Part shown: positions 1 to 64,000 of the stretch, piece by piece | Layout: each line of letters opens with the position of its first letter | Numbering within the stretch: the stretch's first letter is position 1 | From: Leucoraja erinacea | Taxonomy: Eukaryota | Length of the DNA: 64,000 nucleotides | Reading direction: 5' to 3' | Assembly (NCBI RefSeq): GCF_028641065.1 | Contig: NC_073391.1 | Location: 36,456,001 to 36,520,000 of the forward strand | Notes under the pieces: generated by a model | What the model saw: only the letters and a program-made list of their open reading frames with translations | Told to the model about the DNA's origin: nothing | Databases searched by the model: none | Made by a program: the position numbers and the translations under genes

Positions 1-3000
1 GTTACCTATTTTCGGTGCAAACCAGTATCTGAAGTTCCTCCCTACTCAAACTATTTTAAACGGGGCTCCCATTGGATGCGCTGGAACATTAGCAACAGCA
101 TAGTCTGTAATGTTGTGGTTCAGCATTTGCCTCACACTAACACTGACATATATATAGCAAGGGTATGAAAGCTGATCCATTGAGAGCAAACCTAGGGAAG
201 CTGTAATGCAGGATTGTTTTACATGCTAGTCATTGCATGTTATAGTCGAGGGAGGCTTCATCCCACGGTGCATATTCATTGGTCAAAGCTGGGATTTTTC
301 TCCTTTTATGCATTTATCAGCATTCTGCCTTTCCCACTCTTTCCACTGCCTTGTGGGGATGGTTGTTGTGGGTTTTCTCATCTACTCCATGGGTCTGATG
401 TCATAGATCTGCTTCTTTTCATGCGTTCCAGGTCTCACTATTTTTTGCTGACAAACCCTTTTGTACACTGGAGAATTCATCCTCTGCTATTGCTGGTGTG
501 ATTTCTTCCAGAGTTGGAGTTGGGTTCTGGTGTCTTTGATTGATTCAGGTCCTTTGATTCTAGGGGTTAAGTAGGCTGTTTATTGGATATCCCTCTCACC
601 CCAATGTCATTCACCCAATCTGTACTGCACCTGAAATATTGACTCTCCACAAATGCTGAGTGTTTTTTGGATTTACTATTTCTGCGTGCAAGATACAACG
701 TGCACTATCACAAAGTATAGGGCTCCATTGAGTGACACAGTTCAACAAGAACAAATTTGTAAACTAAAACTCAACAGTATAGCTCTGTGCTTAACCTTAC
801 CTGCTGCAACATAACACTTTCAATTATTTATGAATCTTTATTGCACCACACAATCCTGTTTCTGGATTTGTGGTTGAGCTTTTATTTACAACATGATCCT
901 TCAATCATCCCACCCGCGCGCGCTTCCACTGAAATTCACTGGGTACATGACTATTGGTACTTGAGAAAGATTTGCAAGTTTTGTCATCACAGGTAATTGA
1001 CTTGTTTTTTCCCTTCAATAATAACAGCAATAACAACTCGCATCAAAAGCATGCTTTCGACACAGCAAAACTACTCTAGTCAATTCATTGCAGCATCTTA
1101 ACAGAACTCTTCTAGTTGCCCTTAGTGAGTTTCCCTGACGTAAAGGACATGTAACCATTCTTATGAAAGTATTGAAAAAATCTGCTCCTCAAAGTTTAAT
1201 ACTGTGTTTCTGGACACATAGGAATACTTTAAATTATCTTCTTTCACTTATTTTGGTCAATTGTGATGTCGGAACAGGATCTAGCTTACTTTGATCTGAT
1301 CCAAACCTTCCCTGACATGCCCCAGGCATAAACAAATGTCATTCCTTGTATGGGAGTCAATATATTGATGTAAGAGTTGGCGATAGAACCGAACAGTAGC
1401 AACATTGTACTATTGAAGGAAATCATTGCTTCTTGTTAGGGTTGAAACATAATATATGTCGGATCTATGGTAGATAAAACCTCATTTATAAAATTTCTCA
1501 TTTATCTTATTCATGTTTGTATGATGAGACTGAGAGATTTTTTACTTAGAAACTGGATCAACAAATGCAGTTTGTATACAAATCAAAAATAAATCTGTCA
1601 TTCCAACTGTTGATACACAGCCTTCTGTCAGCCTGCAACTCCACAATGCAAACAGTAAAACGAGACTTCCAAAATGTGAACCAAATAATAAAAAAATAAT
1701 TAATACGTCCAACATCACAACTATCGCAGTTTAAGAAATATTTAGACAGGTACATGGATAGGACAGGTTTGGAGGGATATGTACCAAATGCACGCAGGTG
1801 GGACTAAAACATTTGGGCGGCACATTGGTGCAGCAGTAGAGTTACTGCCTTACAACGCCAGAAACCTGGGTTTGGTCATGACTATGGGCACTTTCTGTAT
1901 GAAGTTTGTCCATTCTCCCTGTGATCATATGGGTTTTCTCTGGGTGCACTGGTTTCCTCCCACATTCCAAAGACGTGCAGATTCATAGGTTCATTGGCTT
2001 CTGTAAATTGTTCCAAATGTGTAAGATAGAATTAGTGATGGTCGGCACGGACTTGGTGGAGCAAATGGCCTGTTTCCATGCAGTATCTCTAAAAGTAAAC
2101 TCAACTAAATTAAATCTACCCTCCCTGGTTCCTGTAATCTGGACACAAACAACAGAAATAGAAACAGGAATAGGCCATTTGGCTCCTTGTTCATTTTCCA
2201 CCATTCGATAAGATCATAGTTAATTTTATTTTACCTCAGTTATACCTTTCTGCAGCAACCCAAATTCCCTAGATTCCTTCAGAATACATATCTATATTAC
2301 TAAATCTCTGGTGGGGAGGATAGTTAGTGTTTGATGCTGCATGCCGCATCCTCCCCCCCCCCCACAACCGCACGTTGGTCTAGTAAAAATATATATCTGA
2401 GGTAAGGATGGACATATATTCCCCCCAGGGTAAACTATAACCCAATGGGATGAACAGTGAATTTTCAAATTCCCCCTCTGTACCTTTCTCGCCCCTTCAG
2501 CTCCACCCAGGAATTTCCACACGTTTTTTTTCTCGCCCCCCCCCCCCTCCCCCCTCTGCTTCCCTGCTCCACCACCCTCCTATCACCGAGTTTCATCTGC
2601 CCCCTCCCACCGACCGCATCCGCGTGTTACACACATTCTCCTCTGCCGAGTTCCTCCAGCAGTTTGTTTTTTGCGCGGGAGTTCTTCAAACGTCGACGAT
2701 GCCATTTTCAAAAATCAATAACTAACTCCTTCATATTGTTGACATTGAGGGAGAGGTTGTTGTCTTAATACCATGTCGTTAAGATCTCTATCTTCTTCCG
2801 TATTCTTCCTCTGTATTCTGTCTCGTCATTGTTCAAAATGGGGCCCACTGCAGTGGCCTCATCTGCTAACATGTAATTGGAGTTCGAGCAACATTTGGCC
2901 GTACGGTCGTAAGTGTATCGGGAGTTGAGTAAGATGCTGAGAACAAATCCTTGGGGAGCACCATTGTTCAGAATTATCCTGGAGGATGTTTTGTCACCTA

Positions 3001-6000
3001 TCGTCACTGAAAAGGATTGGATATGTCTATGGATTCAAGGATTCAGTGGCAGAAGAGATGCTTACTCCTCGGTCCTGGAGTTTGGAGACGGGCTTTGTGG
3101 ATCAGACAATCCAGCTAATCACAGCCAACGCCTGATATTGCAGGTCCACAGTTTCTGCAGTATCACAGTTTTATATCTATTAGATATCAAAGTGTGCTTC
3201 AACAGCTCCTGTCTGTGTTGTGACTTTGCATAAGTGAAGCAGAATGGGTGAATGAAGGCTGTAGGGGTCAGATTAGGTCACGCCACAAAGAAGGTGCCAC
3301 AAATGGTTGTTGGAGGATTTGTGGTTTGTGAGTCAGGGAGGGAGTGCACCAGATTGAGAGAGAAAAATAAGTGTGAGTGGCATGGGGAATGGACAATAGG
3401 TGTAGGAGTAGGCCATTCGGCCCTTTGAGCCAGCACGGCCATTCAACATGATCATGGCCGATCTTACCTCGTTCCTGCTTTTTCCCCAGATCCCTTGATT
3501 CCGTCAGCCCTTCCTCTATATCTAACTCTCTCTTGAATGAAAGTGAGAATAGGTATAGGCTGGAAAATAATGGTGCTGGGGGTGTGGGCACTGATGGAGG
3601 GCAATTTAGTCAGGCAGGTGATAGTGTGGGTGGGTCAGATAGGAATTTGGGGCATAGGGCAACTTGTTTGGGGGGGGGGGGGGAGGGAGAATGATTGCCC
3701 CCGAAGATGGTAGTTGGTGAGTGTCTCGTTAGCATAGTTAAAGTTTGTTTCAACAAGGACGGCCCACGTTATCAACAGGGTAAGCGTGCATGCACCGGAA
3801 GCATGGAAGTGCAACCAGCCATGCAGTGCTCATCAATGAATGCCTCTACACGTCCAGGATCCTCCATGCATTAGTAGGTCACAAAGACAGAGGTCCCAGG
3901 AGAAAGAAAACGCAGTCTGCATACAACTAGCAGTCACGCCAGAATCACATAATGCTTACAATGTTGAAGGGCACCGTTCCACCCATTGAGCGCATCAGAC
4001 TATTCAAAAATAATCCATCCAGCTTCTCCCCGGAGCTCAGAAAAGCAATTTATTTCAACTATGGTTATTTGACTGCCGTAGGTTGCCAATTTAGGTAAGT
4101 GAGAGGTAGTATCAGGTTAGAGATGATGGAAATGTGGGGAGTATGGGTAAAGAAAAAAATATGAGCTAATGGGATAGCTCTGTGGGCAGGTATTGACTGT
4201 TGGGCCAAAATATTTGCCATTTATGTAAGAAGAAAATACGAAAAAGTTCCTATTTGAACACCATTCTGAACTGCCTCCAGCACTCCCCACACAGTCAATG
4301 CTAGATTCCAAACACACACTGTTGAAAGGTGTTAATCTTTCTGTCAGTTTAGGTTGTTTTGACAATCGCTTTCAAGCATTGGTTCTTGATCCTGCCAACA
4401 AACACAGTCTCTGAGCAGTCTGAAGAAGGGTCTCGACCTGAAATGTCGTCCTTTCCTTCTCTCCAGAGATGCTGCCTCACCCGTTGAGTTACTCCAGCAT
4501 TTTGTGTCTACCCTTTCTCTGCCTGCACTGTCTATACCCTCATGATTTATCTATTAGTTTAGTTTGTTTTAGAGATACAGTGAGGAAACAGGCCCTTCGG
4601 CCCCCCGGGTCTGCGCCGACCAGTGATCCCCGCATATTAACACTATCCTACACATACAGGGGACAAGTTTTACATTTATCAAGCCAATTTACATACCTGT
4701 ATGTCTTTGGAGTGTGAGAGGAAACCGAAAATCTCGGAGAAAACCCACGCAGGTTACAGGGAGAACATAGAAACTCCGTACGGACAGCACCCGTACCGTA
4801 GTTGGGTTTTAACCCGGGTCTCCGGCGCTCCATTTGCTGTAAGGTAGCAACTCTACCTCTGCGCCACCGTGCCACCCATTCTGATCACAACATCTTCTGT
4901 CCCATGGACAACATGCCTGCTTCTACGGTTGGTCTTTGTAACTGATGCCTCTTATCCCTGGAATCATTCTGGTAGATCTCTATTGCCCCTCTGCAAAGGT
5001 TTCACATCCTCTTTACAGTGTTATGCCCAGGCCTGATGCAATACTTCCCTCGCATCCAAACCAGGTTCATCATAACTTCCTTGCTCTTTAATACTTTATG
5101 TATCTGTTTACAAAGCCCATCTACTTTTTAAAACTCATCCTCCCGCCTGCCATTTTCAATGAGGTGTGCGCCTAGCCCCTCAGATCCCTCTCGTATCCTG
5201 TTTCGAATTTTGTCCTTTCTTTTACATCACAACTTGTCATTCTTCTCGTGAAAAGGTATCACTTTATATTTTTGTACATTAAACATAATCTGCCTATTCC
5301 GTTGTATTATCTACATCTCCTTGAAGACCATTATAATCCTCCTCACAATTCACTATGTCTCCAGGTTTTATGTCATCTACAAATTAGAAAATAAAGTCCT
5401 GCCAAGGAAGTCCAAGTCACTGAGACGTACAAAGAGAAGCAGTGGCCTTAGTAGTAGTCTCTGGGGGACTCCACTGTACACCTTCCTCCAGCCCGAGAAG
5501 CAAGCTGTCGCTATTACTCCACGTTTCCTGTCGCACAGTCAAGTTTTTACCCATGTTGTTGCAGATCTTTTTATTTCATGGGCTTCAATCTCGCAATGAC
5601 AAACTTATTTTGTGGCAGTCTACAAAAACACATCTTCAAAGGCTGATTACACCACACCAAATGCAATTCCCTCATTGACCCTGTCTGTTACCTCATCACT
5701 GAACTGGCACTTTAAGTAAGCAAACTTTTTCTCTAATGAATCCAGGCTGGTTTGCTCAAATCAATCTACACTTGTCTAAGGGAGTGCTAATTCCGTCCCT
5801 GAATATTATTTCCTGAGGTTTTCCTTTCAGCAAGGTTGAAATCAGAGATTATCAGAGATTTTCCCTTGCCGTTGGTTTTTCATTGAAACTGAATTACTTA
5901 GCTCACAGAAGTGTGACGTGTCATTGTCTAATTTCTCAGCATTGGATTTTATTATACCATTTGATTTGAGTTTGCTCCTGCTGGTAATTTTTCTATGAAA

Positions 6001-6319
6001 TGCTATCCCAGTTTGCCCAGGTATTTTATCCCACTGATATTTCTCTTTTGAGTCTAGCTCACAAACTGGGTTGAGTTCTGTCATTGCTGAAGTTGGGCCT
6101 AGATTGATAAAGCCTTGGGGCAAAGTTATGACTGTGTCCAAAGGTATAAAATGGATGAAAACAAGTTTCCAGCGTGTTTATGATGCTCCTAATTATGTGT
6201 CACACAGTCTTTGGTGAATAGGCAGTTGAGTAGTCCTGTTCAATTAATTCTTTATTGTGACGGAAATATTTGTTCTACATGCTATTCATCAAAGCCTACG
6301 ATACATGGGTACAATAGAG

Positions 6320-6730
6320 TGAAGAACTAGATGGTGTCTAATGTTGTGCTTCTATGTAAGGAAGAGCTGCAAGGAAAATCCCCGGAGTTATAGGCCAGTG
6401 AGCCTAACATCTGTGGTAGGCAAGTTACCGGAGAGGATTCTGAGGGATAAGATATATGTGTATTTGGACAGACAGGGGCTGATTAGGGATAGTCAGCATG
6501 GTTTTGTACATAGGAGATTGTGTCTTATGAATTCGATGTGAATTTTCTGAAGAAGTAAACAAAAAGGTTGATGGGAACAAAGCCATAGAAGTTGTCTACG
6601 GATTTCTGCTAAGCATTTGATAAGGTTCTGCATGCTACATTGCTCTGAAAGGTCAGATCGCATGGGATCCATGAGAGCGAGCCCACTCGATGTAAAATTG
6701 GATTCATGGGAGGAAGCAGAGGGTGATGGA
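6320..6730 (+). mobile_element. CR1 LINE RT fragment
   Basis: NPRSYRPVSLTSVVGKL.ERILRDKIY..L..QGLIRDSQHGF. Other CR1 RT remnants at ~4890-6150(-), 57500-57860(+), 58190-59220(+) and 42910-43300(+). Confidence 0.85.
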
Positions 6731-8965
6731 CCAAGGGATCTCTATCCTTGTTCTGTCAGAGGGTGAGGGGGAGCAAGCGCAGAACTACAGGACAGAGGAG
6801 ACGGGCATTAGGGATTCAACTTGATTAGTGTAGACCTCAGTCGATAGTCTGTCCCCTGTGATGGGGAGAGAGGTATCGGTTCAAATGAATTTAAGGGCAG
6901 GGTGAGAGTTAGTGGTAAAGCAAATGAAATTACCAGGAGGCAGCCCGAATGCAGTCGCCAATGTTGTGGAGAAAGAGTTTGGGGATGATTCCAGTGTACG
7001 TTTGGGACAAGGACTATTCAACGTAACCAACAAACCTACTGGTGTAGCTGTGGCCCATGCGAGTGCCCATGGCTACACCTTTAACTTGGAGAAAGCAAGA
7101 GTTGTCAAAGGAGAAATTGTTGAGGGTGAGGACAAGAACTACCAGGCGGAGGTGAGTGTTAGTTGAGGGAAATTGACTGATTGATTGAAAAAACATACTT
7201 GGTTAATAATAAAGTATGATTAATATTATTATAGAAACATAGACATAGAAACATAGAAATTAGGTGCAGTAGTAGGCCATTCAGCCCTTCGAGCCTGCAC
7301 CGCCATTCAATATGATCATGGCTGATCATCCAACTCAGTATCCCGTACCTGCCTTCTCTCCATACCCTCTGATCCCCTTAGCCACAAGGGCCACATCTAA
7401 CTCCCTCTTAAATATAGCCAATGAACTGGCCTCAACTACACTCTGTGGCAGAGAGTTCCAGAGATTCACCACTCTCTGTGTGAAAAAAGTTTTTCTCATC
7501 TTGGTTTTAAAGGATTTCCCCCTTATCCTTAAGCTGTGACCCCTTGTCCTGGACTTCCCCAACATCGGGAATATGTTGATTTATTATGATTAAGATGATG
7601 ATCAAGTAAGAACTGGAGGGCCTTGATACCTTCCTGGTGGAGGATGGAGGTGTAAAGGGACTGGACATCCATGGTAAAGATGAGGCAATGGGGGCCGGGA
7701 ACGGCAAGTTGTTGAAGTAATGAAGGGCGTGTGAGGTGTGTGAGGTGTTTCGAATGTAGGTCAGAAGGGACTTGGCAAGGGGGCATAGGATGGAATTAAG
7801 GTATTTGGAGATGAGTTCTGTGGGGCAGGAACAAGCAGAGACAATGAGTCTGCCAGGGCAGTCCTGTTTGTGGATTTTGGGAAGGAGATTGAAGCAGTCT
7901 AGGGCTGTGAAACAATAAGCAGGAGACCAGAACTCTGTGCAGTTTTGCAGTTTCTAAGGGTGTTTTGCATCATGGCCTATTTAGATCCAGTATTCACACT
8001 TAGCCATATTTAAACTAATTTGCCATTTACACAAATTTACCAAAAGTTGGAAATGTACTGAGTTTGCGTTTGGGTTCACCTTGGTCATGTTGAGAGCACC
8101 AAATGTAACAGACAAGGTTGGAGGAGGAGCATGTGATTCATTGCCTGACCTGGAAGGGCTGTTTGGGTCAATTGATGGTAGTGAGCGCAGAGGTGTAGAT
8201 AAAGTGTTAATGGGGAAAGTGCCAGGGGAAAGGGGGGGGTGGGTGGGTGGGTTGGGACAAGCGAATCAGGGATTCACACCGAGAATGGTCCCCATGGAAA
8301 GGGGAAAGGGGAAGATGTGACTGGTGCTGGGGTTCTGTTGCAATTGGCTTCAATGACAGAGGGTGGCACGCTGAATGCGGGGAGGCTGCTTGGGTGAAAG
8401 ATGAGCATCAAGGGAATACTCTCTGTTCTGTGTGGGGCGGAATAGGGATAAGAGCAGAAGTCCGAGAAACGGAGGAGATTCGAATGAGTGCTCCTTCAAC
8501 CACAGAGAAGTGCTAGCCACGTTTCACAGAGAAGGAGGGCATTTCTGAAGTCCATGAGAGGAAAGCCTTATCTTGAGAACAGATGTGATGTTAATAGGAA
8601 ATGTCAACAGAGTACAGAGGAGATTTACTAGAATGTTGCCTGGGGTTTCAACAACTGGATAATAAGTTAGGTCCTTTATTCTCGTGAGCGCAGAAGAGAT
8701 GAAGAAACTGGGGGAAAAAGGGACAAAGTCCTTACAAGAGAATGGATGGGATGAGTGAAGTCAAGGTAACTGTGGGAGTCGGTGAATTTAGAATAAATGT
8801 CAGTATCTCGTTTGTATCCTGAGATGGAGATCCCGAAAAGAGAAACATAGAAACATAAAAAATATATATGTTTTTGTTAGAAATGGTCTAAGCAAATGTA
8901 AAGGGCCGGGTGGAAGCAAAGGTGCTAAAATTGATGTGTTCCGCAGGATTGCAGGAGGCAGCAGT
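6730..8965 (-). mobile_element. Penelope-like RT fragments (rearranged, interrupted by a CR1 3' end)
   Basis: LVLTLNNFSFD..FLQVKGVAMGTRMG and LIFTMDVQSLYTSI are PLE RT motifs. Confidence 0.8.
7231..7575 (-). mobile_element. Young CR1 (HER1-like) 3' end with (CATAGAAA)n tail
   Basis: RTRGHSLRIRG..F...MRKTFFTQRVVNLWNSLP. Related copies at 16970-17332(+), 25318-25673(-), 43345-43662(+), 47614-47970(-), 54015-54190(-), 12275-12540(-) and 3390-3540(-). Confidence 0.88.
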
Positions 8966-9972
8966 GTGTCAGGCTGATTTGAATGTTATGATTTAACTTG
9001 ATAGATTTTTTCTTCTGCTACGTAAAGCTCTGCCATTATAAAAAACATGTTAGCCCGAGGCAAGCAAAGCCATTTGAACAAATTTATATTAGTTCTGCTT
9101 TCTCGCCAGTAACAAATTATTCAAAGGCTCAACTATTCATATGTTTGAATTTGAGGTTTGGTGTTTTATTTTCATGGATTTCGTGGTTCTCGTCACCAAA
9201 ACTATTTGTGTACAGATTCAATGTAGGTGACTGTGGTGGAAATAGCCGAAAACCAAACAATCATAATGCACGTGATTGTCATTTATAACACATATGAAGA
9301 GACCGGCCCACTACTGTCAATGCTCTAGATGTAGAAACATTTAGATCAGATGTCAGGGGATAGTAAGGCTAATGCCCTGTTGGTTGGAAGAATGGAAAAT
9401 TTCACTCCTGCTCTGAAGATTTTAAGGGCTTTAATAAAATCTAGAAATGCTTTAATCCAGATGTGAACAGAGAGATGTTATTTAAACCAGGTATTAATGA
9501 ATGGACACAAAATGCTGCAATAACTCAGCGGGTCAGGCAGCATCTCTGGAGAAAAAGAGTTGGTGATGTTTCGGGTGGAAACCTTTCTCCAGACTGAGAG
9601 TCAGGGGAGAGGGAAGCAGGAGGTAAGGAATTGGTCCGAATAAATCAGAGCCAGCACTGATGACCAAGGAAAGGTCGAGCCTACAATAGTCCATTGTTGG
9701 TTGTGGAAGAGGTGATAACAAAGGAATACATAGATGCGAACAGTGGAACTGGCAGGATGACTAGGGTAGGGGAGGGAGGGAATGCAGGGGGTACTTGAAA
9801 TTAGAGAAATCAAATTTGATACTGCTTGGTTGTGAATTGCCCAACCAAAATATGAGGTGCTGTTCCTCCAATTTGCAAGTGACCTTACTCCAATCTAACA
9901 GCAGGCCTGCCAACATTGGGTGAGAGTTGGGAGTGAGAAATTGCGAGAGACCAAGCTTGAGAGAGCGTAGCA

Positions 9973-10020
<48 letters not shown>
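9973..10020. repeat. G48 homopolymer
   Basis: Directly visible; lies inside the left end of the hAT element. Confidence 0.95.
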
Positions 10021-10021
<1 letters not shown>

Positions 10022-12647
10022 TAAGGGGAAGGAGTGGGAGGGGGGGGAGGTGTGGGAGGGGGTTTCCCCCCTCCCATTGGTACAAAGCTTTTGCATTTTT
10101 CAGCTTGAAATTGTGCAATCTGGTTCATACTTTAGCGAGTCTTTCAATTTACACTTGAATGCAATATTTATGCTTTAAATTGGATTAGCTATGAATAAGG
10201 TTAGGTTAAATTGTATTCCTAATTACATTCCACAGTAGAGCCAGGCTCTGATCAACAGGTGCAGCACATGAATGATCTTAGTATATTCATGTATGGAAAT
10301 CAGATTATAATCAAATACTTGGCCCATGTTGACCAACCTCGGTCTCACTGCACACCTGGTACTACTCCTGATCCTGGCTCCAGTTGCATACCTTCTCTCA
10401 TTCATGACCCTGAGTCCAGCCTTACACATGGCCCCTATTCTACCCTGATCATACCTGATTACCTGCTTAAGTTCCCAGTGCTGAACACTCCTATTGTCCC
10501 AGCTTTGACTGCACACCTAGTATTATTCCAGACCTTGACTCTGGATGCACACTTGGCCTTGCTCCTAGCCCCTCTACACTGACAATATATCTGACCCCCT
10601 GGACTTAACCTATTACATTCAAGTCCACAGGTGCTTATCTAATCTTTATGCTAATCTTTTATGGGGCACTTCAGACCAAATTTTGTATAACAACATTTGC
10701 TACATCCATTGGCTTCATTGTTATCTAACATGCTAGCTACTTTGTCAAATTAGTCATCAATCGATGAACACAATTTCTCATCCAGAAAATTATACCCACT
10801 CAGCTGTATAATAATTCTGTTACCATTTCCTTCATTTTCCTAACAAACTGTCCTGAAGTCCCAATATTTTCAGCATTTTGCTGTCTTCCTCTCAGCTGGG
10901 ACTTTTCCGAAATGCAAAGTCCAATAAGTATATATTTAAGCAATATTATTCTATTAAATGTGACCTTGAGAGTACATAATATTTTCTGTGGTATTTATGA
11001 TAAAAATATATTTGTTTTGATTGGACCTACCAACATGAATACATTATTATATTACAGTTAATATGTACTGAGGGCAAATTTGTGTTCCAATGCTCCCCAT
11101 TCCCAATTACTTTTACATTGAAGTGATTGAAATCCAAGTGAAGTTTAAATGTCAGAAAAATAAAACCTCCGGAATGGATGATATTCATTCCATGGTTGGT
11201 TGGAGTCAGTATCAGCACAATTACTATATTAAACTTTGAATCTTCAGATGTCCTGGTTAAAGCTAAAATAAAGACAAATAATAATCTTCTCACACATTTC
11301 CCTGCAAGTATCTCTATCACTCCTTTAAAATATGCCCCTTCTATGAACAAGCTCTTAAACATCGCATCTGAATCAGTTTCCATCTGATTACACTCCTTGA
11401 AGATGTTCATCTGGGTGTACAATTAATAACACAATGAGATTGGGGACATTTCTATTCAACCTGTCAAAGGAATTGGGGGGGTGGGTTTAGAAATAGTCAG
11501 TGAGGTAAACAATCATAATAGTTGAGTGGCAAATGACAATAGTGCTACCTTCCCAATATTTAACTGAAGGAAATAATGGGTTATCAGGGCTGTATGATGT
11601 GACAGACGCCTTGCATGTGATTTTAATATTACACTTATCCCATCCCCCTGGATATTCCGTATTAATAAATTAAGGTTTTGTCAACTAATTACAAATCAAT
11701 AACATTAGCCAACTCTGAAACACGAAGCGCTGAGCATTGGGATCCAGACATCACGGACAACTGGCCTCAGTTCCCCGCTCACGTTTGGCAGTGCTCTCTG
11801 TCTGAACCAGGGGCCATGGAGCATTTTTGAAAGTGGGGAGACTGACGATCACTGATCACTGGCCTTGGGGGTACCCGGTGAGGGAGTGGAGCAACCAAGT
11901 AGCGGGAGGGTGTGGGAGGGCGATGTCCCCCTCCCACGCTAGGGTCTTTTAAAATTTGATGTATTAAAAGCATGTTTTATTGCATTGTAGAAGTACGATT
12001 TCAATTGTTTTTGTTTGAAGTATTTTTAAGAGGTAATTTTTTAAGGAGAAACTTTTTCGACACAAAGGGTGGTGGGTATATGGAACAAGCTGCCAGAGGA
12101 GGTAGTTGAGGCAGGGACTATCCCAACATTTAAGAAACAGTTAGACTGATACATGGATAGGACAGGTTTGGAGGGATATGGACCAAAAGCAGGTAGTGTA
12201 GCTGGGACATGTTGGCGGGTGTGGGCAAGTTGCGCCGAAGGGCCTGTTTTCACACTGTATCACTCTATGACTACATTATACCTCCACCATGCATGTACCT
12301 CTTTCCTGTTTTTCCCCCATATCCCTTGATTTCCCTGGCACCAAGAGCTAAATGTAACTCTCTCTTGAAAACATCCAGTGAATTGGCCTCCACTGCCTTC
12401 TGTGGCAGAGAATTCCACAGATTCACAACTCTCTGCATGAAGAAAGTTTGTCCTCATCTCAGTCCTAACTGGCCGACCCTTTATTCTTCAACTGTGACCC
12501 CTGGTTCTGAACTTCCCCAACATCGGGAACATTTTTCCCGCAGTTACACTAAGTGAATATCTAGCAGGCAAGCAGTATGCTTTCTCCAACCACCCCCATG
12601 TGAAGGCCACTATCTTCCACTGTTTCTACCCAGTGCTTGGTTCTTAC

Positions 12648-12887
12648 TTCCAGCAGCCACTGGTTGTTCTCCAGGATGCACCGAATCGCGGCCTGATCCA
12701 TGCCGGTCACCTGGGCGAATTTGGCACAGAGACTCAAGGCAGTGGAGCAACGCTTCAGACGGCCCGGTACTCTTGCACAGAGGCTGCTCCATGGCCGGAG
12801 CTGCAGCGAGCGACTTGCCAGCCCACCAAACACTCGCCAGCCCCGGCTCCCCGTCCACATCTGTCCCCACCACTGTTTCGCTTCCAT
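12648..12887 (-). pseudogene. Captured first-exon fragment encoding a TDP2-like N-terminal UBA-like domain
   Basis: Open 80-codon ATG-started frame ending LCAKFAQVTGMDQAAIRCILENNQWLLE|gtaaga. It matches the recalled TDP2 pattern LCxxFAxxTxxDxAxxxCxLxxNxWxxE and ends at a consensus phase-0 donor; GC/CpG-rich. Confidence 0.6.
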
Positions 12888-13146
12888 CCCTCCCGCGGCC
12901 CATGCAGTTTTGAAATTTTCGTTGCACAGAATTTCTCACGACAGAGCGTGAGAAATTTGTGATCAGCGTGAGAGCGTAAGAGTGTGAGAATTTGGCAAAA
13001 TGCGTCATTCTAACGCTCAATGCGTGAGAGTTGGCAGCACTCTAATAGTGGAGAAGGCCTAGGACAGAAAGGTCACGATGGGAGTGGGAACTGGAGTTAA
13101 AATGTTTGTCAACTCGGAGATATCATCGGCCAAGGCGCAATGGACA

Positions 13147-14215
13147 TCGCTTATTATAGCTGTGAGGAATAGGCTACTAAATCTCTAAATGAATGGGCTG
13201 TAGCGGCGCCTGCTGGCGTACGCAGAGATCGAACCCGGCGTTCAGAAGCCGCGGTCACGTGACTCGGGAGGGGCCGCTTGTTTCGCGCGGTTTTTACTTG
13301 CACGCGTTAGTTCAGCGCTGACCACCGTTGTGGCCAGACGTGTCTGAAGAACCTGTATACTGGAAGTCGAACTTTTGAATAAAGATCTATTGAAAACTCC
13401 AGTAGTCGTTTCTCAGACCACTAAAGGGCGCACTTTAATCCAGTATAAAGGAATGCAGTTTTAATCCAGCTGTGATTCCATAGAAACATTTGAATGCAAT
13501 TGTAAGGATTATGCAGTTTAATCCTGATGTGAATGGATCCAAAGGTGTTAAAACAGCTGTAAGAAATGTAAAGGAATGTGATATTCGTTCATCTGTACAT
13601 GAGTCAGGTTTTAAAACTGCAAGGATTGATACAGTTTAAATCCAGTTCTGGGTGAAGATGAGGGTTTTAATCAGGTTGCAAGGAACAAAGATTTATTTCA
13701 GGCATGTAAAGTGGGCTTCAATCGGCTGGGAAAATGGGAGAATGTTTTAACCCTGTATGAAGGAAGTGGATTTTAATCTAGCTGTGAAGTTAAGAGGATA
13801 GTTGAATCCACAAATGGATGCCCTTGTTCATACAAGTGAATATGATGCTTTTCATACATCTTTGTGATGGGACCTCAAACCATATGTATTATCTGAAGGC
13901 GATAATAAAACCACATGATGAGGTTTTAATCTATCTGTGATATTGAAAGATATTTATCCAGTTGTCTGGCATGGCTTTTATCCATCTGATGACTTTAGTA
14001 AGAAGTGGTACCATTGCGAATCGGGACGATTTAACTGTGAGTTTATCAGAATGTATTAACTGTGAGCAAAGCTGTGAAATTATCAAGTTTTCATCTGAGT
14101 ATGGCGATTGAGAGCTATTAATCCAGTTGTAGTTTAGCAAGTTTTATTCTGGTTCTGAGGCTATCAGAAGATATTAATCCAGCTGTTTGATGGGTCTTTT
14201 AAACCATCTGTGAGG
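13147..14215 (+). repeat. Degenerate ~25-30-bp-period tandem array, core TTTTAATCCAGCTGTGA (two further units at 9451-9496)
   Basis: Core variants at ~13434, 13459, 13517, 13547, 13635, 13665, 13745, 13771, 13924, 13953, 13976, 14117, 14173, 14197 and others, with divergent linkers. Confidence 0.7.
13199..13425 (+). mobile_element. Solo LTR (227 bp), probably Gypsy-type
   Basis: TGTAGCGG...GACCACTAAA termini (TG...CA with one substitution), 4-bp TSD GGGC (13195-98 / 13426-29), AATAAA at 13378-83, CpG-rich. Confidence 0.8.
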
Positions 14216-14524
14216 TTATTGAGTTATCATCCAAGAATGTTTGAGACCTCCTGAATATGAATTATACATTTATCTTCACATCTGGTGCCACCGCTACAAT
14301 TCATCTGCACTCCCTGCCGATGACTCCATGATGCCGATTTCTCTGCACTCTTTCTATTAATATTGCCTCTGCTGTCTGAACTGCTGATCTCCTCCTATGC
14401 CACCATGTTAATTTCTCTTCAACCCACTCTCATGCCAACTTGCTCCCTCATAACGTCCCAATGGTTTCCCTGGCACCAATCTCCCCACCTTGTTCCCCAT
14501 TCATCTATCTGGTTCCCCATTCTA

Positions 14525-15010
14525 AACATGTATCTTGCTGGAAAGAATGCAGAGAAGATTTATGAGGACTTGATGGGTTGAGCTACAGGGAGAGGTTGGC
14601 CAGGTCACAACTTTATTCCTTGGAGCGCAGGAGGCTGAGGGGTGATCTTGTAGAATGTATAAAATTATGAGGGGAATAGATAGGGTAGATGCACAGAGTA
14701 TTTTACTCGGGGTAGGGGAATCAAAAACAAGAGGGCATATGTTTAAGGTGAGATTTAATTCGAACCTGAAGGGCAACTATTTTACTCAGAAGGTGGTGCA
14801 TATATAGAACGAGTTGCCAGAAGGGGAGTTGACACAGATACTATAATACCATTTAAAAGACACTTGATCAAGTACATGGATAGGAAAGGTTTAGAAGGAT
14901 ATGGACCAAACGTATGCAAATAGACTAGTTTAGATGAGGCATTTTGGCCAGCATGGACGAGTTGGGCCAAAGGGCTTGTTTCCATGCTGTATAACTCAAA
15001 TACTCTATAA
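14525..15010 (+). mobile_element. CR1 3' end, second subfamily
   Basis: Matches the CR1 ORF2 C-terminus and tail. Related copies at 12045-12270(+), 22255-22642, 34790-35582(-, split by a SINE), 37900-38565(+, split) and 43885-44295(-). Confidence 0.8.
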
Positions 15011-15684
15011 CTCTGAATCAAGTTTACAATCTGGGTGAAGAAATCTTTTCTCACCTCTTCGTTGAATGGCCGACCCATTATTTTGATACAGAGACCTCTG
15101 GAAACATTAACACTTTATCCATCTTGTCAAGCCCTGTACAAATGTATTTTCAGTTCATCGAGGTTCATCCATCAGACTTCTAAACTCAAAAGAGATTCCA
15201 GGCCACGTCTGCTTTTGATCTCCTGATTCAAGAAACCTTCCATCCCTGAAATCAATTTGGTGAAACTTGGCCGCGTTCCTCCATTGCTGCTATACACGTA
15301 GTTAGAGAGACCAAATGGTGCACAATCTCACCAAAGCCCTTGTAACCACAGCAAGACATCTCTATTCTTGTACTCTGACCTATTGCTATAGTGATAGCCA
15401 AATAAAATGCTGGAGTAACTCGGCGGGACAGAGGGCATCTCTATAGTGATGTTGATTTGGGAATAAATATTAGCTTGGATGAGATGAGGAACCTCCTTTC
15501 CATTAAAATAAAATGTCACAGGATCGTTTACATGCACTTGGGGAGGCATAATATGTTATGTAGTCTACAGCATTTATTCACCAAAAGATAGTCTAAATTA
15601 TTCTGGTGCATAATCTACTGAATCAGAGAGCAGAGCATTCAGCACTGAACCAGTTCTAACATTACCAAGGTAACATTTAATGTC

Positions 15685-15791
15685 GAAGGTAGACTCAAAA
15701 TGCTGGAGTAACACAGCGGGACAGGCAGCATCTCTGGAGAGAAGGGATGGGTGATGTTTTGGGTCAAGACCTTTCTTCAGACCGTTGTCTG
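15685..15791 (-). ncRNA. Penelope-derived hammerhead mini-insertion
   Basis: Reverse strand gtctgaagaaaggtcttgacccaaaacatc; perfect 13-bp TSD aacatttaatgtc. Confidence 0.65.
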
Positions 15792-16129
15792 AACATTTAA
15801 TGTCAATGTCCTCAGATTAATATTTAATCTGCATATTGCAATAGTGTCAAATAAAGTGTGATATTCTGATACCCCTTTACCTGTGGCCACACTTCCATAA
15901 TGAGAAATCATAGCCAAGCCCTGTTAAACAGCATTAATGGAAAGCTTCAGTTTGACTGATGGATTATCACAGCAGTGAGGCTTTTTTAACTTCTTAATTC
16001 ACTCAGCAAATGCAACAATAAAACCATTGACGAGGACAAATTAGCCAGAAACTAGAAAAAGGACAGTAGACGTGGCCACTGTATTACTGCTAAATTGCAT
16101 TTTTTTCAAGCTACTGCTGGAGTGTGGAG

Positions 16130-16440
16130 CTTAAACGTCACCGCGGTCTCGGCATAAGCTTAGGGGTAACCGCGCCTTTGCGGTTGCAGCTCCTAGACTA
16201 TGGAACAGCATCCCCTTTCCCATCAGAACTGGCCCCCTCCATCGACTCCTTTAAGTCAAGACTAAAAAATCATCTACACTCCCAAGCCTTTCCTGACGTC
16301 CACTGAGCGAGGGCTATATGTATATATGTATGCAGTTTGTTTGTTTATACTATTCTTATAACCAATGTAAAGCACTTTGGCCAACGAGAGTTGTTTTTTA
16401 AATGTGCTATATAAATAAATGTGACTTGACTTGACTTGAC
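16130..16440 (+). mobile_element. L2 LINE 3' end
   Basis: GNRAFAVAAPRLWNSIP...SIDSFKSRLKNHL, then gtaaagcacttt...aaatgtgctatataaataaa and a (GACTT)n tail. Confidence 0.8.
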
Positions 16441-18786
16441 CAAATATGGGTCATGGGGTTGAAAAACATCTCATGTTTAAGGCAATTGAGTGTCCAAATG
16501 TACTTCATTGGATGGCCGTCAGATAACATAAAACTTAAGACAACGGCCAAGAAAGATGAAATGAGGGTCGTAATTGATTAAAAAGTCTTTAGTATCGTTG
16601 CAAAGAGGAGATGTTTATGTTAAGAGCTGTAAATGAGAATGTCTAGCTTCCCTCGTGCTTTGGTAGTTCCTCCAGCTCCATGTCAGAAAATTTTCATCGG
16701 TTGCTGACCAACCTTATTTTCAAAATAGTGTGAGAGTTCATATTGACAACCGTAGTTGTGAATTAGTGGTATTGATTGAGTTACTAGTGGCAGTCCGTGA
16801 GATAGTCTAAATTATATGCTCTAGTTTCTGGTGTATGGGCGAGATACTTCTTCAGAACCAGCCTTAAGAAGTTACTTCACTATATAACATACCATGGGAA
16901 TGGCTTCCTTGTTTGCAGTTTTCTCTTTTAAAATGCAATGGTCCAGAATTTCCAGAGAACAATGAGTACAGAAACATATAAAATTCTTAAGGGATTGGAC
17001 AGTCTAGATGCAGGAGAATTGTTCCCCATGCTGGGGGAGCCCAGAACCAGGGATCAAGGTTGAAGAATACGAGATAGGTCATTTAGGACTGAGATGAGGA
17101 AGAACTTTCTCACCCAGAGAGTTGTAAATCTGTGGAATTCTCTGCCACATACAGCTGGGTGTTTTCAAGAGAGAGTTAGATTTAGCTCTTAGGGCTAATG
17201 GAATCGAAGGATATGGAGAAAAAGCAGGAATGGGGTACTGATTTTGGATGATCAGCAATGATCATATTGAATGGCAGTGCTGGCTCGCAGGGCCGAATTG
17301 CCTACTCCTGCACCTATTTTCTATGTTTCTATGAGGGACAATTCACAGCAGCCAGTCAGCCTTCCAGCATGTATTTGGGTGAAGGTGGAGGTACCATGGT
17401 TGATGGGAGAGGTTCCAGAGACATATGTAGGGGCTCAGCGGTATCCTAGCCTGTCACTGCACTAAAATAACATGGTTCTCCTCGGAATGCCTAAAACCAT
17501 TTGATGTGAACTCAACCATTTGATGTGAACTCAAGCCATTCACAATGTTCCAAGGATAGCTTTGAGCAGGCAAAAACTTCATTTGAAATGCATCCAATTC
17601 CAAAAGCATTTATAATGTGTAAGTGTGACTCATGCCAGCAAGTCCCCTGCCCCATTGTCAAACGTTCGGAAAGGCACAAAATGACATTGTTCTTATTGGG
17701 CATTTGCATCCAAAATACTTTTAAATGTATATAATGCCAAAACAACAGTGTTGCATGGTTGAATTTACAGGCTAGAGAGTAGCATATCATATTTGCAGAT
17801 GACACTGTTCGGAGAGGCAGCTGCATAGACAATAAGTAATAGACGTTATAATGAAAAATAGATCAAATGGCAGGTATGTTCCCCACACCATAACAGTAAT
17901 TACAGTACACTAAAAAAAGCACTTAAATACCGTTTGAAGACATTGACATGTCCCAATCTCACAAAAGTTGCCAAATAAATGCCATTCTCTCTCAAATAAA
18001 CACGAGAGCTGTGGCAGGTGGAATTTGAAATGGAAATGTGTGCAGTTATCAACTTTGGATCTGAGAACGACAAAGTGTAATATTTTCTAAATGCTGAGAT
18101 ATGTGTTATTACGAGGAAGCAAAGGGTTTTAAGCGTCTTCATAAATAAATCATTAATTACTAATGTTTAGTTTAGTGATACAGCGACGAAACAGGCCCTT
18201 CAACCCACTTAGTCTGCATTGACCAATGATCACCCATACACTCGTTTGATCCTACACACTGGGGACAATTTACAGAAGCCAGTTAACCTACAAACCTGCA
18301 AGTCTTTGGAATATAGGAGGAAATGGGAGCGCCGAGGAAACTCAGGCGGTAACGTACAAACTCCGTTCAGGCAGCACCCATAGCCAGGATTGAACCCAGG
18401 TCTCTGGCGCTGTAAGTCAGCAACTGTGCCACTGTGCCACCCTAATTCCGTGCCGCTCATGTGTTGGCCAAGAAAATAACTAAAAACAGAAAATTGAATT
18501 TTAGTCTTTCTTCGAAGCAGGTTGGAATTTCAAGAGGATCAAGTTATTCTTTAGCTGTCCAGAGCTTTGGATAAACCACTTCTGGACGACTATACACAGC
18601 TTTAGAAACGGCATCACAGGACGGATATCTTGGCCGTGGAGGGCATACAATGTAGCTTAATGTGACAATAGGAATATAAATCATGAGGGGATAGCTTGCA
18701 TAAACTGGAGTTTAAAATTTTATGTAGGATCTAATCAAATGATTTAAAGCATCAGTGTGAAAGAATGATTTACCCTGAAGGTGGAA

Positions 18787-19034
18787 TCTGTTTGCTTCAA
18801 CGTTACTTTTCACCATTATATTGATTAAGCAACTGGAAGTTTCGGGGAAACGACTCCGTAATTCCCCTGAAGGGGAAATACGGAATAAGAATGCAGAATT
18901 GTAAAAATAAAGCCAGCAGCATAATTAGGATTATAATGTACACATGAAGGGCAGGTGAATTACGGAGTCGTTTTCCCAAAACTTCCAGTTGCTTAGTCAA
19001 TATAATGGTGAAAAGTAAAGTTGAAGCAAACAGA
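18787..19034. repeat. Long inverted repeat: 83-bp arms (5 mismatches), 82-bp spacer; MITE/foldback-like
   Basis: 18787-18869 is the reverse complement of 18952-19034. Confidence 0.9.
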
Positions 19035-22000
19035 CTTTAACTGGGAGCAACAAGTGGCCCAAAGGTGAGGGGATGAAGGTGGAACACAGGCTACCCAAGG
19101 GTGATTAAATAGCCTATGACCCTAGACAAAATTACCTACCCCCGCATTGAATGCCTCTCAGGAAATGTTAGCCTGGATTTCATGGGGAAATGCGCACTTT
19201 CCTACTGTCATTTCCTTGTGCAGATCCACCAAGTTTGGGATTCCCATGTACTGGGTGATTATCCAAACATGGGAGCCTTAGACCGGCTGCTTCGGACCTG
19301 CTGGCCTTTGCTCAACTGCTGAGCTGCTGATGAGAGTTCAGCATGAATTGCAAAGTCCCAGCATCGATGCTCTGGTATCCGCCCAAAAGAAATTGTGCCA
19401 AATCAGAGCACATCTAGGAAACCCTCTTCCTGGAAGCACTGCCAAATAGATTCTGAAATATGCATATTCTTACCATTCTCTAATTTTAGGTAACCCTCGA
19501 CTCACTCTCTCATTCCGATCCTCTTCTGTTCCCCCCACATTTGGGCCTTTCTCATGCCAGACATAGATTCAATGGGCTGACTGGCCTCCTGTGTTGTTAG
19601 GAAATAGGACAGTGTGAAAGATACCAATAATCCGATCCTCAGATCAATGATGCCACCAGTGAAAATCCTGATGGAAATTCCTGATCGGCAGCACTTTCTC
19701 CTCACAAGGACCCAACCTTTCTCCTCACAAGGACACAACCTCCCCCAGTCACCTGTCACCTCTTTGCAGCCTCTGGTTCCATCCACCTTCTACCCACACA
19801 TTTCACCCACTAGATCCACCCACTCTCAATCTGGTTTTAGTTTCATCTGCCCTTCACGTGTCCCCCCCGAATGGTTCACATTGACGCCTTCCTTGCTTTG
19901 ATTCTAGCACTGGTGGCTTTTATGTTCCGCTTACACCTCCAACAGTTGGTCACCATCTAGCATCCATCAAGGAACCAACCTTAATCCAATATATCTGTTT
20001 TCCCTTTGCACATTCTGAAAAACAGGTAAAGCAGAGGGTACTTTCTTCATTCATATATATATGAAGGCCCACTGTGGTTTGAAGGGGTTGGACTACTACT
20101 TAGACAGAGGCTTGAAGCACTGTTCTATGACGATGCAATGACTGATAACAATCAATTGCAATTCCAAGATCATCATTCCTTCATCCTGAGAGAATATGGT
20201 TCAGATTGCTGAGGCAGTTCACTTTTCAATCACAAAAATACTTTCTCAGCCAAGTATGTTTCGCAACATACGGGGAATTTCATTTGCCAAGTCAGTCACA
20301 CAAATAAAAAGCAAGGAATACACAAAACACATTTTAACATAAACATCCACCACAGCGATTCCTCCACATTCCTCGTTGTGATGGAAGGAGAAATACAGTT
20401 CAAATCTCTTCCCTTAGCTCTCCTGTGCCCAGGAGCCTCGAACCTTTTACATCCTTCTACCCCTCTAGAGTAATAGGTGATACAGCATAGAAACAGGCTC
20501 CTCAACCCACCACGTCAGTGCCAACAATCATGTCTATCTATACTAATGTAGCTTGTCTACATTCATACCATATACCTGGAGAAACAAAGAACTGCAGATG
20601 CTGGTTTACAAAAAAAGACACCAATTGCTGGAGTAACTCAGAGAGTCAGGCAGAAACTCCAGTGAACATCGATAGGTGATTTTTTAGGTTGGCACCCTTT
20701 TTCAGACTGATTGTGGTGAGAGGGGAGGGGGAGAACCTATCACTTGCCAAGCTTTGTCCTGCCCCTCCTCTCTTCCAATGTTCTATTCTCCCACCAACCA
20801 CAATCATTCTGAGCTATCTCTGCACTTGATGTCATTTTTATTGCTTATCCTTCACTGCCTTGCTCATTCTAGTTCTCTTAAATGTTTCTTCACCACCTCC
20901 TCAGGCAGCTCGTTCCAGATACCAACTACTCTTTGTGTAAAAAATGTACCCCTTGGATCCCCTTGACACCATCTCCCTCTCACCTTAAACCTATTGTTCT
21001 ATCGTTCTAGACATCCCTGCCATGGGAAATAGAGGCAGACTATCTACCCTATCCATGCCTCACATCTGTCTGAAGAATCAGTCTGAAGAAGGGCCTCGAC
21101 CCAAAACATCACCCATTCCTTCTCTCCAGAAATACTGCCTGTCCAGCAGTTACTCCAGCATTTTGTGTCCAGGCCTCTCATAATCTTATATACCTCTATC
21201 ATTCACCTCTTTGCTTCCTTCACTCCAGCAATAACAGACCCAGACCTTTCTCTCCCTATAACTCAACCATGCCATTCCAGGCAACATCCTTGTGACTCTC
21301 TTCTGAATCCTCTGTAGTATAACCACAGATTTCCTGCAATGTGGCAACCAAAACTACACACGGTATTCCAAATGCAGCCAATGTTGCACAGTGTTGTATG
21401 TCAACATTATATTGAATGTTTATGTAATTGTAGCACAACATCCCAACTCTTGCACTCAATACTTCAACCAATGAAGGCAGGCAATCCTCTTTCACTATCC
21501 TCCGTGCCTATATGGTTCCACTGTCATGGAATGATGTACATGTACCTCAGGATTTCTCTGTTCAACAACACTGTTCAACGTGGGCCAGGTACAACTTCCC
21601 AAATTGCATCACTTTGCACTTAGAATATAGAACCGTACAGCACAGAACAGGCCTTTTGGCCCACAATGTCTGTGACGAACATGAAGTCAAGACCATCACT
21701 TATCTACCTGCATATAGCCCATATCCTCCATTCCCTGCATATCCAAAATTTGGACATGCCTATCGAAATCTCGTTAAAATGCCACTAACATATCTGTCTC
21801 AACCACCACTGTGGGCAACATGTGGGTAAAGATTGTAAATTGTCCGTAGGATAGTGTTAGTATATAGGGATCACTGGTCGTCTTAGACTTGATGGGCTGT
21901 AAAGACTGGTTCCATGCTGTATTTTTTAATTAAACCAAACTATACTAAACTAAACATTCACTCATCCTGCCAGCCTTGCCCTTCACTCTAACAGTCCCTG

Positions 22001-23195
22001 AAGTCTTCCCATCTCACTTTTAAAGCCATTCAGACACCCCTTTACTTGCAAATAGCATCTCCCAGTCAGTTCCAGTTCCTGTATGATGACATGAAAATTA
22101 GCCTTGCCTTAAATTAAGGCTTTAACTTGAGGACTGGTCATAGCTTTTTCCATGACTACCTTGAAACTAATAGAATTATGGTCATTGGTTGTAAAGTGAT
22201 CTCTAACTGACCCTTCAGTGACCAGCCTCATTTCCTGATGGCCACTTTTCTGGTAGGTCTCTTACCCAGAGTGGAGGAATCAAGAATCGGAGTGCATAGG
22301 TTCTCCGAAGGGGAATTTTTTTTATAGGAATGTGAGAGGCAACTTTTTCAAAGGATGGTGGAGAGATGCATGGAACGGGCTGGTGGAGGGATGCATGGAA
22401 CGGGCTGGTGGAGGTTGCAGTTGAGGCAGGGGCTATCACAACATTTAAGAAGCCATTAGACAGGTACTTGGATAGGACAGGTTTAGGAGGGGTCCTTTGT
22501 GCATCTACCTGATCTATTCCTCTCATGATTTTATACACCTCTACAAGATCACCCCTCATCCTCCTGCGCTCCAGGGAATAGAGTCTCAGCCTACTCAACC
22601 TCTCCCTATAGCTCAGGCCCTCTGGTCCTCGCAACATCCTCGATTGTTGTTCTGTACAGTCGTAGTGAATGCATTTGACAGTCAGTTCAGGCAGCATCTT
22701 AAGGTACCTCACTTTACAATGGGTGGTGGCCTCCACAGAATAATACAACCAGCCATAAATAACCTAATTCACTTCCTCACACCAGCTTTCTTCCAATCAT
22801 CTTGTGCTTCTTCAAAAGTTCAGTGATTCTGTTACTAATTCAATGTCTGCATGCTTGCATGCATTTGACAGGTCTGCAGCTATCTGGCTTTTCTCCTCTT
22901 AATTAGTATCGCAAAGGGTGTGGCCAGCTATCACAATGTTAAGATTGTAGCCAGTCTTTGTCATGTTTTGAGGCAAGCCAGCAGCAATGGAAATACTAAG
23001 TCTTCCAGACTTTCTTTCCATCCGATAATCTCTGTTTTGTTCTCCGTGAATGGAAAGCAGACTGTTTGACAAGCATGACAGGAATACGATTTAAACATGA
23101 ACAAAGTGGAAGTGTTATGAATAAGGGATAGGCCATTTAGGACTGAGTTGAAGGCAGTGGAGGCCAATTCACTGGATGTTTTCAAGAGAGAGTTA

Positions 23196-24370
23196 AGGGC
23201 CTGTCCCACTTAGGCGACTTTTTAGGAGAGCGTAGGAGATTCTGCGCTCACCACATGGTGGCCACATGTTCACTGGTGGTCTCTGGTGAGCATGGGCGTA
23301 AATCCTGGGGGGATGGGGGGACACGTCCCCCACATGCTTTCAGAAGTGGGGGACAATTCCCCCCATTTTTTGTAATCCGGACTTAATCAGACGCTTTCTA
23401 GAATCGACCCATTCGCGGGGCCTTTCAGCAACCGGCGCGGCTTAAAATCAAACTGCTGCATCGAGGCGATCGAGGCTCCTGATGTTGAAGCCGCCTCCGG
23501 CCGATGAAAGCCCCACGAATTGGGGCGGACGAAGCTGCTGTTGCTGGAGTTCGGAGTCGATCACCAACCAGGTCAGCTTTCGATGTTACTGTCCACAGGG
23601 CCCGCGTCCGAAACATCGCACGTGTGTGCATGAAATTGTGTGTGTGTGTGTGTCCCCCCCCATGTTTTGATAGCGATTTCCTTGCCTGCTGGTGAGTCTC
23701 CTTCATGGTTGCGAGGAGTTCCTGCATTCTGGGAACTAGTCGCGGCCTCAGTATGGTCCCGCAAATTTTTCAACATGTTGCAATTTTTTTTGAAATAATC
23801 GATTATCTTGTAGGTGCAGTTATAGTGTGGTCGCCATGTAGTTGTCGGTAGTTGAGGTAGTCGTAGGTAGTTTTTAGTTAATCACCTTTGCCTTTAGTTA
23901 ATCACCTTTATTTAATCACGGTCATTTTCATTGGCTCATTGGGGAAAAATAAACATAAGCAGGGGTTTTCAGAACCAAGGATAACCAACCGGTTATGTTA
24001 AATGTCCGCCGAACTTCACAGCTGTGTATCCCTGGCTTATTAAAAGTTGGCTGGCTTCTTAAAAGTTGTCTCCACTCCTCCTCCCTCCTTCTCCCCCTCT
24101 CTTTTAAAGGACTTACCGTACACTGTGCTAGCCATCTTAATCACAGCGCCAACCTTCCTGTTCATCGTGGTGAGTGCCTGGATCACCATGGCTTTGCACT
24201 GTGTGAATTTCAGACAGCGCTCCCCCCGCTTGCTTTGGCCCCCACCTTTGTGATGTGTTTGTGTTCCACTCTGACAGTTGCCGTTCCAGTTCCCGGTTTT
24301 TCAGGCGACTGCTGGCAACTTGACAGTCGCCGGAAGTCCGCTGAAAAATCGCCAAAGAGGGACAGGCCCA
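23196..24370. mobile_element. PIF/Harbinger-type non-autonomous element inserted in a CR1 3' end
   Basis: TIRs AGGGCCTGTCCCACTTAGGCGA / TCGCCAAAGAGGGACAGGCCCA and TTA TSD; the CR1 sequence gagagagTTAgat is restored on removal. Confidence 0.88.
23291..23688. mobile_element. hAT-type MITE nested in the Harbinger element
   Basis: Perfect 8-bp TSD ctggtgag (23283-90 / 23689-96); ends CATGGGCGTAAATC / GATTTCCTTGCCTG (imperfect TIR). Confidence 0.75.
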
Positions 24371-27044
24371 TTAGATAGAGCTCTTAGGGTAAGGGAATCA
24401 AGGGATATGGGAGAAAGCAAGAACGAGGTACTGAATTTGGATTATCAGCCATGATCATATTGAATGGCGGTGCTGGCTCGAAGGGCCGAATGGCCTACTC
24501 CTGCACCTATTTTATATGTTTCTATGTTCCTGTATCATGGTAATGGATTCAACCCCTTGATCACATTGCGCAGTTTGTCATGGCACATTCTTAGTACTTA
24601 TTCTTTGTTTCTGTTTTAACCAAAAGAAACACACTTCACATTGTTAAATCGGTGTTTTGAAAAAAAAGAAATAATTACTTGGTATACTGCCAACAATTAG
24701 GATTATACAGGGTACTTGTGTTTCTTTCTGCAGTGGGCTATTAGTTCTAACACAGATATTAACCTTTATGAATTATAAAATATTGGAAACAACATTGTCA
24801 ATGTTAGCTGCTCCTTTAGAATTGGTGGATGACACTTATAATTTGTATTTGCTCCAGATGTGGTGCTATAGCATTTCTTAACTAATGGAATGATGCTCAA
24901 ATATTGCCACGTGAAACTGTTGGCATTTCTCTGTGCAAGTGCCAGGAAGGCCTGGGACTCCTGCAGCATCTCTGAAGTCATGAATTTATTGGCCAGTGTT
25001 TCTGCCAGCGGTTTTGCAGCTGTGCAGCTGTTGCATTGTGCACGGGGTGCACCAGCAGAGCTGAGGAGCTTCTGCTGTTTGCATCTGGCTTAGCATTGGT
25101 CGTCAATGCAGCTTCAGATGACTAAGCACCCGTGTATGCCAAGGCACTCTTGGGAAATACATAAAACCTGGACCTGTTGCTGCTCACTTGGGTTCTGGAC
25201 CATCCTGGCCAGCAAAATCAACCTTGCAGACCTGGGGGGGGGGATGGGAATGCTGAGCGAACAAGTCCAGAAAGTCCAGGCAAATAGTAAGCCTCTTCAA
25301 TAGACTTAGTTTGTGTCATAAGGTCATGTGATAGGAGCAGAATTAGGCCATTCGGCCCATCAAGTCTACCCCATCATTCAATGATGGCTGATCAATCTCG
25401 CCCTCCTAACACCATTCTACTGCCTTCTCCCCATAACCCTTGATACCCGTACTAATGAAGAATCTATCAATCTCTGCCTTAAAAATATTAATTGATTTGG
25501 CCTCCACAGCCTTCTATGGCAAATAATTCCACATATTCACCACCCTCTGACCAAATAAATTCCCCCTCATCTTTTCCCTAAAGGTGCGTTCTTTCATTCT
25601 GAGGCTATGACCTCCGGTCCTGGGCTCTCCCACTAGTGGAAACATCCTCTCCACGTCCACACTCCCCAAGCCTGTTGGCATGGCGCTGTGACAAATATTC
25701 CCATTACATTAAGAGCTGTGTAAATGCATGGTATTTAACATAGCCACGGCATTAATAATGCACTAGAAATGCTGAGTAAAGTATTAATTTTCTAACCCTG
25801 ACCCTATGTCCCGACCCACTTTCTCGACCAGATCAAATCAAAATAACATCACATCAGAACTGAAGTGGTCAGTAACATATGGATTAGGAGAGAAGAGGAT
25901 TAGGAGAGAAGAGGATTCGGAGACTAACTACCGTTCACTCACTCACCATGAGCAATGTCACTGCAGTCCTGGGTGTTCATAAAATCATCTGAGATGTCAG
26001 ATGGTGGGCAACAAGCTGTGATTCCAATTACTGGCAAAGGTTCTTCAAACTACCAATGACATCCATCAGCCAAGCACATTAGAATTAAACAACGTTCCTT
26101 TGTGAAGGAGATGATGACACATTTCTTTAGTCAGAGGGTGGTAAATCTGTGGGAGGGGAGAAAGCTGGAAGAGAGGCGGGGACAGAACAAAGCCTGGCAA
26201 GCGATAGGCGACTACAGGTGTGAGGTTTTTTGAATAGGTCCATGGTATGACATTACACAGATGAAAAGGCAGCAAGTTTGAGAGGATTGCAGAGGTGTGA
26301 ATTGTAAAGCCATTGTCAGTTGTACAATTGATGCTTTGATAGACATGCACAGACATTTCCTGCTACATGGTGTTCTGAGCAATTTTACTCTCACGTGGTA
26401 CACTCCAGTCTTCTTTCACCAACATGAGCTGAACATTCAGAATGTTAGTTTCTAGAATGTCCTGCATATTGTTGAGGCAGTAAAAGGAGAGTTACATTCT
26501 ACCTTCCCTGGTAGGAAAGCAAACCCCATTACAGGGATAAAGAAAGTCATGACGGAAGCTCGCGTGCTGGGACATCAATGGAAACTCAACACTAATTCCA
26601 CTGTAGATACTGTCTAGACTTTCATTTTGGAGTCATAGAGTGATACAATGTGGAAACAGGCCCTTTGGCCCAACCTGCCCACACCGGCCAACATGTCCCA
26701 GCTACACTGGTCCCACCTGTTTCCGTATTTGGCCCATGTCCCTCCAAACCTGTCCTATCCATGTATCTGTCTTACTGTTTCCTAAATGTTTGGTTAGTCC
26801 CTGCCTCAGCTATTTCCACACACCAAGCACCATTTAGGAGCACCTTTTGGAATAACAGCAGGATATGCCGAAGGATTTCTCGGTGTGAAGTACTCTAGAG
26901 GTATGATGAGTGCACTATATCAAACTATATGAATGTACTATATCAAACACAACTATCTGTTTGTGCATAGAAGGCTCCCAGGTATCCAGATGACTCCTTT
27001 TATGATAATGGAGTAAGGTTAAATATTAACATATAAATATTAAA

Positions 27045-27363
27045 GGGGCAGTCATGGTGGCGCAGCGGTAGAGATGCTGCCTTACAGCGCTTGCCGCGCC
27101 AGAGACCCGGGCTCAATCTCGACTACAGGTGCTGTCAGACTTTGTATGTTCTCCCCGTGACCTACGCGGGTTTTATCTGAGATCTTTGTTTTCCTCACAC
27201 ACTCCAAAGACGTACAGGTTTGTAGGTTAATTGGCTTGATAAATGTGAAAATTGTCCCTAGTGTGTGTAGGCGAGTGTTAATGTGTGGGGATCACTGGTC
27301 GGCGTGGACCCGGTGGGCCGAAGAGCCTGTTTCTACACTGTATCTCTAAACTAAACTAAACTA
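27045..27363 (+). mobile_element. Full-length tRNA-derived HE1-like SINE with (CTAAA)n tail
   Basis: A-box TGGCGCAGCGG, degenerate B-box, central domain and CR1-like tail. Other copies at ~1815-2110(+), 4555-4877(-), 18165-18443(-), 35111-35497(+), 50635-50953(-), 53408-53700(+), 55850-56258(+), 57865-58185(+) and 62130-62700(-). Confidence 0.85.
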
Positions 27364-27374
27364 GTACATTAACA

Positions 27375-27590
27375 AGAACCATGCTGTCCTTTGAAATAGT
27401 GCTGTACGTTCTTTTATGTCTCCAAGAAAGGACGCACATTAATATTTCTTGCAAAAAGCAGGAGGGCTGCACCCTCTCAGCACCTCACTGGAGTGAAAGC
27501 CTGGATCATGAGCATGACTCCCGACAGAGGTTTAACCCGACAATATCTTAACCAGGTGATTCTGCAATAAGCTAAATCACTGTGACTGGT
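27375..27590 (-). mobile_element. Ancient DeuSINE (SacSINE1/AmnSINE1-like) remnant
   Basis: Degenerate match to the recalled Deu-domain consensus (ttgaaatagtgc...ctctcagcacc.cactggagtg..agcct.gat). Similar remnants at ~15470-15545 and 49110-49270. Confidence 0.5.
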
Positions 27591-30083
27591 TAGCCAGCCT
27601 AAAGAGAGAAGTATCCCTGTCATTGTGAGATGGTATACTTCTCAATCGGATGATGCTGCAAGCCAATGTCCCCAGAACTAGGGTGATTGGGTGATCCGTG
27701 AGTGGATCTGTACTTATTTCTTGGGAACCGGAAGCTTATGATTGTAAACCCACATGATTTTTGCTGACGAAACGGAATGGACTTTGAAGGGCAGCACAGT
27801 GGCACAGCAGGCTGCAGTTCCATCCTGATCTCTGGTGCCGTTTATGTAAAGTCTGCTCGCTGGTTCTCCTTGTGCCTGCGTGGCTTTACTTCCACCTCCC
27901 AAAGACATGCTGGTTGGCAGAATAATTGGTTTCTGTAAACTGCAATGAGATCAGGGTGAGAGCAGGAAATCAGGGTGTTGATGGCCATTTATAAGAAAAA
28001 AAGGTTGCAGAGAAATGAGTGAGGGAATGGAATTGTTTGGATTGCTCTGAGAGCTGGTAAAGGCTTGATGTATCAAATGGTTCCTTTCTGTGCCTTGAGG
28101 AAATATTGAAAGATTTTTTTTAAATATGCATCCGCAAAAATATGTATATGCATTCACTGACAGGGCAAGAGGAAAATGTCACCTGAAGAATGGGGACATG
28201 CCCTTTTTTTGTCACTTAGAAATTCTGCAGATAGGTGGAGATACTTTATTTGGCTGTTATACATTGTGCTGGATTCCTCATCTGTCGGAAACCCGATTAA
28301 TCAATAATAATTTCATCCTATTCATTGTCTGACATATACTTTCTCTATGGCTCATGCATAAAACAGTGATCTTTCCCTTATGCAAATTACAGACAGTCAC
28401 CCTGTAGCTTAAAATAAACAATACAGCAGAATTTCATGAATATTTTGGTCACTTTTTTTTTTCTCTTCGACTTTGTTAGAATGTCAAATTGAGGCACTTA
28501 GTGACAGCTCGGAGCATTCCCAGGTCGAAGGCACGAAAGCCAATGACAACATGTGCTTTGAAATATTGTGAGTGATTTTCAGATTTGTTGGGGAGATAAT
28601 GAGAAATTATTTTCTGCAGAAACCTGCTTCAAAAAGGCGCCACCAGGAAGGGCGATGGAATCAGGTACGTTTCCGAAAGTAATTGGATAAATAGTTGAAG
28701 AGGGGAAATTTACATGGCTGTGGGGAAAGAGCAGAGGAGTAGACGAACAGAGAACTGTGAGGAAAAGAATCGTGAGTCAATGACCTCTTTGTGGGCGCTG
28801 TGAATCCATGAGGATTCGATTTATGAAGTGGCATTAAAAGTGTCAGCCTCTCCCTGCCAGGAACACTGATCAGAAGCTTGGGTGAAGCCGACAGTTCTCT
28901 GTCCCAGCACAGAACGTGTTCCATAATGCCTGCTGGCATTGTGTCAATGGCATTATCAAGCTCCCTTCATTTAATGGGTTTCCAGGAAAGAGAAAATTTA
29001 GAAAAAAAAAACAAGTTGGCAATATTTTGCAAGTTTCATGGAACTGTGACTGATGAAGAAAGCAAATACTTTAGCCTGAGACAAAAACAAACTTATCTCA
29101 GAGGTAAGGAAGATAACCGCTATGAATTTTGTTCATTTGAAATCCATGGCTCACCTTCCGTGCTCACAATCTAAATGGGATAGGTTGTTTACATTTACAT
29201 GAAATCTGCTCAGCATTTTAAATACCAGCGCAAAGTCTTCCTTCAGTCTTTAGACCTGCTTCTAATTCCTAGAATAATCCCTGTGGCTGTGCACTTAACC
29301 CTCTCCAATCCACCATCGGGCAAGGTGCACACAGCCATCTGGACTTCAGCAAAGGGGTGATGGACTAGTAAAGATTTCTATCAAGCAGCAGCAGGTTTAA
29401 AACAGAGTTCCAGAGGAGTTTATTCCCTTTGAAACGGGGGAATAACCTAAGCAGAGAGCAGCAAAACATTTGAGCAGTGTATTGATGCTTACATTTGCTG
29501 TACAAGGAACAAAGGAATGCTTGAGGACAGAGTGAGAAGCAATGAGAGTAGAAGGAGGCTTGTGTACAGCGGAGTCTAGTTGTGATGAATAGTGATATTA
29601 GAGTTGCAGATGCTGTGCATAAACTGCATGATAGAATTTATTTATACTCAAACATGCATATTAAAATTTTTTATAGACAGTTGCATGATAAAAATGAAGC
29701 AAGTGAATAAAATAGTATTAATTGGTGAAATGATGACGAATGCAGTAACGCTTATTGACCTGAGTGGCACTATATCACTGCCCTTGCATCTATCTTCTGC
29801 ACACTCGTCAGAAGGTGGAAGTGAAATCAAAACCTGATGCTGCTTGAAAAGAATATGACTCCTGTCCATCAGAGTAGGGTGCAGTGTGTTTGCCACGGCA
29901 TTAATGTAATGCTGCAGATCTGAAATCAAAACAGAAAAATGTTGTGAGTACTGAGCAGGCCAAGCAGCATATTTGGAGAGAGTAAAGTAGCCCAGTCAGT
30001 TTTGTAAAATCAGGTCAAGGACATAAAATGTTTCTCTGACAACAGATGCTGCCTGATCCGCTGGGTATTTCCCGAATGTCTTT

Positions 30084-33000
30084 TATTTTTTTTAAATTTT
30101 TTTTTATTTTATTAGAAGTACAGTCATATGGCACCAAAGTGCCTAATATATATTTTCATAATATATTTTATGTACAACTTATTATTTTTTTTTTTGTTAC
30201 ATTGAAAAAAGATTAGAATAAGAAAATGAAGTTAGATAGTAAAGGATAGAAAGATGTGAAATATATAGTGTGTGAAGAAAGAAAACGAGTAAATGAAGAA
30301 AGTTGAGAGAGAAAATAGAGAAAAGAAAATAAAATAAAAAAGTAAAGGAGATCATTATTTATAATTTGACCAACCCTCGTCCAGTCCTGAAACAGTTATT
30401 TTTTACAATTGTGTTGCACCATATGATTCCAAAAAAAACGACGAATGGAGACCAACTCGTTATGAATTGGTCTGATTTATCCATTAGGAGGAATCGCATT
30501 TCCTCAAGATGAGCGGTGTCCAACATACTTGCAATCCACATTTTAAGCGTTGGTATTGATGTACCCTTCCAAAATTTAAGTATTCATTTTTTTGCTACAG
30601 GTGCACAACCTTTTATCCGAAAGCCTTGGGACCAGACACTTGTCGGATTTCGGACATTTTCGGATTTCATAATGGAAGATTTTTAGCGTAGATTAGGTAG
30701 GTAGCGCGGGCGGCTTGACTGGAGCAGCTGCCTCCTCCCCGAAGACTGTGAGAATCATTGCATAAATGTTAGTCAGTTAGTTTGGAGGGATTTTATGTGG
30801 TGGTGGTGGAGTAGGGGTGAAGGGGGAAACTTTAATTCTTAGTCCCCTACCTGGTCGGCGACTCCCAACCTCGCGGAGCTGGGGGCTCCGTCCGGCCGCG
30901 GGCGGCGCCGGTTGGAGCTCCGACCCCGGCAACTCTACCCCTGGCTGCGCGGCTCCAAATCCAGCGACGCTCCGCGAATGTTGGAAGAAGGCGGCCACAG
31001 CGCTCCGGAGCTTGCCGCACGGCGACCCGGTAAGGCATTGCCCGCTTCCCGCTGGTATCCCAGCGCTACGACGCCGCCGACTCCTAACATTGGGCGGGCG
31101 TCCGGTCGCGGGCGGCACTGGATTTGGAGCGCCTCGCAGCCAGGGGTAGAGTTGCCGGGGTCGGAGCTACAACCGGCGCCGCCCGCAGCCCCACTGGCCA
31201 CAGCGCTGCGGAGCTTACTGCACGGCGACCCGGTAAGGCATTGACCGCTCCCCGCCTCTCCGACCAGGTAGGGGATTAAGAATTAAAGTTTACCCCTTCA
31301 CATAAAAGCCCTCCAAACTAACTGACTAACATTTAAGCAATGATTTACAGATGTTTAAGCGTCTCCCCGGTCTCCGGGGAGGAGGCAGCCGCTACAGTAG
31401 TACAGACCTGGGTTGACCGTGGGTCGTTTTGGGTCAAGTTTGGCGCCAAACGCGAGCTTTGGTGCGCAGACGCCATCTGGAAAAAATGGCCGGTTTTCGG
31501 AGTTTTTTTTCGGTTTCCGGAACACCGGATAAAAGGTTGTGCACCTGTATTATTAAACCATAGTTAAGGAATAGATTTTGAGATGTGTTCAATTTATTCC
31601 CATCTTCCATTACGCCAAATATAATCATTTCAGAATTAGGTTCCATTCTTGTCTTGAATAATTTTGTAAATATTTCAAAAATATAATTCCAAAATCTATA
31701 AAGTTTTATGCAGGAAACTAAGGAGTGTGTTATAGTTGCCTTTTGGGCTAGACATTTATCACAAGTGGCGGATATATTTGGATAAAATTTGTTCAATCTT
31801 GTTTTTGAATAATATAATCTATGTACAATTTTAAATTGAATTAGATTATGTCTTACATTAATTGAACATTTGTGAATATATATCAAGTATTTTTCCCATT
31901 TAACCGTCGTAATTTTTATCATTAGATCCCGTTCCCACTCTTCTCTAAGTACCTCTGTTGATGGTAGGCCTATATTTAGAATACTATTATATAAATATGA
32001 TATTAATTTTTGTGAGTCAGCTTCAATATTCATTGCTTCTTCCAATAAGTCAGGAGTTACTTTTTGATATCCTTGTATATATTTTTTCATGAAATCGCAA
32101 ATCTGAAGATATTTAAAATATTGGTTGTTTTTCAATTTAAATTTTAATTGTAATTGTTGGAATGATAGTAGGTTTCCCATTTCGTACATATCCCCGATCC
32201 TTCTAATTCCGATACTTTCCCATTGGTTATATGTCTTATCAATAAGAGATGGTTTAAATAAAGGGTTATTCGCTATTGGCATTAACAGTGATGGATTTCT
32301 TAATTTTAAAGATAATTTTATTTGTTTCCAAATTCTTATTGTACCATATATAATTGGGTTCTTCTTATATATTGTGTTATTCAGTTTTTTTGAGGAGAAG
32401 AGGATCGTTCCTATATTACAAGGATGGCAACCCTCCTTCTCCATTTTTATCCATTCTGTCTGTTGGGTAGAACTATCCAACCAATAAATCATATTCTTAA
32501 TATGCACTGCCCAGTAATAATACATAAAATTCGGAAGTGAAAGTCCCCTGACCTCTTTTGGTTTACATAAGTGTTTTTTTTTTGTGATTCTATGTGATCT
32601 ATAGTCCCAAATATAATTAGTAATATCAGAATCTAATTTTTTTTTAAATATTTTGGTATATAGACTGAAATAGGTATAGTAATTGTGGTAGGAAGATCAT
32701 TTTTATTGCATTTATTCTACCTAATAATAAGGGAAGTGTTTTCCAAATTTAATCAGCGTATTAAGTTTATTTAATAAAGGTATGAAATTAGCGTTGAATA
32801 ATGCTTTATATTTTCTAGTAATCTGAATACCCAAATATTTAAAATTTTCTGTTGCGATTTTAAAGGGGAACTTCAATAAGTGTGTAGGTTCTTGAGGTTT
32901 TAATGTCATGATTTCACTTTTATTCCAGTTTATTCTATATCCAGAAAATGACCCAAATTCCTCTATTAAATTTAATAAATTTGGTATGCTCGTTTGTGAC

Positions 33001-34672
33001 TTTGTAATATATAAAAGTATATTGTCTGCATATAATGAGATTTTATTCTTTGAGTCCCTGGTATTATAGCCCTGAATATTTGGATGAATTCTTATACTTT
33101 CAGCCAGGGGTTCTATCATAAGGGCAAATAGCAGGGGTGATAGTGCACATCCCTGCCTATTACCCCTTGATAGTTGACATTTTTGAGATAACATGGTATT
33201 AGTTAAAATTCTTGCCATCGGTTTATCATATAATAATTTTACCCATGTTATAAAATTCTCTCCCATATTAAATTTTTGTAGTACTTTATATAAGTATTGC
33301 CACTCTACCTGATCAAATGCTTTCTCTGCATCCAAAGAAATAATTGATATATCTTCTTCCTCTACTTTATGCGAGTACATTATATTAAACAGGCGTCTCA
33401 GATTATTAAATGAGTATCTTTTGGGTATAAACCCCGTTTGATCAGGGTTTATCAATTTACTAATATATTTGCTTAATCTTCTTGCTAAAATCTTTGCTAA
33501 AATTTTCTGATCTGTATTTAAAAGTGATATAGCTCTGTACGAGCCCGGATCTTCTAAATCTTTATCTTTTTTTTGGAATAAGCGTAATAGTTGATTCTGT
33601 TAGTGTTTCAGGTAGTTTGGTTTCTTTAAAAGCATGGGAGTATAAATTAAATAAATAAGGGGTCGTTATCTCATGAAATTTTTTATAAAATTCATTATTA
33701 AAACCATCTGGTCCCGGTGTCTTACCATTTTTCAGCGATTTTATTGTTTCACCTATTTCTTTGATTGTAATTTGAGCTCCTAGTTCATCTTGTTCCAAAA
33801 GGTCCAGTATTGGAAGATTACAGTTATCTAGAATTTTTTTTATTTTACTATCTTCTATTTTAATTTTAGATGTATATAAGTTTTGGTAAAATTGGGCAAA
33901 TCTATTATTAATATCTTTAGGTAGTATTAGTAATTCACCTTTCTTTGATTTAATTTTGGTTATAGTATTTTCCTTTTCTTGTTTTTTCAATTGGCGAGCT
34001 AAAAGCTTATGTGGTTTGTCACCAAACTCAAAATGTTCCTGTTTTGTAATTTGGAATAGTCTTATTACTCTTGCCGATAGACTTCGATTAAGTTTAAATT
34101 TCACTAATATTATCTTATTGTGTTTATCTGTCGTGGAATCTTTGGCATTATCCAACTCTAACTGCCTGATTTCTTGTTCTAACAACAATTGTTCTGTCTT
34201 ATTCTTTTTATTTTGAAAACTTTGATATGAAATTATAATTCCTCTCATAAATGCCTTAAAAGTTTCCCATAATAAAGAAGGCAAAGTACCTGGTATATCA
34301 TTTGTATCGAAAAAAAGTTTAATTTGGTGTTTTAAATATTGATAGCCTTGCACATCATTTAAAACATGTGTATTAAACCTCCAAAAATTTTTTTTACCCG
34401 GCATTCCCTCAAATTTTACTGAAAATGTCAACGGAGAGTGATCTGAGATACTACTAATGTGGTATGCTGGGTTGTTTGTATATGGCATTAATTTCATATC
34501 CACTAAAAAATAATCAATTCTTGAATAAGTTTTATGTACCGAAGAGTAAAACGAGTATTCCCTTCCAACTGGATTAGCAGATCTCCATACATCTATTATA
34601 TTAGTATTTTTTATATATGTATTTAGAAGTTCGCTAGTCTTAGATTTTAAATTACTCTTCTTTTGTTTCTTT
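30084..34672 (-). mobile_element. 5'-truncated L1-clade LINE (ORF2 from late endonuclease through RT to C-terminal Cys/His motif), frameshifted and interrupted by a MITE
   Basis: ORFs 33562-34503 (ISDHSP, GKTPGPDGF), 32721-33455 (DAEKAFDQVEW, RQGCALSPLLF, YADNILL) and 31434-32525 (CDKC..THSLVSC); C-terminal remnant at 30359-30596; poly(A) tail seen as a T-rich run at ~30081-30113. Confidence 0.93.
30598..31547. mobile_element. Tc1/mariner-type MITE (950 bp) inserted into L1 ORF2
   Basis: TIRs CAGGTGCACAACCTTTTATCCG / CGGATAAAAGGTTGTGCACCTG, TA TSDs at 30596-97 and 31548-49, long internal inverted segments; the L1 reading frame resumes on the far side. Confidence 0.93.
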
Positions 34673-37600
34673 GTATTTTCTTTATAAAGCTTATTGTAGA
34701 TTTGACGGGACGAATGGCCTGATTCTGCCTCTAACTTATGAACTTAAATGCTCCACATGCAGAAAAACAGTATTATTGTTCTATCGAAGTAATAGAGTTA
34801 TAGAGTATCACAGACAGCATGGAAACAGTCCCTTGGCCTAACTCTCCCATCCCAATCATGATGCCCTGTCTGAGCCTGTCCCATTTGCCTATGTTTGGCC
34901 CATATCCATCTAACTGCTTCCTCTCCATGTACCTGTTGAAGCATCTTTTAAACTGTTGTAGTGTCTGCCTCAACCAACTCCTCCGGCAGCTTATTCCATT
35001 TACGTACCACCCTCTGAATGAACATTTATCCCACAGGTTCCTATTCAAACTTGCCCCTCTCACCTTAAACCTATGTGCACTGGTTCTTGATTCCCTTACC
35101 CTGGGTAAAAGGGTGGCGCAGTGGTGCAGCGGCAGATTTCGTTGTCTCTGTACTGTACACTGACAATGACAATTAAAGTTGAATCTGAATCTGAATCTGA
35201 GATTTGCTGCCTTACAGCGCCAGAGACCCGGGTTCAATCCTGACTGCAGGCGCTGTCTATACAGAGCTTGTACGTTCTCTCGGTGACCTACATGGGTTTT
35301 CTCCGGGATCTCCAGGATCTCCGATTTCCTCCCACACTCAAGACGTACAGGTGTGTCGGCTGATTGGCTTTGTACAATTGTAAATTGTTCCTGGTGTGTG
35401 TAGGATAGTGTTCGTGTGCGGGGATCGCTGGTCGGCGTGGACTCGATGGGCCGAAGGGTCTGTTTCAGCCCTGCATCTCTAAACGAAACTAAAAAACTGA
35501 ACTCTGCGCATTCACCCTATCTATTCCTCTCATGATCTTAAACACCTCCATAAGATTACCCATTAGCCTCCTGCGCTCCAGTATTTGAAAGCTCACTGGC
35601 AAATAGAATGATATTAGGAGGGAGTTACTGATCCAACACTGCACAGAAATTAAAAAAAACATGCATTTGGTGGAAATCCGAAATAAAAACAGAAAATGCT
35701 GTGAACAGTCAGAAGGCCAGGCAGCATCCATGGAAAGAGAAAGAGCATTTTAGATCAGACACTATTGGTCAATGATCCAGTTGAGTTTTTCTGCCCAGCT
35801 TCCATGAAACTGAAATTGAACGTTTGCATTCTAAGTCACAGTGATCATTATGCACGTCCTTTTGATTGTGTTCAAAAAGGAAGTGTTGGTGTATGGGGGC
35901 TCCAGCCTCCATTCTCCTGCACGCCAACTCTGTGCGCATAACAGTCATGCTTAGTCATAAAAACCAACAGTATCTTAGTTACCTATACAACAAAGTACTG
36001 GAGAGATGACTCTATAAAACTGATGGAGCACAATTGGCAAAGGCAACAGCGCACTGTTAATTAAGAGTCTCGCTCTCTCTGTGAACAAGGCTTTGTGTGA
36101 TAGATTTTTCTTTGCATTAGCCTGCCAGAATTTAAAATACCTTCCTCGCGTCTTTAATTATTTCTCCTTAGTTTATCGATCCTGTTCCACATACTGTGTA
36201 AAGCCATTCATATGTGCCATTACCCCTTTGTTAGACAGGACTTCACAAATGATTAAACTCTCAGTTTTCACAAACAAGTACACGTTGCTTTAATAGTTCC
36301 GTTTGCAGACACTTTGTTTTGACATCGTGTTTTGTGCATTTAGATTTGTTAACCGTCAGGTCTTGCTTGAGATGTAGTCTGCGACGTACCCTGCTTTTAC
36401 TTCCTCACCCCCCCGCCCCCCCTCCATTCACCGCCAAAGCTTCAGTTGAAATCGGTACGAAGGAGCTGCAGATGCTGGTTTAACAAATATTAACAAAATG
36501 CTGGGGTAACTCAGCTGGACAGGCAGCTCTGGAGAGAAGGAATGGATGACGTTTTGGGTCGAGACCCTGCAGCTGAAACCAATGGGCTTCGGGAAGGAAG
36601 GTTCTTTCTCCGTTTCCCAGCCCTTCTCGTTGGTCGTGGGCGACGTGGAACAACCCCAACCCCTGTTCTCCACTTCCACCCTGGTGAGGCTTCGAACACG
36701 CATTTAAAGTGTGGGGTGGAAGGGTGGTTAAGCCGGAGGAGAGTTGGTGAATAGGAATAGATCAGTTTGTTGAATAGAGAGGGCGGAGGAGGGAGCAAAT
36801 GTCTGGAGTGAGGCGGGGCGGACAAAAAAAAAGTTGGAGGACCTCGTAGTGTGAGTTACTCTCATTGCCAGAGGAGAGGGGGTGGCAGCGCTGTCACTGT
36901 TTACAGGCGGCCTCTGGCAAGGCGCGGAGTTACGCCCCCCCCCCGCCTCAACGCACAACCCATTTCGCAAACCTGAAACCTTGCCGCTTAAGAACCTCGT
37001 ATACATGTACCAAGAATTACAACGCACAAGTCCTGCCACTGACAAGGGTATTTCATACAGGTGTCCCCATGTCTTCACGTCCTCGCAACATTTTACAATA
37101 ATAGAGAGATGTTAAATCCATGGGGACTATTCAATCTGCACACAATGCGAACTATTCTATGCAAAATTGAATTCACCTTCAATCCAAATAAATCTGAATT
37201 TACGTTCAATCGACATAAAGTCAAACTTACGTTGACTGGTCTTGCAAAATACCATACTATTATAAAACAGTCAAACTATGTAAAGCGAAGGAAGCGGGTA
37301 GGAGGAGGGGGGCGGGATCTGATTAGCTTTTGGAATCAGGCGTCGGAATGAAGCAATTACAATCTCCGGGTGATAATCTATGATTCTTAAAAGTGAGTGG
37401 CTTCAGAGCCACAAGCTTTGTCACTTTTGATATTTTTCTCAGCTAATGTCAAACAGTACAGTATACCCCATTCTCAGCACCCTTGGCTGCTTGAAATAAT
37501 TCGCGACAACACACGGCCACATCACACAGTCGACATCGTGTATTATGGATTAAACAAAAAGCTAATAATGCTTCAGATACTTCAGTTGCGACAACGCGGC

Positions 37601-39125
37601 GCACTCCCTCGTGGCGAGGCAAGGGATACAAGATCTCTGCTGTTCGTCATAATAATTAATGTCATAATAAGGAACGGGAAGAAGCTATTCCGCTTTTTGA
37701 GGCCCCTCACTATTAATATATACACTCGGCTCACAGGAACCCTTCTGGGGTGCAGTTCACCCCGAACATCGGCAGTCTTTTAGAGGAGAGTCCCGGATTC
37801 AAACCAAGTCCAGTAGGAAAAAATGCTTCCTGATAATATTCCCGATGGCTTAGATCTACATTTTCAGAACCTTTTTTTTCCCCAGAATGGAAATATCAAA
37901 TGCTGGAGGGCATAGCTTGAAGATGAAAGGGGCAAGGTTTAAAGGAGATGCACCGGGCAGGTATTTTTTTTACACAGAGGACGGTGAGTGCCTGGGACGC
38001 GGAGACTGGTGGTGGAGGCAGATACAGTAGAGGCATTTAAGAGACGTTTAGATAGGTAAATGGATATGGATACAATGCGATATAACTTTATTTATCCCAG
38101 GAGGGAAATTGGTCTGCCAACAGTCATAAAAAACACAAAATACATGAAATTAAAGTGACGAGTGGAAAGGATTGGGGATGTGCAAAGATTGGGATAGGGA
38201 GGGTAGTCGGTCTCGGTCTACCCACGACAGAAGGTGGAGGGGTTGTACAGTTTGATAGCCACAGGGGAGAAGGATCTCCCGTGGCGCTCTGTCGGTGGAA
38301 CCAGTCTGTTGCCGAAGGTACTCCTCAGGTTGACCAGTGTGCCATGGAGGGGGTGAGCTGTATTGTCCAGGATGTTCCGCAGTTTGAGGAGCATCCTCCT
38401 CTCCAAGACCACCTCCCACGAACCCAACTCCGGCCCCAGGACCCAACCAGTCTTGCAATGTGGGGATATGAATTATATGCAGGCAGATAAGTTAGTTTTG
38501 ACATCATGTTGGACATAGGCATTGTGGACCGAAGGGCCTGTTCCTGCGCTATACTGTTCTATGTTCAGTGTTAAAAAATAAGGTTATGACCCTCCCTCCC
38601 ATGCCCATGCCCATGATGATTTGTCCCAATCTATCCCATTGAACCATCTTGCCGTTTTCTGTTCTTGCATTCAAGCAAGATGGGTCAATGAGTATTGAGT
38701 CCCAATCGGCTGACAATGGCCAACCGCCTTTCTCGCTGCACTCTGAAGGCTCAGAGTCAGTGAGACCTCCTTGTGGCCGGGTGCCAACCTCCCCGTCTAA
38801 ACTACCAAGATTCAATCATCATCTGACTGCAGCGCTCCGTGAAACACAGCAATCAGGAACAGTAGTGCATCAATTAACGTTCAGAAGGCAACGACCGAGC
38901 TTCGGAAATCGCACCAGCAATCCAATCAATTAAATGCAACATGCAGGATTGGCAATGTACACATCTACAAGTTCCTAACGCCTTAGCTTGGAGCTTGGAG
39001 CTTGGCAAGAAAGCAACGCCGACTTCAAGGTAGTGGCAACAATAGATTTTTTTTTATATACAAAAGGCACGATTGTGATCATAACAGTAACACATTTCCC
39101 GCAAAGAAACAATTCGGTGAATGCA

Positions 39126-39131
39126 TTTATT
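39126..39131 (-). terminator. Candidate polyadenylation signal AATAAA for the short LRRTM3 isoform
   Basis: tttatt on the + strand, about 200 nt downstream of the TGA stop in an AT-rich 3'UTR. Confidence 0.5.
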
Positions 39132-39333
39132 AAAATCAATAGCTGTTGATGAAAAACGAAACCTCTGAGCTTTTGGAATGTATGTGCGCACCTTTCAATA
39201 ATATACTATATGCAGGGTTCAATCAAAAATAACTATTCCGCCAAATCTCACCCAGGGCAAACATTTAAGACCCCGGCCACAGTTCACGTGTTTACCTCTA
39301 TAACTCCCGCATGTTTTGTGTGTGATGAGAAGT

Positions 39334-41960
<2,627 letters not shown>

Positions 41961-42054
41961 TCCAATTCCCACACGACCAAGTGAGCCCTCCCGAGAAGGA
42001 GATCAAGTGAAGGGAGACTGGATACACACTGCGAAAGCCCCCTGGGGACCGAGG

Positions 42055-42290
42055 TGTAGACACACAAAAAAAAAGCTGGAGTAACTCAGCGGGACAGGCA
42101 GCATCTCTGGAGAGCAGGAATAGGTGATGTTTCGGGTCGAGCCCCTTCTTCAGACTGGTTCGGGATAAGGGAAACGAGAGAAGTAGACGGTGATGTAGGG
42201 GTAAAGAACAATGAATGAAAGAAATGCAAAAAAAAGTAACGATGATAAAGGAAACAGCAAACATTGTTGGCTGTTTGTTGGGTAGACAGC
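42055..42290 (-). mobile_element. Penelope-like terminal repeat with near-intact hammerhead core, just upstream of the LRRTM3 promoter
   Basis: Minus strand agtCTGAAGAaggggctcgacccGAAAcatcacc. Further copies at ~4417-4512(+), 20580-20710(-), 21079-21171(+), 45759-45853(+), 52290-52850(-), 61103-61230(-) and 61260-61483(+). Confidence 0.75.
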
Positions 42291-45200
42291 GAAGCCGGCG
42301 TACGGGGGTCAGAAATAATTCCCATTGCTGGGGACATCTCGCCAGAATTGTCCCAGGGTGTCCAGATCGATCTCTGGGGCACGGTCCAGGGAAACAAGGC
42401 TGCCCTTCAATAACCCATTACCTGTCGTGGTTTCCTTTCCACTCTTTCGTTTATCAGTTGTACGAATGGTGGGGAGAAGAAGCTGGCCAACACTTAGCAG
42501 GGTGTTGAAGAATCTGTTTGCTCGCGGACTGGCTGAGAATGGAGGGTATGGAGCTGTGGGGGAGCCTGGAGTCATCCAATCTACGTGATCCTGAAAGCAT
42601 GTGCCGTTTTTTTTTGTTCAAGTCCAGATCACAAAGTTCTGAAGGAACCCATCGAGTCGGGCAGCGCCCATGGAGGGGATGTGCATTCAACTCTTCAGGT
42701 TGAGACCCCTCTTCAGATGCTCCACGGACTAAACAGACGCTGCCCGACATGCTGAGTTTCTCCAGCATTTTTGTCATCCAGTGTGCAGTTTCTTGTGCCT
42801 CTATGTGTACGATAGGCATGATCCTGACATGTATATACGGTGTTGACAGACATAGATAGATACACACAAAATGCTGGAGTAACCCAGCGGGACAGATAGA
42901 CGTGAATAGATAATGTGTGCATTGTATCTAAATTTGTTGAAGGTACAAAGGTAATTGGGAAGCAAATTGGGAGGAGGCACAGAGTAAAGTTCAGGCAGTT
43001 GGAGCATAATGTGGAGAATTGTATGCTTGTCCACCTCGCTAAGAGGAATTGCTTCTATGGGAATGATGGTGTACAGAGGGACTTGGGCATACCGATTGAA
43101 AACAGAAAGTTACCAAAGTAAAGGAAGTAACAAAAAAAACTGATGGGATATTCCAAGAGATTGAGTATAAAAGTTGGGAAGAGCATAACTGGAGGACTAT
43201 GTACAGATTTGTTTTTCACTTAAGGAGGTATATGAAGGCAGCAAGGGATGTGATTGTTAACTTTGATGAATTTCCAACCAAAAACAGGTTGTAAAGAGGA
43301 TTTAAGGAGGCCACAGAGGGATATACATAGATCAGGTGATTGTGAAAGTCCAGAACCAGGAGCCACAGTTTAAGAATAAGGAGTAAGCCATTTAGAACAG
43401 AGACGAGGAAACACTTTTTCTCACAGAGAGTGGTGAGTCTGTGGAATTCTCTGCCTCAGAGGGCGGTGGAGGCAGGTTCTCTGGATGCTTTCAAGAGAGA
43501 GCTGGATAGGGCTCTTAAAGATAGCGGAGTCAGGGGATATGGGGAGAAGGCAGGAGGACTGGGGGGGGGGGGGTACTGATTGGGGATGATCAGCCATGAT
43601 CACATTGAATGGCGGTGCTGGCTCAAAGGGCCAAATGGCCTACTCCTGCACCTATTGTCTAAATAGAGAAGAATGTAAATTTGTAAATTCGCTCAATGTG
43701 GCAGGGAAATTAAAAAAAAACATATTATCTAAATGCTGAGACGTTGTAGGGTTCTGAATCATCGACAGATCTGGATGTCTGAGATCTATGATTCAGATAA
43801 AAGAAGCATCCGCTTGTAAGTAATGAGGAAAGCTAAAATAATCTGATCATTTATTGCGAGGGGAATTGAATACAATAGCAGGTAGTCATGGAGTCATAGA
43901 GTGATACAACTTGCCCAACATGTCCCAGCTACATTAGTCTCACCTGCCTGTCTTTGGTCCATAATCCCTCCAAACCTGTTCTATCCATGTATCTGTCTAA
44001 CTGTTTCTTACATGCTGAGATATTCCCTGCCTGAGTTACCCTTTAGATTCCTATTCAATCTTTTCCCCTTCACCTTAAACCTATGTCCTCTGGTCCTCGA
44101 TTCACCTACTCTGGGCAAGAGACTGTGCATCTACCTGATCTATTCCTCTTATGATTGTATACACCTCTATCAGATCACCCCTCATTTACCTGCTGTCCAA
44201 GAAATAGAGTCCCAGCCTACTCAACCTCTCCCTATAGCTCAGACCCTCTAGACTTGGGAACATCCTCGTAAATCTCTGTACCATTTCCAGCTTCCCAGGG
44301 AGGTTATTCTTCATTTATACAGGGCAACAATGAGACCACATGTGGAGTATTGTATACAAATTTGGTCTCCTTATTTAAGGAAGGATTTTACTACAGAAGG
44401 CTTTCATTTTACCTGTACCTCACCATATTTGCATATTCGACGATCAACTTGACTTACCAGACCAATGGCTGAATACTTTTTTTTAAATGAGGAACATCTG
44501 GACAGGTTAGATTTGAATGCATTAGAGTTTAGAAGAGTGAGTGGCAACTTGAATGAATCAGAGGTATCTTGTACAGGGTGTCATCGACTTTAAGTAAGTG
44601 CATTTTACAGTTGTTTAGTTTATTAGTTTAAAGATACAGCACTGAAACAAGACAGGAGCCTGAAATCTGTGACATCCAGGTTCAGGAACAGCTACTTCCC
44701 CACAGCCTTCAGACTATTAAACACAACTTCGAACAAACTCTGAACTATAACAGCCTATTGCACTTTATCTGTTTATTTATGTGTGTATATATATATATTC
44801 TATGGTATATGGACACTCTGATCTGATCTGTATTTATGCCTACAATATTCTGTTGTGCAGCAGCAACCAAGAATTTCATTGTCCTATCTGAGACACATGA
44901 CAATAAACTCTCTTGACTCTTGACTTGACTTGACTCTAACAGTATTGATGAGCAGAGAGATCTTGGGGTCCAGGTTCATAGCTCCCTGAAATTGGTAATA
45001 TAACTGGATAGAGTGATAAAGAGTGCATATGGTATGCTCGCTTTCATTGGTCTGGGAATCGAGTATAAGAGGAAGGAAGTCATGATACTTCCCCATGAGA
45101 TATTGGTCAGAATGCATTTAGAGTAGTCCGTGTGGTTCTGGTCACATTACTGGAAGGATGTGAAGGCTTTGGAGAGGGTGCAGAATTATAATGTGGTAGC

Positions 45201-45946
45201 CCCCTACATTGGAGAAATCAAAAGTAGAACTTCCATTTATCTGTTGCTTCTCATGGCTTCAGCTTTTCCAGACTCCATTGTAGAGAATAAACAATTTTAA
45301 TTCTCCAAAATTCCCCAGGTCTGAGTAAAGTTCCATTGGATTAGAAATAACCGATCTAGTTCCTTTGTTAATAAAGGGAGGGAGACAGAATGCAAGAAAA
45401 CACCAGGTAATTACCTTAACATCTGTCATTTAGAAAATCTTAGAAGATATGATTAAAGGCTGAGGGGATTTAGAGTAATAAGGCAAAGTCAGTGTTATTT
45501 AATGGAAGGAAGTTCAAGTTTGATCAAAATATTGGAGTTCTCTGACAACATAATGTGCTCTGGATACAGGGGAACCAGCGGGTGTTCTATACCCAGATTG
45601 CTACAGGGCGTTTATATGGAACTGCATCAAAACTTATTGGGCAAAATAGAAACTCGTACTGTAGGAGATAACATATTGACATAGACGAAGGATTGGCTAG
45701 TTAACAGGAAGTAGAACAGATATATGTAGGAAGGAACTGTAGATGCATGTTTTCACCATCTGAAGAAGGGTCTCTACCTGAAACGTCACCCATTCCTTCT
45801 TTCCAGAGATGCTGCCTGTCCTGCTGAGTTATTCCAGCATTTTGTGTCTATCTTTTAGTTTAGTTTAGTTTAGAAATACAGTGTGGAAACAGGCCCTTCG
45901 GCCCACCAGGTCCAAGCTGACCAACAATCGTATTAACACTATCCTA

Positions 45947-47306
45947 CAGTAACTATTCAGACCCTTTGCTATGACACTCAAAATTGAGCTTAGGTTCATC
46001 CTGTTTCCTTTGATTATTCTTGAGATGTTTCTATAACTTGATTGGAGTCCACCAGTGGTAAATTAAATTGATTGGACATGATTTGGAAAGGCACACACCT
46101 GTCTATATAAGGTCCCACAGTTGACAGTGCATGTCTGATCAAAAACCAAGCAATGAAGATGAAAGAAATGTCCGTAGACTTCCGAGACAGGATTGTGTCG
46201 AGACACAGATCTGGGGAAAGGTATAAAACAATTTCTGCAGCATTGCAGGTCCCGAAAAGCACAGTGGCCTCTGTCATTCTTAAATGGAAGAACTTTGGAA
46301 CCACCAGGACACTTCATAGAGCTGGCCACCTGGCCAAACTGAGCAATTGGGGGAGAAGGGCCTTGGTCAGGGAGGTGACCAAGAACCTGATGGTCACTCT
46401 GACAGAGCTCCAGAGTTCATCTGTGGAAATGGGAGAACCTTCCGGAAGGACAACTATATCTGCAGCACTCCCCCAATCAGGCCGGACGGAAGCCACTCCT
46501 CAGTAAAAGGCACATGACAGCCCGCTTGGAGTTTGCCAAAAGGCATGAGAAACAAGATTCTCTGGTCTGATGAAACCAAGATTGAACTCTTTGGCCTGAA
46601 TGCCAAGCGTCACGTCCGGAGGAAACCAGGCACGGGTCATCACCTGGCCAATACCATACCTACTGTGAAGCATGGTGATGGCAGCATCATGCTGTGGGGA
46701 TGTTTTTCAGCAGAAGGAACTGGGAGGCTAGTAAGATTGAGGGAAAGATGAACAGAGCAAAGTACAGAGAGATCCTTGATGAAAACCTGCTCCAGAGCAT
46801 TCTGGACCTCAGACTGTGGCAGAGGTTCACCTTCCAACAGGACAACGACCCTAAGCACACAGCCAAGACAACACAGGAGTGGCTTTGTGACAAATCTGTG
46901 AATGCCCTTGAGTGACCCAGCCAGAGCCTGGACTTGAACCCGATCAAACATCTCTGGAAAATAGGCTGTGCATTGACGTTCCCGATTCAACCTGACAGAG
47001 CTTGAGAGGATCTGCAGAGAGGAATGGGAGAAATTACCCAAATACAGGTGTGCCAAGCTTGTAGCGTCATACCCAAGAAGACTTGAGGCTGTAATCGCTG
47101 CCAAAGGTGCCTCAACAAAGTACTGAGTAAAGGGTCTGAGTGTGCTATTTCAGTTATGTCTTTTTAATTACTTTGCAAACATTTCTAAACCTCATACTTG
47201 TTTTCATTTTTTTATTATGGGGTATTGTAATCAATTTTAGAATAAGGCTGTAACGTAACAAAATGTTGAAAAAGTGAAGGGGTCTGAATACTTTCTGAAT
47301 GCAATG
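45947..47306 (+). mobile_element. Tc1-family (DD34E, IR/DR type) DNA transposon, defective
   Basis: Right TIR ...aaaagtgaaggggtctgaatactttctgaatgcaatg|TA. The left end TA|CAGT jumps straight to the inner direct repeat (tattcagaccctttgctatgacactc). Transposase remnants lie inside. Confidence 0.93.
46153..47126 (+). pseudogene. Tc1 transposase pseudogene
   Basis: Paired-like HTH (RDRIVSRHRSG..YKTISAAL.VPKSTV), WSDETKIELFG, TVKHGDGSIMLWGCF, FQQDNDPKH and DLNPIKHLW (catalytic E mutated to K); frameshifts, small deletions and a stop. Confidence 0.92.
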
Positions 47307-47970
47307 TATACCAAAATTCGCTGTGGAATTGTGTTGGAAGGAACTGCAGATGCTGGTTTAAACTGAAGATAGACACAAAATGCTGGTGTAGATTCTAGGG
47401 TGTCTGCATGATGGTAGTTCTGCGTTTGCACCCCTCCCCCCAGATGTAACAAGGATAGAATACCCCAGGTCCTCTCCTTTCACTCCACCGGTCTCTGCAT
47501 CCAACACATCATCTCCACCCCTTTCCACCTTCCACAGAGACCAATCCTTCTGCTTATCCCTTCTCACCCAAACCATCCTACTTTTCTCTGCAACTGTGGG
47601 AGGTATCACCTATCATAGAAACATAGAAAATATGTGCAGGAGTAGGCCATTCGGCCCTTCGAGCCTGCACCGCCATTCAATATGATCATGGCTGATCATC
47701 CACTCAGTATCCTGTACCTGCCTTCTCTCCATAACCCCCTGATCCCTTTAGCCACAAGGGCCCATCTAACTCCCTCTTAAATATAGCCAATGAACTGGCC
47801 TCAACTACCTTCTGTGGTAGAGTATTCCAGAGATTCACCACTCTCCGTGTGAAAAATGTTTTTCTCATCTTGGTCCTAAAAGATTTCCCCCTTATCCTTA
47901 AACTGTGACCCCTTGTTCTGGAATTCCCCAACATCGGGAACAATCTTCCTGCATCTAGCCTGTCCAACCT

Positions 47971-48630
47971 ATCCTTATATCTCCTCCCTCACCTCCATCC
48001 AAGGATCTCAGCAGTCCTTCCAGGTGAGACAGGGGTTCACGTTCACCTCCTTTAACCTGCATCCGGTGTCGCCAACGTGGCCTCCTGTATCTGCGAGACC
48101 AAGCGTAGACTTGGCGACCATTTTGCAGCCGAACTCTTGCACTTTGTCTGCCAAGGCCGACTGGATTTCCCTTGTGGAGTTACAAACCATATTAACTCCC
48201 CTTCCCGTTCCCATTCTGTGCTGGGCCTCCTCCATTGCCAGTAAGGCCACAAGCAAACTGGCAGAACAGCACCTCATATTTCGCTTGGGTAGCTTACAAC
48301 CCAACAGTATGAACATTGAATTCTTCAGTTTTAGGTAATCTCTAACAACCCCCTTTCTCCCTCACATCCCCCTTTCTTCTCACTGTGTCCTACTTAGACT
48401 CACACCTATTTCTTTTCTCCCCCCCCTACCTCTGCAATTCCCCAATCCTTCTGTCTTGCGCCTACTGTATTTTCATCGCTGTCCTTTGTCCAGTATTCTG
48501 CGTATCAACCTGCCCACCACTCACTTGTGTTCAGCTGTAACCTGCCACATTTTTGTCCTGCCCCCCCTCTCTTCCAGCTTTCTTTCCCGTCCTACAAGCA
48601 GCATCTGCGCTTCCATGTTTCTACATACAT
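47971..48630 (+). mobile_element. Penelope-like GIY-YIG/3' fragment
   Basis: FQVRQGFTFTSFN...KLAEQHLIFRLGSLQPNSMNIEF. Confidence 0.75.
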
Positions 48631-49547
48631 GATTGCCCACCAGATTCTTTCCGGTGATGGGAGTAGTCATATCAAGCGAGATTACACATAATTAGGCTGT
48701 AGTCTCTTGAGTTTAAAAGACTGAGATGTGATCCCATTGAAATCCAAAATCTGTAGAGAGATGGCAGGATTGCCGTGGAGAGGATGTCTCTCGTGTCTAG
48801 GGTGGCTGCATGCATGCAGTCTCTCTTTCAAAGTAAGGTGTCAGCCATTCTGGATGGCGTTTTGGAAGGAATCTCTTAACCCTGAGAGCAATGATGATTG
48901 GAATTCTCTACTCAAGGGCTGTGGAGATCATATGCTGAGGATATTTGAGATAGAAACTTATGACTTCTAGACTTTTAAGGAATAAACAAGTATGAGATTC
49001 AGTCAGAAAGAGAATAATACTGAGGTAAATGATCAGCCTTGATTTCATTGATGGGTGAAATGGGTGTAAAGGTTGAATGAGCAATTCCTAATTCTTAAGT
49101 CATAGAACCTACTGCATTCTTTTGATAGGAGGCACCTCAGTTTAATGTCCAGTATGTTGCATTTTGCTGGAGTGTCGGCATAGACCATGTGCAACTGCAT
49201 CCTGAGTAAGGTTTGAACTCAAAATCTTACTCGTTTGAACTAAGAGACCTGCCACCGAGCTACAGTTAATTCTGAAAATTGAATTAATGTAAAGGGCCAT
49301 ATCTTGTTGGCACTTTAGATTGCTGTTTGCAGTCTATCACCACCCCAGCTTTGCTGGCTTCAGCAGCTATGGTTTTCACATCTCTCTGATATTTAAAAAC
49401 TATCAGAGGTTATGGGGAGAAGGCAGGAGAATGGGGTTAGGGGAGAGAGATATGTCATCCATGATTGAATGGCACAGTAGACTTGATGGACAAATGACCT
49501 AATTCCACTTATGATCTTACGATTAAAAATGAAGTCAAATACATTGA

Positions 49548-49639
49548 AGATGGGTTTCGGCCCGAAACGTTGCCTTTTTCCTTCGCTCCATAGATGCTGC
49601 TGCACCCTCTGAGTTTCTCCAGCTTTTTTGTGTACCTTC
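49548..49639 (+). ncRNA. Penelope-derived hammerhead mini-insertion (second subfamily)
   Basis: (tga)agatgggtttcggcccgaaacgtt; 16-bp TSD aagt(c/a)aaatacattga. Confidence 0.65.
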
Positions 49640-52600
49640 AAGTAAAATACATTGATCTTTTAAAATAAAATCATTAACTAAACCAAAATAAAAATATTAA
49701 ATTAAAGGTAAGTACTTTGCACCCCCCCCCCCCCCATCTCCCCAGATCTTGCTACAGGATTCAGAAGCATATTGCATTAATTATTTAATAAGTTCATTGG
49801 CCAAGTATGTACACATACAAGGAATTTGCGTTGGTGCTCCGCTCGCAAGTATCAACACGACATGGAATAAACCATTTAGAATAAAACATAAAACATTAAA
49901 ACATTAAGAATAAAACATTATAGTTTAAACAATAATTAAATATTATAGTTTAAAACATTACAGTTTTGCAAGGTGATCTTATTGATTCCGTACTCCAAAT
50001 CTGACAGGTGGGACTATGTCTTTGACAGCACATGCCGGCAGGTCCCAGACTTACTACTAATTAAATAGCTAAACATCAGCACTTCTATTTGGAACCACCA
50101 CCATTAGCAAGCAAGTATCATGTAGTTATTAATAATCTGCGACATACCTTGATTTTAAGTTGTGAGGATTTATTTTGTGTAAAGCACGTTAATGGCAGAG
50201 AGAAGTGGAACAAACTCTTCCCCCAACTTGTCATATTTCTTGTGAAGTGAGATAATAATACAATAGGGTTCCTCTCCATGATGGGAGATTGTGTCTGTCT
50301 GCTGTGTTATCATGACAATCACCTGCACATTTTGTTCAATCTGAAAAGGCTACACAGTCCCTGTTTCTTTTGCAATCGCCCAGTAGTTTGTGCAAGTGAG
50401 CTTGCAGTGGGCACAAGAGAACAATTGATTTAATAATTAACTGCTGGACCACATAAAACATAATTGGGTCCTTCCTTGTCAATTCGGTTTACTTTTCCAC
50501 GATCAACATGGATGGAAAAGACACCTTCCAACTTCAGTACCTCAATCCTAAATTGTCTCGGGTTTCAGCAAGAGGAAATTGATGGTCTCCAATAACATTG
50601 CAGCCTCAGCCTTCCCCCAGCCCAAAAGGCAACGTTTAGTTTAGTTTAGTTTAGAGATACAGCGCAGAAACAGGCCCTTCAGCCCACCATCCGCTCCGTC
50701 CAGCGATCCCCGCACATTAACATTATCCTACACGCACTAGGGCCAATTTTAGATTTGTACCAAGCCAATTAACCTACAAGTCAGTACGCCTTTGGAGTGT
50801 GGGAGGAAAACGAAGATCATGGTGAAAACCCATGCCGTCACGGGGAGAACATACAAATTCCATAGAGACAGCACCCGTAGACGGGATCGAACCTGGGTCT
50901 CTGGCTTTGTAAGTGCTGCAAAGCATCAACTCTCCCGCTGCGCCACCGTGCCACATGTTCCAACAATTCTTCCCTACCCAAGAACTGAATTCAGCAACTT
51001 TCACTAGTTCCTTCCCTTGTGTCCTCTCCAAGTTCTGCTTGTCTAACATTCTTGACAACGCTTCTTCCCCTTTCCTCTATACTCACCTACAGCGGATTTT
51101 TATCCACCAAATCTAAGCCAATTTTCCCTACAAAATCGTATTTGAATTATTTTAACCAGATATTAATCATCCCTGCCATATTATTGAAACCCTCCTTAGC
51201 AGTAGCTTACCAAGGGCTTTCCAGCACCACCTCTCCTAACCTACGATCTTCAGTACTTAGAACACAAGGCAGCAGATGAATGTAATGCCACAATTCACAA
51301 CTTCTACCCCTTCACATTGTGAACTTGATGATATGTCACCCTTTGTCCATTGGCACCAACAAAAAGTGCTGGATCTACCTAAAAATAGCAGGACCTTGAA
51401 GGGAGAAGACTCGCTGCACTCTTCTCAAGTGCAGGTGAGGATGAGTGTAAAATGTTGGCCTTGTTATCGATACTTGCATCATGCCTGAAAATGCAAGAAG
51501 CCACAAGTGACAAGCTGCATGATTGGGACGGTGATCCATTATCACTCTTCACCTCCGTGACCTGAATAAAGTCTTTGAAATAATTGGCCTTGCTTCCTCT
51601 CTCTAGTTCCTCTTTATTACCCACCAGTTTCACATCAACCACCTCAAGTTGGCATTAGAAAATAAACTGCAATGGTTTATTTTTCCATTCCTCGGTGTTC
51701 AATCTGACATTTGCAAAGATTCATTCTTGCTCCCTATGACTCATCATTTAAAAGCAGTCTTCATTGAAAAACATGCCGTGATTCCAGAGTAATGCTGAGA
51801 CCGTTGGCCCAACAAACTCACACTGCCTTTGATTCAACATTAACTTTCCAACAGCCAATGCTCGATGATCAGAAGTTTTCTTTGACTGAATCTTGGGAGG
51901 ACCAAAACATTTTGCCTTTGGTCCCCATCACAAACTTTGTTCCTTAGACTGTAACTGATATTTTAACCCAGAATTATTGCAGTGGAATATATTTGTGTGT
52001 AGGTATGTACAGGCAATCGCCAAAACCGTCTCAATAGTGCCAGAGACAGGAGGAAGGCTGCAGCCCTAAATCCTCCCTACAGCGGCCACATGATCCCCCC
52101 ACATCGGACTCATGAGTCGCACTCGATCCCATAAGACATGAGACTGCACAACCATGCTATCGACATCTACGACGAGCCACCACCATGTACAGTTATATAT
52201 TTGTATCCAATATCTGTATACGAGCAGGGTTGTTTATGTTTGACAGTGTATATACTTTTGCATGGTTTGTGCACATTTCTGTTTCTTTGTGTGTAGGAAG
52301 GAACTGCAGATGCTGGTTTCGACCGAAGATAGACACAAAAAGCTGGAGTAATGGCTTTTTGGGACAGAGGGAATGGGTGGCATTTCGGGTCAAGACCCTC
52401 ATGAATGATGTCAGGGGAGAGGGAGATACACAGATAAGGAAGCGTAAGGTGTGAAAATAGGACAAAGGGAATGGTCATCAAGAACAATGTAGAATAGATC
52501 ATTATTAGCTGGGAGAAGATACCAACAACAAAGCAAACAGAGATGTAATGTAGTCAGGGACAGTGAGACTGGCCGGAGAACTGGGAAGGGGAGGGATGGA

Positions 52601-55600
52601 GAGAGAGAGGAAAAGCAAGGGTTACGAAGTTAGAGAAGTCAATGTTAATACTGCTGGGGTGTAAGCAAAATGCAGTATTGGTGCTGTTCCCCCAATTTGC
52701 GCTGGGCCTCACTCTGACAATGGAGGAGGTCCAGGGCAGAAAGGTCAGTGTGGGAATGGGAGTGGGAGTTAGTGTTTAGCAACCGGGAGATCAGATAGAT
52801 TTAGGCGGACTGAGCGGAGGTGTTCAGCGAAACGATCTCCAACCCAGCGCTTATGTGGACGTATTATTGGCCGAACCTCGCACATCTCCATGCGTTGTTC
52901 CATTGTTTCTTCAATCTCTCCTGTCCAGCATTCTATCACAGTTCTTCCCTGGTATTCTCTCTCCCCCAAAACCTATACTGGATTAAAAAAAATGTTTTTG
53001 CTTTATCTTTCACTGGCTCCAATGAAATGTCATTGAAACATTTCTCTCTCCAGACTCTGCCAGCCCTGTTTGAATATTTCTAACATTTTTAACATTTATA
53101 TTTCATTTGTTTGCTTGCATTTATGCATGTTTGTCGGAGCACCAGTTTTGAAATTTTGACATTGCCAAGAGAATGGCTGTAGATTTTCTTTGGAGAAAAA
53201 TGCAATGTAAAATGGAGACTAGTAAATAATAAATACCAAATATATAAATAGGCTTACCTTATCTTCCCACCTTCTAGAAAAATCTAATAATATAGGGAAA
53301 TAATTTTCAGAGACCTAAGATTGGGAATACATGTTGGAGTTAAGTCTGAGCTGTGGTTAAACTGCTTTTAATTGAACACATGTTTCAGGGAAATTATACA
53401 TTCCACAGGGTGGCACGGTGGCGCAGTGGTAGAGTTGCTGCCTTACAGTTCTTGCAGCACTGGAGACCCGGGTTCGATCCCGACTACGGGTGCTGTCTGT
53501 ACGGAGTTTGTACGTTCTCCCAGTTTTTCTCAGATCTTCGGTCTCCTCACACACTCCAAAGACGCAAAGGTTTGTAGGTTCATTGGCTTGATACAAGTTT
53601 AAATTGTCCCTAGTGTGTGTAGGATAGTGTCAGTGTGCAGGGATCACTGGTCGGTGGGTCGAAGGGCCTGTTTCCGCGCTGTGTCTCTAAACTAAACTAG
53701 ACTACTCCTTTGAACATTACTACCATGCCTGGTGAAGTTAACAAAAACATTTCCAAAATGGTGAAAGGAACATGAAGCCACCCTTATTGCAGATTCTGAA
53801 GGTGAATCAGCACAGCTGATGAAGATTAGTAAATGCAATGCTGAGTCATGAAAGATGGTCCCCGACCAGTCTGTGGTCAGTGCCAGAGAAACAAGCACCA
53901 CACAGAACAATCAATGAAGGCAGTTTTATTCACCTCAGGATCCCTGGGCGACGATAGAAAAATTGCCTTTCTACTCCAATGAGTTATCCAGCAATGAGTA
54001 TAGAGGGAAGTCTGAAACATAGAAACATAGAAAATAGGTGCAGGAGTAGGCCATTCGGCCCTTTGAGCCTGCACTGCCATTCAATATGATCATGACTGAT
54101 CATCCAACTCAGTATCCTGTACCTGCCTTCTCTTCATACCCCCTGATCCCTTTAGCCACAAGGGCCACATCTAACTCCCTCTTAAATACAGCAAGGGTCT
54201 CGAACCGAAACTTCACCCATTTCATCTCTCCAGATATGCTGCCTGTCCCGCTGAGTTACTGCAGCATATTGTGTCTATCTTCAGTTATAGAGGTGAAGAT
54301 CTGGGCCACTGCTGTAAATCCAGATAACCATGGCGTGAATCAATACTTTGGTACTTGTTACTAAGTTCAAAGGCAATTTTCTGGACTGCTAATGTGATGT
54401 AGAACCCAAGAGAGTGTAAGTCAATGTTTACAGATGTGTGAACTTTGGAGTCTAATATACATACCCTTACACGTACAAAATGTTCTTTCTTGTCTTTCTT
54501 TATTATTTATACTAATCTGGATTTGTAGTTCAGTTATGTGACTGGAAAAGAAATGCAGGATGTCGTCAGCTAGGCATCTCATCCCTTTGTGCAGGTGATT
54601 AGCTTGGTATCAGAGATTCATTTTCTGACCCAGGCATGTGTGGGCAGTGTAAAGCCAGTGAGACATCTTTCACCGTCTCTCATAGATTGCTGATCACACC
54701 AGCTGATCCCTATGGATTGAAGGTCAAGTATACAAATTCTTCAGCTTTTCATTATAACGTGGAAAGTAATGTATTTGGTTCTGGATCATTTACATTCTTT
54801 GGTCTCCCATCTCAGTTGAGTTTGATTTGCTTTCTGACAGTGTACTACATGAAAGGGAAGATGGAAGGCCTGGAGAATGTATGAATTAATACCAAGCTGC
54901 TTGTCTCTTGAAAATCCTAACATGTAAATTGAGTCTTTGGGCAAAATGTGCGCATTGAACATCAGAGCAGGAAAAAGCCACCATTGTCTCCCCAAGGCAA
55001 TGACAAATTATAAATGTTGCCATTGTAACAACATAAGCAGATCTAATTATTAAAGAGTTCTGATTGAACTTTCTGATGAACCATCTCATTTGAAGTCAGC
55101 TCTTTAATTGCCAAAGATATTGTGTACAATGTTGTGAGAAAATAATTGTGTGCGATTGGTGGTTATTGTTATGAATACACAAATCTACCCTGTGAATTAT
55201 GAATGGCAGCGCACTTAACTTGCAATGTCTTAGTTTTTGTGCAAATGGCATCTTCTGCATCAGTTTCTAGTGACTTTTGTGAAGTTACTGCACTAGGACA
55301 TTACTTGTCCTTTAAATTACCTGAGAAAGTTAAGGCTGGTAAATTAATAACCAGTCGCTAGAAATGTTCTTGCTCCGGAACTAAACAATTCAAAAATGTT
55401 GAATTATTTCTGAAATTTAAAAGCAGGGAATTTAAAATAAATTTATGTTCTGACTTTCCTTCTTGGTTCTCTCTTCATTCAGCTGGCTTGACAATGAATT
55501 CACAAATTCTAATCAACGTTCTTCTCATTGCTTACCCTGTTTATTTTTCATTCTTTTGATCTCAGTTTAGTGTGACACGGATCATAAAATTCAGTAATGT

Positions 55601-56088
55601 CATCCTTTTGTTTTGCTGCACAGTGGATGGTGAATAGTTTCCAACATAGCCTCTAACATGAGCATACACATTGCTGGCAGGCTTTTGTGGTGGCAAACAT
55701 ACTGCTGAGGGTTTGATATTGGCACAATAAGGTTACCAGTTCATCCTTCAGCCAACACAAGCTGTTAACCTTGCGCATCTGAACCACAACAGAATAGAGC
55801 ACAAACCAATTTTATTTGAAGAGACTGTCACTGCGGTACAGTGGCGCAAGGGTAGAGTTCCTGCCTTACAGCACCAGAGGCCCGGGTTCGATCCTGACTA
55901 CGGGTGCTGCCTGTATGGAGTTTGGACATTCTCCCTGTGATCGCCTGGGTTTTTCCGGGAGCTCCGTTTTTCTCCCACGTTCCAATAATGTGTGGTTTCT
56001 AGGTTGTTTGACCTATGTAAATTGGCCCTCGCGTATAAGCTGCGAAACTGGGATAATGTAGCACAAGTGTACGGGTGATCGATGGTCA

Positions 56089-56180
56089 GTCTGAAGAAGA
56101 GTCTCGACCAGAAACGTGACCCTTTCCTTCTCTCCAGAGATGCTGCCTATCCCGCTGAGTTACTCCAGCATTTTGTGTCT
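56089..56180 (+). ncRNA. Penelope-derived minimal hammerhead ribozyme mini-insertion
   Basis: CTGAAGA-stemII-GAAAC core; 14-bp TSD gtgatc(g/a)atggtca; inserted into a SINE. Confidence 0.7.
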
Positions 56181-56459
56181 GTGATCAATGGTCAACGTGG
56201 ACTCGGTGGACCGAAGGACTTATTTCCATGCTATAGTTTTAAATTAAACTAAAGTAAACTGCTGATAGATTTCTATCAACTAGATTACAATCATTTTGCA
56301 ATAATTTTCTAGAATTCTTTAAATTTGATACAGTGAATTGGAAGTATTACGTAAAATGGTGAACGGCCTTTTCCTGACTTTAATGCTTTTGCACAATCTA
56401 TTATTGAGAAGCATTTGAGGGTTTTTCACCAAAATCAATAGGACTGAGAGAGTGAGGAA

Positions 56460-57450
56460 GAGTCGAAAGTCAAGAGTGTTTAATTATCATATGTACCGAA
56501 AACAAAACGATGACATTCTTACTTACAGCAGCATAACAGGTCTGTAAACACAATACTTATAGCTAACACAATAAAAAAAAAAAAGTTCAATAAATTAAAA
56601 AAAAAAAGCAGTATTAGTGCAAAACAAAACCCCAGTCCCATGTGCAACCGAGACAGTTCATAGTTTGTTGTTTAGTTGGAATTTGTTGTGTTCAAGTCGA
56701 GAGCCTGATGGTTGTTGGGCAGAAGCTAGACCTGAACCTGGATGACTGATTTCAGACTCCTATACCCTCTTCATGACGGCAGGAGTGAAATGAGAGCTTG
56801 GCCAGGATGGTCTTTGATGCTGCTGGATCTCTTCAATGGCTGTGAGGTCACGTACCCAATGATCGGGCAATGTTCACCACTTTTTGTAATCTTCTTTGTT
56901 CCTGGGCATTTGACTTGCCAAACTAGGCCGTGATACAACCCAGTCAATATGCTCGCTACCATATACCTGTCGAAGTTTAAGAGAGTATTCGCCAACATAC
57001 AGAATCTCCTCATTCTTCTAAGGAAGTAAACGTGTTTGTGGACTTCCTTTATGATTGCATCATATGCTGAAGACAGATCTTCAGAGATGTGGACTCCCAG
57101 AAACTTGAAGTTGTTGACTCTCTCCACCGTCGATCCATCAATGAATTCAGGTTCGTGGATCCTCGACCTTCCTCTCCTAAAGTCAACAATCAGCTCCTCG
57201 GTCTTACTGACGTCGAAAGCAAGGTTGCTATTCTGGCATCATTCAAGGAGCCGATCGATCTCCTCCTATAGTCTGACTCATTTTTACTCATAATTCATCC
57301 AACAACGATGGTATCGTCAGTGAATTTAAAGATGGAGTTGGAACTGTGTCCGGCTACACAGTCGTAGGTATAGAATGAGTAAAGCAGGGAACTGAGCACG
57401 CAGCCTTGAAGTGCCCCGTGCTGATGGTTATGGAGGAGTGTTATTGCTAG
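56460..57450 (-). mobile_element. Rex1/Babar-like LINE 3' portion
   Basis: GALQGCVLSSLLYSFYTYDC...FKFTDDTIVVG and VNNFKFLGVHISEDL...YFLRRMRRF. Related pieces at 2725-3090(-), 38075-38455(-), 44655-44935(+) and 60075-60660(-). Confidence 0.8.
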
Positions 57451-60153
57451 AGCAGGAATTGCTGTAGCCTTGGCTGAGATATACAATATGAATCATCATT
57501 TGACATGGATGAGGTGCCAGGAGACTGGAGGGTGGCTAATGTTGTACTATTTAAGAAAGGCTGCAAACAAAAACCTGGGAACTATTGAGCAGTAAGATTA
57601 ACATCTCTGGTAGAAATGTTACTGGAGAGAATTCTGATGGATAACATATATGTGCATTTAGAAAGGTGGGCTGATTAGTGATAGTTAGCGTGGTTTTGGG
57701 TGAGGCAGATTGTGTCTCAGGAATCTGAATGCGTTTTTTGAAGAAGTAACCAAGAAGGTTGTTGAGGGCAGGGTCAAAGTCATAGACCATATGGACATTC
57801 GTGAGACCTTTGATAAGCTTCCATATTAGGCTGCTCTGGAAATTTAGTTTGCATTGGATCTAAAGACACAATGGCAGAGCTGGTTGAGCTGTTGCCTCAC
57901 AGCTCCAGTGACCTGGGTGTAATCTTGACCTCGGGTGCTGTCTGTGTTGAGTTTGCATGTTCTCTATGTGACTGCATGGCTTTCCTCGGAGTGCTCGGGT
58001 TTCCTCCCACATCCGAAAAATTTGCGAGTTGGTATGTTAATTGGCCTCTGAATTGCCCATAGTGCATAGGGAATGAATGACAAAGTGCGATAACTTAGAA
58101 CTAGGGTGAATGGGTAAATAATAGTAGATGTGTGGACTTGAGGAACCAAACAGCCTGTTTCCATGATATATCTTTCAATCAAACAACTGGATTCAAAATT
58201 GGTTTCATAGTAGGGGTGGTAGTGTTTTTTGGATTCGGGACTTGTGACTAGTGGTGTGCCTCTGGGATTAGGACTGGGTTCATTGCCGTCATCTATAATG
58301 ACAATTTTGATGAGAATATACATCCTTAATTAAGCTGGAAAGAGTGAAGAGAGAATTAGATGGATATGGGCCAATTGGGACTAGATAAGAAGGGGTAATG
58401 GGGTCAGCATGGACGAATTGGGCTGAAGGTCCATGTTTCCATCCTGCATGACTTTGTGATTAGCGAGTTTGCAGATGACACTAAAATAAGTGGTATTGTA
58501 GACAGTGAAGATGGTTATCAAGAATTACAGCTGGATCTTCGTCAGCTGGACAAGTGGGCTGAGCTAAATGTGAGGTGCATTTCGGAGATTAATTTAGACA
58601 AGTGTGTGATGTATTCTCCAGAGCAGGTCATACCCAGTGAATGGTAGGGTCCAGGGAGGTATTGTCGAACAGAGGGATCTAGGACTACAAATGCAGAGTT
58701 CCCTAGAAGTGATGTTGCAGAGAGAGAGAGAGAGAGAGATAGAATGAAAAGAAGGCTTTAGGCACAGTGGTTTTCATTAATCAGGCTCTTGAGTATCGAA
58801 GTTGAGACGGTGTGTTATAGTTGATAATGTTACACATTGTGTTAAATTGGAAAAGCTGCAGAGGAGATTTAGGAGGATGTTGACAAGGCTCAAGGACCTG
58901 ACCTACAGGGAGAGGTTGGGCAGGCGAGGACCACTTTACAGAACAGGAGGCTGAGAAGTGATCTAATGGGAGGTGTATAAATCATCAGGGGAATAGATAA
59001 GGTGAATGCAATTTATCCTGTCTTTTCCCCACGGCAGGACAATAATAACTACAGGGTATATGTTTAACGTGAAAGGGGAGGGGATTTCATCGGATTCTCT
59101 GAGCAACTTTGGTAGGTAGACGGAACGAGCTATTAGATGGTCATTGAGAGAGAAACAACAACAACATTTAGGCATTTGGGCAGCTCCATGGATCGGAAAG
59201 GTTTTAAGTGATATGGGCCAGCAAATTAGTTTAATTTAAAGATAGAGCATGGAAACAGGCCCTTTGGCCCATGGAGTCCATGCTGACTGTCAATCACCCA
59301 TTCACATTAGTTCTACGTTATCCCACTTTTTCATCCACTCCCTTCATAATGGGGGACAATCAACGTTTAAAACTGGAGTACCCGTAGATAACTCACGTGG
59401 TAACAGAGAGAACTCCACACAGATAGCATTGGAGGTTACCAGCTTGAAAGGGGCATCTGAATCGGCATGAATGAGTTTTGACAAAAGGCCATTTTCCGTG
59501 CTGTTTGACTTGATTACCTGCAACCTCAGGGTAGGGTACGTGCTTCATTGTCAGTGGCTGAATAAATCACTGCAACTTTTGTCTGAGGATCCTTCCAGAC
59601 TGGTAATATTTGTGAAAACCCATGGCTTTCCATTCACTAGAGCACTGATGTTCTCTTATTAAAGACATTACAGTTTTCTTGATGGTTAATTTGATCATTT
59701 ACTCCTGGTGTGTAAGCGAATGTTAGAATTTGAAAGCAGTTGATGGGAATATGGGAAGGGTAGATTAGGTTCGGTTAGTTCTGCGTATAGATGTGTGTTT
59801 GATGGTCAATGCAGACTCAGTGGGCCAAGACGTGTGCTGTATTTCACTGTAAATTTTTGAGCACCAGGTGGAGCTATCATGTGGTTTTGCAGAAATACCA
59901 GGCCCTCACTGGTGCAGTGGGCCATTGATTGTAAGCTCACCACTATGCAGGCACCACATGTCAACCTCCAGATGTACTAGAATTGAGAGCGTCTCTGCCA
60001 GTGTATGCTTAAAGTAACCAAATTATTTAAGTTACTTATCTGGGTTTTTATTTAGGCAGCGGTTCTGAGATGTTCAGTTTAGTTTATTGTCACGTGTACC
60101 GAGGTACAGTGAGAAGTTTTTTGTTACGTGCTAACCAGTCAGCAGAAAGACAA

Positions 60154-60250
60154 GGGTTTCTGAAAAGGGTTTCGGCCTGAAACTTCGCCTATTTCCTTCG
60201 CTCCATAGATGCTGCTGCACCCGCTGAGTTTCTCCAGCATTTTTGTGTAC
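60154..60250 (+). ncRNA. Penelope-derived hammerhead mini-insertion (second subfamily, degenerate core)
   Basis: ctgaaaagggtttcggcctgaaac; perfect 14-bp TSD cagcagaaagacaa. Confidence 0.65.
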
Positions 60251-62365
60251 CAGCAGAAAGACAATACGTGCTTACAACCAATCCATTGACAGTGTATAGA
60301 TACATGATAAGGGAATAACGTTTAGTGTAGGGTAAAGCCAACAAAGTCCAGTGAAGGATAGTCTGAGTGACATCAGAGGTAGATAGTAGTTCATCACTGC
60401 TCTCTGGTTGTGGTGGGATGATACAGTTGCCTGATAACAGCTCGGGAAAAACCTGTCCCTGAATCTGGTGGTGTACATTCTGGGCATTGATGACTCAAAT
60501 GTTGATGGCAAAGAGTGGTTTATCCATCACACCACAACAACTGCTCCAGCCATCTATTGGTCATTTAGTTTAGTTTAGTTTATTGTCACGTGTACCAAGG
60601 TACAGTGGAAAGCTTTTTGTTGTGTGCCAGCCAGTCAGCAGAAAGACTATACATGATTACATAATTACATTCGATTTGAAGCAAATGAGAAAATCTTGTT
60701 CTCTTGTGTTGGTGGATCAGTCAATACAATACAATACAATACAATACAATTTATTTGTCACTTGAACCTCATAGAGGCTCAAGTGAAATGTTGTTTCTGC
60801 AGTCATACATACAAGAAAAAAAAGACCCAAGACACAACACAATTTACACAGACATCCATCACAGCACATCTCCACCTCGCTGTGATGGAAGGCAAAAAAA
60901 AAGTATCTGTCCCCTGCACTTCCCTCTCCCCCCGATGTCAGAGTCAAAGTCAGAGCCCCCGGCGGGCGATAACAATTGTCCCGCGGCCATTAACGCCGCG
61001 CCGGGTGATGCAAGGCCGCGCTCCGGGTCTTGGATTTAAGTTCTGGGTGAGAAGTTGCCTCCTAACAGTCACTTTGTCGTGTCAATGTAGTCACATGGAG
61101 TAGAAACAAGGAACTACAGATGCTGGTTTACTAATAAAGACACAAAGTGCTAGAATGACACAGCAGGTCAGGCAACATCTCTGGAGAACGTGGACAGGTG
61201 ATATTTCGGGTCAGGGCCCTTCTTCAGACTAACAAGGAGACCAGCTTTCTACTGGGGACTCACTTTGTTACCTTCTCCCAGCTAACAATGATCTATTCTA
61301 CATTTTCCTTGATCGGCATTCCCTTTGCCCTGTTTTCACACTTCACACTTCCTTATCTATGTATCTCCCTCTCTCCTGACATCAGTCTGAATAAGAGTCT
61401 CGACCCCGAAACATCACCCATTCCTTCTCTCCAGAGATGCTGCCTGTCCCGCTGAGTTTCTTCAGCTTCTTGTGTCTATCTTCAATGGGAATTGTAGACC
61501 TGCAGATTAGGAGGCAGTGGGGAGGGTAAATATTTTACCTTAGTTTAATGTTGCCTGGGAACTATTAAAAAAATATATTAAACTGCCTCACAGTGTGAAC
61601 AAATCTCTGCTCTATTGTTGCGAACAGTCCAGGTCTGTCGAGATGTTCTGAGAATGGGGCCTGTATTGTGCTGAAGCCTTGTTGACCTACTCCAAGACTG
61701 ATCCGGCGCACCCAGACCTGCCAAATGGGTATGCCAGGACTCATGGAGATCTGCTGCAGCTACACATCTTCAGCATTAGGTGGACCCAGTCTCTACCACA
61801 GGGAATAGTTGCCAAGCAGGGCGAGGGAGGTGGGAAGGGTGCCAGTACAGACTGGTGGCCATGGCATCAGGTTTTCATTAGTTGTACTATCCTTGCACAT
61901 TAAGTTTAAATATTCTCCTGTAATCGCTGTGTTTAGTGGTTCAGGGGAGCATGGTAATATTGAAGGTGATTTATAAATATAGATGGAGCTTGCAGTTCTT
62001 GTTGTTATTTGTTTTATTAAATACACACTAAATTAATGATTTCACACCACAGCCCAATTTCACTAACCAAATGCTAACTATTAAGCACAGTCCAGTATTA
62101 ACTATGCACTGAGCTAATTATTTTATGTTTCATGTTGCCACAAAGGAGGCCATTCGTTCCATTGATCTATGCAGACTTTGAAAGCAAACCCCACTTCCCT
62201 TCCTGCAACTCAAACTTGCCCTTTAAACCTGCCCTTAATTCTCCCCCCCAGCTACATACACCAGGGGTAAGTAAGTGACAATAGCTAATTCATCTATCAA
62301 CCAGCAAACTTTTGGGAAGAAACTGGAGCTCCCAAGGGAAACATACAAGGAGAATGTGAAACTTA

Positions 62366-62549
62366 AGGGCCAGTCCCACTTGGGTGTCATTTGCGCGTCA
62401 CGCAGGTAGATTTTGTTAACCTCAAAATCCTGGGGCGCCGCGCGCATCACTTCCTACACCACCACGTGCCTTGCGAGCGTTGTGCGTCGTGACGCGTAAA
62501 TGATGTCGCGTAAATGACGCGCAAATGACGCCCAGGTGGGACAGGCCCT
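62366..62549. mobile_element. Harbinger-type MITE (184 bp) inserted in a SINE
   Basis: TIRs AGGGCCAGTCCCACTTGGGTGTCATTTGCGCGTCA / TGACGCGCAAATGACGCCCAGGTGGGACAGGCCCT and TTA TSD; same terminal motif as 23196. Confidence 0.88.
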
Positions 62550-62552
62550 TTA

Positions 62553-62645
62553 ACACATACACAAATACAAACAGACACACACACACACACAGACACACAC
62601 ACACACAGACAACCCACACACACACACAGAACACAGAAACAGACG
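62553..62645. repeat. Imperfect (CA)n microsatellite
   Basis: Directly visible. Confidence 0.9.
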
Positions 62646-62977
62646 CTTGGATCAAACCCCAGTTGTCACAGTTGTGAGGCAGCTGCATTACCTGACTTGA
62701 TACTACACAATCCTGCTCATGAGTTATTTCACTTGTAGACAACCACTAACTACAAGTCCTTGCGCCTGCGTTTCCTGGTCCCCACCTGCCTGCATTGACA
62801 TTTCCTCAATGTGCAGAGCAGAGCAAGCCGATCCTACTCACCCACCCAGCTCAGGGCCGACACAGGATCTTGTACATGTGCAAGGTCTTATAAACGTGGA
62901 TGGTCACATATAAAAAACATTTATAAAATTAATTTACAGAATTTTTAAATTAAAAAATGTCATTAAACATTACAGTA

Positions 62978-64000
62978 CAGGTGCACAACCTTTTATCCGA
63001 CAGCCTTGGGACCAGACACTTTTCGTAATTTGGAATTTGTCGGTCTTCGGAATGGAAATTTTTTAGCGTAGATTTTAATGGCTGGCTCAGTGGTAGAGTG
63101 CTCGGCTCATATCCGCAAGGTCGCGAGTTTGCGCCTTGATCCCGGCAGTTCCTCGGTCGCGAGTTTGAGTCTTCAGTGTAGTTTTTTTCTTGCAGAATAA
63201 ATGTCTGTATGAAATGCAGTGTGTTGAATGAGTTCCTGAATTTGTAAATGTGACCGCAGCATTGAATCACCTCCCGCACTCATGTCACCCTAGCGGGGCT
63301 ACATGCCCTAAGGCGGCCTACGGCGACATTTTCACACTCTTATATCCGTGTGCAGCAGAGGCGCCAAACGTGAGCTTTGGTGTGCAGACATCCTGGAAAA
63401 AATGTCTGGTTTCTTCCAGGTAGGCGATATACCCTCCCGCGCAATATACCCTCCACTTCTCTTTTTAGTTCCCCTTTCTTCCAGGACCGACCTGAGGTTC
63501 CGCTGTCACCTCTGCGGGCCACCCTCGGTGAACGCTCACTCAACTTTGTCTTGGGATTCCTACTCTCCCGGTCAATGTACCCTCACCTTCTCTTTTATGA
63601 ATGGGGATTTAGTTCCCCTTTCGTCGAGGACCGACCGGAGGTTCCGCTGTCACCTCTGCGGGCCGCCCTCGGTGAACGTCCTGTTTCCCTGTCCCTGGGA
63701 TAGCAGGGGGCGATCAAACAGCACAATACCCCCCTCCCCCTCCCCCCCACCCCCAACTCCAGAGGAATCCGCTCCCCGATGGGCCGCTACGGCGACAAGT
63801 GGCAGTTCGCCCACAGCCCGAGCTGCGCGACCTCAAGAACAAGACGCACCTTACGCACCATCAGTTTCTGCCCCTCTGGAGTTGGAGCGGGGCTGGGCTG
63901 GAGTTGCTGATCTGGGATCTCCGTGCTTGCAGTGGGCCTGGGGGTCGGTGTCCCGATGAGGGGGCACAGCTCGGGCTGTGGGCGAACTGCCACTTGTCGC
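62978..64000. mobile_element. Second, related Tc1/mariner MITE (right end beyond the window)
   Basis: TA + CAGGTGCACAACCTTTTATCCGACAGCCTTGGGACCAGACAC, nearly identical to the left end at 30598; it also shares the internal segment gcgccaaacg.gagctttggtg.gcagac (63361 vs 31443). Confidence 0.85.
63079..63171 (+). pseudogene. tRNA-Met(CAT)-like sequence embedded in the MITE
   Basis: A-box TGGCTCAGTGG (63083-93), anticodon arm cgg-CTCATAT-ccg with CAT at 63108-10, aaggtcgcgagtt variable/T-arm start; B-box and acceptor stem are degenerate. Confidence 0.5.

What the first reader, a model, noticed from the sequence alone, without database searches (positions are those of the whole stretch)
9902..13040. 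hAT 'Pack' element carrying a captured TDP2-like UBA exon with its intron
Seen: TIRs, an 8-bp TSD and subterminal GTGAGA repeats delimit a 3.1-kb element with no transposase. Near the right end, a CpG-rich minus-strand frame (12887-12648, 80 codons, open) ends LCAKFAQVTGMDQAAIRCILENNQWLLE and is followed by a consensus donor GAA|GTAAGA and intron-like DNA. Known: vertebrate TDP2 begins with a UBA-like domain (LCxxFAxxxxxDxAVAQCxLAENDWEME) and, as I recall, its first intron falls at the equivalent position. Inference: this is DNA-level (unspliced) capture of a host first exon by a TIR transposon, as in Pack-MULE/Pack-TIR elements, which are rarely documented in vertebrates. The element could disperse an ATG+UBA+donor cassette. 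Here it is co-oriented with LRRTM3 inside the presumptive long-isoform intron. The motif is diverged from canonical TDP2, so the donor may be a TDP2 paralogue or another UBA_4 protein.
Basis: partly seen in the sequence, partly recalled or inferred. Interest (0 to 1): 0.75.

Follow-up and report, generated by a model that had tools for sequence, protein, structure and literature searches.

The report
Transposon spreading a TDP2-like first exon
A 3.1-kb mobile DNA element here carries a broken copy of what is likely the first exon of the DNA-repair gene TDP2, and the same exon recurs in many other copies beside the same element end, likely spread by cut-and-paste transposition as a decaying passenger, probably far more widely than in published animal cases.

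Summary
The element is real. Removing 9902-13040 and one 8-bp duplicate (7/8 match) rejoins an older repeat. The cargo is real too: a UBA-like exon whose best solved-structure match is TDP2, ending at a splice donor. The cassette is a high-copy repeat in two DNA runs (87-97 distinct contigs at one exon position). Other copies keep an open ATG-to-UBA frame and a fully consensus donor, and some join the exon to the same subterminal repeats. This copy decays neutrally (10 of 12 listed changes non-synonymous; 76% expected). Not shown: the parent gene (no full-length protein found), a transposase (hAT is inferred from ends and the 8-bp duplication), and any splicing. Pack-TIRs are known in vertebrates (370, of which 208 hAT), but only four are multicopy, so the scale is the unusual part. 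The scan found this family before on other DNA, five times (two notes in this genome, three in others).

The parts
9740..9901 (.). Left half of an older interspersed repeat split by the insertion; 9894-9901 is the left target-site duplicate
   Evidence: uninterrupted form in 131 contigs of X1 (table 7)
9902..9914 (+). Left TIR, 12/13 to the family end
   Evidence: family end
9915..10200 (+). Left subterminal region: two GTGAGA, a 48-nt G run (9973-10020), a GC hairpin (10044-10076)
10200..11807 (.). Internal DNA of unknown origin: degenerate C/T-rich repeats (about 10340-10620) and an AT-rich block (10620-11700, GC 0.34); no Pfam hit for the 131-codon frame 11030-11422
11808..12045 (+). Possible left end of a second, nested element (12-mer at 11808-11819; hairpin 11904-11936, 82% like 10044-10076)
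   Evidence: no target duplication found, so unproven
12046..12275 (+). 3' fragment of a LINE (CR1-like; label recalled from its translation), several paralogues in the window
12295..12542 (-). Second LINE fragment (CR1-like, recalled); its junction with the intron is shared by other copies
   Evidence: X1 record 1 spans 12515-12659; same upstream letters in 15 contigs of X2 and one each of X18, X19, X20
12543..12647 (-). Start of the captured intron: donor GTAAGA here, GTAAGT in nearly all other copies; read-through frame stops at 12563
   Evidence: (position 12642)
12648..12887 (-). TDP2-like coding exon 1: ATG 12887, second ATG in Kozak context at 12792, UBA part 12734-12648 cut off before the last helix; frameshifts near 12880 (-1) and 12735 (-2) in this copy
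12893..12904 (-). Possible right end of the nested element (9/12 to 11808-11819; 11/12 if CpG decay is allowed), 5 nt upstream of the ATG in this copy
   Evidence: about 0.1 expected by chance in the element; three other 9/12 sites exist
12905..13029 (-). Right subterminal region with five GTGAGA/TCTCAC and a hairpin at about 12926-12965
   Evidence: joined to the exon in other copies
13030..13040 (-). Right TIR, eroded in its last 4 nt
13041..13121 (.). Right target-site duplicate (13041-13048) and right half of the split older repeat

Best explanation
This is a decayed copy of a high-copy repeat with terminal inverted repeats and an 8-bp target duplication, likely a non-autonomous hAT-type transposon, that carries an ATG-UBA-splice-donor cassette likely captured from TDP2 exon 1 and likely spread by a transposase supplied from elsewhere. 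Shown: the ends, the duplication, the split older repeat, the UBA homology, the many copies, their join to the same subterminal repeats, the frameshifts here. Inferred: one DNA-level capture (template switch or gap filling during repair of an element, as proposed for multicopy Pack-TIRs) took about 240-250 nt of exon and at least 105 nt of intron with a LINE piece, but little or no promoter. A transposase binding the 13-bp TIRs and the GTGAGA repeats then moved the founder, possibly after the cargo had entered inside a smaller nested element (11808-12904). Copies since then likely drift without selection. This copy, on the LRRTM strand about 26 kb downstream of its coding exon, is most likely silent as a coding exon.
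For: Homology: sister copy P0003 passes the UBA_4 cut-off (26.5 bits, E=5.4e-6); its best PDB match is the TDP2 UBA (E=5.4e-5, 15 of 32 identical), the next UBA protein (p47) E=0.27. All 3 majority amino-acid changes in the UBA move towards TDP2 (two new identities, one conservative), and donor +6 becomes consensus in 184,264 of 184,628 summed depth in X2. Similarity ends at the donor, at position 29-31 of the 43-position profile, as an intron would cause. Copy number: 3,370 contigs of X2 lie on 517 nt; 97 contigs of X1 and 87 of X2 carry the family letter at 12668; summed depth is 1e4-1e5 over the exon against 12.5 at the unique flank 13148-13181 (not a copy number). 72 contigs run on past the right TIR into unlike flanks (agreement 0.42). 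Linkage: 9 joints link the exon or intron side to the subterminal side, and P0005 reads from the subterminal region through the exon. A distant relative with the same TIR has a perfect 8-bp duplication (L008). Decay: 10 of 12 listed exon changes are non-synonymous, neutral expectation 0.76. P0002 vs P0003 identity is 33/44 N-terminal, 23/28 UBA and 21/28 in the intron read-through.
Against: No parent found: no longer protein carrying this exon scored E<=10 (0 of 19 candidates; 0 of 495), and phmmer over 1.84 billion proteins gave only another copy and a low-complexity snail protein; the tools call such blanks weak. No transposase is tied to these ends (0 of 11 metagenome loci), so a P-type or other carrier remains possible. 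Only 2 of the 9 joints have 31 or more letters on the short side. Linkage of the LEFT end to the cargo in other copies was not tested. Of 7 distinct records spanning 12733-12748, 4 have length gains that restore the frame (+11, +11, +11, +17) and 3 do not (+9, +4, +1). The 12 changes are those printed (26 rows not shown), so the decay test is small. The copies retrieved as proteins are selected for open frames.
Confidence: 0.72

Rival explanations
1. The exon is the 5' exon of the autonomous element's own gene (a transposon-borne TDP2-like gene or a UBA-transposase fusion), and these copies are ordinary internal-deletion derivatives that kept the gene's start.
For: The exon starts about 150 nt inside the TIR and reads inward, where a transposon gene would begin. 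No host protein with this exon was retrieved. Identity to the human TDP2 UBA is only 15 of 32.
Against: No longer protein of any kind with this exon was found either. The exon is GC/CpG-rich like a host 5' island (GC 0.63, CpG o/e 0.69). The UBA is no better kept than the intron read-through between two copies (23/28 vs 21/28). Distant relatives with the same TIR carry no such exon (0 of 11 loci).
Confidence: 0.1
2. The cargo is host-derived, but from a TDP2 paralogue or another UBA_4 gene (p47/NSFL1C, UBXN7, DCN1-like), not the TDP2 orthologue.
For: UBA_4 and UBA_8 both hit; p47 appears at E=0.27-1.2; occasional TDP2 duplications are reported (PMC11369425, passages); no parent retrieved.
Against: TDP2 is the top PDB hit for this copy and for both sister copies tested, by about four orders of magnitude for P0003; nematode TDP2 is second for P0002. 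The lead-in of 55-57 residues in three sister copies is longer than the recalled human one, which neither supports nor excludes orthology.
Confidence: 0.1
3. The carrier is not a hAT: a P-type element (also 8-bp duplications), or a smaller inner element or Helitron did the capture and most of the spreading, and the outer TIR element is a later vehicle.
For: No transposase seen. A second element-like end sits at 11808, with a possible partner at 12893-12904. Summed depth peaks higher on the cargo than on the subterminal region (236k vs 147k in X2), though depth is no copy number. Earlier scan notes describe nesting (unchecked).
Against: The inner pair has no target duplication and is only modestly above chance (about 0.1 expected). 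The exon is joined to the outer subterminal repeats in several independent copies. The family end CAGGG fits the hAT terminal consensus (recalled).
Confidence: 0.12
4. The UBA likeness is chance in a GC-rich repeat.
For: This copy scores below the Pfam cut-off, and its language-model search gave no usable hit.
Against: P0003 passes the cut-off; majority letters improve the TDP2 match and the donor; ATG, frame and donor coincide in sister copies.
Confidence: 0.02

Closest known systems
Multicopy animal Pack-TIRs, e.g. Pack-hAT-N8_XT (CAPSL 5' UTR, western clawed frog) and Ssk-FB4 (Drosophila); Tan et al. 2021, PMC8277862 (read: abstract, sections 7, 9, 10, 14; supplements searched by term)
   Same: Non-autonomous TIR element with host 5' gene sequence inside, moved after capture, with different flanks per copy; hAT is the commonest carrier there (208 of 370).
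   Different: Only 4 multicopy cases in 100 genomes, the illustrated one with 3 copies; here at least about 90 distinct contigs and probably hundreds to thousands of copies. The cargo includes a coding exon with ATG and donor, is older (most laid contigs under 95% alike), and its parent is not located. Elephant shark had 0 Pack-TIRs; 'TDP2' and 'skate' occur 0 times in the 12 supplement files.
HelibatN3 (bat Helitron carrying NUBPL promoter, 5' UTR, exon 1 and partial intron 1, about a thousand copies); Thomas et al. 2014, PMC4224331 (passages read)
   Same: Same cargo anatomy (first exon plus partial first intron) amplified to high copy number in a vertebrate; that paper reports 5' captures amplifying more than others.
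   Different: A rolling-circle carrier without TIRs or target duplication, and with the promoter captured; here TIRs, an 8-bp duplication and at most a few tens of nt upstream of the ATG.
TDP2 N-terminal UBA domain (PDB 6q00/6q01; Pfam PF14555)
   Same: Best match of the cargo peptide, 12 of 29 identical here and 15 of 32 in P0003.
   Different: The domain is cut off at the donor before its last helix; no EEP catalytic domain follows; this copy is frameshifted twice.

Membership tests
Pack-TIR (Tan et al. 2021) | Internal sequence of 100-5000 bp flanked by both ends of one TIR element, each with at least 10 bp of the terminus | tested here: met
   3,139 bp; left TIR 12/13; right TIR keeps 9 inner nt and has lost or changed the outer 4, so this is met only loosely at the right end
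Pack-TIR (Tan et al. 2021) | Internal sequence derives from a non-TE host gene | tested here: met
   At protein level: UBA_4 above cut-off and TDP2 best match for P0003
Pack-TIR (Tan et al. 2021) | Unique parental locus at 90% identity or more, without flanking TE | not testable with these tools
   No genome held; protein searches found no parent
Pack-TIR (Tan et al. 2021) | DNA-level capture (intron kept, not a retrocopy) | tested here: met
   Homology stops at a GT donor that is consensus in the family, and non-coding sequence follows in all copies seen; that TDP2 has an intron at this place is recalled
multicopy Pack-TIR | Same chimeric structure at several loci with distinct target duplications | tested here: inconclusive
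   Exon-to-right-end join in several copies and 72 unlike flanks; paired duplications of other cargo-bearing copies and the left end were not seen
hAT superfamily | 8-bp target-site duplication | tested here: met
   7/8 here; 8/8 in distant relative L008; one other end pair in L009 matched only 5/8
hAT superfamily | Short TIRs with subterminal repeats | tested here: met
   13-bp TIR; GTGAGA clusters at both ends; the terminal consensus is recalled, and a literature search for the TIR gave only primer-like hits in the 20 papers listed of 102
hAT superfamily | hAT transposase between cognate TIRs | tested here: inconclusive
   None in the element; no transposase-like frame recognised by eye in 11 metagenome loci (not scanned against Pfam)
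TDP2 orthologue exon 1 | Splices to exons encoding the rest of the UBA and the EEP domain, at the syntenic locus | not testable with these tools
   No genome held and no parent protein retrieved
Helitron | No TIRs, no target duplication, 5' TC and 3' CTRR ends | tested here: not met
   TIRs and an 8-bp duplication bound the element

The most novel reading that the evidence does not exclude
The family is a mobile start-codon + UBA + strong-donor cassette, and at some of its hundreds to thousands of insertion sites it has been spliced onto downstream host exons, giving lineage-specific 5' exons or UBA-tagged fusion proteins: exon shuffling at scale by a cut-and-paste element in a vertebrate.
Probability: 0.15. 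Interest if true: 0.8.

Novelty: new variant of a known kind. Interest (0 to 1): 0.5.

Why it matters
Published animal Pack-TIRs are almost all single-copy and mostly made without transposition. A TIR family that moved a coding first exon with its donor to hundreds or more sites would be the cut-and-paste counterpart of the bat Helitron captures. It would make testable how often such cassettes are exonised and why 5' gene ends amplify well. In practice it will also produce false TDP2-like gene models, or mask the real TDP2 exon 1, in these genomes. This copy itself is broken and probably inert.

Tried and rejected
Whole-genome search: no genome held. Parent protein: 0 of 19 and 0 of 495 longer candidates scored; the near-length search gave only copies P0002-P0004 (3 of 8 candidates). 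P0001 (snail, low-complexity repeats) was dropped as spurious. ESM Atlas: no usable hit for this copy; only UBA_4 clusters under 0.9 for P0002. Metagenome and viral contigs: 0 of 596 and 0 of 31 pattern matches encode the exon. A TIR pattern gave 11 loci: one chance phage match, and distant relatives without the exon, several being the same locus. Expression: no RNA holder listed. In three runs only guessed to be RNA (X18, X19, X20; 3, 4 and 7 contigs laid), one contig each reads through the donor into the intron and no joint or loose end at 12648 is listed; contigs cannot show absence, so this is no evidence either way. One X19 contig begins exactly at 12648 and overlaps the intron contig by 30 nt; a splice fork and a variant at 12678 explain this equally. 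A 12-bp inverted match between 11811-11822 and 12786-12797 was rejected as an element end: it lies inside the coding frame and about 0.3 are expected by chance (my estimate). A TIR-like stretch at 11708 lacks the terminal bases. The match of the left end to 41413-41493 is GA/G low complexity. Rfam: 0 matches in 9000-14500. Papers: TDP2 + transposon + captured (7 listed), skate/hAT/gene fragment (8), Leucoraja + captured exon (3) and the first Pack-TIR search (20 of 30 listed) showed no report of this family in their listings. The exon-1 boundary of TDP2 was not found (listing; PMC6628236 passages). PMC3597677 passages have 0 occurrences of TDP2 or UBA. Subscription journals, Repbase/Dfam and bioRxiv supplements were not searchable.
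Full report
Observation. The stretch 9902-13040 behaves as one insertion. It is flanked by TCTAACAG and TCTAATAG (7/8). Taking it out with one of these rejoins an older repeat that aligns to a paralogue near 52530-52810; that join scores 195, against 183 with both 8-mers kept. 131 contigs of DNA run X1 and 16 of X17 show the older repeat uninterrupted. This is a paralogous, not an orthologous, empty site. The left end matches the family terminus at 12 of 13 positions. The right end keeps the inner 9 nt, but 72 contigs of run X2 continue with CCTG where this copy has AC, so the right TIR is eroded. GTGAGA motifs cluster at both ends (2 in 59 nt, 5 in 116 nt; 50 in the whole window). The element encodes no transposase. 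It contains two LINE 3' fragments with paralogues in the window (the CR1 label is recalled).

The cargo. The minus-strand frame 12887-12648 is open and hits UBA_4 at E=0.0014, below the cut-off; its only PDB match is the TDP2 UBA. Searches returned other copies as unnamed predicted proteins, P0002-P0005. P0003 passes the UBA_4 cut-off and matches TDP2 at E=5.4e-5, with p47 next among UBA proteins at 0.27. Three of the four run from the equivalent of ATG 12887 through the UBA to the same stop inside the intron; P0004 ends within the UBA. Of 7 distinct contig records spanning the second site, 4 have gains that restore the frame and 3 do not. The majority letters of other copies move all three changed UBA residues towards TDP2 and make the donor GTAAGT. 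Homology stops at the donor, before the last part of the UBA profile. That TDP2 has its first intron here is recalled; I found no paper for it. Only 5-26 nt or so separate the ATG from element-like sequence, so a promoter was probably not taken.

Copy number and linkage. In two DNA runs from differently labelled organisms the exon and intron start are covered by many distinct contigs: 97 in X1 and 87 in X2 at position 12668, and 3,370 laid on 517 nt in X2. Summed depth over the exon is 1e4-1e5, against 12.5 at a unique flank. The tool warns that summed depth is no copy number; 'hundreds to thousands' is my inference. Seven organism labels hold 35-47% of the words of 10100-13040. Most laid contigs are under 95% alike to this copy (2,263 of 3,370 in X2). 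Nine joints link the exon or intron to the right subterminal repeats, though only 2 have 31 or more letters on the short side; one X20 contig carries intron, exon and subterminal repeat; P0005 reads across the same join. The junction between the intron and the minus-strand LINE piece is shared by other copies, so it predates amplification. Whether other copies share this left end and interior was not tested. A distant relative with the same TIR in a metagenome contig has a perfect 8-bp duplication (L008).

Selection and function. Against the majority letters, 10 of the 12 listed exon changes in this copy are non-synonymous, with 0.76 expected under neutrality; 26 rows of the table were not shown. 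Between P0002 and P0003 the UBA (23/28) is little better kept than the N-terminus (33/44) or the intron read-through (21/28). Both point to passengers. The window holds an LRRTM coding exon on the minus strand at 39337-40902 (that it is LRRTM3 is recalled). It ends in GAG GTA TGA, the alternative donor of the long isoform (role recalled). The cassette is on the same strand about 26 kb downstream. It has no evident acceptor or promoter, so an effect on LRRTM splicing is unsupported.

Mechanism. Most likely, one DNA-level capture by template switching or gap filling put the 5' end of TDP2 into a non-autonomous element. A transposase supplied in trans then copied it, recognising the TIRs and subterminal repeats, and copies have decayed since (confidence 0.72). 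A two-step, nested history is possible: 11808-11819 and 12893-12904 pair at 9/12, or 11/12 with CpG decay (about 0.1 expected), and a hairpin like that of the left end follows 11808, but there is no target duplication. The main gaps are the parent locus and the transposase. The rival that this exon starts the autonomous element's own gene is not excluded (0.1).

Comparison. Tan et al. 2021 (PMC8277862; abstract, sections 7, 9, 10, 14 read, supplements searched by term) list 370 animal Pack-TIRs, 208 of them hAT, and only 4 multicopy, the illustrated one with three copies; elephant shark had none, and TDP2 does not occur in the supplements. HelibatN3 (PMC4224331, passages) has the same cargo anatomy at about a thousand copies but is a Helitron. 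So this works like a multicopy Pack-TIR; strict membership needs the parent, which could not be tested. My paper searches (listings only, except where stated) showed no report of this family; Repbase, Dfam and subscription journals were out of reach.

Earlier notes. This scan has recorded the family five times on other DNA. Those notes call the organism a skate and give 800-900 or thousands of copies; I did not verify the species or those counts. I had reached the high-copy reading before the first look-up. The notes gave me the two papers above (the Tan paper also came from my own search) and the nesting lead.

Verdict. A real, decayed member of a high-copy Pack-type family. A known kind of capture at an unusual scale: new variant of a known kind, interest 0.5.

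Noticed in passing
window 13199-13400: A second high-copy repeat starts about 150 nt right of the element. It is CpG-rich (o/e about 1.1 in 13001-13500) and holds a TCACGTGA E-box-like motif; 110 contigs of X1 have loose ends before 13199 and depth rises to 1e4. It has no other copy in the window. It could be another captured promoter-like piece.
   Followed up: partly
window 13434-13950: Degenerate direct repeats around TTTAATCCAG (families D2, D4, D5, D7).
   Followed up: no
window 39337-40902 (-): Intact 521-codon LRRTM coding exon, ending in ECEV then stop, with an overlapping GT donor; CpG island at about 40500-41500.
   Followed up: partly
window 31437-34743 (-): Near-full LINE ORF2 in three long frames (393, 292 and 420 codons), the middle one with a reverse transcriptase domain (E=1.9e-40), next to a CpG-rich block at 30500-31500.
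   Followed up: partly
window 46111-47149: Tc1/Sleeping Beauty-like transposase remnant (HTH_SB E=1.3e-23).
   Followed up: partly
L007, L008, L009, L011: The same TIR family occurs as short tandemly clustered elements at one locus in several metagenome assemblies of another host; L008 2421-2678 is a 258-nt element with a perfect 8-bp duplication.
   Followed up: partly
window 12355-12400 and 23150-23195: A 46-nt stretch is 100% identical between two LINE fragments that otherwise differ, in inverted orientation; possibly gene conversion or a conserved core.
   Followed up: no
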